Below, piece after piece: positions 1-64,000 of a stretch of 64,000 nt of DNA. How positions within the stretch are numbered: position 1 is the stretch's first letter; each line of letters begins with the position of its first letter. Made by a program: the position numbers and the translations under genes. The notes below the pieces were generated by a model. That model worked only from the letters and a program-made list of their open reading frames with translations, was not told the origin of the DNA and made no database searches. This DNA comes from an uncultured Actinomycetota bacterium (lineage in GTDB: Bacteria > Actinomycetota > Actinomycetes > CAVWCF01): positions 1,280,001 to 1,344,000 of the forward strand of contig CAVWCF010000001.1 of the NCBI GenBank assembly GCA_963753435.1. Direction: 5' to 3'.

Positions 1-144
1 GAGCAGGGACACCAACCACGCTCCCGCTCGGGCCGGGACAAGCAGTCGGTGCGCGGGCCCCGCGTCGGCAAGCAGCCGACGCAATCGCGCGGCCGGAGTT
101 GCAGACCAAAGCAGCACCGCCGCGACGGCCAGCGCGGTGCTCAC
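1..144 (-). CDS. N-terminus of TadC-like (T2SS F family) pilus assembly protein, runs off window start
   Basis: GTG at 144 overlaps tadB stop (GTGA); reads MSTALAVAAVLLWSA..., hydrophobic; position in tad operon. Confidence 0.6.
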   Translation of the reverse strand, partial: MSTALAVAAVLLWSATPAARLRRLLADAGPAHRLLVPARAGAWLVSLL

Positions 145-803
145 AATCGGGTCAGGACGCGGATCCACCACCAACCGGCGATGTCCAAGGCGACAGCACT
201 CGCCAGACAGACGCGGCCAATACTCGTGCCGAACAGGAAACCAAGCGGGTCGGCACCGAAACCCCAGCCGAGCAGCACGCCGAGCAGCGGTAGCCCGAGC
301 AGGACCCTCGACGTCGCCCTGGAGCCGGCCAGCAGCGCTCGTTGCTGCTGACGATGTTTGCGGTCTTCGGCTGCGAGGTCCCCTATCCGTTGCAGCGCTT
401 CGGCCAGCCCCGCACCGTCTTCGTTCGCAACCTCCACGGCTGCGGCTGCCCACTGGAAGGAGGGCTCGGGGATCTGTCGCAGCCGCGAAGGCACGTTCAG
501 CCCCAGCGAAGCGGCAGCGACAGCCGGTCCAAGCGCCAGGGCCGTCGGCTCGGTGGCCTCGGCGGCTGCCGCCCGCAACGCCACAGCCAGTGCGGCACCG
601 GAACGCATCTCCGTTGCGCTGTCCCACCACAGCCGCGGCGCGTCACCCGCCAGCGCCCGTTGGACTCGACGGTCGCGCAGGCGTCGGCGGGGTCGCTGCC
701 GGCCTTGCCGCATGGACGACAGCAGCACCCGGCGGCGCGGCGCTGCCGTGACGGCAACCCAAGCAGCGCAAGCGGCCAGGCCAGCAGCCAGTTCAGCTGC
801 CAT
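141..803 (-). CDS. tadB: TadB-like type II secretion system F family membrane protein
   Basis: ATG at 803; GAGLAEAL...RATSRVLLGLPLLG...GADPLGFL and C-terminal TM segment; follows CpaF ATPase. Confidence 0.8.
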   Translation of the reverse strand: MAAELAAGLAACAAWVAVTAAPRRRVLLSSMRQGRQRPRRRLRDRRVQRALAGDAPRLWWDSATEMRSGAALAVALRAAAAEATEPTALALGPAVAAASLGLNVPSRLRQIPEPSFQWAAAAVEVANEDGAGLAEALQRIGDLAAEDRKHRQQQRALLAGSRATSRVLLGLPLLGVLLGWGFGADPLGFLFGTSIGRVCLASAVALDIAGWWWIRVLTRL

Positions 804-1986
804 CGGAGTGGATGGGTAGTGGTGGCGCGAAGGCACCGAGGCGACGGCGCAGTTGGGCCAGTCCCGGCCCGGGACGCACCCGGTCGGCCTCGAACAGAAC
901 CGCCGGTTGCACGGAGACCAGGTCGCCATCACGGCAGCAGACACCGATCCCCCATACCGTCCGACGCCCGGACGGGGAGCGCAGCACGTGTACGACTGCG
1001 TCGAGCCCGGCTGACATCTGCGCATGGACGGCCGCGCGAGGCCAACCCGCCGGGGCCGCCAGCGCCTCGATCCGGGCCGGGAGGTCTGCCGCGGAGTTGG
1101 CGTGCACGGTGGCGCAACCACCTTCGTGCCCAGTGTTCAGCGCACTAAGTAGGTCGATCACCTCCACACCGCGCACTTCTCCGACGACGAGCCGGTCCGG
1201 GCGCATCCGCATCGCCTGCCGAACGAGGTCCGTCAACGTCACCGACCCCGCGCCTTCGACGTTGGGTGGTCTTGCCTGCAGTAGCGCCGTGTGCGGATGC
1301 TGCGGGTCGAGTTCGGCGGAGTCCTCGACCACGACGAGGCGTTCCCGCTCCGGCACGAGTTCCAACAGCGTGCTCAGCACGGTGGTCTTGCCGGTCCCAG
1401 TTCCGCCTGTGACCACGTAGGAGGCCCGCGCATTCACCAACGCGGCCAGCCACCGCGCCCCGACCGCATCCAGGCCGCCTTGTCGCACCAAGTCGGCCAG
1501 CGTGAGCACCCGCCGACGCGGGATCCGTAGCGAGAGCAATGCGCCACCACGCGCGACCGGTGGGATTACCGCGTGCAGCCGCACACCGTCGGGCGTGCGC
1601 GCATCCACGAACGGCTGTGCAGCATCCAGGCGTCTACCAGCGGCCGTCGCCAATCGCTGCGCCAAGCGCCGGATGGCTTCGTGGTCGGCGAAACGGACCG
1701 GTGACCGGACCAGGCCCTCGCCGCGATCGACGAACACCTGGTCTGGACCGTTGACCAGGACGTCGGTTACCTCCGGGTCTTCCAGAAGCGGTTGCAGCGG
1801 CCCGGCCCCGAGCAGTTCCGAGCGGACCTCTGCACACAGGCGGCGCGTTTCCGGGCCGCTGAGCACGACGCCCTCGGCGCGAACCGCGGCGACGATGTCG
1901 GGCTCATGCGCGGCAGCACCGGAATCGACCAACCGATCCCGGACCCGTTCGACCAGCGGTCGATCACCCAGCACCCGCACACTCAC
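793..1986 (-). CDS. cpaF: CpaF/TadA-family pilus assembly ATPase
   Basis: Walker A GGTGTGKTT, VEDSAEL, MRMRPDRLVVGEVRG, NTGHEGG. Confidence 0.93.
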   Translation of the reverse strand: MSVRVLGDRPLVERVRDRLVDSGAAAHEPDIVAAVRAEGVVLSGPETRRLCAEVRSELLGAGPLQPLLEDPEVTDVLVNGPDQVFVDRGEGLVRSPVRFADHEAIRRLAQRLATAAGRRLDAAQPFVDARTPDGVRLHAVIPPVARGGALLSLRIPRRRVLTLADLVRQGGLDAVGARWLAALVNARASYVVTGGTGTGKTTVLSTLLELVPERERLVVVEDSAELDPQHPHTALLQARPPNVEGAGSVTLTDLVRQAMRMRPDRLVVGEVRGVEVIDLLSALNTGHEGGCATVHANSAADLPARIEALAAPAGWPRAAVHAQMSAGLDAVVHVLRSPSGRRTVWGIGVCCRDGDLVSVQPAVLFEADRVRPGPGLAQLRRRLGAFAPPLPIHSDGS

Positions 1987-2819
1987 GCCGCGGCCCCGAG
2001 TTCGTTCAAGTACTGCCGGCAGAACCGGCGCAAGGGGCCGCGTGGCCGCGGCAGGTCCCCGTGCTCCAGCGCCACATCAAGACCGGGTTCGGCGCGCACC
2101 GAACCGGCTAGCGGCAGTCCGACGACCTCCGCGATCACTTGCGCGTCCATGCCCGCCGGAGCCGGACCGCGAACAAGCAGGCGCACGTCCCGCACCTGGC
2201 TGGCCAACTGCTTGCCCGCGGCAGTTGCGGACACGGTTGCCCGGGCTTCTGCGGGCACGACGAGCAGGGCGTGCGCAGCCATCCGGCAGGCCAGCGCGGT
2301 GGCATCGGTTCCGCCCCTGGCCACATCAACCACGATGAGATCGACCACGGAAGCCGCGGTACCGATCACCGCGGCAACCGCTTCCGCCGGGATCGCGACC
2401 GGGTCCCGATCAACAGAGACAACACTCAGACCACCAAGCCTCGGCAAGACGGGCAGCAGTTCCTCGGCCGCAACCGGCTCAGTCAGCGTGACCAGACCCG
2501 GCCACCGCACCCCGGGCGTCTCCTCCATGCCGAGGACAAGGTCCAGTCCGGAGCCACGTTCGTCGACGTCGACCAGGAGCACCTTGGCGCCGTCCTCGGC
2601 GCCGGCCAAGGCCAGTGCGGCTGCTGCCACCGACGCGCCGGCCCCGCCGCGGCCAGCCGCGACGACTACTGCCAGCGCGGTTCGCTCGACGCTGCCACGA
2701 CCCCCGGGCCCGTAGCCCCATGGCCGCGGGTGAGCATCGCCGCTGACCGGTTGCACATCTGCTCGTTGCACCGTGAACACCTCCGGCGCGGACCCTGCTA
2801 TGGCCGGACGTCCGACCAC
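1983..2819 (-). CDS. ssd: Septum site-determining protein Ssd (MinD/CpaE-like ATPase); start uncertain
   Basis: Deviant Walker A GRGGAGAS, LLVDVD..GSGLDLVLG, GVRWP; upstream of cpaF as for Rv3660c. Confidence 0.8.
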   Translation of the reverse strand: MVGRPAIAGSAPEVFTVQRADVQPVSGDAHPRPWGYGPGGRGSVERTALAVVVAAGRGGAGASVAAAALALAGAEDGAKVLLVDVDERGSGLDLVLGMEETPGVRWPGLVTLTEPVAAEELLPVLPRLGGLSVVSVDRDPVAIPAEAVAAVIGTAASVVDLIVVDVARGGTDATALACRMAAHALLVVPAEARATVSATAAGKQLASQVRDVRLLVRGPAPAGMDAQVIAEVVGLPLAGSVRAEPGLDVALEHGDLPRPRGPLRRFCRQYLNELGAAA

Positions 2820-2897
2820 GGCGAGGAGAACCGGCTGTGCATAAGTGGGCCCGGTGGCCGCCTGTGGAACTCGGCGACGACGGGAGCGGCGCCCGGA

Positions 2898-2985
2898 AAG
2901 GCAGAGACCCCCGCCGGGGGGGTTGGCGGGGGTCTAACGACCTGGGCCCGGGGGGAGGGGCCTCCCGGTCGTGCGAGCGAGCTCG
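2898..2985 (-). ncRNA. 6C RNA (B11 homolog)
   Basis: Two hairpins with C-rich loops on - strand (CCCCUCCCCCC; GACCCCCGCC-AACCCCCCC-GGCGGGGGUC); lies between ssd and HAD hydrolase, the known 6C locus; TTGCAT -35-like element upstream. Confidence 0.85.
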
Positions 2986-3059
2986 CTGAAGTCATCATTG
3001 ACCCCCGACCCGCGGAATGCAAACCGAATCTGTGGACACCAACGCCCTATCCTGAAGCG

Positions 3060-3914
3060 GTGCCCGTGACCCCCCGCGCGGCGGCCTTCTTCGATCTGGA
3101 CAAGACGATCATCGCAAGGTCCAGCGCCCTGGCTTTCAGCACGGAATTTGCCCGCGCCGGCCTCATCAACAGGCGGGCGATGCTGCGCAGCGCCCTGGCC
3201 CAACTCGTCTTCAGCTCTGCCGGCGCCGACCACGACCAGATGGAGCGCCTGCGGGTGGCAATGACCGAACTGGTCACCGGCTGGGACGTGGCGCAGGTCA
3301 GCGCAATCGTCGAAGAGACACTGCACGAACTAATCGAACCGATGATCTACGCCGAGGCCGCGCAGTTGATCGCCGCGCACCAGGCCGAGGGTCGCGACGT
3401 GATCATCGTGTCGTCCTCGGGCCAGGAGGTGGTGGCCCCCATCGCCAACCTTCTTGGCGCAGATGACGCCATCGCCACTCGCATGGTCATCGAGGACGGC
3501 CGCTACACCGGAAACATCGAGTTCTACGCCTACGGCCCGACCAAGGCGGAGGCCATCCAGGTCCTGGCTGCGACCAAGGGGTACGACCTGGCCGCCAGCT
3601 ACGCCTACAGCGACTCGATCACCGACCTGCCCATGCTCAACGCCGTTGGCCATCCGTTCGCGGTCAACCCCGACAAGGAGTTACGGCGCATCGCGATCGA
3701 CCGAGGCTGGGGCGTACTCGACTTCGCTACGCCTGTCGCCCTACGCCGCATGCCAACTGGCGAGGATGTGCGGCATCGCGTGACCGACAGCGCCCATTCA
3801 CTGCACGAACGGATGCAGGACATCCCGCGTTCCCAGCGAGTCGCCGCTGGCGTCGGCGTTGGCGTCGCCGCGGCGGGCCTGGTCTGGTACGCGTCGCGCC
3901 ACCGCCGCGTTTGA
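3060..3914 (+). CDS. HAD-IB family hydrolase (morphological differentiation-associated, Rv3661-like)
   Basis: FFDLDKTII motif I, SYAYSDSITDLPML, AVNPD; GTG 3060 close to a TATCCT -10 (probably leaderless). Confidence 0.9.
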   Translation: MPVTPRAAAFFDLDKTIIARSSALAFSTEFARAGLINRRAMLRSALAQLVFSSAGADHDQMERLRVAMTELVTGWDVAQVSAIVEETLHELIEPMIYAEAAQLIAAHQAEGRDVIIVSSSGQEVVAPIANLLGADDAIATRMVIEDGRYTGNIEFYAYGPTKAEAIQVLAATKGYDLAASYAYSDSITDLPMLNAVGHPFAVNPDKELRRIAIDRGWGVLDFATPVALRRMPTGEDVRHRVTDSAHSLHERMQDIPRSQRVAAGVGVGVAAAGLVWYASRHRRV

Positions 3915-3972
3915 CCGGCCGACACGCCGTCGGGGGGTTCCCTCCGACGCCGACGCGTACTAGGAAAGGTCC

Positions 3973-4160
3973 TGTCGACAAGCCGCAAGGCCCGCCGACA
4001 CACAACTGAGACCCGCTTTGGAACCCACGCGGCGGTCCCCCCACGTAACGGGGTGCAGGCGGAACCGGCTGGCCCGACCGTCCGAGCGACCCGCACGCAC
4101 TGTTCCCCAAAGCCGGATTTCATTTGCGGCGCCGAGTGCTAACCCACCCGGCGCCGCACC
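3973..4160 (+). ncRNA. Ms1 RNA homolog (RNA-polymerase-core-binding sRNA; scr3559/MTS2823 family)
   Basis: Non-coding gap between HAD hydrolase and Fic-like gene (known Ms1 synteny); GCTTTGG (~4015) can pair with CCAAAGC (~4107); ACCCACGC/GCACGC motifs; 3' hairpin 4125-4158; ends approximate. Confidence 0.75.
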
Positions 4161-4185
4161 CATTTCGAAGCCTCTCGCCGCTGGT

Positions 4186-4878
4186 CTATCCCAGCGAATC
4201 GCAGATCTCCCTGGTCTGCCGCGCCCCAACGCGCAACGCGTCGGCACAGTGGATCAGCCAACGTCGCACCCCCGCCGACGTACCGGTGGCGTATTCGGCA
4301 CCGGCCATGCCGTACTCCTGCATCTCCTGGAGATGACCCAACTCGGGAACGGTCACGGAGTGCGGGTCCAAGCCGCGGGCTGTCATCAGCGTCCGCGCCA
4401 ACTGCCGGGCGACCAGACCATTGCCGGTCTCGAAAGGCTGCACGGCGAGCACCTCGGCGTGGGCAACTGCGGCGACCACCACCGCCGGTGCCTGCGTCGG
4501 TTGCACCAGTTGCTGCGCGAGCGCAGCCAGCCGACTGACATCGGCGCCGGGCCGGGGCTGCCCAAGAGCCCCGACGCTGTCGGAACCGGCCGTCGCAAGT
4601 ACATGCATCCGGGCCATCGCCTGAAGCGGTGCCGTTCGCACGACCCCGGCCAGTTCCGGCGTCGACGCCAACAGTTTCAGCGGCGGTTGCGGCCAGCCGT
4701 CCAAGCTCGCGGTGGCCGTGGCAGCCTGCGCCAAGGCCTCCGCGGTGACCCTTGGGTCATGCCGGCGACGAAGCCGCTCGTGCCGCAGCGCCGCGTCGAC
4801 CGCGGCCCGCGCGGCTTCGGTGGCTTCAAACACATCGGGCAAAGCCACGAGGGCCGCGAACGGATCCGGCACCGACAT
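4186..4878 (-). CDS. Fic-like ('oxidoreductase'-annotated) protein, Rv3662c-like
   Basis: Degenerate Fic motif QPFETGNGLVAR; conserved position downstream of Ms1. Confidence 0.75.
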   Translation of the reverse strand: MSVPDPFAALVALPDVFEATEAARAAVDAALRHERLRRRHDPRVTAEALAQAATATASLDGWPQPPLKLLASTPELAGVVRTAPLQAMARMHVLATAGSDSVGALGQPRPGADVSRLAALAQQLVQPTQAPAVVVAAVAHAEVLAVQPFETGNGLVARQLARTLMTARGLDPHSVTVPELGHLQEMQEYGMAGAEYATGTSAGVRRWLIHCADALRVGARQTREICDSLG

Positions 4879-4974
4879 GACCGCAGTTGTAGCCGATCCT
4901 GGTTGCCCCCAGCCGCCCGCCCTGATTGCCTAGGCCCGCGCGCTACCCAAGACAGTCGACAAGTGGAGGCACCC

Positions 4975-6936
4975 GTGGCAGACGAGGCGTTGGAAAACCT
5001 GCTCACCGAGAGCCGCAGTTTTCCGCCACCACCGGATCTGGCCGCCAACGCCAATGCCACTGCCGACTTCTACGAGGCCGCGGCCAGCGACCGATTGGAC
5101 TTCTGGGCCGAGCAGGCCGGCCACCTGAAGTGGGAGCAGCCCTGGACACAGGTGCTGGATTGGACTGAGGCGCCCTTCGCCCGCTGGTTCGTCGGCGGGC
5201 GGCTCAACGTCTCGGTCAACTGCCTCGATCGCCATGTGGAGGCCGGTCACGGTGACCAGGTCGCGATCCACTTCGAAGGCGAACCCGGCGACACCCGCAC
5301 CATCACCTACTCCGACCTGCTGGCCGAGGTGAGCCGCACGGCGCACGCGCTGACCGAACTCGGAGTGCGCGCCGGCGACCGCGTCGCGATCTATCTGCCG
5401 ATGATCCCGGAGGCGGCGGTGGCGATGCTTGCCTGCGCGCGGCTGGGAGCAGCGCACTCAGTGGTCTTCGGCGGTTTCAGCGCCGAAGCCCTGCGTTCGA
5501 GGATCGAGGACGCGTCCGCATCCGTTGTGATCACTGCCGACGGCGGCTACCGCCGTGGCAAGCCGATGGCCTTGAAGCCGGCGGTCGATGAGGCGGTTGC
5601 CGGTGCTGAGTCGGTCCGCCATGTGCTGGTCGTGCAACGGACCGGCCAGGAGGTCGACTTCGAACCGGGGCGGGACGTCTGGTGGCATGACATCGTGCCG
5701 CGCCAGTCCGCCGAGCATGCGGCCGAATCCTTCGACGCCGAGCACCCGCTGTTCATCCTGTACACGTCAGGCACCACCGGAAAGCCCAAGGGAATCCTGC
5801 ACACGTCCGGCGGTTACCTGACGCAGGTCGCCTACACCCACCGTGCGGTCTTCGACCTGAAACCGGACACCGACGTGTACTGGTGCAGCGCCGACATCGG
5901 CTGGGTGACCGGGCACAGCTACATCGTCTACGGGCCGCTGGCCAACCGGGCGACTTCGGTCATGTACGAGGGGACCCCGGACACGCCGCACCGCGGCCGT
6001 TGGTGGGAGCTCGTGGAGAAGTACTCCGTTTCGCTCTTCTACACCGCGCCGACGGCGATCCGGACCTTCATGCGTTGGGGAGATGACATCCCCGAGCAGT
6101 TCGACCTTTCCAGCCTGCGGCTGCTTGGCAGCGTCGGTGAACCGATCAACCCTGAAGCCTGGATGTGGTACCGGCGCGTTATCGGCTCGGACCGTTGCCC
6201 GATCGTCGACACGTGGTGGCAGACCGAAACCGGCGCCATCATGATCAGCCCACTGCCGGGCGTCAGTTCCGCCAAACCAGGATCTGCGATGGGGCCGCTG
6301 CCCGGCATCGGCGCCGACGTCGTCGACAAGGACGGCACCCCCGTACCAAATGGCCACGGCGGCTTCCTGATCCTCACCGAACCCTGGCCGTCGATGCTGC
6401 GCGGCATCTGGGGGGACAACCAGCGCTACGTAGACACGTACTGGTCGGAGTATCCGGGCCGCTACTTCGCCGGCGATGGCGCCAAGAAGGACGCTGACGG
6501 TGACCTGTGGCTGCTCGGCCGCGTCGACGATGTCATGAACGTCTCCGGACACCGGATCTCCACGACCGAGGTGGAGTCGGCCCTGGTCAGCCACCCCGCG
6601 GTGGCCGAAGCCGCGGTGGTCGGAGCAGCCGATGAGGTCACCGGCCAAGGCATCGTTGCCTTCGTCATTCCGCGCAGTACCGCGGAGGGCACGACGGAGG
6701 GCCCCGAATTCGTCGCAACGCTGCGCGCACACGTGGCCGCCGAGATCGGGCCGATCGCCAAGCCGCGGCAGATCCTGGTCGTGCCCGAACTACCCAAGAC
6801 CCGCTCTGGCAAGATCATGCGCAGACTGCTTCGGGATGTGGCCGACAACCGCAACCTCGGGGACGTGACCACGCTGGCTGATCCAGCCGTCATGAGTCTG
6901 ATCGAGCAGAAGTTGCCGACCTCGACGGAGGACTGA
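4975..6936 (+). CDS. acs: Acetyl-CoA synthetase
   Basis: YTSGTTGKPKG, DTWWQTETG, LPKTRSGKIMRR; GGAGG RBS before GTG 4975. Confidence 0.97.
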   Translation: MADEALENLLTESRSFPPPPDLAANANATADFYEAAASDRLDFWAEQAGHLKWEQPWTQVLDWTEAPFARWFVGGRLNVSVNCLDRHVEAGHGDQVAIHFEGEPGDTRTITYSDLLAEVSRTAHALTELGVRAGDRVAIYLPMIPEAAVAMLACARLGAAHSVVFGGFSAEALRSRIEDASASVVITADGGYRRGKPMALKPAVDEAVAGAESVRHVLVVQRTGQEVDFEPGRDVWWHDIVPRQSAEHAAESFDAEHPLFILYTSGTTGKPKGILHTSGGYLTQVAYTHRAVFDLKPDTDVYWCSADIGWVTGHSYIVYGPLANRATSVMYEGTPDTPHRGRWWELVEKYSVSLFYTAPTAIRTFMRWGDDIPEQFDLSSLRLLGSVGEPINPEAWMWYRRVIGSDRCPIVDTWWQTETGAIMISPLPGVSSAKPGSAMGPLPGIGADVVDKDGTPVPNGHGGFLILTEPWPSMLRGIWGDNQRYVDTYWSEYPGRYFAGDGAKKDADGDLWLLGRVDDVMNVSGHRISTTEVESALVSHPAVAEAAVVGAADEVTGQGIVAFVIPRSTAEGTTEGPEFVATLRAHVAAEIGPIAKPRQILVVPELPKTRSGKIMRRLLRDVADNRNLGDVTTLADPAVMSLIEQKLPTSTED

Positions 6937-6943
6937 CACCGCA

Positions 6944-8290
6944 ATGGCTGCGCCGCCGCCCCCCGAGGTGCTGTTCGAGCAGCCGTCCTCGCGGGAGCGA
7001 CGCTTCCTCGGCGACATCCTGCGGCAGGAGACCGTCGGCGGCGCGATCATGCTCGCCGCGGCGGCCCTCGGCCTGGTGCTGGCAAACACCGCTGCGGTCG
7101 ACTGGTACCAGTCCGTGCAGAACTACGTCATCGGCCCCGAGGCGCTGAACCTGGACCTGCCGCTGAGTAAGTGGGCGGCGGACGGGCTACTGGCCATCTT
7201 CTTCTTCATCGCCGGGCTGGAACTCAAGCGCGAGGTGGTTCTGGGCAGCCTGCGCCGGCCCGCGGCGGCGGCGGTACCGATCGCCGCGGCCATCGGCGGG
7301 ATGGTTGCCCCGGCCCTCATCTACTCAGCCTGGACCCGACTGGACGGCATCGCGGCTGAGGGCTGGGCCATCCCCACCGCAACTGACATCGCCTTCGCTC
7401 TTGCCATTCTCGCAATCGCCGGCACCCATCTGCCGTCGGCCATGCGCGCGTTCCTGCTCACCTTGGCGATCGTCGACGACGTCCTCGCCATCATCATCAT
7501 CGCGGTCTTCTTCACCGATGCGCTGATCCTCTGGCCGCTGGCGGTCGCGGCCGTGCTGTGCCTCGTCTACTGGCTGCTGCAGCAGCGACACGTTCGGGCC
7601 TGGTACGTGTACGTGCCAATCGCTTTGACCGTCTGGGCGCTGTTCCACGAGTCCGGGGTGCACGCAACGGTCGCCGGTGTCGTACTCGGCCTGCTCACCA
7701 AGGTGCGGCCCGGACCCGGCGAGACCGTCTCCCCGGCGGAGCGGCTGGAACACGACTTGCGGCCGGTGTCGGCGGGCTTCGCGGTTCCGGTGTTCGCCTT
7801 CTTGTCGGCCGGAGTCGTGCTGACCGGAGGCAAGATCGGCAACGTCTTGGCCGACCCCATCTCGCAGGGCGTCATCCTCGGCCTAGTCGTGGGCAAGCTG
7901 ATCGGTGTCTTCAGCGGCGCATTCCTGGTGGCGAAGCTCACGCGCGCTCAGTTGAGCAAGAACCTCGTGTGGGGCGACGTCGCCGGGCTGGCGATGGTCT
8001 CTGGCATCGGGTTCACGGTTTCGCTGCTGATCGCCGAATTGGCGTTCGAGTCCGACCTGACCGAACTGGACAACTCCAAGGTCGGCGTGCTGATCGGATC
8101 CGTCATCTCCGCTGTGATCGCGCTGGTGATCCTGCGGCTACGCAACCGGGTGTACCGACAGTTGGCGGCCGAGGAGACATACTCCGAGACGCCCGACACG
8201 CCTTCCGCCATGCTTGGGGACAACCCGGGCAAGCCAGACGATGCCGGGCCGCAGCCCGGAACGCGCGATGAGAAAGGAGCGTCCCCATGA
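6944..8290 (+). CDS. nhaA: Na+/H+ antiporter NhaA
   Basis: GLELKRE, GWAIPTATDIAFAL, LAIVDD, GIGFTVSL. Confidence 0.95.
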   Translation: MAAPPPPEVLFEQPSSRERRFLGDILRQETVGGAIMLAAAALGLVLANTAAVDWYQSVQNYVIGPEALNLDLPLSKWAADGLLAIFFFIAGLELKREVVLGSLRRPAAAAVPIAAAIGGMVAPALIYSAWTRLDGIAAEGWAIPTATDIAFALAILAIAGTHLPSAMRAFLLTLAIVDDVLAIIIIAVFFTDALILWPLAVAAVLCLVYWLLQQRHVRAWYVYVPIALTVWALFHESGVHATVAGVVLGLLTKVRPGPGETVSPAERLEHDLRPVSAGFAVPVFAFLSAGVVLTGGKIGNVLADPISQGVILGLVVGKLIGVFSGAFLVAKLTRAQLSKNLVWGDVAGLAMVSGIGFTVSLLIAELAFESDLTELDNSKVGVLIGSVISAVIALVILRLRNRVYRQLAAEETYSETPDTPSAMLGDNPGKPDDAGPQPGTRDEKGASP

Positions 8291-8778
8291 GCGACAGCCA
8301 GAATGGCGCTACCGGCACCGACCGAACACTCTCCGACGCCTCCATCGGCGAACTGGTCTCGCAGGCCACCTCGGACCTACAAGCGCTGGTGCAGTCGAAC
8401 ATCGACCTGGCCAAGGCCGAGATGCGCGAGTCCGCCCAGCGCGGCGCGACCGGCGGCGCCCTGGTCGCCGTTGCCGTGGGGCTCATCGTCCTTGTCGGCC
8501 TACTGCTGACCTTCGCTGCGGTCTACGGGCTGGTGGCCGCCGGCTTGGCCGTGTGGGCCGCGTTCTTGATCATCGCCGGCATCTACCTGCTCATCGCATT
8601 GATTCTGGCTGGGATCGCTGCGGCCTTCTTCAAGCGAATGAAGGGGCCGGAGCAGGCCAAAGCCCAGGCCCAGGAGACCGTCGACGCGCTGAAGAGTTCG
8701 GTGTCCGCAGGCGCGGCGGCAGCGCACGGTGAGCCGGTGCTGCCCACGCCGGAGCCCGCTTCCCAGCCGTCCGCCTGA
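8287..8778 (+). CDS. Actinobacterial holin-X-like membrane protein
   Basis: SIGELVSQA..DL..LV...IDLAKAE followed by two TM helices; conserved after nhaA. Confidence 0.8.
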   Translation: MSDSQNGATGTDRTLSDASIGELVSQATSDLQALVQSNIDLAKAEMRESAQRGATGGALVAVAVGLIVLVGLLLTFAAVYGLVAAGLAVWAAFLIIAGIYLLIALILAGIAAAFFKRMKGPEQAKAQAQETVDALKSSVSAGAAAAHGEPVLPTPEPASQPSA

Positions 8779-8783
8779 AGGCG

Positions 8784-9677
8784 GTGCTCCCAGACCCCGT
8801 CCTGCGCCCTCCGGGTTGGTCCCACCGTGAGGTCAGCGCCAACGGCGCCCGGTTCCATGTGGTCGTGGAAGGCAGCGGCCCAGCCGTGCTGTTGCTGCAC
8901 GGCTTCCCCATGTTCTGGTGGACCTGGCGCGAACAGATCCGGGCCCTGGCCGCAGGCGGCTTCACTGCCATCGCGATGGACCTGCGCGGCGCCGGCGGTA
9001 GCGACAAACCACCCCGCGGCTACGACCCGCTGACCCTGGCCCTGGACGCAGCTGGGGTGCTGCGTTCACTGGGACACAACTCTGCGGCCGTGGTCGGCAG
9101 CGGATTCGGCGGCCTGCTGGCGTGGACGTTGTCGGCTGCAGCCCCCGACCTCGTCGACAAGGCCGCCATCGTCTCCAGCCCGCACCCACACGACCTACGC
9201 CGCGCGCTGCGATCGCCGGCCTACCTGCGCTCCAACAAGCACCTGCTGCAGTACCAGGTGCCGATGGCACCGGAGCGATCGTTGGTCGCCGATGACGCCG
9301 CTGAAGTGCACCGGATCCTGACCGAATGGTCCGGTCCAGGTGGCTGGCCGGACGCGGCGGCCGCTGACACCTACCGCCAGGCGATGCTGCAGTCCCCCAC
9401 AGCGTTCTGCTGGATGGAGACGTTCCGGTGGCTGATCCGCAGCCTGCCGCGCTCGGATGGGCGCCGGTGGATGCGTCGTACGGCCGCCCCACTCCGGCAG
9501 CCAGTGCTGCTGCTCGACGGCGCCGACGACCCCTTGACCGCCCCGAACCTGGATGCCAGCCGGTGGCTTGCCGGACCGGTACGCACCCACACCCTGCGCG
9601 ACGTCGGTCACTTCGCCCAGGAGGAGGCCGCCGATCAGGTGTCGACCGCGCTGCTGGAGTTCCTGACCACCGGGTAG
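8784..9677 (+). CDS. Alpha/beta hydrolase (EphE-like)
   Basis: LLLHGFP.FWWTW, DLRG.GGSDKPPRGYD, GHFAQEE; nucleophile elbow degenerate (GSGFGG). Confidence 0.88.
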   Translation: MLPDPVLRPPGWSHREVSANGARFHVVVEGSGPAVLLLHGFPMFWWTWREQIRALAAGGFTAIAMDLRGAGGSDKPPRGYDPLTLALDAAGVLRSLGHNSAAVVGSGFGGLLAWTLSAAAPDLVDKAAIVSSPHPHDLRRALRSPAYLRSNKHLLQYQVPMAPERSLVADDAAEVHRILTEWSGPGGWPDAAAADTYRQAMLQSPTAFCWMETFRWLIRSLPRSDGRRWMRRTAAPLRQPVLLLDGADDPLTAPNLDASRWLAGPVRTHTLRDVGHFAQEEAADQVSTALLEFLTTG

Positions 9678-9731
9678 TCGACCCGGGTAGTCGACCCGGC
9701 TATTCGAACTGACCAACCCGCCAGGCCTACG

Positions 9732-10904
9732 TCAGACGCACGGCCCGCTGGAGACCTCGGCCCCGGTCCGTACCCCGGCCGCCGCGGCTGGTGCGACCTC
9801 CCCTGTCGAAAGCGCGTAGCCGGTCTCAGCGTCGGTCGTGCTCGCGGCGAAGATCACCCCAACCACTCGACCGTCGGCGGCCAGAAGTGGGCCGCCGGAG
9901 TTGCCCGGACGCACCTCCGCGCGCACGGACACCACTTCCCGGGCCACCGACTCCTCGGAGTAGATGTCCTCACCCAGCGCGCGGATCGTTCCGCGCACGC
10001 GCGCGGGCGTCGCGACGAGCGGGCCGTCGCCGGGGAAGCCGGCTACTACCGCGTCCTCGCCACGCTCGACGTCGGGGTCGAACGCCAGGACCGCGGCAGT
10101 CAATCCCGGTACCGCCAGCACGGCGACGTCGCGATCGGGGTCGAACACCACAACTCGCGCGGCCAAACGCGGGCCCACGCCACTGACCTGAACCAGCGGC
10201 TCCGCCACCCCGGCGACCACGTGCGCATTCGTCATGACCCGTTCGGACGCGTAGACGAAGCCACTGCCCTCCAGGCCGCGGTCGCAGGCGATACCAGTCA
10301 CCTTCACCAGGCTGCCGGCCGCGGCCGCAACAACCGGATCGGCGACGGTCACGTCCGGCTCGGGAACGGGGACGATCTGCTCCAGGCCGAACGGGCCGAA
10401 GACCTTCGGGAAGCCGGACGCGTCCACGACGGACTCGAACGAACTCACCAGGTCCTGGGCCGTCGCCGGCAAGGCCCGGTCCACCGCGGCCAGAACCCTG
10501 GATCGCTGCAGCGGTCCGCCAAGGCCGGGCCCGGTCACCTCCACGAGCAAGCTGGCCACCAGCCAGCACGCCAGCAGCAGGCCGGCGACGCTGATGGCGG
10601 ACCCGCCCAGGGAGTCCACCACCCGCGCCGGGCGTGACTCGACGGAGTCGCGCGCGCGACCGGCCAACGCTGAGCCGAGCAACTGCAGGCCGACGGCGGC
10701 GCCGAGAACGATCGCCACGGCCAGCAACGACTGCACCAACCCCGGCTCGCTGCCGCCCAGGATCAGCGGCGCCAGCCAGAGGCCGAGCGCGCCACCGATC
10801 AGGAAACCGACCAATCCGGCCGCACCCACGAGCAACCCCTGGCGGTAGCCCATCAGGCCGGCCAGAACCACCCCGGCGATCAACAGCAGGTCGACGGGAG
10901 TCAT
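9732..10904 (-). CDS. marP: MarP-family membrane serine protease
   Basis: CvpA-like N-terminal TMs, MTNAHVVAG, DPDRDVAVL, RPGNSGGP. Confidence 0.92.
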   Translation of the reverse strand: MTPVDLLLIAGVVLAGLMGYRQGLLVGAAGLVGFLIGGALGLWLAPLILGGSEPGLVQSLLAVAIVLGAAVGLQLLGSALAGRARDSVESRPARVVDSLGGSAISVAGLLLACWLVASLLVEVTGPGLGGPLQRSRVLAAVDRALPATAQDLVSSFESVVDASGFPKVFGPFGLEQIVPVPEPDVTVADPVVAAAAGSLVKVTGIACDRGLEGSGFVYASERVMTNAHVVAGVAEPLVQVSGVGPRLAARVVVFDPDRDVAVLAVPGLTAAVLAFDPDVERGEDAVVAGFPGDGPLVATPARVRGTIRALGEDIYSEESVAREVVSVRAEVRPGNSGGPLLAADGRVVGVIFAASTTDAETGYALSTGEVAPAAAAGVRTGAEVSSGPCV

Positions 10905-11551
10905 CGTTGCTCCGGCAGGGGCACGACACGTTCGATGTCCCAGGGCAGTTCCCAGTTCCCTAGGCGCAACAGGCGGTCCAGCAGGCCGCCGGTGAAACCC
11001 CACACGACCATGTCGCGTACCCCGAACGCCGGCCCCACGTATCCGGACGGGTGCCTGATCCGGAAGCGGTTGTCGGGGTTGGTCAGCTCAGCGATGGAGA
11101 CGCGGTGCACGGCGCGCACCTCGTCGGGATGGCCCGGGCTCACGGTGGTGGGTTCGGGCCACCAGCCAAGAACCGGGGTAACGACGTATCCGCTTACCGG
11201 AACCCAGAGCGCGGGCAGCTCGGCGAAAACCCGGACCCCCGCAGGATCCAGGCCGGTCTCCTCCTGAGCCTCACGAACCGCAGTCGCCACCGGCCCCGCG
11301 TCGTCGGGATCCTGCGCGCCACCCGGGAACGCTGGTTGCCCGCTGTGGATTCCGCCGGAGGTGGCCCGCTGAATCAGTAGTACGTCCGGCCCCTGCGCAC
11401 CGACGCCGAAGAGGATCAGGACCGCCGATGCGCGGCCGGCTCCCGGTGACGGCGGCAGGAACCGCGAGAGGTCCTCGGGGCGCACTGACGCCACCGACTC
11501 CGCCAGGGGCAACAACCAGTCGGGCAGATGCGGCGCCGTCGACGAAGTCAT
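10901..11551 (-). CDS. CoA pyrophosphatase (Nudix)
   Basis: HSGQPAFPGG...TAVREAQEETG, VWGFTG. Confidence 0.9.
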   Translation of the reverse strand: MTSSTAPHLPDWLLPLAESVASVRPEDLSRFLPPSPGAGRASAVLILFGVGAQGPDVLLIQRATSGGIHSGQPAFPGGAQDPDDAGPVATAVREAQEETGLDPAGVRVFAELPALWVPVSGYVVTPVLGWWPEPTTVSPGHPDEVRAVHRVSIAELTNPDNRFRIRHPSGYVGPAFGVRDMVVWGFTGGLLDRLLRLGNWELPWDIERVVPLPEQR

Positions 11552-12279
11552 CAGGCTGCCGGTTTCGTGCCCTTGAGCATTCGCGCGGCCTTGACCGGAT
11601 CCGTCTCGCCCTCCCCGAAGGCCGGACACAACTGGCTGATCGGGCAGGCCCCGCACGCCGGCCGGCGGGCGAAGCAGCAGCGGCGCCCGTGCCAGATGAG
11701 CCGATGCGACAGCTCGGTCCACTCCTTTCGCGGATACAGGGCCATGAGGTCGGCCTCGACCCGATCGGGATCCGTGTGCGCGGTCAGGCCGAACCGCCGC
11801 GACAGCCGGCCCACGTGGGTATCCACGGTGATGCCGGGAACACCGAATGCGTTGCCGAGCACCACGTTCGCCGTCTTGCGACCGACACCGGGCAGCGTGA
11901 CCAGATCGGCCAGCCGGGCCGGCACCTGGCCACCGAATCGATCGCACAGCGCCTGCGACAGGCCGAGGATCGAGTTGGCCTTGGACCGGAAGAAGCCGGT
12001 GGACCGGATCAGTTCTTCCAGCTCGGCGCGGTCGGCTGCAGCGAACTCCGCGGCGGAGTGGTACCGATCGAACAAGGCCGGCGTCACCGCATTGACCCGC
12101 TCATCGGTGCACTGCGCCGACAGGACGGTGGCCACCAAGAGTTGCAGCGGATCCGCGAAGTCCAACTCGCAGTGGGCGTCCGGGTAGGTCTGGGCCAACT
12201 CCCGGCCGATCCGCCGGGCCCGGCGCACCAGCGCCAACCGGGTTTCGCCGGTGGGGGTGCTCGAGTCGGCCGGATTCAC
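11551..12279 (-). CDS. nth: Endonuclease III
   Basis: LSAQCTD, Hh[18 protein letters not shown], 4Fe-4S C-x6-C-x2-C-x5-C. Confidence 0.97.
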
Positions 12280-12389
12280 CCGAGCAGCGTAAGCGGCGCG
12301 CTCAATCGGCCATTCGTTCTGCCCCGTCCGGGTGAGGCGGGCTCAAGGCGGTTCCCCACTTCCCCGACGCTCATCCCAGGAGGGACACA

Positions 12390-12923
12390 ATGCCGACTTC
12401 ACGCCGCCGCGAGCAGCCACAACGCAGCGCCGCCTTCGCCGGGCTGAGCCTGGATGAAGTGCGCACGTACCGCCGTGGACTGATGGACGAGGAGAGCCGC
12501 GTCTCGTATTGGCGCAGGCTCGTGCAGGCAAGGCGACAACTCCTGGAGAGCTTGGCCAATACCGGGGCTGAACCCAACACCGTGGGTCGCCTGGAGGCCT
12601 TGTCCGGCGCTCTGACGGAAACCCGACCGGCGTCGGGGCGGCTGGCATACCTGAACGTCGCGGTCCCCGAAGGCACCCCACCGCTGCCGGACCTGGAGCG
12701 GCTTTGGGCCGCGGACCCAGCACCTGCCAACCCCGCGGCCGCCGCCGCGCTGGCCAAGGACTTAGCCGCCGCTGAGGAGGCCTTGACCGCCTACCGGCAG
12801 ACCGTGCACCAGCGGCTGGATGAGACCACCGGTGAGTTGGTCGCCCGGTACGCGGAGGACCCAACGTCCTGCTTTGCCGCCCTGCCGGATCCCCCCGCGA
12901 CTGCGGTTGCGCTGCACGCCTGA
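12390..12923 (+). CDS. RsiG/AmfC-like coiled-coil protein
   Basis: LSLDEVR.YRR.L..EE.RVSYWRRLVQAR and second helix EEALTAYRQTVHQRLD; GGAGG RBS. Confidence 0.7.
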   Translation: MPTSRRREQPQRSAAFAGLSLDEVRTYRRGLMDEESRVSYWRRLVQARRQLLESLANTGAEPNTVGRLEALSGALTETRPASGRLAYLNVAVPEGTPPLPDLERLWAADPAPANPAAAAALAKDLAAAEEALTAYRQTVHQRLDETTGELVARYAEDPTSCFAALPDPPATAVALHA

Positions 12924-12988
12924 CCGCGTTGCGCCAGCATGGCGCCTGGTCGTGGGAGACTCCGAGCGGCCAATCAGGGAGGCGGGCA

Positions 12989-13663
12989 GTGAGCGACGTG
13001 CTGCGGCGGGCGCCGCTGTTCGCCGGACTCAGCGACGACGAGGCTGCGTCGCTGACCGAGCAACTGCGCGAGGTATCCGTTCGAAAGGGCGAGATCCTGT
13101 TCCGCGGCGGCGATCCGGGCGACCGGCTATTCGTGATCCTCGACGGCAAGGTCAAGTTGGGCATCACCTCATCGGATGGCCGCGAGAACCTGCTCGCGGT
13201 CCTTGGTCCGGGGGAGATGTTCGGTGAATTGTCGCTGTTCGACCCGGGCCCACGCACGGCCACGGCGACAGCGCTGACCAACGCCAAATTGACCTCGCTG
13301 GGGCGCGACCGCCTCAACACCTGGCTGAGCGGGCAGCCCGAACTGGCCAGCGCGTTGCTGCAAGCGCTGGCCCGACGGCTGCGGCGTACCAACGAGCAGA
13401 TGGGCGACCTCGTCTTCTCCGACGTGCCTGGACGGGTGGCCAAGGCGCTGCTGGACCTGGGCGAGAAGTTCGGCACGCCCACGGAGGACGGGCTGCACGT
13501 CGTCCACGACATGACCCAGGAGGAGCTGGCCCAACTCGTCGGCGCCTCTCGGGAGACGGTCAACAAGGCTCTGGCCGACTTCGGAAACCGCGGCTGGATC
13601 CGACTGGAGCCCAGGGCGGTCTACTTGCTGGACCTGCCCCGGTTGACCCGACGCGCCGCCTGA
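12989..13663 (+). CDS. crp: cAMP receptor protein (Crp/Fnr, GlxR/Rv3676-like)
   Basis: FGELSLFDPGPRTATA, HTH TQEELAQLVGASRETVNKALADF; GGAGG RBS. Confidence 0.95.
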   Translation: MSDVLRRAPLFAGLSDDEAASLTEQLREVSVRKGEILFRGGDPGDRLFVILDGKVKLGITSSDGRENLLAVLGPGEMFGELSLFDPGPRTATATALTNAKLTSLGRDRLNTWLSGQPELASALLQALARRLRRTNEQMGDLVFSDVPGRVAKALLDLGEKFGTPTEDGLHVVHDMTQEELAQLVGASRETVNKALADFGNRGWIRLEPRAVYLLDLPRLTRRAA

Positions 13664-13704
13664 GCGGGGCGCCGACGCCCGAAACCTGGCCTAGACGTCC
13701 AGGC

Positions 13705-14470
13705 CTAGACGTCCAGACCCAGGTAGTGCATCTGGGCGGCAACCGATCGACCGGCAGCCGGCCACAGATGCTCCGGCACGTCCAGGTAGCAGACGGACAC
13801 GACCTCTTCGACTGTTCGGGCGCCGGCGGCCACGGCTTGACGCACCTGCTCCAGGCGATCGGCACGGTGCTCGCGGTACATCCGCAGGACGCCGACGGGA
13901 TCGGTGATTACCGGGCCATGCCCCGGTAGTGCGGCCGTCAACTGCGCCGCCGCCGTCAGCTCGTGCAGAAGTTGCAGTGAGTCCAGGTAGTCGCCCAGCG
14001 ACCCCTCCGGATGATCGATCAGCGAGGTGCCGCGTCCCAGCACCGTGTCGCCGGTCAGCACGAGGCGCTCCGAAGCAATCAAGAAGCAGACCGAGTCGCG
14101 GGTGTGGCCTGGGGTGGCGAGAACGTCGATCTGCAGGCCCGCGGCGGAGATCCTGCTCGGCAGCTCGGCCGTTCGCAGCGCCGGGTCAGCCGCCAGCAGC
14201 GGTGCACCCGCCGACCTCGCGAACTCCGCTGCGGACGCGGAGTGGTCCGCGTGCGAGTGCGTGAGCAGGACCGCAGCGACCCGCCTGCCGGCAACAACGT
14301 CGGCCACCTGCGACAGGTGATCGGGCTCCTCCGGGCCGGGGTCGACGACAACCACCTCGGCGGACGCGGGTGTCGCCAGGAGCCAGGTGTTGGTGCCGTC
14401 CAGACGTCAGCGGTCCGGGGTTGTCTGCGGTCACGCAGACCGCCACCGCACCGAAGTCGGTCGGCGTCAT
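13705..14470 (-). pseudogene. MBL-fold metallo-hydrolase (Rv3677c-like) with a +1 frameshift
   Basis: ADNPGPLT|LDGTNTWLL is split by one extra base at ~14404; rest has THSHADH, TPGHT, LTGDTVLGRG, PGHG. Confidence 0.8.
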
Positions 14471-14952
14471 GATCGCGCCTCGGGCAAGCCCGTCGGGGCG
14501 GCGGCGAGTACGTGGGCGGCCTTGGCGTAGCCGCGCAGCGAAACGAGGGTGGCGCTGGTGGGTCGCATCAGCGGCAGCCCGAATGCATCGGCAGGGCGCA
14601 CCCAGAACAAATCGACCGCCTCACTCGTACGGTTGCCGGCTTCCTGATCCGGTGGGGCCGCGGCAACGAAAAATCTCGCGTCGTAGCGCAACGGCCGCCC
14701 GTGCGGGGTGACCCATCGGGACCAGGGCCGCAGTTCCGCACGGCTCAGCCGCACCCCGACCTCCTCGAAGACCTCGCGGATGGCCGTGTCCACGAGGTCG
14801 GCGTCGGAGTCCTGAACGGCCCCACCTGGAAACACGGCCATTCCGGGAGCGAACGCCATGGTGTCGGCTCGCCGTTGCATCAGCACGACCAAGCCCGCCT
14901 CCGTGTCGCGCAAGAGGACGACGGTGGCCGCGTCGCGAGGGGTGCCGCTCAG
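14467..14952 (-). CDS. Nudix hydrolase
   Basis: PRDAATVVLLRD, FPGG, AIREVFEEVG, WSRWVTP, RYDARFF; probable CTG start overlapping ridA stop. Confidence 0.85.
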   Translation of the reverse strand: MSGTPRDAATVVLLRDTEAGLVVLMQRRADTMAFAPGMAVFPGGAVQDSDADLVDTAIREVFEEVGVRLSRAELRPWSRWVTPHGRPLRYDARFFVAAAPPDQEAGNRTSEAVDLFWVRPADAFGLPLMRPTSATLVSLRGYAKAAHVLAAAPTGLPEARS

Positions 14953-15413
14953 CCGCCCACCTCGACGATCAACTCCACCTCGACCGGTGAACCGAGCGGC
15001 AACTCGGCCACCCCTACCGCGCTGCGGGCGTGCACTCCGGCGGCTTCGAACGCCGCGCCGAGCAACTCGCTCGCACCGTTTGCGACGGCCGGTTGACCGG
15101 TGAAGCCCGGCGCGCTGGCCACGAAGACCACGACCTTGACGACACGGGTCACCGCGGACAAGTCCCCGACCTCCGCGGCCACAGCCGCCAACCCGTTCAG
15201 CGCAGCGATCCGCGCCAATTCCGCGGCCCGCTCGGCGGTGACTTCGGCGCCAACGGCACCGGTGGCCGGCAGCGCGCCATCGACGAAGGGAAGCTGCCCG
15301 GCCGTGAACACCAGCGGACCCGTGCGAACCGCCGGGACATACGCGGCAACGGGTGCGGCAACCGCCGGCAACTCAAGGCCGATGTCGGCAAGTCGCTGCT
15401 CCGGTGTCTTCAC
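14949..15413 (-). CDS. RidA/YjgF family protein
   Basis: AAYVPAV, QPAVANGASELL, HARSAVGVAELP. Confidence 0.92.
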   Translation of the reverse strand: MKTPEQRLADIGLELPAVAAPVAAYVPAVRTGPLVFTAGQLPFVDGALPATGAVGAEVTAERAAELARIAALNGLAAVAAEVGDLSAVTRVVKVVVFVASAPGFTGQPAVANGASELLGAAFEAAGVHARSAVGVAELPLGSPVEVELIVEVGG

Positions 15414-15565
15414 GATCGTTCCCGCTTCAGATAGGCGACCAGCTGGTCCGAACTCGGACCGGGGACAACCTGAACCAACTCCCAGCCGTCCTGGCCCCAG
15501 GTGTCCAGGATCTCCTTGGTGGCGTGGATCAGCAGCGGCACCGTTACGTACTCCCATTGCGTCAT
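15410..15565 (-). CDS. DUF4177 small protein
   Basis: MTQWEYVTVPLLIHATKEILDTWGQDGWELVQV, conserved at this locus. Confidence 0.88.
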   Translation of the reverse strand: MTQWEYVTVPLLIHATKEILDTWGQDGWELVQVVPGPSSDQLVAYLKRERS

Positions 15566-15618
15566 GGCCGTGAGGCTAGCCCCAGGACTCAAGCGGCGGT
15601 TCGCTCTACGCTCGAACC

Positions 15619-16608
15619 GTGGATCGGTCCCTCGCACACGTACGTCTGCACGTCGTGACCGGCAAAGGCGGCACCGGCAAGACGAGCGTGGCGGCGGCCT
15701 TGGCGCTTGCCTTGGCCGCCGATGGGCGCACGACCCTGCTGTGCGAGGTCGAAGGCCGACAGGGCATCGCCCAGGTGTTCGACACTGCACCGCTGCCCCA
15801 CAGCGAGACCCAGATCGCATCGGCTCCCGGCGGGGGGCGGGTCTTCGCGGTGGCGGTGGATCCGAAGGAAGCCCTGCGCGACTACCTGCAGTTGTTCTAT
15901 CGGTTGGGCCCGGCCATGGGCATGCTGGACCGCGTCGGTGCCGTGGACTTCGTCACCACGATCGCGCCGGGGCTTCGGGATGTGCTGTTGACCGGGAAGG
16001 TGTACGAGGCGACCGGGGCCCGACGCAAGGGACGGCAGCGCTACGACGCCGTCGTGGTGGACGCGGTACCCACCGGCCGGGTGGGCCACTTCCTGAATGT
16101 GAACGCGGAGGTATCCGGGCTGGCCCGGGTCGGACCAGTGCACAAGCAAGCGGAATCGATCATGCGGCTGCTCAAGTCCGATACGACCGCCGTGCACATG
16201 GTCACGCTGTTGGAGGAGATGCCCGTTCAGGAGTCCATCGACGCCATCGCCGAACTTCGGGGGTTGGGACTGCACATGGGCGCCGTCGCGGTGAATCGGG
16301 TGCGCAGTTCCCCGCTCAGCAAGGCCGATCTGCGCGCAGCCGCCAACGGCACGATGGACGCCGACCGGATCAGCCAAGGGCTAACCGACGCGCGCCTGGA
16401 TCACCGATCGCATCCGGTGGGGCCGACGGCCGCTGCGCTGATCGAGGAAGCCGCGGAACTGGCTGAACGCATCGAGCTGCAGCGGGCCCAGCGCAAACGC
16501 CTGGAGGGGACCGGGCAGCCGCTGATCGACCTGCCCGAGGTGCGCTCCCCCGGAACTCTCGCCGCGGTGCACGAACTCGCCGAGACGATCCGCGAGGGCC
16601 TGCGATGA
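15619..16608 (+). CDS. ArsA/GET3-like ATPase (Rv3679-like)
   Basis: VTGKGGTGKT, IAPGLRDVLLTGK, LLEEMPVQE. Confidence 0.9.
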   Translation: MDRSLAHVRLHVVTGKGGTGKTSVAAALALALAADGRTTLLCEVEGRQGIAQVFDTAPLPHSETQIASAPGGGRVFAVAVDPKEALRDYLQLFYRLGPAMGMLDRVGAVDFVTTIAPGLRDVLLTGKVYEATGARRKGRQRYDAVVVDAVPTGRVGHFLNVNAEVSGLARVGPVHKQAESIMRLLKSDTTAVHMVTLLEEMPVQESIDAIAELRGLGLHMGAVAVNRVRSSPLSKADLRAAANGTMDADRISQGLTDARLDHRSHPVGPTAAALIEEAAELAERIELQRAQRKRLEGTGQPLIDLPEVRSPGTLAAVHELAETIREGLR

Positions 16609-17738
16609 ACGCGCGAATAGACGTCGACGAACTACTGGCGGACCCGCACACGCACACCATCGTTTGCTGCGGTAGCGGCGGGGTCGGCAAGACGACGACG
16701 GCCGCCGCCCTCGGCCTGCGGGCGGCCGAGAACGGTCGGAACGTGTGCGTTCTGACCATCGACCCGGCCCGGCGCCTTGCGCAGGCGATGGGCCTCGATG
16801 GCTTGGACAACACGCCAAGAAGCGTCGGCGGGACGTCGGGCGGCGGTCGCCTCGACGCGATGATGCTGGACATGAAGCGCACCTTCGACGAGATCGTCGA
16901 GGCGCATGCCGACCCGGTGCGGGCCAAACAGATCCTGGAGAACCCCTTCTACCAAGCCCTGTCCACCAGCTTCGCCGGTACGCAGGAGTACATGGCCATG
17001 GAGAAGCTGAATCAGCTTCGCCACGAAGCGATCGCTGAAGGGACCTGGGACCTGATCGTGGTGGACACCCCGCCGAGCCGATCGGCGTTGGACTTCCTCG
17101 ACGCCCCGAAACGGCTCGGGACGTTTCTGGACAGCCGCTTCCTGCGCTTGCTGCTGGCGCCGGCGCGCGGGTCCGGACGAGGAGCCTTGCGAGCGTTCTC
17201 GGCCAGCTTGGGTGCGGTCACCGGAGTGCTGCACCGCATCCTTGGCGCCCAGTTGCTCGCGGACTTGCGGACCTTCGTTTCCGCGCTGGATGCGATGTTC
17301 GGCGGTTTCCGCGAACGCGCGGAGGAGACCTACTCGGCGCTGCAAGCCCCGGGTACCGCGTTCCTCGTCGTCGCGGCCCCCGAACCGGACGCACTGCGGG
17401 AGGCCTCGTACTTCGTTGATCGGCTGGCGACCGAGCAGATGCCGCTGGTCGGCCTCGTGCTGAACCGAGTCACCGTGAGCGAGGCTCGGGGGCTGAGCGC
17501 CGAGCGGGCCGGTGGCGCCGCCGCTGGGCTGCGCGAGCAGGGATCGGACGCAACCCTGGCCGGCCTGCTGGAAGTGCACGCGGACCGAATGCGACGCATC
17601 GATCGCGAGAAGACGCTGATTGCGGGGTTCGCCGCGGTGCACCCGTCGGTGCCCCAAGCGGTGTCACCGGCGTTGGCCGGTGACGTTCACGATCTGGACG
17701 GTCTGCGTCAGGTTGGTGAAGCGCTGGCGCGAACCTGA
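16605..17738 (+). CDS. ArsA/GET3-like ATPase (Rv3680-like)
   Basis: CCGSGGVGKTT, TIDPARRLA, GTQEYMAMEKL, VDTPPSR. Confidence 0.92.
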   Translation: MNARIDVDELLADPHTHTIVCCGSGGVGKTTTAAALGLRAAENGRNVCVLTIDPARRLAQAMGLDGLDNTPRSVGGTSGGGRLDAMMLDMKRTFDEIVEAHADPVRAKQILENPFYQALSTSFAGTQEYMAMEKLNQLRHEAIAEGTWDLIVVDTPPSRSALDFLDAPKRLGTFLDSRFLRLLLAPARGSGRGALRAFSASLGAVTGVLHRILGAQLLADLRTFVSALDAMFGGFRERAEETYSALQAPGTAFLVVAAPEPDALREASYFVDRLATEQMPLVGLVLNRVTVSEARGLSAERAGGAAAGLREQGSDATLAGLLEVHADRMRRIDREKTLIAGFAAVHPSVPQAVSPALAGDVHDLDGLRQVGEALART

Positions 17739-18067
17739 GCGGTCTCGCGCGGCAGCACGATGGTGTGCGGCGCCCGCTGCCTGGGCACGCTTCGCTCGTA
17801 CTCGTCCTTGGCCGACATGAGCAGTTCGCGCCAATCGTCCACATCGGGGCGGCGGCGCAGCAACGCCCGTCGCTCACGCTCAGTCATGCCGCCCCAGACA
17901 CCGAACTCGATGCGGTTGTCGAGGGCGTCAGCCAGACATTCGGTACGAACCGCGCAAGTCATGCACAGCGACCGGGCTCGGTTCTGCGCCGCACCCTGTA
18001 CGAACAGTGAATCCGGATCGGTCCCCCGACATGCGGCCCGCGCCGTCCATTCCGCCGCCAAATCCAT
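17708..18067 (-). CDS. whiB4: WhiB-family regulator WhiB4/WblA
   Basis: Four Cys, LFVQGAAQ, EFGVWGGMTERERR; divergent from ponA2. Confidence 0.92.
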   Translation of the reverse strand: MDLAAEWTARAACRGTDPDSLFVQGAAQNRARSLCMTCAVRTECLADALDNRIEFGVWGGMTERERRALLRRRPDVDDWRELLMSAKDEYERSVPRQRAPHTIVLPRETAQVRASASPT

Positions 18068-18200
18068 GATCACAACGTAGGGACCGAGTACCTAGCGGTG
18101 TAGGCCCGAAAGTATCAATATCAAATAGTGCTTTCTAACTACTTCTAGTGAACATTCCGCGAACGTGCGCCAGCCCGGAGGCCACGTACCCTTATGGATC

Positions 18201-20585
18201 ATGTCAGCGACCGATGGTGGTGACACCGGGAAACGCGTCGGCCTCTTCGTCGGGGTCGCCGCGCTGTCCGGTGTGCTCGCGGCCGGGTTGATGCTGCCGG
18301 CCGTCGGCGCTGCGGGCGTGGCCGCCCGGTCCGTGGTCGGCGACTTCGAGGCCTTGCCCGCCTACCTGCAGACCCCGCCGCTGCCGCAACGCTCCGTGAT
18401 CCTGGCCGCTGACGGCAGCCGGCTGGCCACCTACTACGCCGAGAACCGCATCGTGGTGCCGCTGGCGGAGGTGGCTCCGGTCATGCAGGAAGCCGTCCTG
18501 GCTATCGAGGACTCCCGGTTCTACGAACACAACGGCGTCGACATCAAGGGCACGGTGCGTGCGCTGGTGGCCAACCTGGAATCCGGTGCGGTGTCCCAGG
18601 GTGGTTCCACGCTGACCCAGCAGTACGTGGAGAACCTGCTGGTGATCAACGCCGACACCGAGGAAGAGCGCGACGCGGCTCGGGCCCGAAAGGTCAGCGC
18701 CAAGGTCCAGGAGGCGCGATACGCGATCGGCCTGGAGAAGCGCTTCACCAAAGACCAGATCCTCGAGGGCTACCTGAACGTCGCCTACTTCGGCAACGGC
18801 GCCTACGGCGTTGAGGCGGCATCGCGCACCTACTTCTCCAAGCCGGCCGCCGACCTGACCCTGATCGAGGCGGCCCTGCTCGCCGGCATCGTGCAGCAGC
18901 CGAACACGTTCAACCCGATCGACAACCCCGAGGCGGCGCAGAACCGCCGAAACGTCGTCCTACAGCGGATGGCCGACCTTGGCCTTGCCGACCCGGTCGA
19001 GGTGGACGCCGCCCAGGCAACCCCGGTTACCGACACCCTGCGCCCGTCGGAGGTCTCCAACGGGTGCACCTCGTCGGTGGCACCGTTCTTCTGCGACTAC
19101 GTGATCCAGGTGGTCCGAAACAACGAGATCTTCGGCGCGACCGAGAACGACCGCGAGGCGCTGTTGCGCCGCGGCGGGCTGACCATCCGCACCACCCTCG
19201 ACCTGAAGGCCCAGGCCGCGGCCCAAGAGGCCGTCGACAACTACATCCCCCGCGAGGACCCAAGCCGCAAGGCCGCGGCGATCGCCATGGTGGAACCGGG
19301 CACCGGCCAGATCCAGGCCATGGCCCAGAACCGAAACTGGGGCACCGAGGGCATCGGCAACACCACGTACAACTACGCCGTCGACCGCGCTTACGGCGGA
19401 ACGGTGGGCATGCAGGCCGGGTCCACGTTCAAGCCGTTCGTAGCCGCGGCCGCGCTGGAGCAGGGCTTCTCCGAGACGCAGCGCATCTCCTCGCCGTCGA
19501 AGAAGACGTTCTACAACTTCCGCAACTGCGCCACCGGCATCAAGTACGAGCCGTACACCGTGCGCAACTCCACCGGGTCGGGTTCGTTCAACCTTCGTAC
19601 CGGAACGGCGCTGTCGGTCAACACCTTCTACGTCGGCCTGGAGGAGCGCATCGGCCAGTGCCGCCCCGCGGAGATCGCCGAGTCGATCGGGGTGACGACC
19701 GGTTCCGGCGAACCACCGGCCCGGGTGCCCAGCTTCACGCTGGGGACGGCCCCGGTGTCACCCTTGACCATGGCCGAGGCCTACGCCTCGTTCGCGGCTC
19801 TGGGTACCCACTGCGACAGCATCGCGATCCTCGACATCACCGACCGCGACGGCCGCTCGTTGCCGGTGCCCGGCGCCAACTGCACGCAGGCCCTGGATCA
19901 GAAGGTGGCTTCGGAGGTCACCGAACTGTTGGCCGGTGTGATCGACGGCAGCATCAGTGGACGGACCGGGCGGGCGATGTCCCTGGGTCGGCCGGCCGCC
20001 GGCAAGACCGGAACCATCAATGACAACGCCGCGGTCTGGTTCGTCGGGTTCACGCCGGACCTCGCCGCCGCAGTTTGGGTGGGCGACCCCCGCGGTGGCA
20101 CCAAGTACCCGATGGAGAACCTGACCATCAAGGGCCAGTACTACCGCCAGGTGTTCGGCAGCACCCTGCCGGGCCCGATCTGGAAGCAGGCCATGTCCGG
20201 CGCGCTGGCCGGATCGCCCCCGGCGCCGTGGCCGTCGCTGGATCCGCGTCAGGTGGCCGGCGTGCCGGTCAAGGTCCCGCAGATCTACGGACTGCAGCCG
20301 ATCGATGCCGTTTCGCGATTGGCCGAGGTCGGACTGGTCGGACAGGTCAGCGACCAGCCGATCAACTCCAACGCGCCGCTGGGGACGGTCGCCGGTTCGT
20401 CGCCACGCTCGGGGGCGTCGGCCCAGTCCGGCGACACGATCACCATCCTGCTGTCGAACGGCGAGCCACCCAGGCCCAGCCCCACGCCGCGACCGCAGAC
20501 CGCAAGCCCCACGCCGACGCCGTCCACGACCGGGTCGGTTGCGCCGCCACCGCCGGCGACTCCTACTCCGGCCCCGTCGGGCTAA
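18201..20585 (+). CDS. ponA2: Class A penicillin-binding protein (transglycosylase/transpeptidase, PASTA-like C-terminus)
   Basis: EDSRFYEH, GGSTLTQQ, GSTFK, SVN, KTGT; Pro/Thr-rich tail. Confidence 0.93.
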   Translation: MSATDGGDTGKRVGLFVGVAALSGVLAAGLMLPAVGAAGVAARSVVGDFEALPAYLQTPPLPQRSVILAADGSRLATYYAENRIVVPLAEVAPVMQEAVLAIEDSRFYEHNGVDIKGTVRALVANLESGAVSQGGSTLTQQYVENLLVINADTEEERDAARARKVSAKVQEARYAIGLEKRFTKDQILEGYLNVAYFGNGAYGVEAASRTYFSKPAADLTLIEAALLAGIVQQPNTFNPIDNPEAAQNRRNVVLQRMADLGLADPVEVDAAQATPVTDTLRPSEVSNGCTSSVAPFFCDYVIQVVRNNEIFGATENDREALLRRGGLTIRTTLDLKAQAAAQEAVDNYIPREDPSRKAAAIAMVEPGTGQIQAMAQNRNWGTEGIGNTTYNYAVDRAYGGTVGMQAGSTFKPFVAAAALEQGFSETQRISSPSKKTFYNFRNCATGIKYEPYTVRNSTGSGSFNLRTGTALSVNTFYVGLEERIGQCRPAEIAESIGVTTGSGEPPARVPSFTLGTAPVSPLTMAEAYASFAALGTHCDSIAILDITDRDGRSLPVPGANCTQALDQKVASEVTELLAGVIDGSISGRTGRAMSLGRPAAGKTGTINDNAAVWFVGFTPDLAAAVWVGDPRGGTKYPMENLTIKGQYYRQVFGSTLPGPIWKQAMSGALAGSPPAPWPSLDPRQVAGVPVKVPQIYGLQPIDAVSRLAEVGLVGQVSDQPINSNAPLGTVAGSSPRSGASAQSGDTITILLSNGEPPRPSPTPRPQTASPTPTPSTTGSVAPPPPATPTPAPSG

Positions 20586-20621
20586 GCGATGCGGTTGGGC
20601 AGGCGGAGGTAAGCCACCCGA

Positions 20622-21095
20622 CTAGCCCAGCCCCAACCGCTTCTTGACCGCAACGGCCACTGCGGCGCCGTCGGCCCGGCCCATGGTTGCCGGCTGCACC
20701 TGCTTCATGACCGCACCCATGGCTTTGCCACCACTCAGCCCCGCCGACTCCGCCGCCGCAACTGCGTCCTCGATGAGCGCGGTCAGTTCCGCCTCCGTCA
20801 ACGGTTCGGGCAGATACCGCGCCAACACCTGCTCTTCCAGGCGCTCGCGTTCGGCCAACTCCACCCGGCCGGCGTCGTCATAGGCGGTCGCCGCCTCGCG
20901 GCGCTTCTTCACCTCACGGCTCAACACGGCGACCACGTCCGCATCGGACAACTGCCGCGCCTCCTTGCCGGCCACCTCTTCGTTCGTGATCGCCGTAAGC
21001 GCCATGCGAAGAGTGGAGACCGTCGGCTCGTCCTTGGCACGCATCGCCGCGGTCAGGTCGGACTTCAGTTGTTCCTTCATCGTGGTCACGGGCAC
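20622..21095 (-). CDS. GatB/YqeY domain protein
   Basis: LKSDLTAAMRAKD, KKRREAA..Y..AGR, MGAVMK, GRADG. Confidence 0.9.
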   Translation of the reverse strand: MPVTTMKEQLKSDLTAAMRAKDEPTVSTLRMALTAITNEEVAGKEARQLSDADVVAVLSREVKKRREAATAYDDAGRVELAERERLEEQVLARYLPEPLTEAELTALIEDAVAAAESAGLSGGKAMGAVMKQVQPATMGRADGAAVAVAVKKRLGLG

Positions 21096-21149
21096 ATCGT
21101 GGCACTACGCGTTCGCGCCAACGCAGGCGTCTGGGACGATGACCCGGCC

Positions 21150-22049
21150 ATGCCTGCCCCTCGCCGCGTTCTTGCCGCCGTTGCGGGCGCCGGCGCCCTT
21201 GGCTTGGGCTATTCGCTGGCCGAGGCGCGCGCGCACCGATTGCGACGCTTCGCCGTCCCCGTTCTAGCCCCCGGGCAACGCAGCGTTCGGCTGCTGCACT
21301 TGTCCGATTTGCACCTGACGCCGTGGGACGGCCACCGGGTTCGCTGGCTGAAGTCACTGGCTGATCTGCGCCCAGACCTGGTGGTGGTTACCGGCGACTT
21401 CCTGGCGCACCGCGATTCGGTGCCGATCGTGATGGAGGCACTGGGTGGACTGTTGGACGTCCCCGGCGCCTTCGTCTTCGGCTCCAACGACTACTACGCA
21501 CCCGCGCTGAAGAACCCCGCCCGCTACCTGTTCCCGGATACCGGCAAACGCAAGCATGGGCGGCAGTTGCCGTGGCCGGAACTGGAGTCCCAACTCAGCG
21601 CCGCGGGCTGGCACAACTTGACCCACCGTCGCGTGCGGATCCAGGTCGGGACGACAGCCGTGTCCTTGCGCGGCGTGGACGATCCGCATCTGGGCCGAGA
21701 TGAATACACCCAGGTGGCCGGCCCGGCGGATCCGGATGCGCTGGCGATCGGTGTCACCCACGCCCCGTACGCACGGGTCCTGACCGCGATGGCCGAAGAC
21801 GGGATGCAACTGATCCTCGCCGGGCATACCCATGGAGGGCAGTTGTGCGTGCCGGGCTGGGGCGCGCTGGTCACCAACTGCGACCTGCCCCCCAGGCATG
21901 CCCGCGGCCTGAGCCGCGTGGGTCACGCTGTTCTGCACGTGTCCGCCGGTGTGGGCACATCGCCCTTCACGCCTGTCCGCTTTGCCTGCCCGCCGGAGGC
22001 CAGCCTGCTCACCCTGCGGCCGCATGAGGGGCCGAATCGGCCCGATTGA
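21150..22049 (+). CDS. Metallophosphoesterase
   Basis: SDLH, TGDF, GSNDY, GHTHGGQ. Confidence 0.9.
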
Positions 22050-22096
22050 TCGCGTTGGGGACGGGTCCGGCCCTCGGATACAGTGACGCCTCGCAT

Positions 22097-22170
<74 letters not shown>

Positions 22171-22193
22171 CGATGTCGAGTAGCGCAGCGATC

Positions 22194-22649
22194 TCAATCG
22201 CTCGCGACTTCGCGCAGCATCTTTCCTAGCTGGGCATAGCGCTGCGCGCCGAGGCGCTCGGCGTAGCGCTCCTCGACCCGGGCCACGGCCTCCTCGAACC
22301 GAGCGTTCAACTCATTCCCACGCCCCGACCTTCGGACCAGCCAGGCCCGCCCGTCTGCGGGATCGGGCGTCCGCTTGATCAAACCCTCAGCTTCCAGCCC
22401 TTCGATCGCTTCGGCCATCGCCTGCTTGCTGATGCCGGCGCGATCAGCAAGGTCCTGCTGCCGGGCACCGGCAGCAGGGATCAGTTGGAGCAACCGGATC
22501 CGCCGCAGCCCCAGATGCGCCAGTTCCTCGGGTAGGACAGCGCCAAGCTCAACAGCGGTACGCGCCTGAACAGCCTCAAGAAGCACCAGCAGATGGTCTG
22601 GCGATGCAGGGTCGATGTCGAACTCCCAGTGGTCAATCTTCTTGACTAA
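22194..22649 (-). CDS. MarR-family transcriptional regulator (start codon uncertain)
   Basis: [15 protein letters not shown]...[17 protein letters not shown] wHTH; divergent from SDR-RCCR operon; first canonical start is GTG at 22586. Confidence 0.85.
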
Positions 22650-22668
22650 AATGGTCAGGTAGGTTGAC
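22632..22668. promoter_or_regulatory. Tandem palindromic operators (putative MarR sites)
   Basis: GTCAATCTTCTTGAC (22632-22646) and GTCAGGTAGGTTGAC (22654-22668), 22 bp apart, overlapping a TTGACT -35-like element. Confidence 0.7.
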
Positions 22669-22700
22669 GATACTCCGGGATCGCGAAGAAGGGGAACGGC

Positions 22701-24344
22701 ATGCGGGTACTTATCGTCGGTTGTGGGCTGGTCGGCAAGGAGTTGGCTCAGCAACTCCGGGCGGATGGCCACCACGTCATCGGCACCACCACGACTCCCG
22801 GCAAGGTCACCGCGCTGCAGCAGGTGTGCGACGACGTTGCCGTGCTCACCGGCGCCGACACCGCGGCCGTGCACGCCGCCGCCAAGGACGTCGACGCGAT
22901 CGTGGTAACCGCCGGTCCCGCCGCCGCCCAGGCCATGACGGTCGAGCAACGGCAGAAGACCTACCGCCGTGTCCTTGTCGACACCGCCGAGTCGGTGTCG
23001 AGTGTGCCCGGCGACCCCTACCTCGTGATGCTGTCATCCCTGTCGGTCTACGGGGACGCGGCCAACCACCTGGACGTCATCGACGAGTCCAGCCCCCTGT
23101 CAGACAGCGAGGACCCAAGCCCGGCCATGTTCCAAGAGGCGGAGCGCACCTACCGCAACGCCGCCGCGGATCGGCTGGCGATCTTCCGCTGCGCCGACAT
23201 CACCGGTGGCGAGGATCCGCCGATCATGGACAAGCTGCGCATGGCCCATCAGGTCTTGGGTGGTTCGGTGCCGTTCCACGACGAGGCGCTCTTCTACCGC
23301 GTCCACATGCTCGATGTGGTCGGAGCCGTGAAGTACGCCCTCGACCGCCGCTTCACCGGCACCTACAACCTCACCCACGCCGAGGTGCCGCCGCCCATGC
23401 AGCCGTACTTCGATGCCCTGTGCGCCCTGGACGGCCTGCCGCCGCTGCAGTACCGCAACGAGTTGACGGCACCTACCAAGCCGGTATCCGTGGACGCCCT
23501 GCTGGCCACTGGCTTCACCCTCGCCCACACGCAGGTTGAGGAGATGCCGGCCGCGGACGCGGTCGCACCGCCGAGCGCACTCACCGGCATCGACCGGACG
23601 GGCCGAGAGATGGTCACGGCCGTTCTCGATCGACTCATCTCGGAACTGGAACTCACTGAGGAAACATCTGCGGACGGCCAGCCCGTGCTGCCGATCACCG
23701 CAGTCGGTGGCGTCAAGGACGGGCAGCGAATCGGCGAGTTCCGGGTGTTCTCCCGCCCGGGTGGTCCCCGCGTCGTCTACAGCGCGCTCTCAATCGACGA
23801 CTTCGGCATGGACACCCACCAGGTCTACGCATTCACCGGCGCGGACAGTGCGGTACCGCACCTGTTCGTCGACACCGCGATCTCGCCCAACACCGATGGC
23901 ACGTTCCACTTCGGCCTGGACCTGGTTGCGCGGGTCGATCTGGCCGCTTCCTTCGACTACACGCAGGCCGTGTACGGAGAACTCACCGACGTCCGGGGCG
24001 ACGCCCTAGCCACACCCGGCGTCCTGCCGGTCCCGTCGCTCGGCCCGTTGCAGTGGTCGCTGCGCTCACCCTGGATGCTCGCAGCCATCGCCGCGCCCGG
24101 TGACCTGAAAGCGCTCGCTCCCGCGGTGGATGCCTACGTTGACCAGTGGCTGAACCTGGTCAAGTCGGGGCTGCCGGAGGCCGCGGCCGCCGACGCGCAG
24201 TGGCAGAACGTCGCTGAGCGCGACCGACGCAATCGCGCCGCAATCTTCTCCCCCGCGGCCAACCCGGTCTGGTTCCTGCTGGACCGGCTGGTGGGCGCCG
24301 AGCAGTCGGCCGCCATGCGGGCGCTGCTTACCGCGCAGGACTGA
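22701..24344 (+). CDS. Fusion of atypical NAD(P)-binding SDR and RCCR-like (ferredoxin-dependent bilin reductase fold) domain
   Basis: N-term VLIVGCGLVG Rossmann motif, SSLSVYG; C-term VPHLFVD...LDLVARVDL....DY...SLRSPW...ERDR...NP....DRLVG.E resembles RCCR motifs as remembered. Confidence 0.7.
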   Translation: MRVLIVGCGLVGKELAQQLRADGHHVIGTTTTPGKVTALQQVCDDVAVLTGADTAAVHAAAKDVDAIVVTAGPAAAQAMTVEQRQKTYRRVLVDTAESVSSVPGDPYLVMLSSLSVYGDAANHLDVIDESSPLSDSEDPSPAMFQEAERTYRNAAADRLAIFRCADITGGEDPPIMDKLRMAHQVLGGSVPFHDEALFYRVHMLDVVGAVKYALDRRFTGTYNLTHAEVPPPMQPYFDALCALDGLPPLQYRNELTAPTKPVSVDALLATGFTLAHTQVEEMPAADAVAPPSALTGIDRTGREMVTAVLDRLISELELTEETSADGQPVLPITAVGGVKDGQRIGEFRVFSRPGGPRVVYSALSIDDFGMDTHQVYAFTGADSAVPHLFVDTAISPNTDGTFHFGLDLVARVDLAASFDYTQAVYGELTDVRGDALATPGVLPVPSLGPLQWSLRSPWMLAAIAAPGDLKALAPAVDAYVDQWLNLVKSGLPEAAAADAQWQNVAERDRRNRAAIFSPAANPVWFLLDRLVGAEQSAAMRALLTAQD

Positions 24345-24345
24345 A

Positions 24346-25215
24346 GTGCGGCGCGGACCCGCTGACGGAGACTGGGTCGCAAGCCCACTACGGGACAACT
24401 GGTACCAGTCCAGTTCCTATTGGGCCTCGACGTTCGGCCTCGTCACCACCGTGGACGAGGACGGCCAGACCAACGTTGCTCCGTACCAACTGTCGTTCCC
24501 GTTCGAAGTGATCGGCGGGCGCGCGGTGCTGTTGATATCGCGCCCGGACTCAAACACGGCGCGCAACCTGCGCCGTACCGGCGTGTGCGCCATCAACTAC
24601 GTGGAGGCCAAGCGCAAGGAGCTCAAGCGCATCGTCGCTCTCGGCTTCCCTGGTCAGACAACGGCGGAGAAGAGCCCAGACAACCCGTACTCACTGACCG
24701 GCAGCCCAACTCCCGGTCGGTCGCCCGACGGCCGGCGGTTCCCCCATCTGCTCCAAGAGGCGTTCCAGGTATACGAGTGCACGTGGGACACCGAACAGCC
24801 GCTGCACGCCGACCAACCGGCGCCGGCCTACTTCGTGCTGCGGCTGGACGGGATCCTGCTTCGGGAGCGGTGGGCCAAGAACCTGGAGGACGGGGGCCGG
24901 GCAATGCCCCGGCTGCCAATCACGTACGGGTTCCGCGGGGGCACCAGATTCTGGTTCGCCAAGGTGCGCAAGCCGTTCTGGATCGACACCCCCACCGATC
25001 GTGGGCCCAAAGAGGAGGCGATCCTCTACGAGGCCAACCGAATCGACCCGGACGTCCGGTTCACCCGGGAGGCGTGCCAGCAGTTGACGGGAGTGCCGCG
25101 ACCGTTTCTGAAGATGGCGCTGAAAGGCATCGTCAAGAAGGCCAAGGAACGTGGGCTGACCGAGGTCGACGTCGACTTCGTCCGCGAAGTCGACGAGCAG
25201 CGCCGGGCCGGCTGA
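24346..25215 (+). CDS. Flavin-reductase-like split-barrel protein with C-terminal PCP_red-like domain
   Basis: LVTTVDEDGQTNVAPY, SNTARNLRRTGVCAINY, YEC; C-term FTREACQQLTGVPRPFLKMALKGIVKKAKERGLTEVD. Confidence 0.7.
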   Translation: MRRGPADGDWVASPLRDNWYQSSSYWASTFGLVTTVDEDGQTNVAPYQLSFPFEVIGGRAVLLISRPDSNTARNLRRTGVCAINYVEAKRKELKRIVALGFPGQTTAEKSPDNPYSLTGSPTPGRSPDGRRFPHLLQEAFQVYECTWDTEQPLHADQPAPAYFVLRLDGILLRERWAKNLEDGGRAMPRLPITYGFRGGTRFWFAKVRKPFWIDTPTDRGPKEEAILYEANRIDPDVRFTREACQQLTGVPRPFLKMALKGIVKKAKERGLTEVDVDFVREVDEQRRAG

Positions 25216-25226
25216 ACTAGAAGCCG

Positions 25227-26645
25227 TCAGCCGGCAGGTCGCCATCTCGATACGGCACAGGTTCCGGTGGCGCTGCGTCGGGCCTGTTGCAGTTCCACCT
25301 CGGCGCCGCTGGCGTCGGCGAGGCTGCGCACGATGGCCAGCCCGAGCCCGGATCCGGTCCGTTCGGACGTGCCGCGCCAGAAGCGGTCGAAGGCATGCGC
25401 CCGCTCCGCCGAGCTCAATCCGGCGCCGGCATCCTCGACCGATACCTCGATCCAGTCACCTGCTCGTTTCAAGCCGACGTGCAGTTCGCTGTCCGGAGGT
25501 GCCGCCTCAAGCGCGTTGTCGAGGTAGTTGTCGAGCACCTGGCCGACGCCATCGGACACCGACCACACCAGCCACGAGCCCGCAGCGTCGGCGGTGTCGG
25601 TGGTGATGGACACACCCCGCTCAGCCGCCAACGCCTCCCAATCGCTGACGCGCTGCCGAACCGCCACGGCCACGTCTACCTGCTCTCGCTCCTGATCACC
25701 GCGGTCGGCGCGGGCCAAGGCGAGGAGTCCTTCGACGAGTCGCTGCATGCGTTCGACGTCACCGGCCATCTGCTCCAGGGCTTGCGCCGACGCCTCCGGG
25801 TCGCGGTCAGCAAGTTCCTGGGCTGTCTCGATCCGCATGCGCAGAGCCGTCAGCGGACTACGCAGCTGATGGGAGGCGTCGCCGGCGAAGTTGCGCTGCG
25901 CGGCCACGACGGTCTCCACCCGTTGGGCCATCGTGTTGAAGGATTGAGCGACGTCGCCGAGTTCACCAATCGCCTGTGGATCAACTCGGGCACCAAGATC
26001 GCCACCGGCAATCGCCTCCGAGGTCTGCCGCAGGCGGCTGAGTGGCTCGGTCACAAGCCGCGCGATCAGAACCGCGATAAACGCTGCCGCCACCAGGGTG
26101 ATGAGGGCAACGACCAGCAGTCCGCGGACCCGTTCGTCGACGGCCTGGTCCACCTCCGCAGCCGGATAGGTGATGCGCACTGTTCCCAAGATGTCCGCGC
26201 CGGAGCGCACCGGAACGGCCACGTAGAGCAGGTCCTCACCGGCAGAGTCGGACGGCCGCTGGCCCGCAACCGCCTCCCCGCTGAGGGCAGCCGCTATCTC
26301 CGGGCGATTGGTGTAGTCCTGCCCCAGGTCGGTGCCATCGGAAGTGACCACCGCAATGCCGGCCGCGTCGGTGACCACCACGCGCGCACCGGTCGCCGTG
26401 GAGTACTCCGACACCACCGAGGTCACCTCGTTCAGCCCTGCGGGGTCGCCACCGCCCAGTACGTCCTCGGCCTGGCCGGCGATTGTGAACGCGTCTCGCT
26501 GCAACCCGGTGACGATCCGATCGCGTTCGACACCACGAAGATGCGACGCAAGCGGGATGTTCTGGACCAACAGCACCGTCGCGGTGAACGCGACCATCAC
26601 TGCCACCAGTACCCATCGAAACGATGCCCGGCGCCAACTGCTCAT
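25227..26645 (-). CDS. HAMP-domain sensor histidine kinase
   Basis: DASHQLRSPLT, NYLDNAL, DAGAG, GSGLGLAIV. Confidence 0.93.
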   Translation of the reverse strand: MSSWRRASFRWVLVAVMVAFTATVLLVQNIPLASHLRGVERDRIVTGLQRDAFTIAGQAEDVLGGGDPAGLNEVTSVVSEYSTATGARVVVTDAAGIAVVTSDGTDLGQDYTNRPEIAAALSGEAVAGQRPSDSAGEDLLYVAVPVRSGADILGTVRITYPAAEVDQAVDERVRGLLVVALITLVAAAFIAVLIARLVTEPLSRLRQTSEAIAGGDLGARVDPQAIGELGDVAQSFNTMAQRVETVVAAQRNFAGDASHQLRSPLTALRMRIETAQELADRDPEASAQALEQMAGDVERMQRLVEGLLALARADRGDQEREQVDVAVAVRQRVSDWEALAAERGVSITTDTADAAGSWLVWSVSDGVGQVLDNYLDNALEAAPPDSELHVGLKRAGDWIEVSVEDAGAGLSSAERAHAFDRFWRGTSERTGSGLGLAIVRSLADASGAEVELQQARRSATGTCAVSRWRPAG

Positions 26646-27328
26646 TGCGGCGTACCCAACCGAAAGCCGACGCCGCGAACCGCCTCGACCCAGCTCGGAT
26701 CTCCAAGCTTGCGCCGGATGGCTGCCACGTGTGCGTCGACTGTCTTCGTCGGCCCATACCAGTGGGCATCCCAAACGTGTTCCAGGATCTCGGTCCGGCG
26801 CCGCAGCGCACCAGGATCCTCGGCGAGGAAGGCGAGCACCCCGAACTCCTTCGGGGTCATGGCGACTTCGGCGCCGTCGAGGAAGACGCGTTGGGTGCGG
26901 CGGTCGATCGCCAATCGACCCAGCTCCTGTTGTGTCGACTGCTCCGCCAGCGGTGCCGACCCCGACCCTGCCCGCGCCCGTCGGGATACGGCTCGAACCC
27001 GGGCCACGAGTTCCCGCAACCCGAAGGGCTTCACCAGGTAGTCGTCCGCGCCCAGCTCCAGCGCCAACACTCGGTCGAACTCCTCAGACCTGGCGCTGAC
27101 CACCACGATCGGGACGTCCGAAGTCCGCCGGATCTCCCGAGCCACGTCTTGACCGTCAAGGTCGGGTAGGCCCAGATCGAGCAGGACGACATCCGGCGTT
27201 GCAGCTGCGACAGCTGCCAGCCCACTGCGACCGTCCCGAACGTGCTGGACCTCGAAACCGGCCGACTCCAGGCCGGCCACGGTTGACGCCGCAATCCCGG
27301 AGTCGTCCTCCACCAGCAGAACTCGCAC
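26642..27328 (-). CDS. OmpR/PhoB-family response regulator
   Basis: LLVEDD, DLGLPD, GADDYLVKPF, wHTH VRGVGFR. Confidence 0.95.
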   Translation of the reverse strand: MRVLLVEDDSGIAASTVAGLESAGFEVQHVRDGRSGLAAVAAATPDVVLLDLGLPDLDGQDVAREIRRTSDVPIVVVSARSEEFDRVLALELGADDYLVKPFGLRELVARVRAVSRRARAGSGSAPLAEQSTQQELGRLAIDRRTQRVFLDGAEVAMTPKEFGVLAFLAEDPGALRRRTEILEHVWDAHWYGPTKTVDAHVAAIRRKLGDPSWVEAVRGVGFRLGTPQ

Positions 27329-27378
27329 CCACACATGATGCCGGTGCCATGGGCCCATCCCTGGTCACGGCCGCGGGT

Positions 27379-27417
27379 TCCTGGGCCGAATCTTGGGAAT
27401 TCTTGGACGTTTCTTGG
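27379..27417. promoter_or_regulatory. Direct-repeat array (putative response-regulator binding site)
   Basis: TC(C/T)TGG at 27379, 27391, 27401, 27412 (10-12 bp spacing) in the divergent intergenic region. Confidence 0.6.
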
Positions 27418-27501
27418 ACAAGCGGCACCCAGAACCACGCCGATGCATCCATAGCGTCGGCACTGCCGATCGAAACACCCGATGGCAGAGGAGGAAGACC
27501 A

Positions 27502-27936
27502 ATGGATGCAAAGCTCGCAGTGGGCCTGTCCGTAGCGGGGATCTTGGTGGCAGCCGGTTCGGCTGCCGCGGTCAACGCCCGGGTCCTTGAGTCACAGGAC
27601 GACTCACCAATCGGAAGCGCCGAGGACTTCGTGGTGCAGACCGATTCACCGTCACCGCAGCCGACGCCGACACTGACCGAGGTCATCACGATCCCGCCCA
27701 GCCCGGCGCCGTCCGCGACACCCAGCACCGCAGCGAGCAGCCAGTCGACTCGTTCAGCGGCCCCAAGTTCTTCACCGAGCCCCAGCGCCAGCGCCTCCGA
27801 CGACGACCGCTACGACGACAACGGCGGCGACCGCGACGACTCCGACTCCGACGACGACAGCTATGACGACAACGGCGGCGACCGCGACGACTCCGATGAC
27901 GACAACTCCGGGTCCGGTTCCCGAGACGACGACTGA
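27502..27936 (+). CDS. Secreted low-complexity protein with Asp-rich tail
   Basis: GAGGAGG RBS; signal peptide-like N-terminus (AAA/VN); Ser/Pro/Thr linker; DD(R/S)YDDNGGDRDDS repeats. Confidence 0.8.
   Translation: MDAKLAVGLSVAGILVAAGSAAAVNARVLESQDDSPIGSAEDFVVQTDSPSPQPTPTLTEVITIPPSPAPSATPSTAASSQSTRSAAPSSSPSPSASASDDDRYDDNGGDRDDSDSDDDSYDDNGGDRDDSDDDNSGSGSRDDD
27795..27896 (+). repeat. 51-bp coding tandem repeat, 2 copies
   Basis: ctccgacgacgac(c/a)gcta(c/t)gacgacaacggcggcgaccgcgacgactccga twice. Confidence 0.9.
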
Positions 27937-27947
27937 GAAGGACGGAA

Positions 27948-28310
27948 ATGGCACTCGGCAGGTTGAAGTTCCGGCGGCGACCGCACCCGGCGCGCGGCGC
28001 CCGGATCATCACCGGCGGGATGTCTGCGGCGGCAATGATCGCGCTGTCGGGTGCCATGACCAGCCAAGTGGTGGCGACCGCCACAGCGACACAGCCCGTA
28101 TCAGCGGAACTGGAGCCGGCGCCGACAGCGACTCCGGCCGCGCCGGAGCCGCAACACGTGGTCATTGTGCGCAAGTACGTGTACGCGCCGACGCCCTCAG
28201 CTCCGGCAGCCAAACCGTTGCCACAAGCCGTGACCGCACGGGCGGGCGCTCCTGCGCCCGCCAACCCGGCCCCGCCGGCGGACGCCACCTCGGGCGGTTC
28301 CGGTGGCTGA
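27948..28310 (+). CDS. Small exported Pro/Ala-rich protein, candidate flavinylation substrate
   Basis: Basic N-terminus plus hydrophobic helix; ends DATSGGSGG; directly upstream of apbE. Confidence 0.7.
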   Translation: MALGRLKFRRRPHPARGARIITGGMSAAAMIALSGAMTSQVVATATATQPVSAELEPAPTATPAAPEPQHVVIVRKYVYAPTPSAPAAKPLPQAVTARAGAPAPANPAPPADATSGGSGG

Positions 28311-29249
28311 GACGGCACAGACGTCGGTGGTTCGCGCGACGTTCACGCAGGTCATGGGCGGCAGCGCGTCCGCCGTGGTCGTGGGACCGGACTCCGCAGT
28401 CGGTCCCGCGCCAGCGGAGTTGCTCGCCCGGGCCGAAGCCCGGCTGCGGGAACTGGAAAGCAAGTGGACGCGCTTCGATGCCCGCAGCGAGTTGTCCCAA
28501 CTGGCCAGCGCCAATGGTCTCCCGGTCGCGGTCTCAGCGGACACCCGCGCGCTCGTCGCCGCCATGGCCGACGCCTGGGCCATGACCGGGGGCCTCGTTG
28601 ATGCATCCGTCCTGCCCGCAGTCCTGAGCGCCGGGTACACCAGGAGCGCGCTGGACTCCCAAGTGGCCGCCAGCCAGCCGAAGTGGGCGTGGGTGGGGGC
28701 CGATTGGCGGCAGGTCGTGATCGACGAATCCGCCGGCACGGTGACGCTTCCCCCCGGTTTGGCGCCGGACCCCGGCGGTATCGGTAAGGGACTGGCCGCA
28801 GATCTGGTCGTGGCCGAATTGCTGCAGGCCGGCGCAGCGGGCGCGCTCATCGAGATCGGCGGCGATCTGCGCTGTGGCGGCCAGCCGCCTCGGGTAGACG
28901 GATGGTCAGTGGACGTGGACCACCCGCTGCACGACGGATCGTTGACGAACGTGACCATCCATGAAGGTGCCGTCGCCACCTCAAGCATCATGAAGCGGCG
29001 ATTCGTGAACGGATCCGGCAAGCCGAGCCATCACCTCATCGGCCGCGACGGCCAGCCCGCCAACCACGGTCTCGCTACGTGCACCGTGGTCATCGGCACC
29101 GGCGTGTTGGCCGAGACGCTGGCCAAGGTCCCGATGCTGGCCGGTGAGGAGTCCGGCCTAGCGCTGCTGGAGCAATACGAAGTGCCGGCGCTGGTGGTCC
29201 GGCTGGACGGGACTGTTGCCAAGACAACCGGTTGGGGGCGAGTAGGGCG

Positions 29250-29253
<4 letters not shown>
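28303..29253 (+). CDS. apbE: FAD:protein FMN transferase ApbE
   Basis: MG, SELS, DPGGIGKGLAAD, EIGGDL, VATSS, HHLI. Confidence 0.92.
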
Positions 29254-32109
<2,856 letters not shown>

Positions 32110-32215
32110 CGGTTACTCCAGCCGAACTCTTGGGAAGTGGGAGCGGAGGCGCCATCGTACCGGCGGCCAGGGCGGGTCCCCGAACTCACCGTGGCGGGCG
32201 GATCAGACCCCCAGG

Positions 32216-32779
32216 TCAGGCTTCCGGGCTGAGCAGGGCGTCAGCCTCGGCTGCCTGGGTTTCGATCGCATCCGCGTCCAGTCGCTGGTGCGCCAACACC
32301 GACAGCAGCGACCGGTGGGCGCACAGCGCGTGGTCACCCCAGTTGGACAAGTAGGAGAACTGCCACCACCACAGCGCTTCCAACGGACGGTCGGCCTGGT
32401 AGTGGCGCAGGCCGTGAGCCAGGTCGACGGCGATGTCGGCCACGTCGTCGGACACCCGGCCAATGACCGGCTTGTCCGGGAGGAGCGGATCGACCACGTA
32501 GGCGTACTCGTCAAGACCTTCGAGCAGGGCGGCCAGCCGATCCCGGAGCGGGTCCGCGTCGGGGTCGCGCCCAGCGTCGGCTTCGAACCGCTCCGGCGGG
32601 ATCACATCGTCGATCGCCCCGAGCATGGCGCCCACGCCCAACGCCTGCGCGACGTGAACCAGCAACTCCGCCACCGCCGTCTGCGGTGAGGCGCCGGTGG
32701 ACACCTGCTCGACGCCGGCCAGGAAAGCCCCGGCATGAATCGCCGCATCTGCGGCCAGCGCCTGTAGGTCCTCAGACAT
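32216..32779 (-). CDS. DUF5063 protein
   Basis: [15 protein letters not shown]; conserved after recR. Confidence 0.85.
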
Positions 32780-33371
32780 CGAGCAACCGCCTCCCCTCAA
32801 ACGCCCGACCGAGGGTGACCTCATCGGCGTACTCCAGGTCACCGCCTACCGGAAGTCCGGATGCCAACCTCGTCACCTGCATGCCCATGGGCCGCAGCAG
32901 TCGCGCCAGGTAGGTGGCGGTGGCCTCGCCCTCAAGATTCGGGTCGGTCGCCAGGATCACCTCGGTGATGGCGCCGTCGGCCAACCGCTGCATCAGTTCC
33001 TTGATGCGCAAATCGTCCGGCCCGATGCCTTCGATCGGGGAGATCGCCCCGCCCAGCACGTGGTAGCGCCCCCGGAACTCGCGGGTGCGCTCGATGGCGA
33101 CCACGTCCTTGGGTTCCTCCACCACGCAGATCACCGTCGGGTCGCGGCGCTCATCGCGGCACACCCGACAACGCTCCTCCTCGGCGACGTTTCCGCACTC
33201 GGTGCAGAACCGCACGGTGTCCTTGACTTGGACCAGCACCTCCGCCAGGCGCTTCACGTCGTCACCGTCGGCGGCCAACAGGTGGAAGGCGATCCGCTGT
33301 GCCCCCTTCGGCCCGATGCCGGGGAGTCGACCCAATTCGTCGATCAGGTCTTGAACGACGCCTTCGTACAT
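32772..33371 (-). CDS. recR: Recombination mediator RecR
   Basis: LPGIGPK, C4 zinc finger, [14 protein letters not shown]. Confidence 0.97.
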
Positions 33372-33390
33372 GACCGGCCCTCAGCCGCAC

Positions 33391-35205
33391 TCAGTCCGGG
33401 ACCCGGGTGGCGCCCAGCGCCCGCAGCAGGTCCTCGGGGTTGCTTGGCTCGTCGGCGTCGACCGAATCCTCTTCGTCCGCTGCACCACCACCTGCATCGC
33501 TGACGGCGGCAGAGTCATGGGCTGGATCACGAGAACCATCTTGCCCCGCCGGTACCGCAATGACCTGCACATCCAGGTCGGCCACGTCGATGAGTGCCTG
33601 GCGCACGTGTTCGCCGTAGCCGGAGTCGTTGAAACCCTTCACATCGCCGGCTCGCTGCAACTCGACAGACAGGACCCCATCACTGAGGTCGGCTAGGCGG
33701 GACTTCTCGTACAGCAACAGCCAGGCCGTTCGCTTGCGGTGCTTGAGCGCCTCCATGACATCCGCCCAAAGGACGCGGATGCGGTGCAGGGGGGAACTCG
33801 CATCGGCGGCCTCGGCCGACTGCGCCGCAGCAGGTTGGGCCTCGGCGGGTCCCGTTTCGGCGGATTCGGTCCCGGCGGATCCGGTCCCGGCGGATTCGGT
33901 CCCAGTGGGTCCGGACGCAGCGGGCTGCGTCGCCACCGCGGGGGGCGAACTAGCCGCCGCGCGCTTCCTTGGTGCGGGCTTGTCCGCACCCGCAGCCGCA
34001 GCGACGGTGGCGGCAGGCGCGGCCGCCACCGCATTGGGAATCCCGCCGGCCAACAACCGTTCCAACTTTGCCAAGCGGGCGGTCTGGCCCAGATCGGAGT
34101 CGTCGGCCGCCGACAGCATCAGGCGGGCCACCAGGATCTCCAGCAGCAGCCGGGGCGCGGTCGCACCCTTGATCTCGTTGAGAGCAGCTGCGGTCACATC
34201 CGCCGAGTGCGTGAGCTCGGCGAAACTCAACGCCTGCGATTGCCTTGCCAGGACGTCCATCTGGTCGGCCGGGTGGTGCATCAACCCCTGCTCGAGGGCG
34301 TCGGGCACCTGAGCAAGGATCAGCAGGTCCCGCCAACGCTCCAGCAGGTCACCGGCGAATCGGCGCGGATCCACCCCGGAGTCGATGACCCGGTCGACCA
34401 CTGAGAACAGGGCCGCGCCATCGCCTGCGGCGACTGCATCCACGGTGGCGTCCAGCAGCGCTGCTGGGGTGAACCCCAGCAGCGTGACCGCCCGCGCATA
34501 GGTCAGGCCCTCCGGGCCGGCGGCGGCCATCAACTGGTCGAGGACGGACAGGCTGTCGCGCACCGAACCGGCGCCGGCGCGCACCACCAGGGGCAGCACT
34601 CCCTTTTCGGCAGCGACGCCCTCGGACCGGCACAGCGATTCCAGATGTGTCTGCAGCACGCCGGGCGGAACGAGCCGGAAGGGGTAGTGATGCGTTCGGG
34701 AGCGGATGGTGCCGATGATCTTCTCCGGCTCCGTCGTCGCGAAGACGAATTTCAGGTACGGCGGCGGCTCTTCGATGATCTTCAGTAGGGCATTGGCGGC
34801 CCCCGGACCCAACTGATGGGCCTCATCGATGATGTACACGCGATAGCGCGACTGCACCGGCGCGTAGATGGCCCGTTCCCGCAGGTCGCGAGCGTCGTCG
34901 ACCAGGCCGTGCGTGGCGGCGTCCAGTTCGGTCACGTCGATGCTGCCCGGCCCGTTGGGCGCCAAGGCAACGCAGGAGTCGCATTTGCCGCAGGGGTCCG
35001 GTGTGGGTCCCTGTTCGCAGTTCAGCGACCTGGCCAGGATGCGCGCCGATGAGGTCTTGCCACAGCCACGCGGGCCGCTGAACAGGTAAGCGTGGTGGAC
35101 CCGGTCGGCGCGTAGCGCCTGCTGCAACGGCTCGGTGACGTGTTCCTGGCCCACCACCTCGGCGAACGAGGCGGGCCGGTACTTGCGATATAGCGCCAAC
35201 GACAC
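33391..35205 (-). CDS. dnaX: DNA polymerase III gamma/tau
   Basis: LYRKYRP, GPRGCGKTS, IDEAH, IRSR. Confidence 0.96.
   Translation of the reverse strand: MSLALYRKYRPASFAEVVGQEHVTEPLQQALRADRVHHAYLFSGPRGCGKTSSARILARSLNCEQGPTPDPCGKCDSCVALAPNGPGSIDVTELDAATHGLVDDARDLRERAIYAPVQSRYRVYIIDEAHQLGPGAANALLKIIEEPPPYLKFVFATTEPEKIIGTIRSRTHHYPFRLVPPGVLQTHLESLCRSEGVAAEKGVLPLVVRAGAGSVRDSLSVLDQLMAAAGPEGLTYARAVTLLGFTPAALLDATVDAVAAGDGAALFSVVDRVIDSGVDPRRFAGDLLERWRDLLILAQVPDALEQGLMHHPADQMDVLARQSQALSFAELTHSADVTAAALNEIKGATAPRLLLEILVARLMLSAADDSDLGQTARLAKLERLLAGGIPNAVAAAPAATVAAAAGADKPAPRKRAAASSPPAVATQPAASGPTGTESAGTGSAGTESAETGPAEAQPAAAQSAEAADASSPLHRIRVLWADVMEALKHRKRTAWLLLYEKSRLADLSDGVLSVELQRAGDVKGFNDSGYGEHVRQALIDVADLDVQVIAVPAGQDGSRDPAHDSAAVSDAGGGAADEEDSVDADEPSNPEDLLRALGATRVPD
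33859..33903 (-). repeat. 15-bp tandem repeat x3 in the dnaX linker
   Basis: ggcggat(t/c)cggtccc x3, encoding GT(E/G)SA. Confidence 0.9.
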
Positions 35206-35238
35206 CTGAGTCACCCTAGACGTCGGTGCGGACATGAA

Positions 35239-35330
35239 GGGACCCCCCGCGCACCCGGCAGAGCCCACTGACCCTTGCTGCCTTCCGGCCCTGGGGGATT
35301 GGGCGGGGTGCCGCCGCACGGGGGGTCGGT
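35239..35330 (-). ncRNA. ffs: Signal recognition particle 4.5S RNA
   Basis: Long hairpin with CAGGGCCGGAAGGCAGCA core; upstream of dnaX. Confidence 0.95.
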
Positions 35331-35399
35331 GTCGCACTCTACGCCCGGCCGGGCCACGGCGATTTCGGGAGCGACCCGGCCGCCGGTACCCTCCGGCGC

Positions 35400-35487
35400 G
35401 GAGGATTCGCATAGTGGCCTAGTGCGCACGCTTGGAAAGCGTGTTGGGGGCAACCCCTCGCGGGTTCGAATCCCGCATCCTCCGCCA
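35400..35487 (+). tRNA. tRNA-Ser(GGA)
   Basis: GGAGGAT...ATCCTCC-GCCA, loop TTGGAAA, long variable arm. Confidence 0.96.
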
Positions 35488-35566
35488 TCTCACCTGCGGC
35501 GGGTCTGCTTGGTGCAGCGCCCCGCATCGGATGAACTGTGGTGGCCGCCGACGAGGAGACACCCAC

Positions 35567-36100
35567 GTGAGTTCGCTGCAACCAACCAGCACCGGCCGAT
35601 CCGGGTTCGGCTGGCCGGTGCTGGCAATAGCTGTGGTGCTGGCCCTGGCCGCCGGGGCGATCTTCGGCTGGTGGCTGTCCGGACGCGACATCGGCGGCTC
35701 GGCCGAACCGGTGCCGACTGCGACCCCGTGCCCAACACCGAGCCCGCTGCCGGCGCCGGCGACGGTCACGGTGAACGTCTACAACGCCACCGCCAAGGGC
35801 GGCCTGGCCAAGAGCGCGTCCGAACAACTGGCCGAACGCGGCTTCGCAATCGGCGACGTCGACAACGACCCGCTCGACGCCGCGGTCACCGGGGTGGCCG
35901 TGGTCCGGCACGGCCCCGACGGCGAGCGCTCAGCGGCACTGGTTGCGGCCAACGTCGCCGGCAGCGCCACGCTGCAAGCGGATACCCGCACTGACGCCAC
36001 CGTTGATCTGGTGCTCGGTGACCAGTTCACCGCGCTGGCAACCCCCGCGGATACCCAGACGGCTGTCGATGCCGCCAACGCGGCACCGGATACGTGCTGA
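35567..36100 (+). CDS. LytR C-terminal domain membrane-anchored protein
   Basis: One TM; VNVYNAT...GLA, GF....VDND, VDLVLGDQF; GAGGAG RBS. Confidence 0.85.
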   Translation: MSSLQPTSTGRSGFGWPVLAIAVVLALAAGAIFGWWLSGRDIGGSAEPVPTATPCPTPSPLPAPATVTVNVYNATAKGGLAKSASEQLAERGFAIGDVDNDPLDAAVTGVAVVRHGPDGERSAALVAANVAGSATLQADTRTDATVDLVLGDQFTALATPADTQTAVDAANAAPDTC

Positions 36101-36103
36101 AGG

Positions 36104-36685
36104 TTGTCCCGAGCCGGCCGAATCGCCCTCTGGTCGATCGCAGCACTTGCGGTGGCCGTGCTGGCTTTCGGGCTGTGGGTCCTTGCCGTATTCAACGGTG
36201 GTCTTGACGACGTCTTGGACTTCTCCAAGCCGTCTGAAACCGATGAAGCAGTGCAAGAAGCCAGGGCGGAAGCGGCAAGCCAGGCAGTGGCCCAGGCTGA
36301 ATCGGTGGCGACGCTCGCAGTGACGGCCTTCGGCGGCGAAACCGCGGCCGCGGCGGCGGGGCCGATCCAGGAATGCGAGGTAGGCGAGAACTCCTACCTC
36401 CGGGACGACCCGTACGACCTGCTCTGCTTCGACGACGCGGCAGTCGCCATCGGCAACGCCACCGTCACCGCGGCCAGCGCCGCCCGATTCGATGCTGCGC
36501 TCGAGGACGACGGCTGGAGCCCCGGTCTGTCGCTGTCCCGCGTCGCGGTCGACTACCCCGACCGGGACGACCCGCCGGCGGCGGACTACTACCGCTCCGC
36601 CGAGCGCCTGACGGTCGATCCCGTCGTGTTCGGCGCACCCGCCGATCTGCTGGTAACGGTCACCGTCGAGACCGCCGTCGACTGA
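36104..36685 (+). CDS. Hypothetical membrane-anchored acidic protein
   Basis: N-terminal TM, Cys pair, GC3-biased codons; no family recognised. Confidence 0.65.
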   Translation: MSRAGRIALWSIAALAVAVLAFGLWVLAVFNGGLDDVLDFSKPSETDEAVQEARAEAASQAVAQAESVATLAVTAFGGETAAAAAGPIQECEVGENSYLRDDPYDLLCFDDAAVAIGNATVTAASAARFDAALEDDGWSPGLSLSRVAVDYPDRDDPPAADYYRSAERLTVDPVVFGAPADLLVTVTVETAVD

Positions 36686-36737
36686 GCGACTCAGCGACTC
36701 AGCGCCGACGGCAGAGAGTCGACCATGGTCCGAAACG

Positions 36738-36778
36738 ACGGACGACCGGCCCCGTGATCGGAGTCCGGTCGTCCGTCG
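36738..36778. terminator. Hairpin between convergent CDS and tRNA-Ser
   Basis: CGACGGACGACCGG...CCGGTCGTCCGTCG inverted repeat. Confidence 0.6.
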
Positions 36779-36799
36779 ATGCCGGCGGGCATCGCAGCG

Positions 36800-36886
36800 C
36801 GGTGGCGGTGGGATTTGAACCCACGGAGGGCGTGAACCCTCACACGCTTTCGAGGCGTGCTCCTTAGGCCGCTCGGACACGCCACC
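36800..36886 (-). tRNA. tRNA-Ser(CGA)
   Basis: GGTGGCG...CGCCACC-G, loop CTCGAAA, long variable arm, GGTTCAAATCCC. Confidence 0.96.
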
Positions 36887-36930
36887 GCCGCGAAGGGTAC
36901 CCGAGCAATCTGCACGGTTTTCCGAGCCGA

Positions 36931-37398
36931 TCAGAGCCCGGCAGACCGCTGCGAGGCGAAGAAGTCGCGCAACAATTCGGAGCATTCCTCCGCACGAATG
37001 CCGCTGACGACCTCGGGCCGGTGATTCAACCTGCGATCCCGGACCACGTCCCACAACGTGCCGACCGCACCCATGTCTTCGTTCCAGCTGCCGAACACCA
37101 GCCGGGTCACCCGGGACAGCACCGCTGCACCTGCACACATGGTGCACGGCTCCAGGGTGACCACCAGCGTGCAACCGTCCAGTCGCCAGGTCCCCCGGAC
37201 AGCAGCGGCTGCGCGCAGAGCGAGCACTTCGGCGTGAGCCGTGGGGTCCTGGTCGGCCTCGCGGCGGTTGCGCCCGGTGGCGATGACCGCGCCGGCTTCG
37301 TCGACCACGACGGCACCGATAGGAACGTCAGCGGTGACAAGCGCCGCGCGAGCTTCAGCAAGCGCCGGGCCCATCCACTCGTCGTACTGCGCCCGCAC
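36931..37398 (-). CDS. tadA: tRNA adenosine(34) deaminase
   Basis: DVPIGAVV, PTAHAE, TLEPCTMCAGA. Confidence 0.93.
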   Translation of the reverse strand: MRAQYDEWMGPALAEARAALVTADVPIGAVVVDEAGAVIATGRNRREADQDPTAHAEVLALRAAAAVRGTWRLDGCTLVVTLEPCTMCAGAAVLSRVTRLVFGSWNEDMGAVGTLWDVVRDRRLNHRPEVVSGIRAEECSELLRDFFASQRSAGL

Positions 37399-37399
37399 G

Positions 37400-37885
37400 T
37401 CAGTCGTCCTCGACGATCCGCTCCCATTCGGCGCTGAAGCCGAGACGCTGGGCAACCTGCTCTGCCAGTTCGTCGTTGAAGAGGTCCAAGTCCTCGCAGA
37501 TTGAAGCGAACTCGTCGGCAGCGAAGCCCACGTCGGCGAGCAGTTGCAGGTCGCCGACCGGCTGCACGCGCTCCAGGTCGTCATCGTCCGGTTCGGGAAG
37601 TGACAACCGGTCCAGAACATCCATCGCCAGCGGCCATTCCGTTGTCGCCGCGACGTCGTTGAGCATGAGTCGGGAGTGGTTGGCTTCCCGGCGCGCAATC
37701 AGGAGGTACTCATCAAGCACGCCGAGCAAACCGATGGCCACCCCGTCGACGGCCCAGGCCTGCAGCATCTCCTCAAGGCCTTCCAACGACGACCAGGCCC
37801 GCGGCGTGAGTTTCTCCAGGCGCCATCCGCCGTCCTCGCGGACGGCCACGACGGCGAAGTCGGGATCCACTACGTCGGCAACCAC
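37400..37885 (-). CDS. tRNA adenosine deaminase-associated protein
   Basis: [25 protein letters not shown]; acidic; lies between upp and tadA. Confidence 0.85.
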
Positions 37886-37962
37886 GGTTGCATCGTGACA
37901 GAGCGACGGTCGGACGGTCAGCCGTTCCCCGCATCCGCACCGGGCCGCTACTCTCAATGGCC

Positions 37963-38601
37963 ATGCGCACACTGGTCGTCGACCACCCGCTGGTAGCTCA
38001 CAAGCTGACGACGCTGCGTGATTCGGCCACGGACAGCCCCACGTTTCGCCGGCTGGTGGACGAGCTGGTCACCCTGCTTGCCTACGAGGCCACGCGTGAC
38101 GTCCGCACGGCACCGGTACGAGTCGAGACACCGGTGGCACCGGCCGACGGGGTTCGGCTGGCTGCACCGAAACCGCTGGTCGTCCCGGTGTTGCGTGCCG
38201 GCCTTGGGATGCTGGACGGGATGACCCGGCTGATGCCCACCGCCGAGGTCGGATTCCTCGGCATGATCCGTGACGAGGAGACTCTGGAAGCGACCACGTA
38301 CGCGACCCGGTTGCCCGCGGATCTGTCCAGCCGGCAGTGCTACGTCCTGGACCCGATGCTGGCCACTGGGGGCACCCTCGCCGCCGCCATCCGCTACCTC
38401 ATCGAACGCGGCGCCGCCGACGTGACGGCCATTTGCCTGCTGGTCGCACCGGAGGGCATCGAAGCCTTGGAGCGGCAACTGTCACGGCTGGACGTGCCGA
38501 TCACGGTGGTGACCGCGGCGGTGGACGAACGCCTCAACGACAAGGGCTACATCGTCCCCGGGTTGGGCGACGCCGGGGACCGGCTGTACGGCGTGGTCTA
38601 G
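37963..38601 (+). CDS. upp: Uracil phosphoribosyltransferase
   Basis: [31 protein letters not shown]. Confidence 0.97.
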
Positions 38602-38615
38602 AGCTCCCGTTCGGC

Positions 38616-39982
<1,367 letters not shown>

Positions 39983-39986
<4 letters not shown>

Positions 39987-40291
39987 CGATTCGCTCCGCT
40001 CGCATCTTCGCGTCGACGCGGCCGGAACAACTGCAGCATCCGCTCGGTGACGACGAATCCGCCGACCAGGTTGATGGTGGCCAGAACGACCGCCACCAAC
40101 GCCACCACGAGAACCCCGGTGGTGTCCGTCGTACCGGCGACCAGGATCGCGCCGACCAGGATCACACCGTGGATGGCGTTGGCGCCGGACATCAGCGGCG
40201 TATGCAGGGTTGAGGACACCTTGGAGATGACCTCGTAGCCGGTGAAGGCGCTGAGCACCAGGATGGTGATCAACGCCAGATCGGTGCTCAC
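39983..40291 (-). CDS. pntA: NAD(P) transhydrogenase alpha subunit part 2 (membrane)
   Basis: LHTPLMSGANAIHG, NLVGGF.VTERML. Confidence 0.93.
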
Positions 40292-41400
40292 AACAGCTCC
40301 TCCAAATCCGCGTGCCGCACCCGACCTGCGTGCGTGACCGAGACGGAGTCGACGATCTCGTCTTCGAAGTCCAGTTCCAGGCTGCCCTCGCGCACCAGCA
40401 ACAACAGCAAGTCCGCGACGTTTCGCGCGTAGAGCCGGGATGCATGGTCGGGCATCTGGGCGGGCACGTTGCGCCCGCCCCAGACCCGGGCCGGGCCGAT
40501 GGTCACGGTCTCACCGGCGACGCTGCCTTCGACGTTGCCGCCGGAGTCGGCGGCGAGATCGACGACCACCGCACCGGGTGGCATCAGTTCCAGCATCGCC
40601 CTGGTGACCAGCAGTGGCGCCGGCCGATTCGGCACCGCCGCCGTGGTGATCACCACGTCCGATGCGGCCACGTGCGGGGCCAGCGCCTGCTGCTGTGCGG
40701 CGGCGCGGTCCGCGGTCATCTCGCGCGCGTACCCGCCCGTGCCGGCGAGGCTGTCCAGACCCAGGTCCAGGAACGTCGCGCCCATGCTGCGCACCTCCTC
40801 GGCACTGGATGGGCGCACGTCGTAGGCGCGAACTCGGGACCCCAGCCGCTTGGCGGTGGCGATGGCCTGCAGCCCGGCGACCCCGGCGCCCAGAACCAGC
40901 ACACGCGCCGCCTGCATGGTCCCGGCCGCGGTCATCAGCAGCGGGAAGAACCTCGGCGACATCTCCGCGGCCACCAGTCCGGCGCGGTATCCGGCCACCA
41001 GGGCCTGGGAGGTGAGCGCATCCATGGACTGAGCGCGAGAGATTCGCGGCAACCGCTCCATCGCCATCAACGTGACCTGGGCCTCGCGGGCCGCGACCAC
41101 GGCGTCTACCGACCCGGGCAGGGGCAGGAAGGAGATCGCCACCGCGCCGGGCCGGAGCCGGGCGTAGTCCGCAGCCGCAAGCGGCCCAACCGACAGGACC
41201 GCATCGGCTTGCGTCAAGGCATCGGCATCAAGGTCCGCGCCGGCGGCCCGAAGCGACTCGTCGTCCTGGTAGGCGCCGACACCAGCACCCGGTTCGATAC
41301 AGACGGACAAGCCGGCCTCGGTAAGGCGGGCGACAGTGTCGGCCGTGGCCGCCACGCGTGGCTCCCCCGGCTGCGCTTCCCTCGGCACGGCCACTTTCAC
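40288..41400 (-). CDS. pntA: NAD(P) transhydrogenase alpha subunit part 1
   Basis: PRISRAQSMDAL, GAGVAGLQA, GGYA, VDLAA. Confidence 0.95.
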   Translation of the reverse strand: MKVAVPREAQPGEPRVAATADTVARLTEAGLSVCIEPGAGVGAYQDDESLRAAGADLDADALTQADAVLSVGPLAAADYARLRPGAVAISFLPLPGSVDAVVAAREAQVTLMAMERLPRISRAQSMDALTSQALVAGYRAGLVAAEMSPRFFPLLMTAAGTMQAARVLVLGAGVAGLQAIATAKRLGSRVRAYDVRPSSAEEVRSMGATFLDLGLDSLAGTGGYAREMTADRAAAQQQALAPHVAASDVVITTAAVPNRPAPLLVTRAMLELMPPGAVVVDLAADSGGNVEGSVAGETVTIGPARVWGGRNVPAQMPDHASRLYARNVADLLLLLVREGSLELDFEDEIVDSVSVTHAGRVRHADLEELL

Positions 41401-41497
41401 AGGTGGGACGCTAACGGGGCCCGCGCGTGGGACGGCACACGGCCACGCGCGGCGGGCTACCGTGGCCGCGATGAGCGCGCAACCAAGGAGGCGGGTC

Positions 41498-41932
41498 GTG
41501 GAACTCAGCCAGACCGCGCCGATCCCGGCGACCTTGATCTGGCGGCGAATCCCCGTCGTCGGGATCCTGGCGCTCGGCGCCAACCTGCTCCTGCTGGTTG
41601 CAGCCCAGGCGCTGGGTGCCGAGATCAGGCTGCCCACCGAAGCGGGCGCACCAGACGCCGCCAACCTGACCGACGACCAACTGTGGCTGCCCGTGACGAT
41701 CATCACCCTGGGGGCGATCATCGCCGCCGGGCTGCTGTTCAGCCTGCTCCTGCGGTTCGGGCCCTCCGGGGTCATGTGGTTCAACGTCAGCATCACCGTG
41801 CTGGCGCTGCTGTCGCTGGTCGCACCCCTCACCCTGCCGATCGGTTGGCTGGGGCGTTTGGCGCTGGCCGCCATGCACATCGTGGTCTGGGCCGGGCTCT
41901 TCTTCGGGCTCGGCCGCGCCGTGCTGCGCTGA
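41498..41932 (+). CDS. Four-TM membrane protein (DUF6069-like)
   Basis: AAGGAGG RBS before GTG; LLSLVAP...LAAMHIV. Confidence 0.65.
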   Translation: MELSQTAPIPATLIWRRIPVVGILALGANLLLLVAAQALGAEIRLPTEAGAPDAANLTDDQLWLPVTIITLGAIIAAGLLFSLLLRFGPSGVMWFNVSITVLALLSLVAPLTLPIGWLGRLALAAMHIVVWAGLFFGLGRAVLR

Positions 41933-41938
41933 GCCGCG

Positions 41939-42727
41939 TCAGGCGCGCAACTGCCGCCGGTTGAAACCCCACACACCGATGAGCAGCAGCACCAGGGTTG
42001 CGGCTGCCAGCACTGCGATCCCCGTCCAGTCAAAGCCGTTGGCCAACGGGTCCTCGCCGAAGTACCAGCGCCAGGGGCTCAGTGGGCGCAACGGCTCCAA
42101 CCAGTCGATCGCCTTGCCCAGGCCGTCGACCAGGTAGCCCAGGAAGGCGACTGCCGAAGCACCGGCGATCCCAGCCGCCCTGGACCCAAGCACCGCGCCG
42201 ATGGTCTGGGCGCCGACCGCGAACAGGAACAGGAAGAACAGCATCTGCACGTGAATCGCCAGTTGGTCAGAGAACGGCAGGTCATAACCGACTGCGCTGT
42301 TGAGCAGCAATAGCGGGACCCAGGACACCAAGACCAGTCCGACGATCACGACCGCAACAGCCACCGCCTTCTGCACGAACAGTGAAGCCCGGGTGAGTGG
42401 CTGGGAAAGCAGCAGATCCAGCGTGTGGGCCTCCTCCTCCCCGGCGACGGTCGCGGCGCCGCGGCCGATTGCCAGCACCAGCAGAACTGCCGGAAGGAAG
42501 AAGGCGAACCACTGGCTGTTCAAGTAGCCAACCGGCGAGGTGATGTCGCTGGCGCCGAGGAGGGCCTGCAACTCCGGCGGCAGCGATTCGTAGTAGTCGT
42601 CCAGTCCGGGTTGGTCGGCCAGGGACGGGTAGAGCCCGTGAATCATCAACGCCAGCAGTATCAGCGCGATGGCCCACACCACGTTCGACCGCCAGCGCAG
42701 CCGCAGGTCCTGCCACGCCAGCGTCAT
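41939..42727 (-). CDS. ABC-2 type exporter permease
   Basis: GEEE..TLDLLLSQPLTR, LSPWRW; multiple TMs. Confidence 0.9.
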   Translation of the reverse strand: MTLAWQDLRLRWRSNVVWAIALILLALMIHGLYPSLADQPGLDDYYESLPPELQALLGASDITSPVGYLNSQWFAFFLPAVLLVLAIGRGAATVAGEEEAHTLDLLLSQPLTRASLFVQKAVAVAVVIVGLVLVSWVPLLLLNSAVGYDLPFSDQLAIHVQMLFFLFLFAVGAQTIGAVLGSRAAGIAGASAVAFLGYLVDGLGKAIDWLEPLRPLSPWRWYFGEDPLANGFDWTGIAVLAAATLVLLLIGVWGFNRRQLRA

Positions 42728-43635
42728 CGCACTGCGTCCCCGCTGTAGAAGGCCAGGAAGACGTCCTCCAGGTCCCCGGAGACCTCATCGAGGCCCTCCA
42801 CGGTGAACCCGCTGAGGGTCTTGATCAAACCGTCGACGCTTCCGGTTATCCGCAAGTAGATCGAAGTGCCGTCCACGCGCACCTCGCTGACGCCGGCGAC
42901 GTCGCCCAGCACTGCCGCGGCAGCGTCAACTTCCGCTGGCGTCAACCGGAACCGCAGCAGCCGGCTGGCCTGGTCGAGCAGACTCGTGACGGTGTCCACC
43001 GTCACGAGTTGTCCTTGACGCAGCACGCCCACCCGGTCAGCCAGATGCTCGACCTCATCAAGGACGTGGCTGGACAGCAGGACCGTGGCGCCTTCGGCCA
43101 CGCGTTCCCGCACCAATGCGCGGAACTCCCGCTGCAACAGCGGGTCCAGGCCACTGGTCGGCTCGTCCAGGACCAGCACGTCCGCGGGCGTGGCAAAGGC
43201 AAGCACCACACCCACCTTCTGTCGGTTGCCCTTGGACAGGTCGCCGACGCGCCTGGTCAGGTCCAGCGCGATGCGCTCGGCCAGCTGCTGGCCGCGGGCC
43301 AGGTCCACTCCCGAGCGGGCAAACGTGTACCGGCGTAGGGCCTCGAGTCCGGTCAAGCGCGGCGGCACCATGAAGTCGCCGGGCAGGTAGGCGCAACGTT
43401 GACGCACCGCGACGGAATCGCGCACCGAGTCGTGACCGAAGACGCTGATGGATCCCGAGGTGGGTCGGATGAAGTCCAGCAGGGTCCGCAGCAAGGTGGT
43501 CTTGCCCGCCCCGTTGGGTCCGAGGAGCCCGAACACCTCGCCGCGCTCCACCTCGACACTGAGGTCTTCGATCGCGCGCACCTTGCCGTAGTGCTTGGTG
43601 AGCCGATCGAAACCAATTGCCGCTGTCGACGTCAC
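42724..43635 (-). CDS. ABC transporter ATP-binding protein
   Basis: GPNGAGKTT, LSKGNRQK, LDEPTSGLDP. Confidence 0.95.
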   Translation of the reverse strand: MTSTAAIGFDRLTKHYGKVRAIEDLSVEVERGEVFGLLGPNGAGKTTLLRTLLDFIRPTSGSISVFGHDSVRDSVAVRQRCAYLPGDFMVPPRLTGLEALRRYTFARSGVDLARGQQLAERIALDLTRRVGDLSKGNRQKVGVVLAFATPADVLVLDEPTSGLDPLLQREFRALVRERVAEGATVLLSSHVLDEVEHLADRVGVLRQGQLVTVDTVTSLLDQASRLLRFRLTPAEVDAAAAVLGDVAGVSEVRVDGTSIYLRITGSVDGLIKTLSGFTVEGLDEVSGDLEDVFLAFYSGDAVR

Positions 43636-43658
43636 ATGAACACGCTAGCGAAAGCGGG

Positions 43659-45144
43659 CTAGAACCACTTCGTGTACGCCAAGGAACTTGGTGTCCGGAA
43701 GGCCTGCTCCGGGGGGACGCCGGCGAAGCGGCTGCCGATCGCTTCGGCCCAGGCCCTGGCCCGGTCCGTCAGAACGCGATCATCGGTCTGCATTCGGCCC
43801 CGCGTCACCAGGATGCCGATGTCCGCGCCGGGATAGCGGTACTCCCCGGAGCCGTAGACCTGCATGTAGAAGGCTTCGTCCTCGCCGCCGACGGCGTGCC
43901 AGTCATGCTCGTTGCGCAGGAATCGGACCGACTCCGTCATCGCTCATCCGCCACAGGCCCGACGGCGGGGCCTCGGTGATGAGTTCCACGTCGTCAGTCA
44001 CCTGCTTGAGGACCAACTGACTCCACGTGTCGAACTCCGCCCACCGGTCCTGCACGGCTTCGAGGTCTACCTCCCAGTCGACGTCGGAGAACTCCAGCAG
44101 GTGGAACAGGAAGAGCGGAACACCGCCGTAGAGAGTGGTGATCAGACTGGTTAGCGGCGAGGCGCCGGAGATGCGGGGGTTGATCTCGCCCAGGTAGACG
44201 GTCCCGTCCTCCGCGACCAAGTAGTCCATGCAGAAGACGCCGCGGTAGCCCTCCGCGTACAGCCGCGCGCCCAACCGCTGCGCCATCTTGCGGATGCGAC
44301 GACGAATCTTCTTGCTGAAGACGTAGGGCGAGATGTCGTTGCCGCACCACCCGCCGCGGTAGGGGGTCAGTTCAGCGAAGCCGGTGATGTCGGTCTGCAC
44401 TGGTCCCACCAGCGTGCCGTGCCTGGTGGCCACCGCCTCGACGGTCCCCGGTAGGTGCCGGACGAAGCGCATGACCTTGAGCGGCTCGCTGGTGAGCGCC
44501 TCCTCGTGCTTGCTGAAGTCCTCATCGGACCGGATGAAGAACGTGGTGCGGCCGGAGTCGCCGTACGGCGTCTGCACCACCAGATCGCGACCGAGACCGT
44601 GCTTCTTGGCCAGCTTGCGTAGTCGCTTGTAGGAGTCGACCTCGGCAAGAACGTTCGGCACGCTGGCCACTTTCGCCTGCTCCCCGAGCCGGGTCGTCTC
44701 CAGTTTGGAGTCGATGCGTTTGCGAAGTGCAAGCGGTGGCAGGGCGATCGAGAGACCGAGTTCTGCGGCCAGCGCCTCGGTTTCTTCGTCGAACATGACG
44801 AAGAGCGCCTGCCCCGGGCCGTGTGCATCGATGTAGTCGCGAACCTCCTTGTGGCCAAGCAGATAGGTGTTGACCGACTCGAACGACTCGAAGTCGCGCG
44901 GACCGGTGTGCGTCGGGCTGAATGAGTGCGGTTGCGCACCGGCGAAGCTGTCGAAGTAGGTCACGTACCGGAACCCGTGCACCCACTGGTCCATCCCCAG
45001 CAAGTTGTACGCGGTGGGCGAGATGAAGTAGATCGGCGTCTCGTTGTTCCGGAAGTAGCGATAGATGTCGGTCATACCGCGCAGTCGTACGGACCCCGCC
45101 GCCTTGCGGCCTTCAGTCCTCTGCCCGGACCGTCCGCTGCCCAC
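43659..45144 (-). pseudogene. ATP-grasp ('biotin carboxylase'-annotated) ligase with a +1 frameshift near the C-terminus
   Basis: QTPYGDSGRTTFF, GGWCGND, GEINPRISG; SDDG|SVRFLRNEHDWH...ADIGILVTRGRMQ continues in another frame after one extra base at ~43932. Confidence 0.75.
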
Positions 45145-45194
45145 ACCGAGACGCTAGGAGTCTGCGGCCACCCTGGCTACAAGAATGCTGCTAT

Positions 45195-46265
45195 TCAGGC
45201 GATGAGCAACGGGCGATGGGTTGGTCCATGGCCGGTGTGGATGCGCGCTTCGGGAGGGACGTGGATCGGCATGCGCCGCACCCGAACCCCCTCAGCGAAG
45301 TCCCACAAGGACTGCTCCCAGGTCGTGCCCGGCCACGCGATCGTGGCCGTCAAGGACCGGGTGTCGTACACGCTGGTGTACACGGTGCCCCACGGCGAAT
45401 CGGCGGTGGACCGATACACCGGTGGGGTCAGCATCCGGTCCAGCAGTTCCTCGGCCGTTGGCCCCGAGGCAACTGACTCGTCCAGGAGGACTTCGCGCTC
45501 GACCGTCCCGCAGAACTCCTCGTACTCCGGCCACTCCGAGGACCCCTGCCGGTTGGCCGCGCTCAGCCGGTCGGACACGACCAGAGGCCGGTCCGGCGCG
45601 ATGAAGGCGACCGCTGCTGAGCCAGCCGCATCCAGCAGGGCCACGTTGTAGGGCATCCGCACCGGAACCCGATCCAGCACGGCCAAAGCCTCCGCCACAG
45701 TTGCGGTTACCTGCAGCAGGTAGCGCACGATGAGACCGATACCGAAGCCTGGACCGACCACCGGCCTGCCACCGAACGAGATCGCCACGGCCAAGCCGTG
45801 TTCGTTGATGCCGTCCAACGCGCCCCAGGTGCAGTCCGCCATCGCTACGGTGCGGACCCCACCCCAGGAGGCAGCCAGCAGGGTCGCGTCGCACATCGCC
45901 GGTGGATAGTCATAGTTGCGGAGCAGCATCGATGCGCCCGGCCAGGTGACCATCGAGCAAGCCGCAAAGAGCGGCGGTGGACACCAGTGCGACAGGAACC
46001 GCGCCTCCAGGTCGCCGCCGCCTACGGACTCGGTGAGCAGGTCGTAGGTGGCCAGCAACTCCGGCATGTGCACGGCTAGGGCATGGCGACCTTCGGCGTA
46101 CGTGGGTCGCGGCTCTTCGCCGTCGCGTAGGAACCAGTCCAGGTAGCTGGGCCAGGCGGCTGCGAACCCGGCTCGTAGCGCGTCGCTGGCACCGGCGCCG
46201 GTTTCCACGGCCCGGTAGGACACGTCCGAGACGACGACTTCCGCCTGGGCCTGGGTGTCCTCCAT
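45195..46265 (-). CDS. C45 family peptidase/acyltransferase (Ntn hydrolase)
   Basis: HMPEL, A-CS nucleophile, LLRNYDY, DGINEHGLAV.ISFGG, GTVYT. Confidence 0.85.
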   Translation of the reverse strand: MEDTQAQAEVVVSDVSYRAVETGAGASDALRAGFAAAWPSYLDWFLRDGEEPRPTYAEGRHALAVHMPELLATYDLLTESVGGGDLEARFLSHWCPPPLFAACSMVTWPGASMLLRNYDYPPAMCDATLLAASWGGVRTVAMADCTWGALDGINEHGLAVAISFGGRPVVGPGFGIGLIVRYLLQVTATVAEALAVLDRVPVRMPYNVALLDAAGSAAVAFIAPDRPLVVSDRLSAANRQGSSEWPEYEEFCGTVEREVLLDESVASGPTAEELLDRMLTPPVYRSTADSPWGTVYTSVYDTRSLTATIAWPGTTWEQSLWDFAEGVRVRRMPIHVPPEARIHTGHGPTHRPLLIA

Positions 46266-46316
46266 CGCCGAAAGTATGGCTCAGCCGGACCAAACCAAGC
46301 GGAGCGCGCGCCTACG

Positions 46317-47765
46317 ATGCCCACGATGAACCTGCATGAGTACGCCGAATTCGACGCCATCGGGCTGGCGGAGCTGATCCGCCGCGGCGACGTCACGGCG
46401 GCGGACTTGGCCGAGCTGGCCCTGGCCGGTACCGAGGCGGTCAACCCAACGCTGAACGCGGTGGTGCAGACGTTCCCGGACCGAGTTGAGGGACTGCGGT
46501 TCGAGTACTCCCCGAGCGGGCCATTCGGCGGGGTGCCGACAATGCTGAAGGACCTGTTCCACGGCGAAGCCGGCTCAGCCTGCGGCAACGGCAGCCGGCT
46601 GGCCGACGGCTGGGTGGAACCGACGGACTCCGAGTTCCCGCTGCGGCTGCGGGCAGCAGGGCTGGTGAACCTAGGTCGGACCACCGTCCCGGAGTTCGGG
46701 ATCCTGGGCACCACCGAAACGTTGGCCCAAGGGGCCACGTGTACGCCGTGGAGCACCGCGCACATGTCCGGTGGCTCAAGTGGTGGCGCTGCTGCCGCGG
46801 TGGCCGCGGGAATCGTGCCGGTTGCCGCCGCCAGCGATGGTGGGGGTTCCATCCGCATCCCGGCATCGGCGTGCGGGGTGGTCGGGCTGAAGACGAGCCG
46901 CGGCCGGGTCCCGTGGGGTCCGCATATCTCCGAGGCGCTCATGGGCTGGGCCGTCCACTTCATGGTCAGCCGCACGGTCCGCGACACCGCCGCCTTGCTG
47001 GACGCCGTCCACGGCCCACTCGCCGGGGATCCGTTCGACATCGCTGCACCCGCGGGCGCCTACTTGCCCAGCCTCTATGAGCCCACCGGGCCGCTTCGGG
47101 TCGCCGTGTGCGCGGAGCCGTTCGCTGGCCGAGCCCCCGATCCACAGGTAGTGCAGGCCACCCGGGTCACCGCCGACGTACTCGCTGACCTAGGTCACCA
47201 GGTGGTCGAGGCGGTGCCGGCCTTCCCGTGGGAGCCCTTCCTGCAGACGATGACCGACACCTGGTCGGCCACCACGGCGCACACCGTCGACGGCTTTGCG
47301 GCCGCGTTAGGTCGGCCGGTGGACCTCAGCACAGTGGAGGCGCCAACACTGGAAATGGTCCACTACGGGCGATCGGTCACAGGGCAGCAACTGCTGGACG
47401 GAATCGGTGTCATCAACTCCGTCGCTCGAGTCATGGGCGAGTTCTTCGGCCGTTACGACGTGTTGCTGACGCCCACGCTCGGAGCGCTGCCGGCCCCCCT
47501 CGGCCAATACGACCCGCATGCTGCGCTGCCGCCGCGGGAACTGTTTGACTCGTGGTCACACCTGGAGTCGTTCCTGCCGGTCTTCAACGCGACTGGGCAG
47601 CCGGCGATCAGCCTGCCGTTGCACATGTCCGCGGAAGGACTTCCCATCGGGATGCAACTGGTGGGCCGATTCGGCGCGGAGGGCTTGCTGCTTCGAATCG
47701 CGGCGCAGTTGGAGCAGGCGCTGCCGTGGGCGAAACGACGCCCGCCGATCCACGTGACCGGCTGA
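46317..47765 (+). CDS. Amidase signature family enzyme
   Basis: GVP..LKDL, GGSSGG, SDGGGSIRIPAS. Confidence 0.93.
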   Translation: MPTMNLHEYAEFDAIGLAELIRRGDVTAADLAELALAGTEAVNPTLNAVVQTFPDRVEGLRFEYSPSGPFGGVPTMLKDLFHGEAGSACGNGSRLADGWVEPTDSEFPLRLRAAGLVNLGRTTVPEFGILGTTETLAQGATCTPWSTAHMSGGSSGGAAAAVAAGIVPVAAASDGGGSIRIPASACGVVGLKTSRGRVPWGPHISEALMGWAVHFMVSRTVRDTAALLDAVHGPLAGDPFDIAAPAGAYLPSLYEPTGPLRVAVCAEPFAGRAPDPQVVQATRVTADVLADLGHQVVEAVPAFPWEPFLQTMTDTWSATTAHTVDGFAAALGRPVDLSTVEAPTLEMVHYGRSVTGQQLLDGIGVINSVARVMGEFFGRYDVLLTPTLGALPAPLGQYDPHAALPPRELFDSWSHLESFLPVFNATGQPAISLPLHMSAEGLPIGMQLVGRFGAEGLLLRIAAQLEQALPWAKRRPPIHVTG

Positions 47766-47815
47766 ACGTCGACCCCGTCGGGACCGGCTCTCCGGATGGG
47801 TCGGCGTGCCGACTA

Positions 47816-48346
47816 TCAGCGGGAGTAGACCGGCGCGATAACCGCACGCGCGAGCGTGTGGAAGGTCAATTGAAAGCCGACCGCGGCGGCGCGCGCATCC
47901 CTGCCGACCCCCAGTGACTCACTGTCCACGGCGTGTACGGCGAACAGGTATCGGTGCGGGCGGTCGCCCGGCGGTGGGGCGCTGCCGCCGTATCCGCCGT
48001 TGCCGAAGTCGGTTGGGACGTGGAAGGCCCCGGCTGGCAGTCCACCGCCGTCAGCAGCACCGGCGCCGCGCGCCAGCTCGGTGACGGAAACCGGGATGTC
48101 GACTGCGAGCCAGTGCCACCAGCCGCAAGCCGTCGGCGCATCCGGGTCGAAGCAGGTCACCGTGAAGGACCTCGTCGCCGCCGGGAAGCCAGACCAGGCC
48201 AGATGCGGGGACTGGTTGCCACCGTCAAGGACGAACTCCTGGCCCAGTTGTGCGCCGTCGACAACGTCGTCGCTGACAACCGAGAAGGCGCCGACCGGAG
48301 GGAGCAGTTCGTAGGGGTTCGGTGCCACCGGTCGCTGCAGATTCAC
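47816..48346 (-). CDS. YbhB/YbcL (PEBP/Raf kinase inhibitor-like) protein
   Basis: DPDAP..GWWHW, YGG.APPPGD.PHRY; GGAGG RBS. Confidence 0.93.
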   Translation of the reverse strand: MNLQRPVAPNPYELLPPVGAFSVVSDDVVDGAQLGQEFVLDGGNQSPHLAWSGFPAATRSFTVTCFDPDAPTACGWWHWLAVDIPVSVTELARGAGAADGGGLPAGAFHVPTDFGNGGYGGSAPPPGDRPHRYLFAVHAVDSESLGVGRDARAAAVGFQLTFHTLARAVIAPVYSR

Positions 48347-48361
48347 CTAGGTCCTCCCGCA

Positions 48362-48568
48362 ATAGGTAGCGGGGCCCCTCCACGTATGAGGTGCAGGGGC
48401 CCCGCTGTGCCGGATCTCCGGCGGTGAGTTGGGCTTGCGCCCGCTCTTCCGCCCGAGGCCGCGGCCTCGGCTGACGCGAACCCTGCGGATAACCGTCCGG
48501 GTTTCCCCGGAGGTTCCCCCTCACCGTTCCGACCTAAGTCTTCTGGTGCGGTCCCGCCGTCAGGCGAT
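48362..48568 (-). ncRNA. Putative structured ncRNA, copy 1 (unnamed)
   Basis: TTGCGT-N18-TAGAAAT promoter pattern; CGGUGAG/CUCACCG closing stem enclosing GAAA and GCAA tetraloop hairpins; 3' hairpin with CUCAUAC loop; ends inferred. Confidence 0.55.
48368..48406. repeat. Palindromic hairpin copy 1 (loop GTATGAG)
   Basis: AGCGGGGCCCCTCCAC-GTATGAG-GTGCAGGGGCCCCGCT. Confidence 0.9.
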
Positions 48569-48636
48569 GGGAGATTTCTAGGGGCTACCGGTCGATGCAC
48601 GCAAGGGGTCCGGAACAAGAAATTCCGATGAATCTC

Positions 48637-48713
48637 GTATCCACACTCTTGTCCACACGGCGCCTCGCATGTGGCATTGGTTCCTCCACATCGAGCCCAC
48701 AGCGTCATCAACA
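48637..48713. promoter_or_regulatory. DnaA-box-like cluster
   Basis: GTATCCACA (48637), TTGTCCACA (48649, actinobacterial consensus), TCCTCCACA, GAGCCCACA, TCATCAACA. Confidence 0.6.
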
Positions 48714-48807
48714 AGCGGGTCGTACTCGGTTCGGCGTCGATCGTGACGAGACGCAGGCACCGTGTGTCGCTGCCAGGTTGGTCAAGCCGGTGCGGGCATT
48801 CTGATCC

Positions 48808-48842
48808 CCAGGCCCCTCCAGGTATGAGCTGGAGGGGCCTGG
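48808..48842. repeat. Palindromic hairpin copy 2 (loop GTATGAG)
   Basis: CCAGGCCCCTCCAG-GTATGAG-CTGGAGGGGCCTGG, perfect 14-bp stem. Confidence 0.9.
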
Positions 48843-48869
48843 CTAGTCCGCAACTCTTACCCTGCCGTT

Positions 48870-49829
48870 GTGAGCAATCTCGAGTCACGCCCGGCGGAGA
48901 CCGACTGCCACAGCGACGCGACCGGCGCTGCGGAGACTCTGGCTCCACGCGAGGTGCCGCTGGGTGGACCGCGAGCACTGACCGTTCGCCGCACCCTTCC
49001 CCACCGTGACCGTCGCATGGTCGGGGCTTGGTGCTTCGTGGACCACTACGGCCCGGACTCGGTACACGACGGTGGAATGTTCGTTCCCCCGCACCCGCAC
49101 ACGGGACTGCAGACCGTTTCGTGGTTGGTCTCCGGTGAGGTGCTGCACCACGACAGCCTTGGTTCCGAACAACTGATCCGACCAGGCCAGTTGAACCTGA
49201 TGACGGCCGGCCGTGGCATCGCACACGCCGAGGTGACACCGGCCGGTAGCACCGAGCAGTTGCACGGGGTGCAGTTGTGGGTGGCCCTACCCGGCACCGC
49301 CCGCGACACCGCCCCCGCCTTCGAGCACCACGCCGAACTGCCGACTGTGGGCCTGCCCGGGTGCGTGGCCACCGTCATTGCCGGCGATTTCGCTCGCGTG
49401 CAGTCGACGGCCACGACGTTCACCGACCTGCTGGGGGTGGAACTCGACCTCGCTGCCGGGGCTGACCTGGACGTCCCAGTTCGGCCCGAACACGAGCACG
49501 CTTTGCTCGCGCTGGATGAGGACGTGGCGATCGGAACGGCAACCGTGCCCCGCGGCGCCCTGCACTACCTACCCCCGGGGCCGGATGTGATTCGAGTGCG
49601 CAGCCGGACGGCATCCCGGGTGCTCCTGCTCGGCGGGCTTCCATTCGACGAGACCGTCGTCATGTGGTGGAACTTCCTCGGCACCGATCACGACTCGATC
49701 GCCGCTGCCCGTAAGGACTGGGAGGCAGCCAGCCCACGGTTCGGCGAGGTGCCGGGATACGACTCCCGGCTGGCTGCACCCGCGTTGCCGGGGACCCGGC
49801 TCAAGGCCAGGGGCCGAAAGCGGAACTAG
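48870..49829 (+). CDS. Pirin family protein
   Basis: VRRTLP, WCFVDHYGP, PHPHTGLQTV, MTAGRGIAHAE, QLW, MWWNF. Confidence 0.95.
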   Translation: MSNLESRPAETDCHSDATGAAETLAPREVPLGGPRALTVRRTLPHRDRRMVGAWCFVDHYGPDSVHDGGMFVPPHPHTGLQTVSWLVSGEVLHHDSLGSEQLIRPGQLNLMTAGRGIAHAEVTPAGSTEQLHGVQLWVALPGTARDTAPAFEHHAELPTVGLPGCVATVIAGDFARVQSTATTFTDLLGVELDLAAGADLDVPVRPEHEHALLALDEDVAIGTATVPRGALHYLPPGPDVIRVRSRTASRVLLLGGLPFDETVVMWWNFLGTDHDSIAAARKDWEAASPRFGEVPGYDSRLAAPALPGTRLKARGRKRN

Positions 49830-49858
49830 ATAGGAAAAGCCCAATCACGCCCGCTCAA

Positions 49859-50030
49859 CAAAAGGTAAGGCCCCTCCAAGTATGAGTTGGAGGGGCCTTA
49901 CTTTCGCGGCTTGCGCCACTGCTTCCGCTTCCAATACCCCCTGGCCGGATCCCTCCGGGCCGAGGCCCTTCCGGTTCTTGCCAGTCCCTTCAGCCGAGGC
50001 CTTCGGGTTTGGTGCACCTTCCGAGGAAGT
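49859..50030 (-). ncRNA. Putative structured ncRNA, copy 2 (unnamed)
   Basis: TTGCCC-N18-TAGAAAT promoter pattern; shares GCACCA, GGCCUCGG, GCGGAAG-N4-GGCGCAAGCC and the terminal CUCAUAC hairpin with copy 1; U-rich tail. Confidence 0.55.
49865..49901 (-). terminator. Palindromic hairpin copy 3 (loop GTATGAG), intrinsic terminator-like
   Basis: GTAAGGCCCCTCCAA-GTATGAG-TTGGAGGGGCCTTAC, 15-bp stem followed by CUUUU on - strand. Confidence 0.85.
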
Positions 50031-50098
50031 AGCCGATTTCTATCCCCTGCGGCGGAGGTAGGGCAAGACCTTTGGAGCAAGTTCTTGCTCCCGACGGG

Positions 50099-50163
50099 AA
50101 ATCCCCAATGTCATACACAGCAATCCAGGGCATATCCCCATCATGTCCACAGCTTGATGCACA
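50099..50163. promoter_or_regulatory. Degenerate DnaA-box-like cluster
   Basis: AAATCCCCA, TCATACACA, ATATCCCCA, ATGTCCACA, TGATGCACA, mostly 11-12 bp apart. Confidence 0.45.
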
Positions 50164-50206
50164 AGTCAGCGCTCAACCGGCCTGATCGCACTGATCGGAA
50201 CGCGAG

Positions 50207-50242
50207 GTGGGCCCGAACCAGCGTTAACTGGCTCGGGCCCAC
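50207..50242 (-). terminator. Hairpin downstream of the 100-aa gene
   Basis: GTGGGCCCGAACCAG...CTGGCTCGGGCCCAC. Confidence 0.6.
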
Positions 50243-50259
50243 TCGGAGTCTGCAGTCGA

Positions 50260-50562
50260 CTACTTGGTCTTGGTCACTGAGGTGAACGCCCCCGTGACTA
50301 GCGTGAAACCGTCCTTGGCGACCTTGACGCTGCCCGCCGCGATCGAGTCGATCGTGCCGGTGATTCCGGTTGCCATCTTCTGGGTGCCCTCCCGGACACC
50401 GTCGGTGGTCTCAGCGGAGACGCCCAGGCCCGACAGGACCGTGAACGGGATCTCCATAGCCGCCAGGCCGGTCTTCTCGACCGCCCCCATGCCCTGACGG
50501 AAGATTCCTAGGAACGCCTGGTCGGCGCTGGTGCTGCTCTTCTGCTTCGTGCTGGTGGCCAT
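50260..50562 (-). CDS. Hypothetical 100-aa amphipathic Gly/Ala/Thr-rich protein
   Basis: Strong RBS AAAGGGAGGTGG before ATG; GC3-biased codons; own terminator. Confidence 0.8.
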   Translation of the reverse strand: MATSTKQKSSTSADQAFLGIFRQGMGAVEKTGLAAMEIPFTVLSGLGVSAETTDGVREGTQKMATGITGTIDSIAAGSVKVAKDGFTLVTGAFTSVTKTK

Positions 50563-50638
50563 GACGCCACCTCCCTTTCTTTGCGGCGGCTTCGGGCCGC
50601 CGGTGGTGGTTCCTTGCAGTGCCTAGTGAACCACGTTG

Positions 50639-50679
50639 AGTGAACACTTGTCCACCATTTCGGTAAACAAATGTTCACT
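50639..50679. promoter_or_regulatory. Tandem palindromic operator GTGAACAnnTGTTCAC-like
   Basis: GTGAACACTTGTCCAC and GTAAACAAATGTTCAC; the 41 bp together form an inverted repeat (15/18 matches). Confidence 0.65.
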
Positions 50680-50684
50680 GGATT

Positions 50685-52124
50685 TCAGGAGCGAACCAGC
50701 CCTCTTGCGGACAGCGCAGCCAGCACGACGTCGCTCCAGTTCGACAGCGACGAGTCCGGCAGGAAGTGCTGCACAACCGTCTCTTCAGCGCGCTGCCCCA
50801 GTTGCCCGCTCAACGCCTCGTCCCGGAGCAGCCGACGAACGGCTTCGCCGAACTCGGGAAGGTCGGTCGGTTCGACCAGCAGTCCGTTGACGCCATCGGT
50901 GATCTGGTCCTGGATACCGCCTACGCGGCTACCAACCACGGCCTTGCCCTTGAACATGGCCTCGGCCACCGTGAGCCCGAATCCCTCCGCCAGGCTCTTC
51001 TGCACGACGACACTGGCGTGCCGCTGCAGCGCGTTCACAATGATTCCGTTCTCGTCCGCGTCAGCCATCGGCAGGCACACAAGCTGAACCCGGCTGCGAG
51101 CCGCATGCGGCAGGTTCATCCACTCCACCCGCACGGCGTCCAGCACCTGCGCTGCCTCCGGGTCGTCGGCGATGCTGGTGACAACGGGCCCGGCGAGGAC
51201 GAGGTGGGCGTCGGTGCCGTCCAACACGTGCTCGACGAAGCCGTGCATCACGCCGGACATGTCCTTCAGCGGATCCCAGCGGGAAATCTGGGTCACCAGC
51301 GGCTGACCTGGAGCCGGCGGCGGGCCGGAGCGGATGATGTCGGCGTAGTGCAGCACTCGGCCGGGGGTGCCGTCAGATCGGGTGAAGGAGACCGGGGTCG
51401 CTGGAGCGCCGTCGATGATGCCGACGTAACGCAGGACGTCCTCCGCCTCCGCTGGGCTGATCTGCCGGTTCTTCGGTGCCATCGGGTCGATGGCCGGGTG
51501 GATTACGTGGAGGCGATCCGCCGGAACCCAGTCCGGCACGTAAGCGTGCCGGGTGAACACATACGCGTCGATGTACGGCTCGAGGAACGGTCGCAAGAAC
51601 TCCCAGACCTCAGCGCTGTACTCGGTGCCGTTCTCGGTGCCGACGTGACAACGCCACACCAGTGGCACTCCCCAGTTCGCCATCAATGGGGCCAGCGCGG
51701 CCGGCTGTGGATCATGTAGCAGCACGACGTCACCGGCGACGACGTTGGCCGCCAGTTCCTCGGCATTGGCAGCGGCCACTGCCGCCAAGTGCTCGGCCTG
51801 CTCCGGACCAAGCGGACCCCCGTCGCCGGGGCGGCCGTGCAGACGGTGATGAATGCGCTTGGTGATCTCGAAGAACTCCGGGTCACCGTCCATGACGAAC
51901 CAACTGGCGTCGATGTCGACACCGCGGGTGTACGGGAGCAGCACATGCAGCATCTCCGCCACCCCGCCACCGTGGGCGGTGGAGCTGACGTTGACGATCC
52001 CGCGGCCGGCCAGCGCTTCGCGGACAGCGGTCGCGCTGCCCTCAACCAACTGTGACAACCGGCCGGACTCCACGACCCGGGCCAGGTCGCGAATAGACCG
52101 CGCCTGAACGTCGACCTTTTGCAT
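50685..52124 (-). CDS. treT: TreT-like GT4 glycosyltransferase (trehalose synthase)
   Basis: SSTAHGGGVAEML, HDPQP, WRCH, SRWDPLKD, QKSLAEGFGLTVAEAMFKG. Confidence 0.8.
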   Translation of the reverse strand: MQKVDVQARSIRDLARVVESGRLSQLVEGSATAVREALAGRGIVNVSSTAHGGGVAEMLHVLLPYTRGVDIDASWFVMDGDPEFFEITKRIHHRLHGRPGDGGPLGPEQAEHLAAVAAANAEELAANVVAGDVVLLHDPQPAALAPLMANWGVPLVWRCHVGTENGTEYSAEVWEFLRPFLEPYIDAYVFTRHAYVPDWVPADRLHVIHPAIDPMAPKNRQISPAEAEDVLRYVGIIDGAPATPVSFTRSDGTPGRVLHYADIIRSGPPPAPGQPLVTQISRWDPLKDMSGVMHGFVEHVLDGTDAHLVLAGPVVTSIADDPEAAQVLDAVRVEWMNLPHAARSRVQLVCLPMADADENGIIVNALQRHASVVVQKSLAEGFGLTVAEAMFKGKAVVGSRVGGIQDQITDGVNGLLVEPTDLPEFGEAVRRLLRDEALSGQLGQRAEETVVQHFLPDSSLSNWSDVVLAALSARGLVRS

Positions 52125-52222
52125 GGTTCCCCCGTCTCACCTGTTCACTCGGAGCGGGAACAGCATGAACGATCCGCGATCTGGATTCGAGTGCCAACGG
52201 CCCCGGCCGTTGGGCCCGGTCT

Positions 52223-52244
52223 TATCTTGACTCATTCCAGAATA
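52223..52244 (+). promoter_or_regulatory. FurA operator overlapping the furA -35
   Basis: TATCTTGACTCATTCCAGAATA resembles the mycobacterial/streptomycete FurA site as remembered. Confidence 0.7.
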
Positions 52245-52255
52245 CAGTCCAAGGT

Positions 52256-54914
<2,659 letters not shown>

Positions 54915-54956
54915 GGGCACTTGCCGGTAGGCCGCCCAGGCGAAAGCCTGAGAACC

Positions 54957-56330
54957 GTGGTGAACCTGACGTTCCTGGGCGGCACCGGCACGGTGACGGG
55001 TAGCAAGTTCTTGCTGCAAACGCAGTCTTCGCGCGTCCTGGCTGAGGCCGGCCTGTTTCAAGGGCTGCGCGACCTGCGCCGTCGCAACTGGGCGCCGTTC
55101 GCAGTGCCACCGGAGAGCCTGGACGCGGTGACGCTCACGCACGCCCACCTGGACCATTGCGGCTACCTGCCGCGGCTGGCCCGCGACGGCTTCACCGGTC
55201 CAGCGCTGGCGTCGCGGTGGACAGCAGAGTTGGCGGCGATCGTTCTGCGCGACAGCGCGCATCTGCAGGAAGAAGACGCGAAGTACGCAGAGCGCAAGGG
55301 CTTCTCCAAGCACTCCCCGCCACTGCCGCTGTACGACTCAGGAGACGCCGAGCGCGCGATCGCCCTGTTGCGCTCGTTGCCGTTCGGGCAGCGAACTCAG
55401 ATCACCGACGACGTCTACGTGCGTATCGAGCCGGCCGGGCACATCCTCGGCTCAGCGATCCTGCAACTGGAGGCCGACGGGACCAGCGTCGTACTCAGCG
55501 GTGACCTCGGTCGCAACACACATCCGATTCTCAAGGCCCCCGCTCCGCCGCCGGACGCTGACTTCGTTCTCGTTGAGTCCACCTACGGCGACCGGGACCA
55601 TGAGGACCCCGGCGAGGTGCTGGCGGACGCGATCCGACGCACCGTCGCCCGCGGTGGATCGGTGGTGATCCCCGCATTCGCAGTGGACCGCACCGAGATC
55701 TTGCTCCACGAGTTGTCCCGGCTGCTTCGAACCGGTGCGATCCCCGACGTCCCCGTCTACGTCGACTCGCCGATGGCGTTGGCGGCCCTGCGGCTGTACC
55801 GGGAGGCGATCCGGGAAGGGTCTGAGGAGATCCGACCGGAGTTGCTCAACGGCAACGACCCGTTCGATCACGAGTACTTCAACGAGGCTCACACCGTTGA
55901 GGAGTCCAAGAAGCTCAACGACCCCGTCTCGCCGGTGATCATCGTCTCCGCATCCGGCATGGCGACCGGGGGCCGCGTCGTCCACCACCTGGCCAGCATG
56001 CTGCCGGACCCCAAACACACGGTCGTGCTGTCCGGCTTCCAGGCGGTGGGTACCCGCGGGCGCGACCTGCTCGAAGGCGCCCAACAGCTGAAGATGCACG
56101 GCCGCTACGTCCGGGTTCGGGCCGAGGTTGTGAAACTGCCCGGCTTCAGCGCGCACGCCGACGCCGACGAGCTCGTGCAGTGGTTGGCTCGAGCCGCACG
56201 CCCGCCGGAGACTTGCTACGTCGTCCATGGCGAGCAGGAAGCCTCGGCGTTACTGGCCGACCGCATCCGGGAGGAACTGGACTGGACGGTCGTGGCGCCG
56301 AGACCTGGCGAAGTCGTGCGTCTCTCCTAA
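54957..56330 (+). CDS. MBL-fold beta-CASP ribonuclease (RNA-metabolising)
   Basis: GGTGTVTGS, THAHLDHCG, GHILGSA, ESTYG, SASGMATGGR, FSAHAD, VHGE. Confidence 0.92.
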   Translation: MVNLTFLGGTGTVTGSKFLLQTQSSRVLAEAGLFQGLRDLRRRNWAPFAVPPESLDAVTLTHAHLDHCGYLPRLARDGFTGPALASRWTAELAAIVLRDSAHLQEEDAKYAERKGFSKHSPPLPLYDSGDAERAIALLRSLPFGQRTQITDDVYVRIEPAGHILGSAILQLEADGTSVVLSGDLGRNTHPILKAPAPPPDADFVLVESTYGDRDHEDPGEVLADAIRRTVARGGSVVIPAFAVDRTEILLHELSRLLRTGAIPDVPVYVDSPMALAALRLYREAIREGSEEIRPELLNGNDPFDHEYFNEAHTVEESKKLNDPVSPVIIVSASGMATGGRVVHHLASMLPDPKHTVVLSGFQAVGTRGRDLLEGAQQLKMHGRYVRVRAEVVKLPGFSAHADADELVQWLARAARPPETCYVVHGEQEASALLADRIREELDWTVVAPRPGEVVRLS

Positions 56331-56341
56331 GCCGGATCCTC

Positions 56342-56797
56342 CTAAGCCGGATGCGTCTTATCGGAGGGCCGGCCGATCTGCAGGAAACGATGTGCGCCAG
56401 CGGCCACCAAGGCGGCGAGACCGGCAGCCAGCAGGATGGCCATCGCCCACTGCGCATAGAGGAGTCGACCGGCGTCGGCAATTCCCGGCCCTTCGTCCCC
56501 GGCGTTGCGGGCGAGTACGAACAGTGGGGCGGCCAGGGCCAGCACCGCCCAGGCGCATACTCCGGCGACGTAGGTTGACCAGGAATCGGCAGAGTGGCTG
56601 TCGGACCGCAGCAGGCGCGACATCGACCAGCCGGCCAACAGCCCACAAATGACGAGCGCCAAACCAGCGGCACCCCAGAAGAGAGGTCGCTCAACCCCGC
56701 CCACGGTCCCCTCCGCCTGTAGCCACTCCAATACCCAGGCTGGTGTGGTGCCCAGGAGCACGACAGCAGTGCCAGCGAGTGCGACGCGCGCGGTCAT
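56342..56797 (-). CDS. Hypothetical 4-TM membrane protein
   Basis: ATG overlaps upstream stop; four hydrophobic segments. Confidence 0.6.
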   Translation of the reverse strand: MTARVALAGTAVVLLGTTPAWVLEWLQAEGTVGGVERPLFWGAAGLALVICGLLAGWSMSRLLRSDSHSADSWSTYVAGVCAWAVLALAAPLFVLARNAGDEGPGIADAGRLLYAQWAMAILLAAGLAALVAAGAHRFLQIGRPSDKTHPA

Positions 56798-57777
56798 GGC
56801 GCGCTCCCGGGCCAAGCCTTGTTGAGTTCGAATTGGTCGAAGACGCGGCCGCGATCGTCGATAGCTTGGGCGCGCAACTGGCCCGCCTCGACGTCGATCA
56901 GCATGAACTGCAGCGTTTCCTTTGCCATGGCGGTGAAGTCGCTGGCACCGACCCGGGAAATCTTGCAGCCACCGCCGGAGATCACATACACGACGCCCTG
57001 CTGCGGCTTGGTGCGTTCGTAGAAGTGGTCGTGGCCGGTAAGCACAAGGTCGACCCCGTACTCGACGAACAGCGGCTCCACCGCATTGCGGACCTGCAGC
57101 CAGGAACCGCGCTTGCCCGACGAGTAGGGCGGGTGATGCAGGGCGGCGACCTTCCAGGGCGCGTCGGAGGCGGCCAACTCCTGTTCCAACCAAGCCAGTT
57201 GTTCGGCGGCAGCGTTCCCGGTGATCAGTGGGGTGCTGGAGTCAAGGATGAAGAAGTCCACCGGACCGCGGCGCACCCGGTAGTAGCGGCCTTCCTCGCC
57301 GGCGAGCCGCAGGAGGTCGGCGATCTCGGCGTTCGCGTAGGCGCTGGGCTTCTCCTCGTACTCGTGATTGCCAACGGCAATCTCAAACCGCACGCCAGCG
57401 TCAAGCAGGGGTGCGTACGGGCGCTGGAAGACCGCTTCCCATCGATCGGCGATGCTGCCGTAATAGGAGACGTCCCCAACGTGGATAACCAACCCGTAAG
57501 GGGAGCGCTCATAGGCCTCGGCCATACGCGTGGCGATCGCCATCGCGTTACGACCGCCACTGCCGCTGTCGCCGAGCACGGCGAACCGAATGAACTGTTC
57601 GTCCTCCACCCAAGCCCGCGGCTGCAGGCGCAGGTTCGGCGGCTGCCCCGGGAAGAAGTCCTCGCGCCACCGGGCCCAGGGATAGACGAACGCGGCCAGC
57701 ACCGCGGTGCCGACCAGGGCACCGATCACGGAGATGGCGACCACCGCCGTCCGGCGGCGCGCCAGCCGCCCGGCCAC
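56794..57777 (-). CDS. Membrane-anchored purple-acid-phosphatase-like metallophosphoesterase
   Basis: GDSG, GDVSY, GNHE, HHP, GHDH. Confidence 0.88.
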   Translation of the reverse strand: MAGRLARRRTAVVAISVIGALVGTAVLAAFVYPWARWREDFFPGQPPNLRLQPRAWVEDEQFIRFAVLGDSGSGGRNAMAIATRMAEAYERSPYGLVIHVGDVSYYGSIADRWEAVFQRPYAPLLDAGVRFEIAVGNHEYEEKPSAYANAEIADLLRLAGEEGRYYRVRRGPVDFFILDSSTPLITGNAAAEQLAWLEQELAASDAPWKVAALHHPPYSSGKRGSWLQVRNAVEPLFVEYGVDLVLTGHDHFYERTKPQQGVVYVISGGGCKISRVGASDFTAMAKETLQFMLIDVEAGQLRAQAIDDRGRVFDQFELNKAWPGSAP

Positions 57778-57894
57778 AACTTCACGCTAGGTCAGACCCG
57801 CTTCGCAAGAGCAGGGCCGGAAGGCCCCGCCGCGAGGTGTCGAGCCGCCGTAGGTTGGCCTCGTGGTCGAGTCAGCGCGGCCTTGGCCCGGTCG

Positions 57895-60234
57895 ATGAGC
57901 AGCCCGCCGGAGCCCAGCGCGCGTCAGTGGTGGGCCGAGCGCGGCGACGAGGTGCTGCTGGTCGTCTCGCTGGTCCTGCTTGCCGCTGGCGGTGTGGCCT
58001 TTGTAGCTGGAACCAGGTCGACCGCTGACGGCCTGTGGAATGCCGCCACCGCTCTTGGTCTGGTGCTTTCCGTTACTTGGACCGCCAGCGCGCTGCGCCA
58101 GCGGCGCCCGACCGTGGACGTCATCGCCGTCTTGGCGCTCGGAGGCGCACTGCTGGTGGACGAAGCGTTCGCCGGGGCAGTCATCACGGTGATGCTGACA
58201 ACCGGACAGGCGCTTGAGGCGCGGGCGGCCGCCCGGGCCCGGCGAGAACTCAGTTTGCTGGTGGAACGGGCCCCGCGTCGAGCCCGGCTCCGAGTGGAAA
58301 CCGGGGTGGTTGACGTCCCCGCTGAGGAGGTGGGCGTCGGCGACCGAGTGCTCGTCGGCAGCGGCGAAGTAGTCCCAGTCGACGGCCGGCTACAGGCCCC
58401 CGCGGTCCTGGACGAGTCCGCCCTGAGCGGCGAGCCACTTCCCGTGGAGCACCCGTTCGGCGACGAGATCCGCAGCGGCGTGGTCAACGCGGGTTCGCCA
58501 TTCGACCTTGTTGCCACCGCTTCAGCGGCCGAGTCCACCTACGCAGGTGTGGTCCGGCTGGTGGAGCAGGCCCAGGCCAGTTCTGCCCCCTTCGTTCGCA
58601 TGGCAGACCGCCTGGCCGTGCTGTTCGTTCCACTAACCCTGCTGCTCGCCGGAGCAGCGTGGGCGGGCAGCGGCGACGCGGTGCGAGCGGTGGCGGTGCT
58701 GGTGGTTGCCACCCCCTGCCCGCTGCTGCTGGCCGCACCGATCGCGATCATGTCGGGGCTTTCCCGCGCTGCCAGATCGGGTGTGGTCGTCAAAGGCGGT
58801 GCGGTGCTCGAGCGGCTCGCTGCAGGTGAAGTCATGCTCTTCGACAAGACCGGAACACTCACTCACGGTCGGCCAACTGTTCGCGACGTGGTGATGGCCG
58901 ATGGCGGGATCGACCCCGATCAGGTCGTGCAGTTGGCGGCCAGCCTTGACCAGGTTTCGCCGCACGTGCTCGCGACGGCCATCGTGACGGAGGCAGCCCA
59001 GCGGGGTCTGTCGCTGCGAATGCCTGACTCAGTGCAAGAAGTCGCCGGCTACGGCCTTTCGGGGCGCGTCGGTGAGCACGAGGTCAAAGTCGGAAAGTTG
59101 TCCTGGGTCGTTGGCGACGCACACCCGCCCTGGGTGCGGCAAGCCAGACGGAGGGCGGCGCTGGATGGATCGCTGATCGTGTTCGTCGCAATCGACGACA
59201 GACCCGCGGCAGCATTCCTCCTGGAGGACGTGATTCGCCCCGATGCCCCGCGAATGGTGCGCTCCCTACGGAAAGCAGGCATCCGACGCGTAGTCCTTGT
59301 GACAGGCGATCGCAGCGACATCGCCGACATGGTCGGTCGGGTGGTGGGAGTCGACACCGCGCTGGCCGACTGCGATCCCGCCGACAAGGTCGCCGCAGTG
59401 GCCGAGGAATCCGCGAAGGCCACCTCGGTCATGGTGGGCGATGGCGTGAACGACGCTCCCGCTCTGGCCACGGCCGACGTCGGTGTCGCGCTCGCCGCCC
59501 ACGGCTCAACCGCCTCGTCTGAGGCGGCCGACGTCGTACTGACCGTCGACAGAGTTGATGCCCTTGCCGAGGCGATGCTGGTCGCCCGTCGATCCCGGCG
59601 CATCGCCTGGCAGGCGGTCGGCGTCGGCATGGGCCTATCCCTGGTGGCGATGGGCGCCGCCGCCCTCGGCCTGCTCCCACCGGCGGCGGGTGCCGTGCTG
59701 CAGGAAGGCATCGACGTGCTTGCGATCGGTATCGCCTTGCGCAGCGTGCTCCCCGGTCGCAGCCACGTCCGGGCGCTGCCCCCGGCCGACGTCGAGACCG
59801 CTAATCGCCTGCGCGTTGAGCACGACTCGATGCAGGACCTGGTGGAAAAGGTCCGCACCGTCGCCGATGGCCTCGTGGAGACCGACTGCGATCTCGGCCC
59901 CGTCAAGGTTGTCGCCGAGCGCCTCGAACTCGAACTCCTGCCCCATGAGCGGGCGGAGGAGGAGCAACTGGTCCCTCTCGTCGCGCGAGCGCTGGGCAGT
60001 GAGGCAACTGCGGCACTCAGCCGTACCCACGCCGAGATCGAGCACCAGACCCGTCGATTGCAGCGCCTGCTGCACGAGTTGGAGGACGACGTCGCGCAGC
60101 CAGAGGATGTGACCGAACTGCGGCGGATGCTGTACGGGTTGTACGGGATCCTCCGCCTGCACAACGCCCAGGAAGAGGAGAGCGCCTTCAGCCTTGTTCC
60201 CCCGATGAGCACGAGCACGACTAGTCCGAAATAG
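57895..60234 (+). CDS. P1B-5-type heavy-metal P-type ATPase with C-terminal hemerythrin domain
   Basis: TPCPL, DKTGT, GDGVNDAP, QEGID; C-term EH...HE..EE...H...HNAQEEE. Confidence 0.9.
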   Translation: MSSPPEPSARQWWAERGDEVLLVVSLVLLAAGGVAFVAGTRSTADGLWNAATALGLVLSVTWTASALRQRRPTVDVIAVLALGGALLVDEAFAGAVITVMLTTGQALEARAAARARRELSLLVERAPRRARLRVETGVVDVPAEEVGVGDRVLVGSGEVVPVDGRLQAPAVLDESALSGEPLPVEHPFGDEIRSGVVNAGSPFDLVATASAAESTYAGVVRLVEQAQASSAPFVRMADRLAVLFVPLTLLLAGAAWAGSGDAVRAVAVLVVATPCPLLLAAPIAIMSGLSRAARSGVVVKGGAVLERLAAGEVMLFDKTGTLTHGRPTVRDVVMADGGIDPDQVVQLAASLDQVSPHVLATAIVTEAAQRGLSLRMPDSVQEVAGYGLSGRVGEHEVKVGKLSWVVGDAHPPWVRQARRRAALDGSLIVFVAIDDRPAAAFLLEDVIRPDAPRMVRSLRKAGIRRVVLVTGDRSDIADMVGRVVGVDTALADCDPADKVAAVAEESAKATSVMVGDGVNDAPALATADVGVALAAHGSTASSEAADVVLTVDRVDALAEAMLVARRSRRIAWQAVGVGMGLSLVAMGAAALGLLPPAAGAVLQEGIDVLAIGIALRSVLPGRSHVRALPPADVETANRLRVEHDSMQDLVEKVRTVADGLVETDCDLGPVKVVAERLELELLPHERAEEEQLVPLVARALGSEATAALSRTHAEIEHQTRRLQRLLHELEDDVAQPEDVTELRRMLYGLYGILRLHNAQEEESAFSLVPPMSTSTTSPK

Positions 60235-60243
60235 GTTTGGCCA

Positions 60244-60972
60244 ATGATCGAGAACGCCGTCGCAGTCACTGGACTGTCCGTGGCGCGCGGCGGGCGCGAC
60301 GTCGTCTGCGATCTCAGTTTCAGCCTGGCTCCAGGCACCCTCACCGGTTTGCTCGGGCCCTCCGGGTCCGGCAAGACGACGCTCATGCGCGCCCTGGTTG
60401 GCGTGCAGGCAAACGTTCGCGGCGACGTCGAGGTACTCGGACTCCCGGCTGGAACCCCGGCGCTGCGCAATCGGGTCGGCTATGTCACTCAGGACGCGTC
60501 GGTCTATCTGGACCTGACGGTGCGGGAGAACCTGCGGTACTTCGCGGCATTGCTGGATGCGCCGGCGGCGCAGGCTGATGAACTCCTTGAGTCGGTTGAC
60601 CTGACCGAGCGGGCCGATCAGCTGGTTTCCACGCTCTCCGGCGGCGAGAAGTCACGGGTGTCCTTGGCCACCGCGCTGCTGAACGAACCGGCACTGCTGG
60701 TGCTGGACGAGCCGACCGTGGGTTTGGACCCGGTCCTGCGCCGCGACCTGTGGGACCTGTTCCGCCGCTACGCCGGTACCGGGGTGACCGTTCTCGTGTC
60801 CAGCCATGTGATGGACGAGGCAACCCGATGCGATCGTCTGCTGCTGATGCGCGAAGGGCAACTGATCGCCGATGGCACCGAGGCGGAGTTGCTGGCGGCG
60901 GCCGGTTGCCAGGACGTTGAGTCGGCGTTCCTCGCACTCGTCGAGGAACAACAAGGGGAGGCCGGGCGATGA
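60244..60972 (+). CDS. ABC transporter ATP-binding protein
   Basis: GPSGSGKTT, LSGGE, LDEPTVGLDP. Confidence 0.95.
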   Translation: MIENAVAVTGLSVARGGRDVVCDLSFSLAPGTLTGLLGPSGSGKTTLMRALVGVQANVRGDVEVLGLPAGTPALRNRVGYVTQDASVYLDLTVRENLRYFAALLDAPAAQADELLESVDLTERADQLVSTLSGGEKSRVSLATALLNEPALLVLDEPTVGLDPVLRRDLWDLFRRYAGTGVTVLVSSHVMDEATRCDRLLLMREGQLIADGTEAELLAAAGCQDVESAFLALVEEQQGEAGR

Positions 60973-61706
60973 CCGGGCGCATCCTCTTCGCCACGACTTC
61001 ACGCGTGCTGAGGCAACTTCGTCACGATCCCCGCACGATCGCGCTGCTGTTGGTGGTGCCGTCCGTGCTCATGGGCCTGTTGGCCTGGATCCTGGTGGAC
61101 ACGCCAGGCGCCTACGACCGCTTCGGGCTCTCGCTCCTCGGTGTCTTCCCGCTAATCGTCATGTTCATGGTCACCGCGGTGGCCACCCTTCGGGAACGAA
61201 CCACCGGAACGATGGAGCGACTGCTGGCGACCCCGGCTGGCAAGGGCGACGTGGTCCTCGGCTACGGCCTCGCCTTCGGGCTCGCCGCCACCGTGCAAGC
61301 AGTCGTAGTCGCCGGCTTGTCCTTCGTCTTGTTCGGGCTGGACGCAGCCGGGCCGTTCTGGGCCGTGGTGCTGGTGGCCGTGAGCGTCGCTGTCCTAGGC
61401 ACCGCACTCGGACTCGGCGCCAGCTCGATGGCCGCGACGGAGTTCCAGGCTGCTCAGTTCATGCCCGCAATCATCCTGCCGCAGCTGCTGCTGTGCGGGC
61501 TGGTCGTTCCCCGTGACCAACTGCCCGCACCCCTGGAGGCGTTGTCCAACATCCTGCCGATGTCCTACGCCGTTGACGCGATGCAGGAACTGACGACTTC
61601 CGCTGAAGTGGGTTCGCAGGTGTGGACGGACCTGGCCGTCATCGCTGCATTCACCGCCGGCGCGCTGATCCTCGGGGCAACCACTTTGCGTCGCCGTACC
61701 GCCTGA
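60969..61706 (+). CDS. ABC-2 type permease
   Basis: LRERTTGTMERLL, TEFQAAQFMP, LPMSYAVDA. Confidence 0.92.
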   Translation: MTGRILFATTSRVLRQLRHDPRTIALLLVVPSVLMGLLAWILVDTPGAYDRFGLSLLGVFPLIVMFMVTAVATLRERTTGTMERLLATPAGKGDVVLGYGLAFGLAATVQAVVVAGLSFVLFGLDAAGPFWAVVLVAVSVAVLGTALGLGASSMAATEFQAAQFMPAIILPQLLLCGLVVPRDQLPAPLEALSNILPMSYAVDAMQELTTSAEVGSQVWTDLAVIAAFTAGALILGATTLRRRTA

Positions 61707-61734
61707 ATTCACCACCGGTGGGGACCTCGTGGAA

Positions 61735-62139
61735 TCAGTCAGTGCCCCGCAAGGCGCTGTCCTCCTGATTCCGGTCGCGCACCGGCGACCGCCAAGCCCA
61801 GACCATGAGCGGAATCTGCAGTGGTAGCCGTAGCCAGACCGCTGCGGTGGCGGCCGCGGATTCGTCCGCGGCGGTCACGTCGATGGCCATCTGCCAGTTC
61901 CCGACCCAGATGACCGCCAGCGTCGCGGTCGCCGCAGCCGGGGCCCAGCGGCGGCGAGCAAGCAGGCCCGCGGCGCAGACGAGTTCGGCGACTCCGCTGC
62001 CGATCACCCATGGGGTCGGGTCGCCGAGCGCCTCCGGGATCAGCGGCTCGAATACCGACGGGCGGACCAGGTGCACTGCACCGCTAAGAGTGAAGGCACC
62101 AGCAACTATGCGCGTGCCCCACGGCAGCCGAGGTGCCAT
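61735..62139 (-). CDS. DoxX-like membrane protein
   Basis: GAVHLVRP..FEPLIP, SGVAELVC, N..MA, RLPLQ. Confidence 0.8.
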   Translation of the reverse strand: MAPRLPWGTRIVAGAFTLSGAVHLVRPSVFEPLIPEALGDPTPWVIGSGVAELVCAAGLLARRRWAPAAATATLAVIWVGNWQMAIDVTAADESAAATAAVWLRLPLQIPLMVWAWRSPVRDRNQEDSALRGTD

Positions 62140-62291
62140 CACGCGCTGAACCCCGGCCACGTCACACCATCACCCTAGGCCTGCCTGGGAACTTCCTCCG
62201 GGGGACCTGGACAGCAACGTTCAGGACCTCCTTCTCTAGCCGCGATCCGGCGGCGCAAGTTGACTGGAACTCCCGGAAGGGGAGCGTCGCT

Positions 62292-64000
62292 ATGGCGAAC
62301 CTGAGTGGGCAGCCTCGCTATCAGCGAGAGCGGAACCACGGTCGCGTTGCCATCCGACGTACCCGTCCGTGGCAACGGCGAGTTGGCATGGCAACTCTTG
62401 TCGGCCTAGCGGCAATCGCAGTCCCAACGCTTCCAGTGGGTGCGTCGGATCTGTCCTCACCAGATGCCGCCGCCATCCAGCGCTACGCCGGGTCGGACAG
62501 GTACGAGACATCCGCGCTCATTAGCGCTGCCACATGGACCGGATCGGTGCCCATCGCCTACCTGGCCTCCGGTGCGGACTATCCCGATGCGTTGTCCGCC
62601 GGACCGGCGGCCGCCCATGACGGCGGACCGTTGCTGCTGACCCGGCCCACCCAACTGCCGAGCGCCGTCCGGGCGGAGTTGTTGCGGCTCGCGCCAGCGA
62701 AGGTGGTCATCGTCGGTGGTCCAGGGGCCATTTCTCCTTCGGTGTCGTCATCCGTCCGCGCACTCGTCCCGGAGGTCGTACGGATCGCCGGCGCTGACCG
62801 CTACGAAACCTCCGCGACGCTGGCGTCGGAGCGTTTCTCGGCTGGACTCAGTAAGGCGTACGTAGCCCGAGGCGATGACTTCGCCGATGCACTCAGCGTC
62901 GGCGCCGCTGCTGCCAACAGAGGCAGCCCGGTCCTACTCGTCGAACGCGGCTCGGTTCCCGCCCCGATTCGATCAGCGCTTGAATCCCTGGCTCCTGATC
63001 AAGTCGTCGTCAGCGGCGGCCCGGCGGTGATTACCGATGACGTGCTCCTGGCTCTGGAGGGCATAGCTGCCGATGTCACCCGCGTGTTCGGAATCGACCG
63101 CTATGAGACGGCTCGCGCCATTGCGGCGGCGACCTTCGATGACTCAGCGGTGGCCATCGTGGCGAACGGACTGAACTTCCCTGACGGGCTCAGCAGCATC
63201 CCGATGGCGGCCAGGCAGGGTGCTCCACTTCTGCTCACCCAGGCCCGCTGCGCCCCCGACCCAACGGTTCTAGCGGCCGAGGCCTTGGGAGTCAGTTTGG
63301 CCTTCGCCGTTGGTGGTCCAGCCGTTGTCTCCGCAACCGCCGCGACGCTCCTCCCGTGCCCTCCGCCAGCAGTGTCGGTCAATCTGCCCTCGTCCACCCA
63401 CCTGTCCGACCCCGGCTACGCACTGGTTGACGGTGTCGTGCAGCACCTGCCAATGATCATGCGGCCCCTGACCCGCCTCGCTGCGCCAGCTGGCGCAGCG
63501 GCTGGTGTTCGAGTCCTAGCGGTCGACCTTGCGGTTGAAGTCCCGCTGCGACATGCCTTCTCCCTGCTCGCCTGGTGCCATCCACGTACGACATATGCGC
63601 AAGATGCCCCTTCGACCGATCAGTTCGGCATGGCGTTGGTCATAGGGCAGAACCCCATACCGGGCTCGGATACTCAGGCGACGGTTTCGAGGCGGATCGT
63701 GGGGCGGATCCCCGTCGATATCCCCGCCGGTGAGGCGGTCTCCTGCGAAGTGCAGATAAGTCCACGGACCGAGGGATTCGAGGCATCGTGGATTCGAATC
63801 CGATCCGGTCAGGTGCGTCTGGCCCCGGAACCTGTCGTGACTACGGCAACCACCAGCGGCCCCACGGTCGTCGGTAGCGGCGCGGGCACAGTGCCCTTTG
63901 CCTATCTGGCCACGGCTGCCGTGGAAGGCGCATGGGCCAGCGAGATCCGCCGCGCCGACGCCGACGTCTCGCTGTCCAACTGCTACGCGGGGTACGGCGC
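62292..64000 (+). CDS. Secreted cell-wall-binding repeat 2 (CWB2 x3) protein with unknown C-terminal domain; runs off window end, missing from ORF track
   Basis: AAGGGGAG RBS, ATG 62292; signal peptide; three R..G.DRYET...(D/N)(Y/F).D(A/G)LS...P.LL repeats; frame open to 64000. Confidence 0.88.
   Translation, partial: MANLSGQPRYQRERNHGRVAIRRTRPWQRRVGMATLVGLAAIAVPTLPVGASDLSSPDAAAIQRYAGSDRYETSALISAATWTGSVPIAYLASGADYPDALSAGPAAAHDGGPLLLTRPTQLPSAVRAELLRLAPAKVVIVGGPGAISPSVSSSVRALVPEVVRIAGADRYETSATLASERFSAGLSKAYVARGDDFADALSVGAAAANRGSPVLLVERGSVPAPIRSALESLAPDQVVVSGGPAVITDDVLLALEGIAADVTRVFGIDRYETARAIAAATFDDSAVAIVANGLNFPDGLSSIPMAARQGAPLLLTQARCAPDPTVLAAEALGVSLAFAVGGPAVVSATAATLLPCPPPAVSVNLPSSTHLSDPGYALVDGVVQHLPMIMRPLTRLAAPAGAAAGVRVLAVDLAVEVPLRHAFSLLAWCHPRTTYAQDAPSTDQFGMALVIGQNPIPGSDTQATVSRRIVGRIPVDIPAGEAVSCEVQISPRTEGFEASWIRIRSGQVRLAPEPVVTTATTSGPTVVGSGAGTVPFAYLATAAVEGAWASEIRRADADVSLSNCYAGYG

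What the first reader, a model, noticed from the sequence alone, without database searches (positions are those of the whole stretch)
22194..25215. Candidate bacterial chlorophyll/bilin catabolism operon: MarR + SDR-RCCR fusion + flavin reductase-PCP_red fusion
Seen: a divergent MarR with twin operators and two closely spaced genes right after tRNA-Pro. Known: RCCR is the ferredoxin-dependent bilin reductase of plant chlorophyll breakdown; PCP_red is the C-terminal domain of ChlB/BchB; some atypical SDRs act on tetrapyrroles (biliverdin reductase B, divinyl reductase BciA). Inference: tetrapyrrole-linked domains in both genes of one ligand-controlled operon, with no photosynthesis genes in the window, suggest a system that reduces, degrades or detoxifies chlorophyll-derived or other linear tetrapyrroles. 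I know of no described system with this architecture.
Basis: partly seen in the sequence, partly recalled or inferred. Interest (0 to 1): 0.88.

Follow-up and report, generated by a model that had tools for sequence, protein, structure and literature searches.

The report
Bacterial reductase operon for opened chlorophyll
A non-photosynthetic actinobacterium carries a repressor-linked gene pair whose main protein fuses an NAD(P)-binding reductase domain to a domain shaped like the plant enzyme that detoxifies opened chlorophyll, and it likely serves as an accessory step of an undescribed bacterial pathway that would break down chlorophyll-type pigments.

Summary
Gene A (547 aa) joins an atypical SDR to a domain with the fold of plant red chlorophyll catabolite reductase (RCCR; Z 22). 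The twin GTCA-N7-TGAC operator follows the MarR: 10 of 10 loci with it, 0 of 10 without. Gene B is a flavin-binding barrel; its PCP_red-like tail stays below the Pfam cut-off and says little about substrate.

The unit is not self-contained. All 32 genomes with A's SDR also hold RCCR genes and one Rieske oxygenase. Among 301 Actinomycetes these mark the same 10 genomes, 9 with the SDR. In two genomes MarR-A-B sits inside the Rieske/RCCR cluster; here that cluster is 265 kb away. B is optional (10 of 32 genomes).

Best reading (0.45): an inducible accessory reductase step in bacterial catabolism of ring-opened chlorophyll derivatives. No substrate is shown; the oxygenase lacks the PaO domain and no stay-green dechelatase was found. 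My literature searches found no description. The scan noted this operon (e1-3588279) and the wider cluster before on other genomes.

The parts
22194..22628 (-). MarR-family repressor. The frame has no canonical start where expected (TGG at 22628-22626); the next in-frame GTG is at 22586.
   Evidence: PF12802/PF01047 above cut-off; 43-58% identical MarR divergent from A in 8 of 13 fused GTDB loci and in L084; frame read
22632..22646 (.). Operator 1, GTCA-N7-TGAC
   Evidence: Sequence. Motif upstream of A in 10 of 10 loci with the MarR (twin in 8), 0 of 10 without. MarR binding is inferred.
22654..22668 (.). Operator 2, GTCA-N7-TGAC, 22 bp after the first
   Evidence: the only twin site in the genome
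22701..24344 (+). Gene A, 547 aa SDR-RCCR-like fusion
   Evidence: (60 homologues)
22701..23540 (+). Atypical SDR domain (aa 1-280): GxGxxG, no acidic residue after strand 2, no YxxxK motif
   Evidence: YxxxK in 0 of 17 aligned members
23586..24341 (+). RCCR/FDBR-fold domain (aa 296-547): first catalytic acid kept (D391), second acid replaced by Asn (N521)
24346..25215 (+). Gene B, 289 aa flavin-reductase-like split barrel with a helical tail
   Evidence: (391 homologues)
25063..25188 (+). PCP_red-like three-helix tail of B (aa 240-281), below the family cut-off
22097..22171 (+). tRNA-Pro(CGG): context only. The unit lies directly behind it here, and no att-like repeat was found.
   Evidence: In 23 other metallophosphoesterase loci (21 with the tRNA) neither this MarR nor A follows within about 1.5 kb.

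Best explanation
MarR-A-B is a repressor-linked gene pair that co-occurs with a conserved Rieske-oxygenase/RCCR gene cluster and likely acts as an inducible accessory reductase step in bacterial breakdown of ring-opened chlorophyll derivatives. Steps: (1, inferred) MarR sits on the twin GTCA-N7-TGAC boxes, represses both divergent promoters and is released by a pathway intermediate. (2, inferred) The core cluster elsewhere in the genome (RCCR - lipase-type hydrolase - Rieske oxygenase - RCCR-like - double barrel - classical SDR - membrane protein - decarboxylase-like; C1:1,563,861-1,571,141) imports, de-esterifies and oxidatively opens a chlorin, as PAO does in plants, and reduces the red, phototoxic product. 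(3, fold shown, chemistry inferred) In protein A the RCCR-fold domain binds the linear tetrapyrrole. It keeps one of the two acids, so it may be a pocket or proton donor more than a stand-alone ferredoxin-driven reductase. The Tyr/Lys-less SDR delivers hydride from NAD(P)H to a methine bridge or C=C bond, as ChuY does for anaerobilin. (4, weakest) B is an optional flavin-dependent helper; no binding to A is claimed. (5, inferred) Neighbouring amidases, aldehyde dehydrogenases, CoA-transferases, hydratases and lyases take pyrrole fragments into central metabolism.
For: RCCR fold. The other known enzyme families with this fold, RCCR and coproporphyrinogen oxidase, are tetrapyrrole-binding like the FDBRs (PMC13193486 passage). 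The SDR is tied to an RCCR-type domain in 34 of 34 GTDB loci: 13 fused, 2 broken, 4 split into adjacent ORFs, 15 unfused directly behind a PF06405 gene. 32 of 32 genomes have the Rieske orthologue (E <= 1e-40) and PF06405 over cut-off. In 301 Actinomycetes: Rieske 10, PF06405 the same 10, SDR 9 of those 10, B 4 of those 10 and none outside. MarR-A-B lies about 14 kb from the Rieske gene inside one cluster in G009 and G010. The same domain family is fused to a Rieske oxygenase (P0239) and, in reverse order, to NAD(P)-binding domains (P0195 from a eukaryote protein set, P0285). The clusters also hold a hydrolase with weak chlorophyllase hits (4 of 6 members, best E 2e-5), an esterase of the plant MES family that includes pheophorbidase (5hk8, E 3e-10), an ABC importer, a sortase and neocarzinostatin-type proteins. 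The genome has no heme oxygenase to make biliverdin.
Against: No substrate, activity or induction is shown. The Rieske protein lacks the PaO domain; its closest solved relatives act on saxitoxin precursors, methylxanthines and dicamba. No stay-green dechelatase was found (uncontrolled). The hydrolase is closer to PET hydrolases than to chlorophyllase, and the MES-type esterase scores higher with hydroxynitrile lyases and SABP2 than with pheophorbidase. Neither RCCR type tied to this SDR keeps both acids: the fused type has D/N, the PF06405 neighbours V or A/D. No ferredoxin or oxygenase reductase gene was recognised in the clusters read. G102 has the core without this SDR, so A is dispensable. 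One myxobacterial genome has a 40% Rieske relative without PF06405. Two SDR paralogues in this genome (41-45%) have no RCCR neighbour. Positive genomes are kin (five families in the class sample) and overlap between the 32- and 301-genome sets, so the tallies are not independent trials.
Confidence: 0.45

Rival explanations
1. Same chemistry, other pigment: the system consumes heme- or phycobiliprotein-derived bilins (biliverdin, phycocyanobilin) or porphyrins rather than chlorophyll catabolites, and A is a biliverdin-reductase-like enzyme.
For: FDBR-fold enzymes act on biliverdin; the ESM atlas puts A's domain equally near PF05996 and PF06405 clusters; HY2 is the next profile hit (E 0.098). 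The genome holds a PF05996 gene too. Sortase and surface proteins recall heme-capture systems (recalled analogy).
Against: No heme oxygenase in the genome. The constant partner is a Rieske oxygenase plus an ester hydrolase, the pairing that plants use on chlorins. RCCR is the best structural and profile match.
Confidence: 0.2
2. The RCCR fold has been recruited to a non-tetrapyrrole substrate (an alkaloid, purine-like or other N-heterocycle). The likeness to chlorophyll breakdown is a coincidence of common catabolic families.
For: Closest solved Rieske relatives act on alkaloids and xanthines. Hydrolases, SDRs, CoA-transferases and amidases are generic. Catalytic acids are altered. Nocardioides degrades other heterocycles such as lumichrome (PMC12746152 passages).
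Against: No enzyme of this fold with a non-tetrapyrrole substrate is named in the passages read. Small genomes of 1.0-2.2 Mb keep 2-4 PF06405 matches. The lumichrome cluster uses P450, xanthine oxidase and a two-subunit dioxygenase, none recognised in these clusters. No molybdenum hydroxylase or ring-cleavage dioxygenase was recognised in the loci read.
Confidence: 0.2
3. One reading: A and B form a self-contained two-component reductase, B passing electrons from flavin to the RCCR domain in place of ferredoxin through its PCP_red tail.
For: B starts one base after A; the pair recurs in 2 GTDB and 5 metagenome loci. In the Actinomycetes sample B occurs only in genomes with the RCCR system (4 of 301). 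Another FDBR gene in this genome (L003) ends in a short tail that resembles B's by eye (not scored).
Against: B was not found in 22 of 32 genomes with the SDR; 75 of 80 B loci show no A (61 of the 80 are longer than 4 kb). Three of the four positives are one genus.
Confidence: 0.1

Closest known systems
Plant red chlorophyll catabolite reductase (RCCR/ACD2; PF06405; PDB 2zxk, 3aga, 3agb), paired with pheophorbide a oxygenase (PAO)
   Same: Fold over 238 residues (Z 22.0, 18% identity); acid at the first catalytic position (D391 against the Glu of RCCR's PNFVVE); partnership with a Rieske oxygenase of the VanA_C type.
   Different: Heterotrophic bacterium; fused to an SDR; second acid is Asn; no PF06405 hit for A's domain itself; the oxygenase lacks PF08417; several RCCR-fold paralogues per genome.
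Ferredoxin-dependent bilin reductases (PcyA, HY2, PebA/B) and pre-PcyA of non-photosynthetic bacteria (PMC10151467)
   Same: Fold family; occurrence in heterotrophic bacteria.
   Different: Pre-PcyA clusters hold bilin-binding globins, V4R and Fe-S proteins (abstract passage); none was recognised here. The context is catabolic.
ChuY anaerobilin reductase (PMC10114669) and biliverdin reductase B
   Same: NADPH-dependent reduction of a ring-opened tetrapyrrole after a ring-opening enzyme is the role proposed for A's SDR. Their status as atypical SDRs without the Tyr/Lys pair is recalled.
   Different: Neither appeared among the listed matches; the best hits are sugar epimerases and the uncharacterised 3gpi/3ius type. 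It works like them at most; it is not shown to be a member.
MTH152-type FMN-binding split barrels (1eje, flavoredoxin, NbaA) with the PF08369 tail of BchB/ChlB
   Same: Barrel fold of B; weak PF08369 match.
   Different: 12-20% identity; function unknown; mostly found away from RCCR genes.

Membership tests
RCCR/FDBR structural superfamily (A, aa 296-547) | Alpha/beta/alpha sandwich of RCCR | tested here: met
   2zxk Z 22.0, rmsd 3.1, 238 aligned; profile E 0.0016
RCCR (PF06405) | Score over the Pfam cut-off | tested here: not met
   No hit for A or its domain; some relatives pass or come near
RCCR (PF06405) | First catalytic acid (Glu154; numbering recalled) | tested here: met
   D391 in 14 of 14 fused proteins; D/E in 115 of 126 wider relatives with a residue there
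RCCR (PF06405) | Second catalytic acid (Asp291; numbering recalled) | tested here: not met
   N521 in 13 of 13 fused proteins with a residue, Asp in 111 of 131 wider relatives. The column is placed through; one search aligns that Asp two residues earlier (A519, also not acidic here).
RCCR (PF06405) | Ferredoxin-dependent reduction of RCC to pFCC | not testable with these tools
   Needs an assay
Extended SDR (sugar epimerase type) | Catalytic YxxxK | tested here: not met
   0 of 17 members; S140 and F144 invariant at the matching positions
Biliverdin reductase B / ChuY / BciA | Closest sequence or structure match | tested here: inconclusive
   Not among the listed rows, which are crowded by other SDRs
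PCP_red (PF08369), tail of B | Score over cut-off 32.5 | tested here: not met
   14.7-18.2 bits; 13 of 53 members at E <= 0.05; a distant relative passes
PCP_red (PF08369), tail of B | Fold match to the BchB C-terminal domain | tested here: inconclusive
   Three helices predicted; Foldseek list filled by the barrel; wide search unfinished
Plant PAO/phyllobilin pathway | Rieske oxygenase with PaO domain (PF08417) | tested here: not met
   Rieske + VanA_C only; no PF08417 in the genome, control rang
Plant PAO/phyllobilin pathway | Stay-green Mg-dechelatase (PF12638) | tested here: inconclusive
   No match, but no control genome rang
Plant PAO/phyllobilin pathway | Chlorophyllase/pheophytinase-type dephytylase | tested here: inconclusive
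   Ser hydrolase; PF12740 in 6 of 6, PF07224 weak in 4 of 6; PDB hits are PET hydrolases
Maleate isomerase / maleamate pathway (cluster neighbour) | Two catalytic cysteines (role recalled) | tested here: not met
   Met and Gly at these positions in 11 of 11 proteins
MarR regulon | Palindromic operator that tracks the regulator | tested here: met
   10 of 10 loci with MarR, 0 of 10 without; binding itself untested

The most novel reading that the evidence does not exclude
Soil and aquatic actinobacteria (and some myxobacteria) have a dedicated pathway that opens and consumes chlorophyll derivatives: a Rieske oxygenase, several RCCR-fold proteins with split catalytic residues, and an SDR-RCCR fusion that reduces the opened pigment with NAD(P)H instead of ferredoxin. 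It would be a bacterial counterpart, and possible source, of the plant PAO/RCCR pair.
Probability: 0.35. Interest if true: 0.92.

Novelty: new variant of a known kind. Interest (0 to 1): 0.74.

Why it matters
How microbes dispose of the chlorophyll and phyllobilins released by leaf fall and algal death has no described gene pathway that my searches found. This operon and its parent cluster name the candidate enzymes, the regulator and its operator. Cultured strains carry the unfused form (Nocardioides agri MAH-18, N. caricicola JCM 17686, N. dubius JCM 13008), so the question can be tested directly. An RCCR-fold domain working with an NAD(P)H SDR would be new chemistry for a fold known as ferredoxin- or oxygen-dependent. 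The bacterial families also bear on where plant RCCR came from.

Tried and rejected
Maleate-isomerase reading of the cluster's PF17645 genes (alkylmaleimide to alkylfumarate route): dropped, both cysteines are missing in 11 of 11. Complex of B dimer with A's RCCR domain: no verdict, score 0.02 against a mark of 0.32, no evidence either way. Expression: eight estuary RNA runs held 5-13% of the words; four were laid and gave short contigs near-identical to A and B, but neighbouring genes were covered too and contigs cannot show transcription, so nothing is claimed. Integration at tRNA-Pro: no repeat of the tRNA 3' end in the window and GC is near the window mean; only the variable content of the site is shown. 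A wider MarR regulon: the only other site called intergenic lies at the 3' end of the L7/L12 ribosomal protein gene and is taken as chance. Lumichrome pathway of N. simplex: different enzymes. IsdG-type heme oxygenase reading of the ABM neighbour: motif not recognised by eye. Foldseek on whole A showed only the SDR. Whether the marine genomes that carry B alone hold RCCR genes stayed unchecked, as did source names for the fusion proteins other than P0195. No phylogeny with plant RCCR was built, as no such sequence was in hand.
Full report
Observation. The window comes from a 2.17 Mb, 98% complete genome whose relatives of these genes are mostly actinobacterial. Behind tRNA-Pro lie a MarR gene on the minus strand and genes A (22701-24344) and B (24346-25215) on the plus strand. 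Differences to a close relative fall mainly on third codon positions (94 of 121 in the part of A compared, 39 of 46 in B). The genome has no reaction-centre or nitrogenase/DPOR-type gene and no heme oxygenase, with controls ringing.

Protein A. Residues 1-280 are an SDR. The catalytic YxxxK is absent in 17 of 17 aligned members, and strand 2 ends in T-T/A-T-T/S-x-x-K without an acid; from general SDR knowledge this points to an NADP(H)-using atypical SDR. Residues 296-547 have no Pfam hit. Three lines place them with RCCR: ESM atlas neighbours carry PF05996 and PF06405 (0.94), a 16-sequence profile hits Arabidopsis RCCR at E 0.0016, and the AlphaFold model aligns to 2zxk at Z 22.0 over 238 residues. 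D391 matches RCCR's first acid. The second acid is Asp in 111 of 131 wider relatives but Asn in 13 of 13 SDR-fused proteins; the PF06405 genes that sit beside unfused SDRs show the mirror pattern (Val or Ala at the first site in 19 of 19, Asp at the second in 18 of 18). The profile finds 327 clusters at 50% identity; of the 150 listed most are single-domain.

Operator. GTCA-N7-TGAC occurs twice between MarR and A. I derived the motif from this window, so the shuffle (two sites in 0 of 20,000) is not a fair test. The fair test is other loci: of 20 upstream regions examined, all 10 with the divergent MarR (the window included) carry it, 8 as twins, and none of the 10 without. The twin is unique in this genome, so the regulon looks local.

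Protein B. An FMN-type split barrel with a three-helix tail that matches PF08369 below cut-off. B follows A in 2 of 13 fused GTDB loci, with a distant B-like gene in a third, and in 5 of 80 metagenome loci found with B. The other B loci lie beside central-metabolism genes. B is found in 10 of 32 genomes with the SDR, 8 as close orthologues, and in 4 of 301 Actinomycetes, all among the RCCR carriers, three of one genus. B is therefore a linked but optional partner.

The wider system. The GTDB scan gave 34 loci in 32 genomes: 13 fused, 2 broken, 4 split into adjacent ORFs and 15 unfused SDRs, each directly behind a PF06405 gene. The scan needed exact motifs, so distant SDR paralogues were missed; two of these in this genome have no RCCR neighbour. 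All 32 genomes hold PF06405 over cut-off and an orthologue of a Rieske oxygenase found in this genome at C1:1,567,957. As a control, in 301 Actinomycetes the Rieske gene and PF06405 mark the same 10 genomes and the SDR 9 of them. In 151 genomes of the myxobacterial phylum only the starting genome had PF06405, and one more had a 40% Rieske relative. Positives are related and partly the same genomes in both sets. G038 and G053 are unpublished genomes; they enter only as non-matching rows in the 301- and 31-genome tallies (and as matches, whose two loci I left out). The core order RCCR - hydrolase - Rieske - RCCR-like - double barrel - SDR - membrane protein - PF17645 is whole here and in 3 of 6 other genomes read, partial in 2 and scattered in 1. 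In G010 and G009 MarR-A-B lies in that cluster, about 14 kb from the Rieske gene. Around it are an ABC importer, sortase and surface proteins, an MES-family esterase, amidase, aldehyde dehydrogenases, CoA-transferase, MaoC hydratases, MmgE/PrpD and C-C lyases. The domain family of A also occurs fused to a Rieske oxygenase (P0239) and to NAD(P)-binding domains in two eukaryote-like proteins.

Mechanism. Shown: folds, residues, operator pattern, co-occurrence. Inferred: the core opens a chlorin as PAO does, RCCR-type proteins handle the red product, and A adds an NAD(P)H-driven reduction with its RCCR domain as pocket; B helps in some lineages; downstream genes use the fragments. I give this 0.45, other bilins 0.2, a non-tetrapyrrole substrate 0.2, and a self-contained A-B electron-transfer pair 0.1. 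Against the chlorophyll reading: no PaO domain, no stay-green match, hydrolases that are generic, no recognised electron donor in the clusters, and PF17645 proteins that fail the maleate-isomerase test.

Literature. I read passages of five papers: PMC10151467 (FDBRs in heterotrophs, RCCR-related sequences as outgroup, ChuW/ChuY), PMC9306834 (plant PAO/RCCR pathway), PMC13193486 (the fold's known members bind tetrapyrroles), PMC12746152 (lumichrome pathway) and PMC10114669 (ChuY). Other papers were seen as search listings only. Searches (0 papers) showed no description of this fusion or cluster; 123 was uninformative. The library lacks most subscription papers. I did not open supplements; the trees in the supplement of PMC10151467 may include such bacterial RCCR-like sequences. 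Catalytic residue numbers and the docking role of PCP_red are recalled.

Earlier scan notes. e1-3588279 describes the same operon in another genome; e1-4702347 and e1-2779007 describe the core cluster; e1-2081755 calls flavoproteins with PCP_red tails a reused module. They are unchecked AI notes and not support. e1-2779007 prompted my hydrolase test.

Verdict. A real, conserved and apparently undescribed module with a strong structural link to chlorophyll catabolism and a clear test. The substrate is unproven. New variant of a known kind; interest 0.74.

Noticed in passing
G000 C1:1,555,571-1,586,030 (L039, L040): Core cluster: two RCCR-fold genes, Rieske oxygenase, hydrolase, double barrel, SDR, two Cys-less PF17645 proteins, nitrilase-family amidase, HMG-CoA-lyase-like gene, CoA-transferase III, two aldehyde dehydrogenases, ABC importer, IclR.
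   Followed up: partly
G000 C1:808,567-810,215: Oxygenase paralogue that has lost its Rieske cluster domain but keeps the mononuclear-iron motif, followed by another A-type RCCR-like gene.
   Followed up: no
L003:1390-2274 (G000 C1:506,530-507,414): PF05996 bilin-reductase gene with a short C-terminal tail, last in an operon with pyruvate:ferredoxin oxidoreductase-like (by eye) and dihydroorotate-dehydrogenase-like genes.
   Followed up: partly
G000 C2:126,917-127,774 and C1:894,716-895,561: A lone PF06405 gene behind glutamine synthetase, and a weak further FDBR-like candidate (E 0.005); up to seven such folds in a 2.2 Mb genome.
   Followed up: no
window 22626-22628: MarR has TGG where one contig of a relative (run X4, low depth) reads a GTG start; the protein here may start at 22586 or at a non-canonical codon.
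   Followed up: partly
P0195, P0285, P0239: A-type RCCR-like domains fused to NAD(P)-binding domains in eukaryote-like proteins (one from a eukaryote protein set, with tandem domains) and to a Rieske oxygenase; worth testing in alga-eating protists.
   Followed up: partly
L031:7145-7885, L125:11613-12356 and relatives: Conserved arylmalonate-decarboxylase/maleate-isomerase-fold family without either catalytic cysteine; reaction unknown.
   Followed up: partly
L018 and L022: Frameshifts in gene A; in genomes G002, G014, G018 and G019 the Rieske gene is also in pieces, possibly long-read errors.
   Followed up: no
window 25227-29849: Two-component system, two short secreted-looking ORFs, ApbE flavin transferase and ferric-reductase-like membrane protein next to gene B: a flavinylation-type module, not seen beside A elsewhere.
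   Followed up: no
L021: Record titled Bifidobacterium breve carries the split form closest to other actinobacterial MAGs; the label looks doubtful.
   Followed up: no

Follow-up and report, generated by a model that had tools for sequence, protein, structure and literature searches.

Comparative analysis indicated that two intergenic units on the − strand, U1 and U2, of the window (the whole 64,000-nucleotide stretch analysed here) belong to a structured RNA family of Actinomycetota that is absent from RNA catalogues. A third copy of their terminal hairpin, lying between them, is likely transcribed from the opposite strand as a short RNA whose loop is complementary to theirs. We have high confidence that the long unit represents a genuine gene for a structured RNA. 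The assignment of U1 and U2 to the family draws on their boxes, promoter and hairpin taken together. The host genome is 2.17 Mb in size with 68% GC and 98% completeness, and the relevant features of the window are as follows.

47816..48346, − strand: YbhB/PBP-family gene (Pfam PBP) downstream of U1; neighbour, not conserved
48360..48568, − strand: long RNA U1, predicted ~205-209 nt; fold z −5.5; 50 bits to model R1
48366..48408, − strand: U1 3′ hairpin, loop CUCAUAC
48574..48604, − strand: putative U1 promoter, TTGCGT, 18 nt, TAGAAAT
48637..48657, − strand: DnaA-type boxes of unit 1 (48657-48649, 48645-48637)
48764..48802, + strand: predicted promoter of the short RNA, with WhiA motif GTGTC (48764-48768), 28 nt, and −10-like CATTCT (48797-48802)
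48809..48845, + strand: short partner RNA (predicted), a single hairpin with the loop GUAUGAG; both ends predicted, the 3′ end uncertain
48870..49829, + strand: pirin gene (Pfam Pirin, Pirin_C), a neighbour between the modules and outside the family
49857..50030, − strand: long RNA U2, predicted ~173 nt; fold z −4.0; 59 bits to model R1
49862..49904, − strand: U2 3′ hairpin, loop CUCAUAC, then a U-rich tail, intrinsic-terminator-like
50036..50066, − strand: putative U2 promoter, TTGCCC, 18 nt, TAGAAAT
50099..50151, − strand: cluster of DnaA-type boxes of unit 2 (50151-50143, 50140-50132, 50107-50099), putative binding sites of the same type as the box upstream of dnaA

The initial annotation had described the two − strand units as members of a multicopy sRNA family with a common layout. 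Their coordinates and motifs were recovered as described, and the promoter-like string TTGC-N20-TAGAAAT (48604-48574 and 50066-50036) had only these two matches genome-wide. U2 presumably starts at the A 6 nt past the TAGAAAT element. The common layout holds for the boxes, the promoter and the terminal hairpin but hardly for the bodies, which are weakly alike (local score 25, matched by 12 of 500 shuffles). Likewise, the motifs listed as shared do occur in both units but are local, being found in 13 (GCACCA), three (GGCCTCGG) and two (GCGGAAG-N4-GGCGCAAGCC) of 115 family units; within this genome the last is confined to U1 and U2. The bodies of U1 and U2 diverge from the rest of the family as well as from each other. 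Each folded better than 200 of 200 shuffles. Neither contains an ATG, and no conserved ORF was found in the long-unit bodies of the family, in agreement with the absence of a credible ORF noted earlier. A repeat search located three copies of the terminal hairpin in the whole genome, the third at 48811-48840 between U1 and U2. This hairpin and the opposite-strand WhiA-motif promoter beside it had been missed by the initial annotation.

Besides the YbhB/PBP and pirin genes, an unannotated 100-aa ORF neighbours the units. The ybhB-pirin context proposed as a source of homologs was not conserved: among 130 flanking proteins of relatives, pirin was found zero times and YbhB/PBP once. Gene neighbourhood was not conserved beyond lineage level in the family, the largest ORF cluster comprising nine loci.

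A generic sigma-70 scan of the window recovered no promoter. Six of the 20 listed sequencing runs were metatranscriptomes (small shares, kept as contigs), and all six were compared with the units. U1 was partly covered in four (48366-48668, 48499-48811, 48452-48619 and 48338-48511) at a depth of 2-6, in unstranded libraries that may contain DNA; these pieces overran the predicted start or end, and the coding neighbours were covered as well. The U2 body had zero cover in the same six unstranded metatranscriptomes, where DNA carry-over is possible. U1, U2 and the short RNA are predicted transcripts.

The family is widely distributed within one phylum. The hairpin pattern was present in 13 of 60 related genomes, and 122 family loci were collected from 11 of the 64 parts of the GTDB collection, from which ~750 stretches were estimated overall. 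The record titles of the 122 loci named Actinomycetota, save one "uncultured bacterium". Carriers include Streptosporangiaceae, Frankiaceae, Jatrophihabitantaceae, Nanopelagicales, Phycicoccus, Pedococcus, Longivirga and others, and tandem arrays of family units occur. Model R1 (see below) matched 47 of 121 class genomes. Of five hits obtained with the promoter pattern alone in 46 genomes that had no strict hairpin match, two were family members. Genome G024 is counted in the denominators of the 60-, 121-, 46- and 301-genome searches, and G256 in that of the 301-genome search only; the sequence claims made here draw on neither. Look-alike hairpins in genomes of 7-9 Mb (L203-L205) and in L206 were left uncounted because they have neither the promoter nor the WhiA motif. 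The Rfam scan suggested by the initial annotation returned no significant covariance-model match for the window in Rfam 15 (best E 4.1); 16 family loci gave one tRNA and nothing else, and a set of nine loci gave one adjoining cobalamin riboswitch and nothing else. A literature search with the hairpin strings and combined terms found no paper on the family, which could correspond to an unnamed candidate motif in the supplement of PMC5737381.

The sequences upstream of the long units are uniform. The promoter pattern TTG(C/T)NN-17/18-TA(G/C)A(A/C)(A/C)T stands upstream of 115 of 159 hairpins, with a spacer of 17 or 18 in all 114 of 114. The distance from promoter to hairpin is most commonly 156-166 nt and at most 854 nt, the body (110-850 nt) varying freely in length. 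The −10 element has its T at position 7 and not at position 6, a departure from the −10 consensus that counts against the model. DnaA-type boxes precede 72 of the 90 promoters with enough flank, in a strongly preferred orientation (177 forward vs 11 reverse) and at positions that peak at −80/−90 and −130 to −150, with a genome background of 0.04 per scanned window. The DnaA-like boxes reported earlier upstream of both units are thus positionally fixed and one-directional across the family. In the host genome the family promoter pattern has 10 matches, and only those of U1 and U2 have DnaA-type boxes upstream; this type of box also lies upstream of the host dnaA, 90 kb from the units. The actinomycete high-affinity DnaA box is described as TT(G/C)TCCACA (PMC4285127). 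The unit 1 box at 48657-48649 is a perfect match to this consensus; the boxes of the family are clustered, as expected of a DnaA-regulated promoter, with most of them relaxed at two positions. These features suggest that the long RNA promoter is likely driven by DnaA.

To describe the fold, 40 of 56 units of the 150-170-nt class were aligned, the 16 others being of visibly different subtypes and excluded. Double-sided changes occurred in 30 of 38 predicted pairs and 92.9% of cells were paired, values reached by none of 500 shuffles, while slid controls had 35-53% paired; the test favours the structure because the structure was derived from the same alignment. The covariation check in homologs proposed by the initial annotation agrees with a structured RNA family. 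Model R1, built from this alignment without the window sequence, gave 59 bits for U2, 50 for U1 and 48 for the third hairpin. Since the third hairpin alone scores 48 bits, the R1 score is owed largely to the 3′ hairpin. The 159 distinct hairpins had the loop CTCATAC in 141 cases and CTCATGC in 18, this loop having been demanded by the search. All 159 hairpins found with it contain CUCA, a YUNR U-turn, which is absent from the TGCCTAG, CTCTTGG and CTCCTAC variants described below. The hairpin arms are 11-13 bp with nearly pure Watson-Crick symmetry. In the bodies, 336 of 541 predicted loops are GNRA.

A second module was recognised on the opposite strand. In 48 of 159 cases the hairpin is followed by a GACAC whose first base lies at +36 to +45, and we classified short modules by this position. 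In the full-flank subset the motif occurred in 46 of 146 cases, against 1.1 in control windows and one on the mirror side. On the opposite strand the module reads as GTGTC, 27-28 nt and a CANNAT-like box that stops ~7 nt short of the hairpin (31 of 48). GACAC corresponds to the WhiA motif (PMC3781837, PMC10243135), given for M. tuberculosis as GACACGCC in PMC13473873; the full GACACGCC is present in 16 of 48 modules and GACACGC in 36 of 48. GACGC, seen in the CTCTTGG lineage, is likewise reported as footprinted for WhiA (PMC3781837). A GACAC(GCC) motif beside a promoter, at 46 of 146 sites with ~1 expected, is what would mark a WhiA/WhiB-regulated promoter (motif in PMC13473873), and the short promoter is likely under such control. 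Counting against the model, repression by WhiA is described as about as frequent as activation (PMC3781837). The host genome encodes whiA, four whiB-family genes, dnaA and RNase III.

A long unit is fused to the module in 26 of the 48 cases with GACAC, and the other 22 modules lack a sense promoter. Orphan modules, which stand alone in this way, are richer in A right before the hairpin, equivalent to a U-tail in a transcript of the opposite strand (P 0.001, 28 vs 127). In long units the G-U wobbles point mainly to the sense strand (27 vs 2, 127 hairpins), in GACAC orphans mainly to the antisense strand (9 vs 3, 18 hairpins). The window module (48764-48845) is of the separate type; its GTGTC at 48764-48768 is GACAC on the − strand. 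It lacks a U-tract, and transcription from it could run on into pirin. The third hairpin likely gives rise to a + strand RNA of ~35-45 nt with the loop GUAUGAG, complementary to the CUCAUAC loops of U1 and U2, and it is probable that such a short RNA exists and pairs with the long RNA. In a set of 40 genomes selected mainly because the module seemed to be absent, 21 proved to have one, a few of these matches being loose or due to chance. The three genomes with the CTCCTAC loop yielded no short module, nor did Phycicoccus sp. Soil802, whose long form measures ~800 nt; pairing may therefore be limited to part of the family. Some of the missing modules may reflect incomplete assemblies or variant motifs.

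The complementarity is kept between unlinked loci. A loop-free search of 301 genomes, 43 of which were re-run, found many genomes with two unlinked sites that differ in their stems and have an identical loop. The flanks of two-site genomes indicated one long gene and one orphan module, the orphans lying on other contigs or at least 100 kb from any long gene. In four of four genomes with module-less long units, the second sites were orphans with GACAC at +40 to +43, as predicted beforehand. The 46 genomes behind the fetched loci included 29 with at least two family sites, which by eye were all-AC in 20 and all-GC in nine; Longivirga aurantiaca CGMCC 4.7317 has two sites. Among 39 multi-site genomes, which were hand-picked and sampled without full coverage of their sites, 38 had one loop type, 31 had a short module (exactly one in 28) and 21 had the split arrangement; eight were without a module by the strict rule, two of them with a displaced module. 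The genomes read had one to three long genes each.

The variable loop base in 26 split long/short pairs was A/U in 18, G/C in seven, G·U in one and A·C in none, the G·U case being a genome (G317) with long-GC and short-AC loops. The GC/GC state is represented by family f16 and by two genomes with other stems and neighbours (G314 and G323), and probably reflects two independent events, not seven. Loop covariation is limited to one base and the stems are near-identical in one lineage; shared ancestry or gene conversion could contribute to the matching. Other loops also occur in true family members, namely TGCCTAG (six of six read, fused), CTCTTGG (fused), CTCGTAC (one of one, fused) and CTCCTAC. 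Because the TGCCTAG and CTCGTAC units are fused, complementarity is automatic in them. That true members have wholly different loops argues for mutual recognition and against tRNA-Met mimicry or a fixed mRNA target. The predicted long/short duplexes have energies of −66 and −69 kcal/mol, compared with approximately −60 to −65 for the separate hairpins.

The reading that we favour, with moderate confidence, is that a DnaA-driven long RNA is a multivalent protein-binding effector that a WhiA/WhiB-driven hairpin RNA kisses and neutralises. DnaA would likely switch on the long RNA genes by binding the boxes, and WhiA/WhiB would bind the GACAC-type motif and drive the tiny opposite-strand hairpin RNA. 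The CUCA U-turn loop would start a kissing complex that extends to a duplex of ~30 bp, a likely RNase III substrate, and the long RNA would likely be silenced or destroyed. The long RNA, as the effector, would likely bind its protein through the expandable GNRA-capped hairpins, in which case the pair would switch between replication-initiation and division states. This reading builds on what the sequence comparison establishes, namely a family with a defined strand and a covarying fold, promoters and boxes at fixed positions, a second promoter module, and loops that stay complementary in trans; its weakest steps are the direction of control and the output. Searches of the genome found no protein or mRNA target of either RNA.

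Several known systems resemble parts of this arrangement. RNA I and RNA II of par(pAD1) from Enterococcus are ~230-nt and ~40-nt RNAs that, as in the family, have convergent promoters and share one hairpin (PMC7472228). Pairing of these two RNAs is described as beginning between their terminator loops, which are complementary and, in the long RNA, contain a YUNR U-turn; the family loop is alike (PMC7472228). By contrast, the family has no peptide ORF or direct repeats, its two genes frequently lie apart, several long copies share a single short module, and control by DnaA and WhiA is predicted. Of the hallmarks of par/Fst members, the convergent promoters and shared hairpin are found (26 of 48 modules fused; the window module separate), as is the YUNR loop, whereas a hydrophobic toxin ORF with a Shine-Dalgarno (SD) sequence is not. 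In E. coli, RyeA encompasses SdsR completely, and SdsR acts as an sRNA on mRNA targets. RyeA/SdsR are described as two opposite-strand non-coding RNAs with reciprocal regulation, mutual degradation and different transcription inputs (PMC6610125); the family differs in that its complementarity is one terminal hairpin and is kept in trans. Ms1/6S RNAs of Actinobacteria are likewise structured RNAs of 180-300 nt with their own promoter, and a protein ligand is plausible by analogy (PMC9130861). The family body differs in having multibranched GNRA hairpins, no long stem with a central bubble and no fixed gene order. The Ms1 model RF02566 had no match in the host genome, and an Ms1/6S identity was rejected on the lack of a model match, of a central-bubble fold and of conserved gene order. 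6C RNA (RF01066) is an actinobacterial sRNA that also has C-rich hairpin sequence, but in the family the C-run belongs to the stem instead of the loop, and the weak 6C match of the host genome maps to a different place. DnaA-box clusters outside oriC are known, and those of the family are also away from the origin but stand in a fixed register upstream of an RNA promoter.

Control might run in the opposite direction, with the short WhiA-driven hairpin RNA as the effector and the long, stable DnaA-driven RNAs as its sponges. The long genes are multicopy while the short module is usually single, and the CCCCUCC arm of the short RNA is complementary to SD sequences, both of which would suit such a role. 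That arm is, however, locked in a −30 kcal/mol stem; each long RNA offers one complementary loop yet has an elaborate covarying body, and the complete loop change in some lineages is hard to square with a fixed mRNA target, so that we consider this direction unlikely. It is likewise unlikely that no RNA-RNA pairing occurs, the hairpin being a strong bidirectional terminator, WhiA acting by transcriptional interference or as a roadblock, and the loops matching by descent or gene conversion. A convergent promoter in fused units could interfere, as has been reported for ryeA/sdsR (PMC6610125), and there are only about two covariation events. Against this, unlinked orphans keep promoter, spacing and loop while their stems diverge; interference is impossible where they lie on other contigs or at least 100 kb away, and random loops are found in unrelated terminators that the stem pattern also picked up. 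A role of the loop in imitating the tRNA-Met anticodon loop (CU-CAU-RC) or in reading AUG start codons is regarded as improbable. The loop does have 7 nt, a central CAU and a purine at the position of purine 37 (A in 141 and G in 18 of 159), and the three CAU tRNAs of the host genome have CUCAUAA. The loop-agnostic search, however, recovered true members with TGCCTAG, CTCTTGG, CTCCTAC and CTCGTAC loops, and the 18 GYATGAG start candidates in the genome have no common function and no longer pairing.

A palindrome with a 7-bp asymmetric spacer could also represent a loxP/att-like recombination site, with pirin as an integrated cassette. The 11-13-bp near-pure Watson-Crick arms and the two same-direction hairpin copies flanking pirin fit such a site, which would itself require spacer identity within a genome. 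We nevertheless find it very improbable: no integrase, recombinase or transposase family was found among the 130 flanking proteins (E 1e-8), wobble polarity tracks promoter direction, and the arms change symmetrically within one genome. The strict hairpin pattern had no match in viral contigs, a looser one gave a single, probably chance match in an AT-rich contig without promoter or body, and phages and plasmids gave only chance hits of 30-40 nt. Membership in recombination sites or mobile elements was rejected on the lack of recombinase or transposase and of any real phage or plasmid occurrence. Little credence is given to a type I toxin-antitoxin of the par/Fst kind, in which the long RNA would be the mRNA of a small toxic peptide. 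The par(pAD1)-like layout with convergent promoters, shared hairpin and YUNR loop (PMC7472228) and the tandem arrays would agree with it, but U1 and U2 have no ATG, length varies freely, and among 109 long units a closed ORF of at least 15 aa with an SD-like motif occurs in 12 and a hydrophobic stretch in two. Least credible is a GGA sponge of the CsrB/RsmZ type, a role raised by the initial annotation. Each unit does have eight GGA motifs, but enrichment is unclear (P 0.11 and 0.04, the U2 count being marginally high), one and four of the eight, respectively, are fully unpaired, most GGA are paired, and the motif is local and not family-wide; the 98% complete genome has no csrA match, and the family loops are GNRA (336 of 541).

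In studies of how replication initiation and division are coupled in actinobacteria, WhiA/WhiB2 were recently tied to both replication and division via protein-coding targets (PMC13473873), and an RNA pair wired to DnaA boxes and a WhiA motif would add an RNA layer to that control. A more tentative extension of our favoured reading is an RNA-only cell-cycle switch, in which a multivalent, protein-binding structured RNA turned on by DnaA would be kissed at its terminator loop, and so marked for destruction, by a ~35-nt WhiA/WhiB hairpin RNA fired at commitment to division, the two genes being able to separate to distant loci and their seven-base code co-evolving. The family would further illustrate a cis sense/antisense pair becoming a trans pair, one genome still carrying the G·U intermediate. 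Since the carriers include cultured strains (Longivirga aurantiaca CGMCC 4.7317, Phycicoccus sp. Soil802 and Pedococcus sp. NPDC057267), the system is directly testable.

The −10 element of the family promoters was TA(G/C)A(A/C)(A/C)T, with T at position 7 versus the usual TANNNT, and the same form was also present in some predicted short-RNA promoters. It may represent a distinct promoter class. Examples of these elements, and some other features of the window, are as follows.

48574-48580, and also at the loci L188 and L192 outside the window: family-promoter −10 elements with T at position 7
48858-48872 (+): TACCCT, 6 nt ahead of the pirin GTG
50260-50562 (-): 100-aa ORF with a strong SD, directly upstream of unit 2
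about 17861-18049 (-): WhiB-family gene, 30 kb from the RNA locus

The location of TACCCT suggests that the pirin mRNA is leaderless and has its own promoter. The 100-aa ORF had no Pfam match, and a separate hairpin lay downstream of it near 50205-50245; portions of the ORF were covered by RNA-library contigs (unstranded, from libraries in which DNA may be present) from four studies. Further DnaA-type box clusters in genome G000, located outside the dnaA region (C1:539632-539686, C1:1404504-1404676, and C5:198972-199103), lacked the family promoter.

Around position 1500 of L263, an AT-rich viral contig, a terminator-like hairpin had the family loop CTCATAC and a T7 tail, with no family feature beyond these; the resemblance is probably due to chance.

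The long RNAs ranged from about 110 to 850 nt across the family. Those of loci L005, L006, L022, and L187 were enlarged to 750–860 nt, several of them via tandem hairpin modules of ~45 nt. In L025 and L082, the WhiA-motif promoter was separated from the orphan hairpin by inserted partial duplications of the hairpin arm, which lengthen the predicted short RNA and leave motif-to-box spacing unchanged. At 100–200 nt behind the hairpin in L029, L045, L046, L061, L064, L069, and L108, a conserved non-coding motif (core GGCGTGGGTACCCCCGAGC) lay near dapA and adjoined the WhiA site; a divergent transcript may be under the control of this WhiA site as well.

Follow-up and report, generated by a model that had tools for sequence, protein, structure and literature searches.

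Antisense systems that kiss through a U-turn include ColE1 RNA I/RNA II and pAD1 par, and in protein sponges of the CsrB/RsmZ type, short hairpins sharing one type of loop form an array that can expand and that has a terminator hairpin at the end. In hok/Sok, pIP501 RNAII/RNAIII, bsrG/SR4 and bsrE/SR5, two RNAs come from opposite strands and make first contact at a small loop with a YUNR sequence, the motif of rapid antisense contacts (PMC6562991). SdsR/RyeA, the type VIII toxin-antitoxin system, likewise consists of two small non-coding RNAs from opposite strands, one masking the other (PMC8610362). Free-standing structured RNAs of 200–500 nt are known from actinobacteria as Ms1 (RF02566) and CoRP (PMC9130861, PMC11077062); Ms1 is syntenic with a gene for a HAD-IB hydrolase (PMC9130861), and CoRP is reported only from Corynebacterium and between tRNA genes (PMC11077062). 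The sepX-type promoters activated by WhiA/WhiB carry the WhiA motif GACAC(GCC) upstream of the −35 region in either orientation (PMC10243135, PMC13473873). Here we describe an RNA family that, by analogy, would work like the U-turn pairs and like SdsR/RyeA without being a member of either.

The window, meaning the whole stretch of 64,000 nt analyzed here, contains three hairpins within 1.5 kb whose loops read GTATGAG on the plus strand (48384–48390, 48822–48828 and 49880–49886). Copy 1 (48368–48406, minus strand, loop CUCAUAC) has a stem of 16 positions with a single C.C mismatch at pair 4. The solo copy 2 (48808–48842, plus strand, loop GUAUGAG) has 14 pairs, and copy 3 (49865–49901, minus strand, loop CUCAUAC) has 15. 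The 7-mer alone is not enriched in the window (3 occurrences vs. 2.07 expected, with 35 of 100 shuffles reaching 3). A stem of at least 14 was found at only 3 of the 51 GTATGAG sites of the 2.17-Mb genome, the next best stem being 7, and GTATGAG is the commonest loop (3, all in this 1.5 kb) among the 40 genomic hairpins that combine a 12-bp stem with a loop of 7 nt. The three hairpins noticed in the sequence-only reading thus hold up as a set beyond chance. The changing closing pair described there is confirmed as C-G, G-C and A-T on the plus strand in copies 1 to 3. The genome-wide count proposed there as a check yielded these three family copies only, hence no high-copy repeat. Its statement that the stems differ and stay paired is correct for the pairing, whereas the inner stem GGCCCCT(C/G)CA is kept in sequence beyond mere pairing; 8 of 15 stem pairs never vary among 29 sequences. 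Not noticed there were the different nature of copy 2, a unit of another kind whose predicted transcription is from the opposite strand, and the sites of DnaA type and WhiA type described below.

A search pattern with a fixed stem and an unconstrained loop detected the family in 73 of the 301 genomes analyzed for the class, at 1–3 sites each; the reversed control matched in 3 genomes. A collection scan matched at least 121 stretches, and among the matches listed, 79 of 80 titles were actinobacterial taxa. The loops at 75 of 90 sites were CUCAUAC (42), CUCAUGC (19), UGCCUAG (6), CUCGUAA (4), CUCUUGG (2) and two unrelated sequences, and the model search added CUCGUAC. Invariance of the loop, as claimed from the window, therefore applies within the genome itself and not across orthologs, since relatives carry the variant loops just listed. 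Within genomes, loops were identical in 27 of 27 multi-copy genomes. One family includes 18 genomes with two hairpins of differing inner stems, 16 having CUCAUGC twice, two CUCAUAC twice and none a mixed pair. The earlier suggestion that the loop is probably recognized is supported by these data, which indicate a loop under selection. The most divergent loops occur in genomes in which one copy was found, with a WhiA-type box in cis. Tandem copies of the family occur as well, and one member (locus L188 in genome G087) has a stem one pair longer and a GACACGC box in opposite orientation.

Rfam yielded nothing at the gathering score in the hairpin region and only chance-level matches by E-value; the same applied to ten relatives, with sodF_sRNA as the best match (E 0.12). 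The hairpin was not found in two MAGs of the same family (88% and 58% complete), and several families with large or very small genomes gave no match by pattern or model. These cases are to be read as "not found" rather than absent, as the model search scored 27–150 candidates per genome and one no-match family had a longer-stem variant. A pattern of the promoter plus 5′ end matched in 2 of 251 genomes across the phylum, which is uninformative because it missed the window itself. We found no description of the family in open-licence PMC and bioRxiv texts; supplements may contain the motif. Judged from sequence, the hairpins belong to a widespread, structured and undescribed actinobacterial RNA family that is without an Rfam model.

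Copies 1 and 3 lie at the 3′ ends of two long units on the minus strand. Unit B (48360–48568) is predicted to yield a non-coding RNA of ~210 nt in which short hairpins precede copy 1, its ends deduced from promoter and hairpin. Unit A (49857–50030) would yield a non-coding RNA of ~175 nt that closes with copy 3 and a U tract; its ends are deduced likewise, and a terminator scan supports it. The unit B promoter (48574–48604, minus strand) consists of a −35 element TTGCGT (48604–48599) and a −10 element TAGAAAT (48580–48574), and that of unit A (50036–50066, minus strand) of TTGCCC (50066–50061) and TAGAAAT (50042–50036). The promoter model R2, built from 35 relatives without the window sequences, had exactly these two promoters as its top matches in the genome (E 2.3e-9 for unit B, 1.5e-9 for unit A). 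The family promoter, TTGYG-N17/18-TA(G/C)A(A/C)(A/C)T, is located 138–621 nt, mostly 150–165 nt, upstream of the hairpin. It was found on the CUCAUAC strand for 114 of 169 hairpin rows, which include a few mis-registered duplicates, and for 87 of those 120 rows that have 500 nt or more of surrounding sequence. Compared with the usual TAnnnT, the conserved T of the −10 element is shifted one base downstream, and the genome has only five such promoter-like sites, two of them those of units A and B.

The segment 48360–48640 with unit B has a fold z of −4.46. The family model R1 scored 54.6 bits for unit B and 56.5 bits for unit A, mainly from the terminal hairpin, so the RNA bodies of the two units are divergent. 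Of the predicted tetraloops, 332 of 411 were GNRA loops on the CUCAUAC strand compared with 3 of 303 on the opposite strand, a near confinement that fixes the strand of the RNA. In an alignment of 29 short members, pairing is possible in 92% of the cells, and for 28 of 43 pairs both partners change, which none of 500 shuffles reached, the structure having been derived from the same alignment on which it was scored. The consensus fold of the body is branched and multi-hairpin. Unit length correlates with the number of GNRA hairpins (0.57). A complement of at least 5 nt to the unit's own loop, as needed for an internal pseudoknot, was present in only 6 of 111 units. Units of at least 570 nt occur at loci L004, L180 and L181 through tandem hairpin repeats such as CCGAGCGATCGG.

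Both long units are preceded by DnaA-type boxes on the plus strand. Upstream of unit B these are GTATCCACA at 48637, TTGTCCACA at 48649 and TCCTCCACA at 48682 (48637–48690), and upstream of unit A there are degenerate boxes at 50111, 50132, 50143 and 50155 (50111–50163). Counting with the DnaA box consensus, we obtained 329 boxes on one strand of 85 units, 70 on the opposite strand and 47 in the reversed control. The boxes are spaced by 11–12 or 20–22 nt, and the array lies 80–150 nt before the −10 element. When the upstream model was run on five other genomes, the interval between dnaA and dnaN was the best match in two and the second in one, the fourth had a match beside dnaB and the fifth only weak matches; the oriC matches cover the box part only. 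The predicted sites therefore form a phased array resembling oriC, and the long units are likely under DnaA control. Two further arrays of DnaA-type boxes in the same genome (G000, C5:198971-199056 and C1:1455720-1455784) precede coding genes and have no such RNA.

Copy 2 is not attached to a long unit. It follows a predicted antisense promoter on the plus strand (48762–48802), composed of the WhiA-type box GTGTGTCG (48762–48769) and the −10 element CATTCT (48797–48802), with a predicted start near 48809. Because this start is at the hairpin foot, the antisense RNA would begin with the GUAUGAG hairpin. The box, which reads GACACAC, has GTGTC at 48764–48768 (GACAC on the minus strand), 28 nt before CATTCT, and this is the modal spacing in the family. 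In 47 of 162 loci, GACAC was located 40–49 nt beyond the hairpin (background 0.04 per 40 nt). Of the 54 loci with a box, 34 have an antisense −10 element, compared with 8 of 109 other loci, and in 27 of these 34 it lies at a distance of 28 nt from the box; a sense-strand −10 element was present in 5 of the 54. As predicted sites, GACAC(GCC) boxes thus stand at a fixed distance before the −10 element. A search of five genomes with a pattern of the hairpin plus GACACGC performed no better than the control.

Copies 1 and 3 are without a WhiA-type box. Across the family, 19 of 28 solo hairpins have the box, as do 40 of 137 long units, and 49 of the 60 genomes examined have at least one boxed hairpin, leaving 11 without any. 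When a boxed solo is present, long units also carry a box in 3 of 20 cases, compared with 32 of 50 cases otherwise. A boxed solo was found in 17 genomes, 14 of which belong to the family with the 18 two-hairpin genomes mentioned above, so that the counts are not independent and the A-to-G change of the loop may be a single event; the other three, our genome included, belong to three further families. For the majority of genomes, there is an overlap between the antisense promoter and the end of the long gene. In the window, as read from its layout, it has moved to the solo copy 2, where it would serve two long units. Unlike many solos, copy 2 has no U tract, and for this reason it may be a mere leader of the pirin gene. 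In related genomes, a solo cassette of ~100 bp, with the hairpin and a WhiA-type promoter, lies directly behind htrA in both orientations (L041, L079 and L156 vs. L040, L042, L043, L065 and L158), pointing to an inversion, perhaps a repeated one.

The pirin gene (48870–49829, plus strand; PF02678, PF05726) lies between copies 2 and 3, its start codon 27 nt behind the end of copy 2. It is likely transcribed from the antisense promoter, and the copy 3 hairpin may stop this transcription as well. On the other side, a gene of the YbhB/YbcL family (47816–48346, minus strand; PF01161, TIGR00481; ribosome-binding site GGGAGGA at 48358–48352) begins 21 nt after hairpin 1, a gap too short for a separate promoter. 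This gene is likely reached by read-through from unit B, and one RNA contig extends across the hairpin as far as the gene. An ORF of 100 amino acids upstream of unit A (50260–50562, minus strand) has no match in Pfam or NCBIfam, and RNA contigs overlap it in several runs. Pirin and the YbhB/YbcL-family gene are not conserved neighbors of the RNA, and neighboring genes in general are not conserved across the families that carry it.

Nineteen metatranscriptomes from 17 studies contain 5–12% of the words of this region. In 5 of 8 runs, RNA contigs overlapped unit B at a depth of 2–5.5, with a cover no better than that of neighboring genes and with contigs extending past the predicted ends; unit A had no contig in the 8 runs. 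As all of these are contigs without strand information, from runs chosen because they contain the stretch, they cannot rank or delimit transcripts. One contig ends at 48366, the foot of hairpin 1, and others cross predicted ends. For the complementary RNA, there is a strong promoter signature and no matching transcript was resolved in the contigs. The predicted transcripts are neither shown nor excluded by these metatranscriptome contigs. In runs X1, X3 and X7, contigs cover 48570–48811 between copy 2 and unit B, outside the predicted transcripts; one of these ends with an adapter at 48811, and DNA carry-over or read-through may be involved.

We consider it somewhat more probable than its negation that a sense/antisense RNA system of two parts with kissing loops, split in trans at this locus, has these hairpins as its common end-piece. 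DnaA would set the level of the long hairpin-array RNAs, which have copies 1 and 3 at their ends, and WhiA/WhiB would fire the plus-strand antisense RNA that starts with the copy 2 hairpin. The complementary loops CUCAUAC and GUAUGAG would kiss through a YUNR U-turn, and the division-linked antisense RNA would thereby neutralize the replication-linked long RNAs, either by inactivating them or through lost 3′ protection. A YUNR sequence (CUCA, CUCG, CUUG or CUAG) is present in the loops CUCAUAC, CUCAUGC, CUCGUAA, CUCGUAC, CUCUUGG and UGCCUAG; the exception is an unclassified hairpin in genome G114 with the loop CUCCUAC, which has CUAC only. A full duplex with the solo partner was calculated at −69.1 vs. 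−62.4 kcal/mol for unit A and at −66.3 vs. −67.0 for unit B. Since unit A gains only 7 kcal/mol and unit B gains nothing, the seven loop pairs would have to carry the contact.

The most speculative element is the function of the long RNA itself, which would bind a protein in many copies through its array of GNRA hairpins, an array that can expand; as its length varies by the addition of such hairpins, a multi-site protein binder appears a likely role. Taken further, and here we are tentative, the pair might form an RNA-only cell-cycle switch. A DnaA-driven array RNA would restrain division, or a division factor, during replication until the WhiA/WhiB-dependent antisense hairpin kissed its terminal loop and cleared it. 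The antisense gene could move away from the locus and act in trans on several copies; at the present locus it would also head the pirin message.

Other readings of the same observations have to be weighed against this one. The identical loops within genomes could instead stem from recent duplication or from a shared binding protein, and pairing in cis fails to explain why the CUCAUAC loop and the stem are conserved throughout the class, which leaves room for a protein reader. Loop and stem would then be read by an RNA-binding factor or a nuclease, possibly one that recognizes anticodon arms, the long RNA would be a decoy or sponge and the antisense promoter secondary. The 7-nt loop begins with CU and is identical in six of seven positions to the tRNA-Met loops of the genome, the variant CUCGUAA equals the loop of tRNA-Thr(CGU), the inner stem is conserved in sequence as described, and one shared protein would also hold the loops of a genome identical. 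We nevertheless regard this as unlikely, because no loop matches tRNA-Met exactly (the host loops are CTCATAA, 3 of 3), UGCCUAG and CUCUUGG do not resemble anticodon loops, there is no cloverleaf, no conserved nuclease or toxin neighbor was found among 68 proteins flanking family loci, and the positioned antisense promoter is left unexplained. The host loops and the variation among orthologs also speak against the mimic of tRNA-Met, or nuclease decoy, proposed in the sequence-only reading, which had itself named loop variation among orthologous copies as a refuting outcome; the anticodon likeness is better explained by the shared YUNR U-turn motif. Another of its proposals, a REP-like element with a RAYT transposase, fares no better, as the genome has three copies within 1.5 kb and no Y1_Tnp domain (PF01797 was not found in the 98% complete genome; the control matched in 6 of 14). 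More generally, the idea of a small mobile DNA element with a palindrome recognized by some transposase or recombinase is largely refuted and very improbable. It would accord with the lack of conserved neighbors, the tandem copies and the solo cassette in both orientations behind htrA, but there are only 1–4 copies per genome, transposases and integrases number zero among the 68 flanking proteins, and none of the viral contigs, plasmids and phages searched contained the hairpin.

Rather improbable, though with more in its favor, is that the locus acts mainly as DNA: an array of DnaA boxes for titration or as a reporter, with an outward promoter, the hairpin serving as a two-way terminator and 5′ stabilizer and the WhiA promoter driving or silencing neighboring genes. 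The likeness of the arrays to oriC, the widely varying length of the RNA body, the position of solo copies before genes such as pirin and PAC2 and the weak expression evidence are all compatible with this, whereas the covarying multi-helix body with its strand-specific GNRA loops is not accounted for, a terminator does not need a fixed loop, and distant paralogs with differing stems keep the same loop. We find it harder still to believe that the loop is an sRNA seed, as the sequence-only reading also suggested, which would pair in trans to mRNAs, perhaps where a start codon lies in a GUAUGAG context. Its complement does contain AUG, and three genes have GTATGAG at a plausible start, but this is an unremarkable number of sites, CAU is lost in several loop variants, and a stem of 14–16 bp exposes seven bases only.

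The kissing sense/antisense pair, which we prefer, differs from the U-turn systems in that the family is chromosomal, with no toxin ORF and no plasmid replicon. Its antisense RNA would start at the hairpin that closes the 3′ end of the sense RNA, the partner gene can move to a position in trans, and the promoters carry DnaA-type and WhiA-type sites. A type I toxin-antitoxin system was rejected, as there is no conserved small toxin ORF; 95 of 114 long units are without a closed ATG ORF of at least 15 amino acids, GTG and TTG starts not being counted. With SdsR/RyeA the likeness is one of layout. There is no sequence relation (no Rfam match), and phylum, structure and regulators are different. 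Compared with the sepX-type promoters, which share the motif and its placement, the predicted product here is an antisense hairpin RNA and not a division gene. Like the CsrB/RsmZ sponges, the family has an expandable hairpin array, but its loops are GNRA and not GGA motifs, and the partner protein is hypothetical.

Ms1 differs by its synteny, whereas the present family is without synteny, has DnaA arrays and can be multi-copy. RF02566 did not match at the locus, the best matches in the genome scoring 17 bits elsewhere against a cut-off of 162, and the HAD-IB gene of the window (TIGR01490) ends at 3914, 44 kb away, with no HAD protein among the 68 flanking ones. Directly after that gene, where Ms1 is normally located, at 3915–4150 on the plus strand, lies a candidate Ms1 RNA with the WhiA-type sequence CGACACGCCG just upstream and a short C-rich hairpin behind; the Rfam Ms1 model did not detect it. 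CoRP and scr0792 are set apart by their reported range and synteny (PMC11077062). 6S RNA was rejected because the consensus is branched rather than a single rod with a central bubble, and there was no Rfam match.

How replication and division are coupled in actinobacteria has yet to be settled; the links known so far are proteins. If our reading is true, a conserved RNA pair would be wired to both DnaA and WhiA, and a link through RNA could be tested directly. The window's split layout, with two long units and one solo antisense hairpin, would allow the sense and antisense parts to be mutated separately, unlike in the overlapping layout. Even if the mechanism should prove wrong, a widespread structured RNA family without an Rfam model remains.
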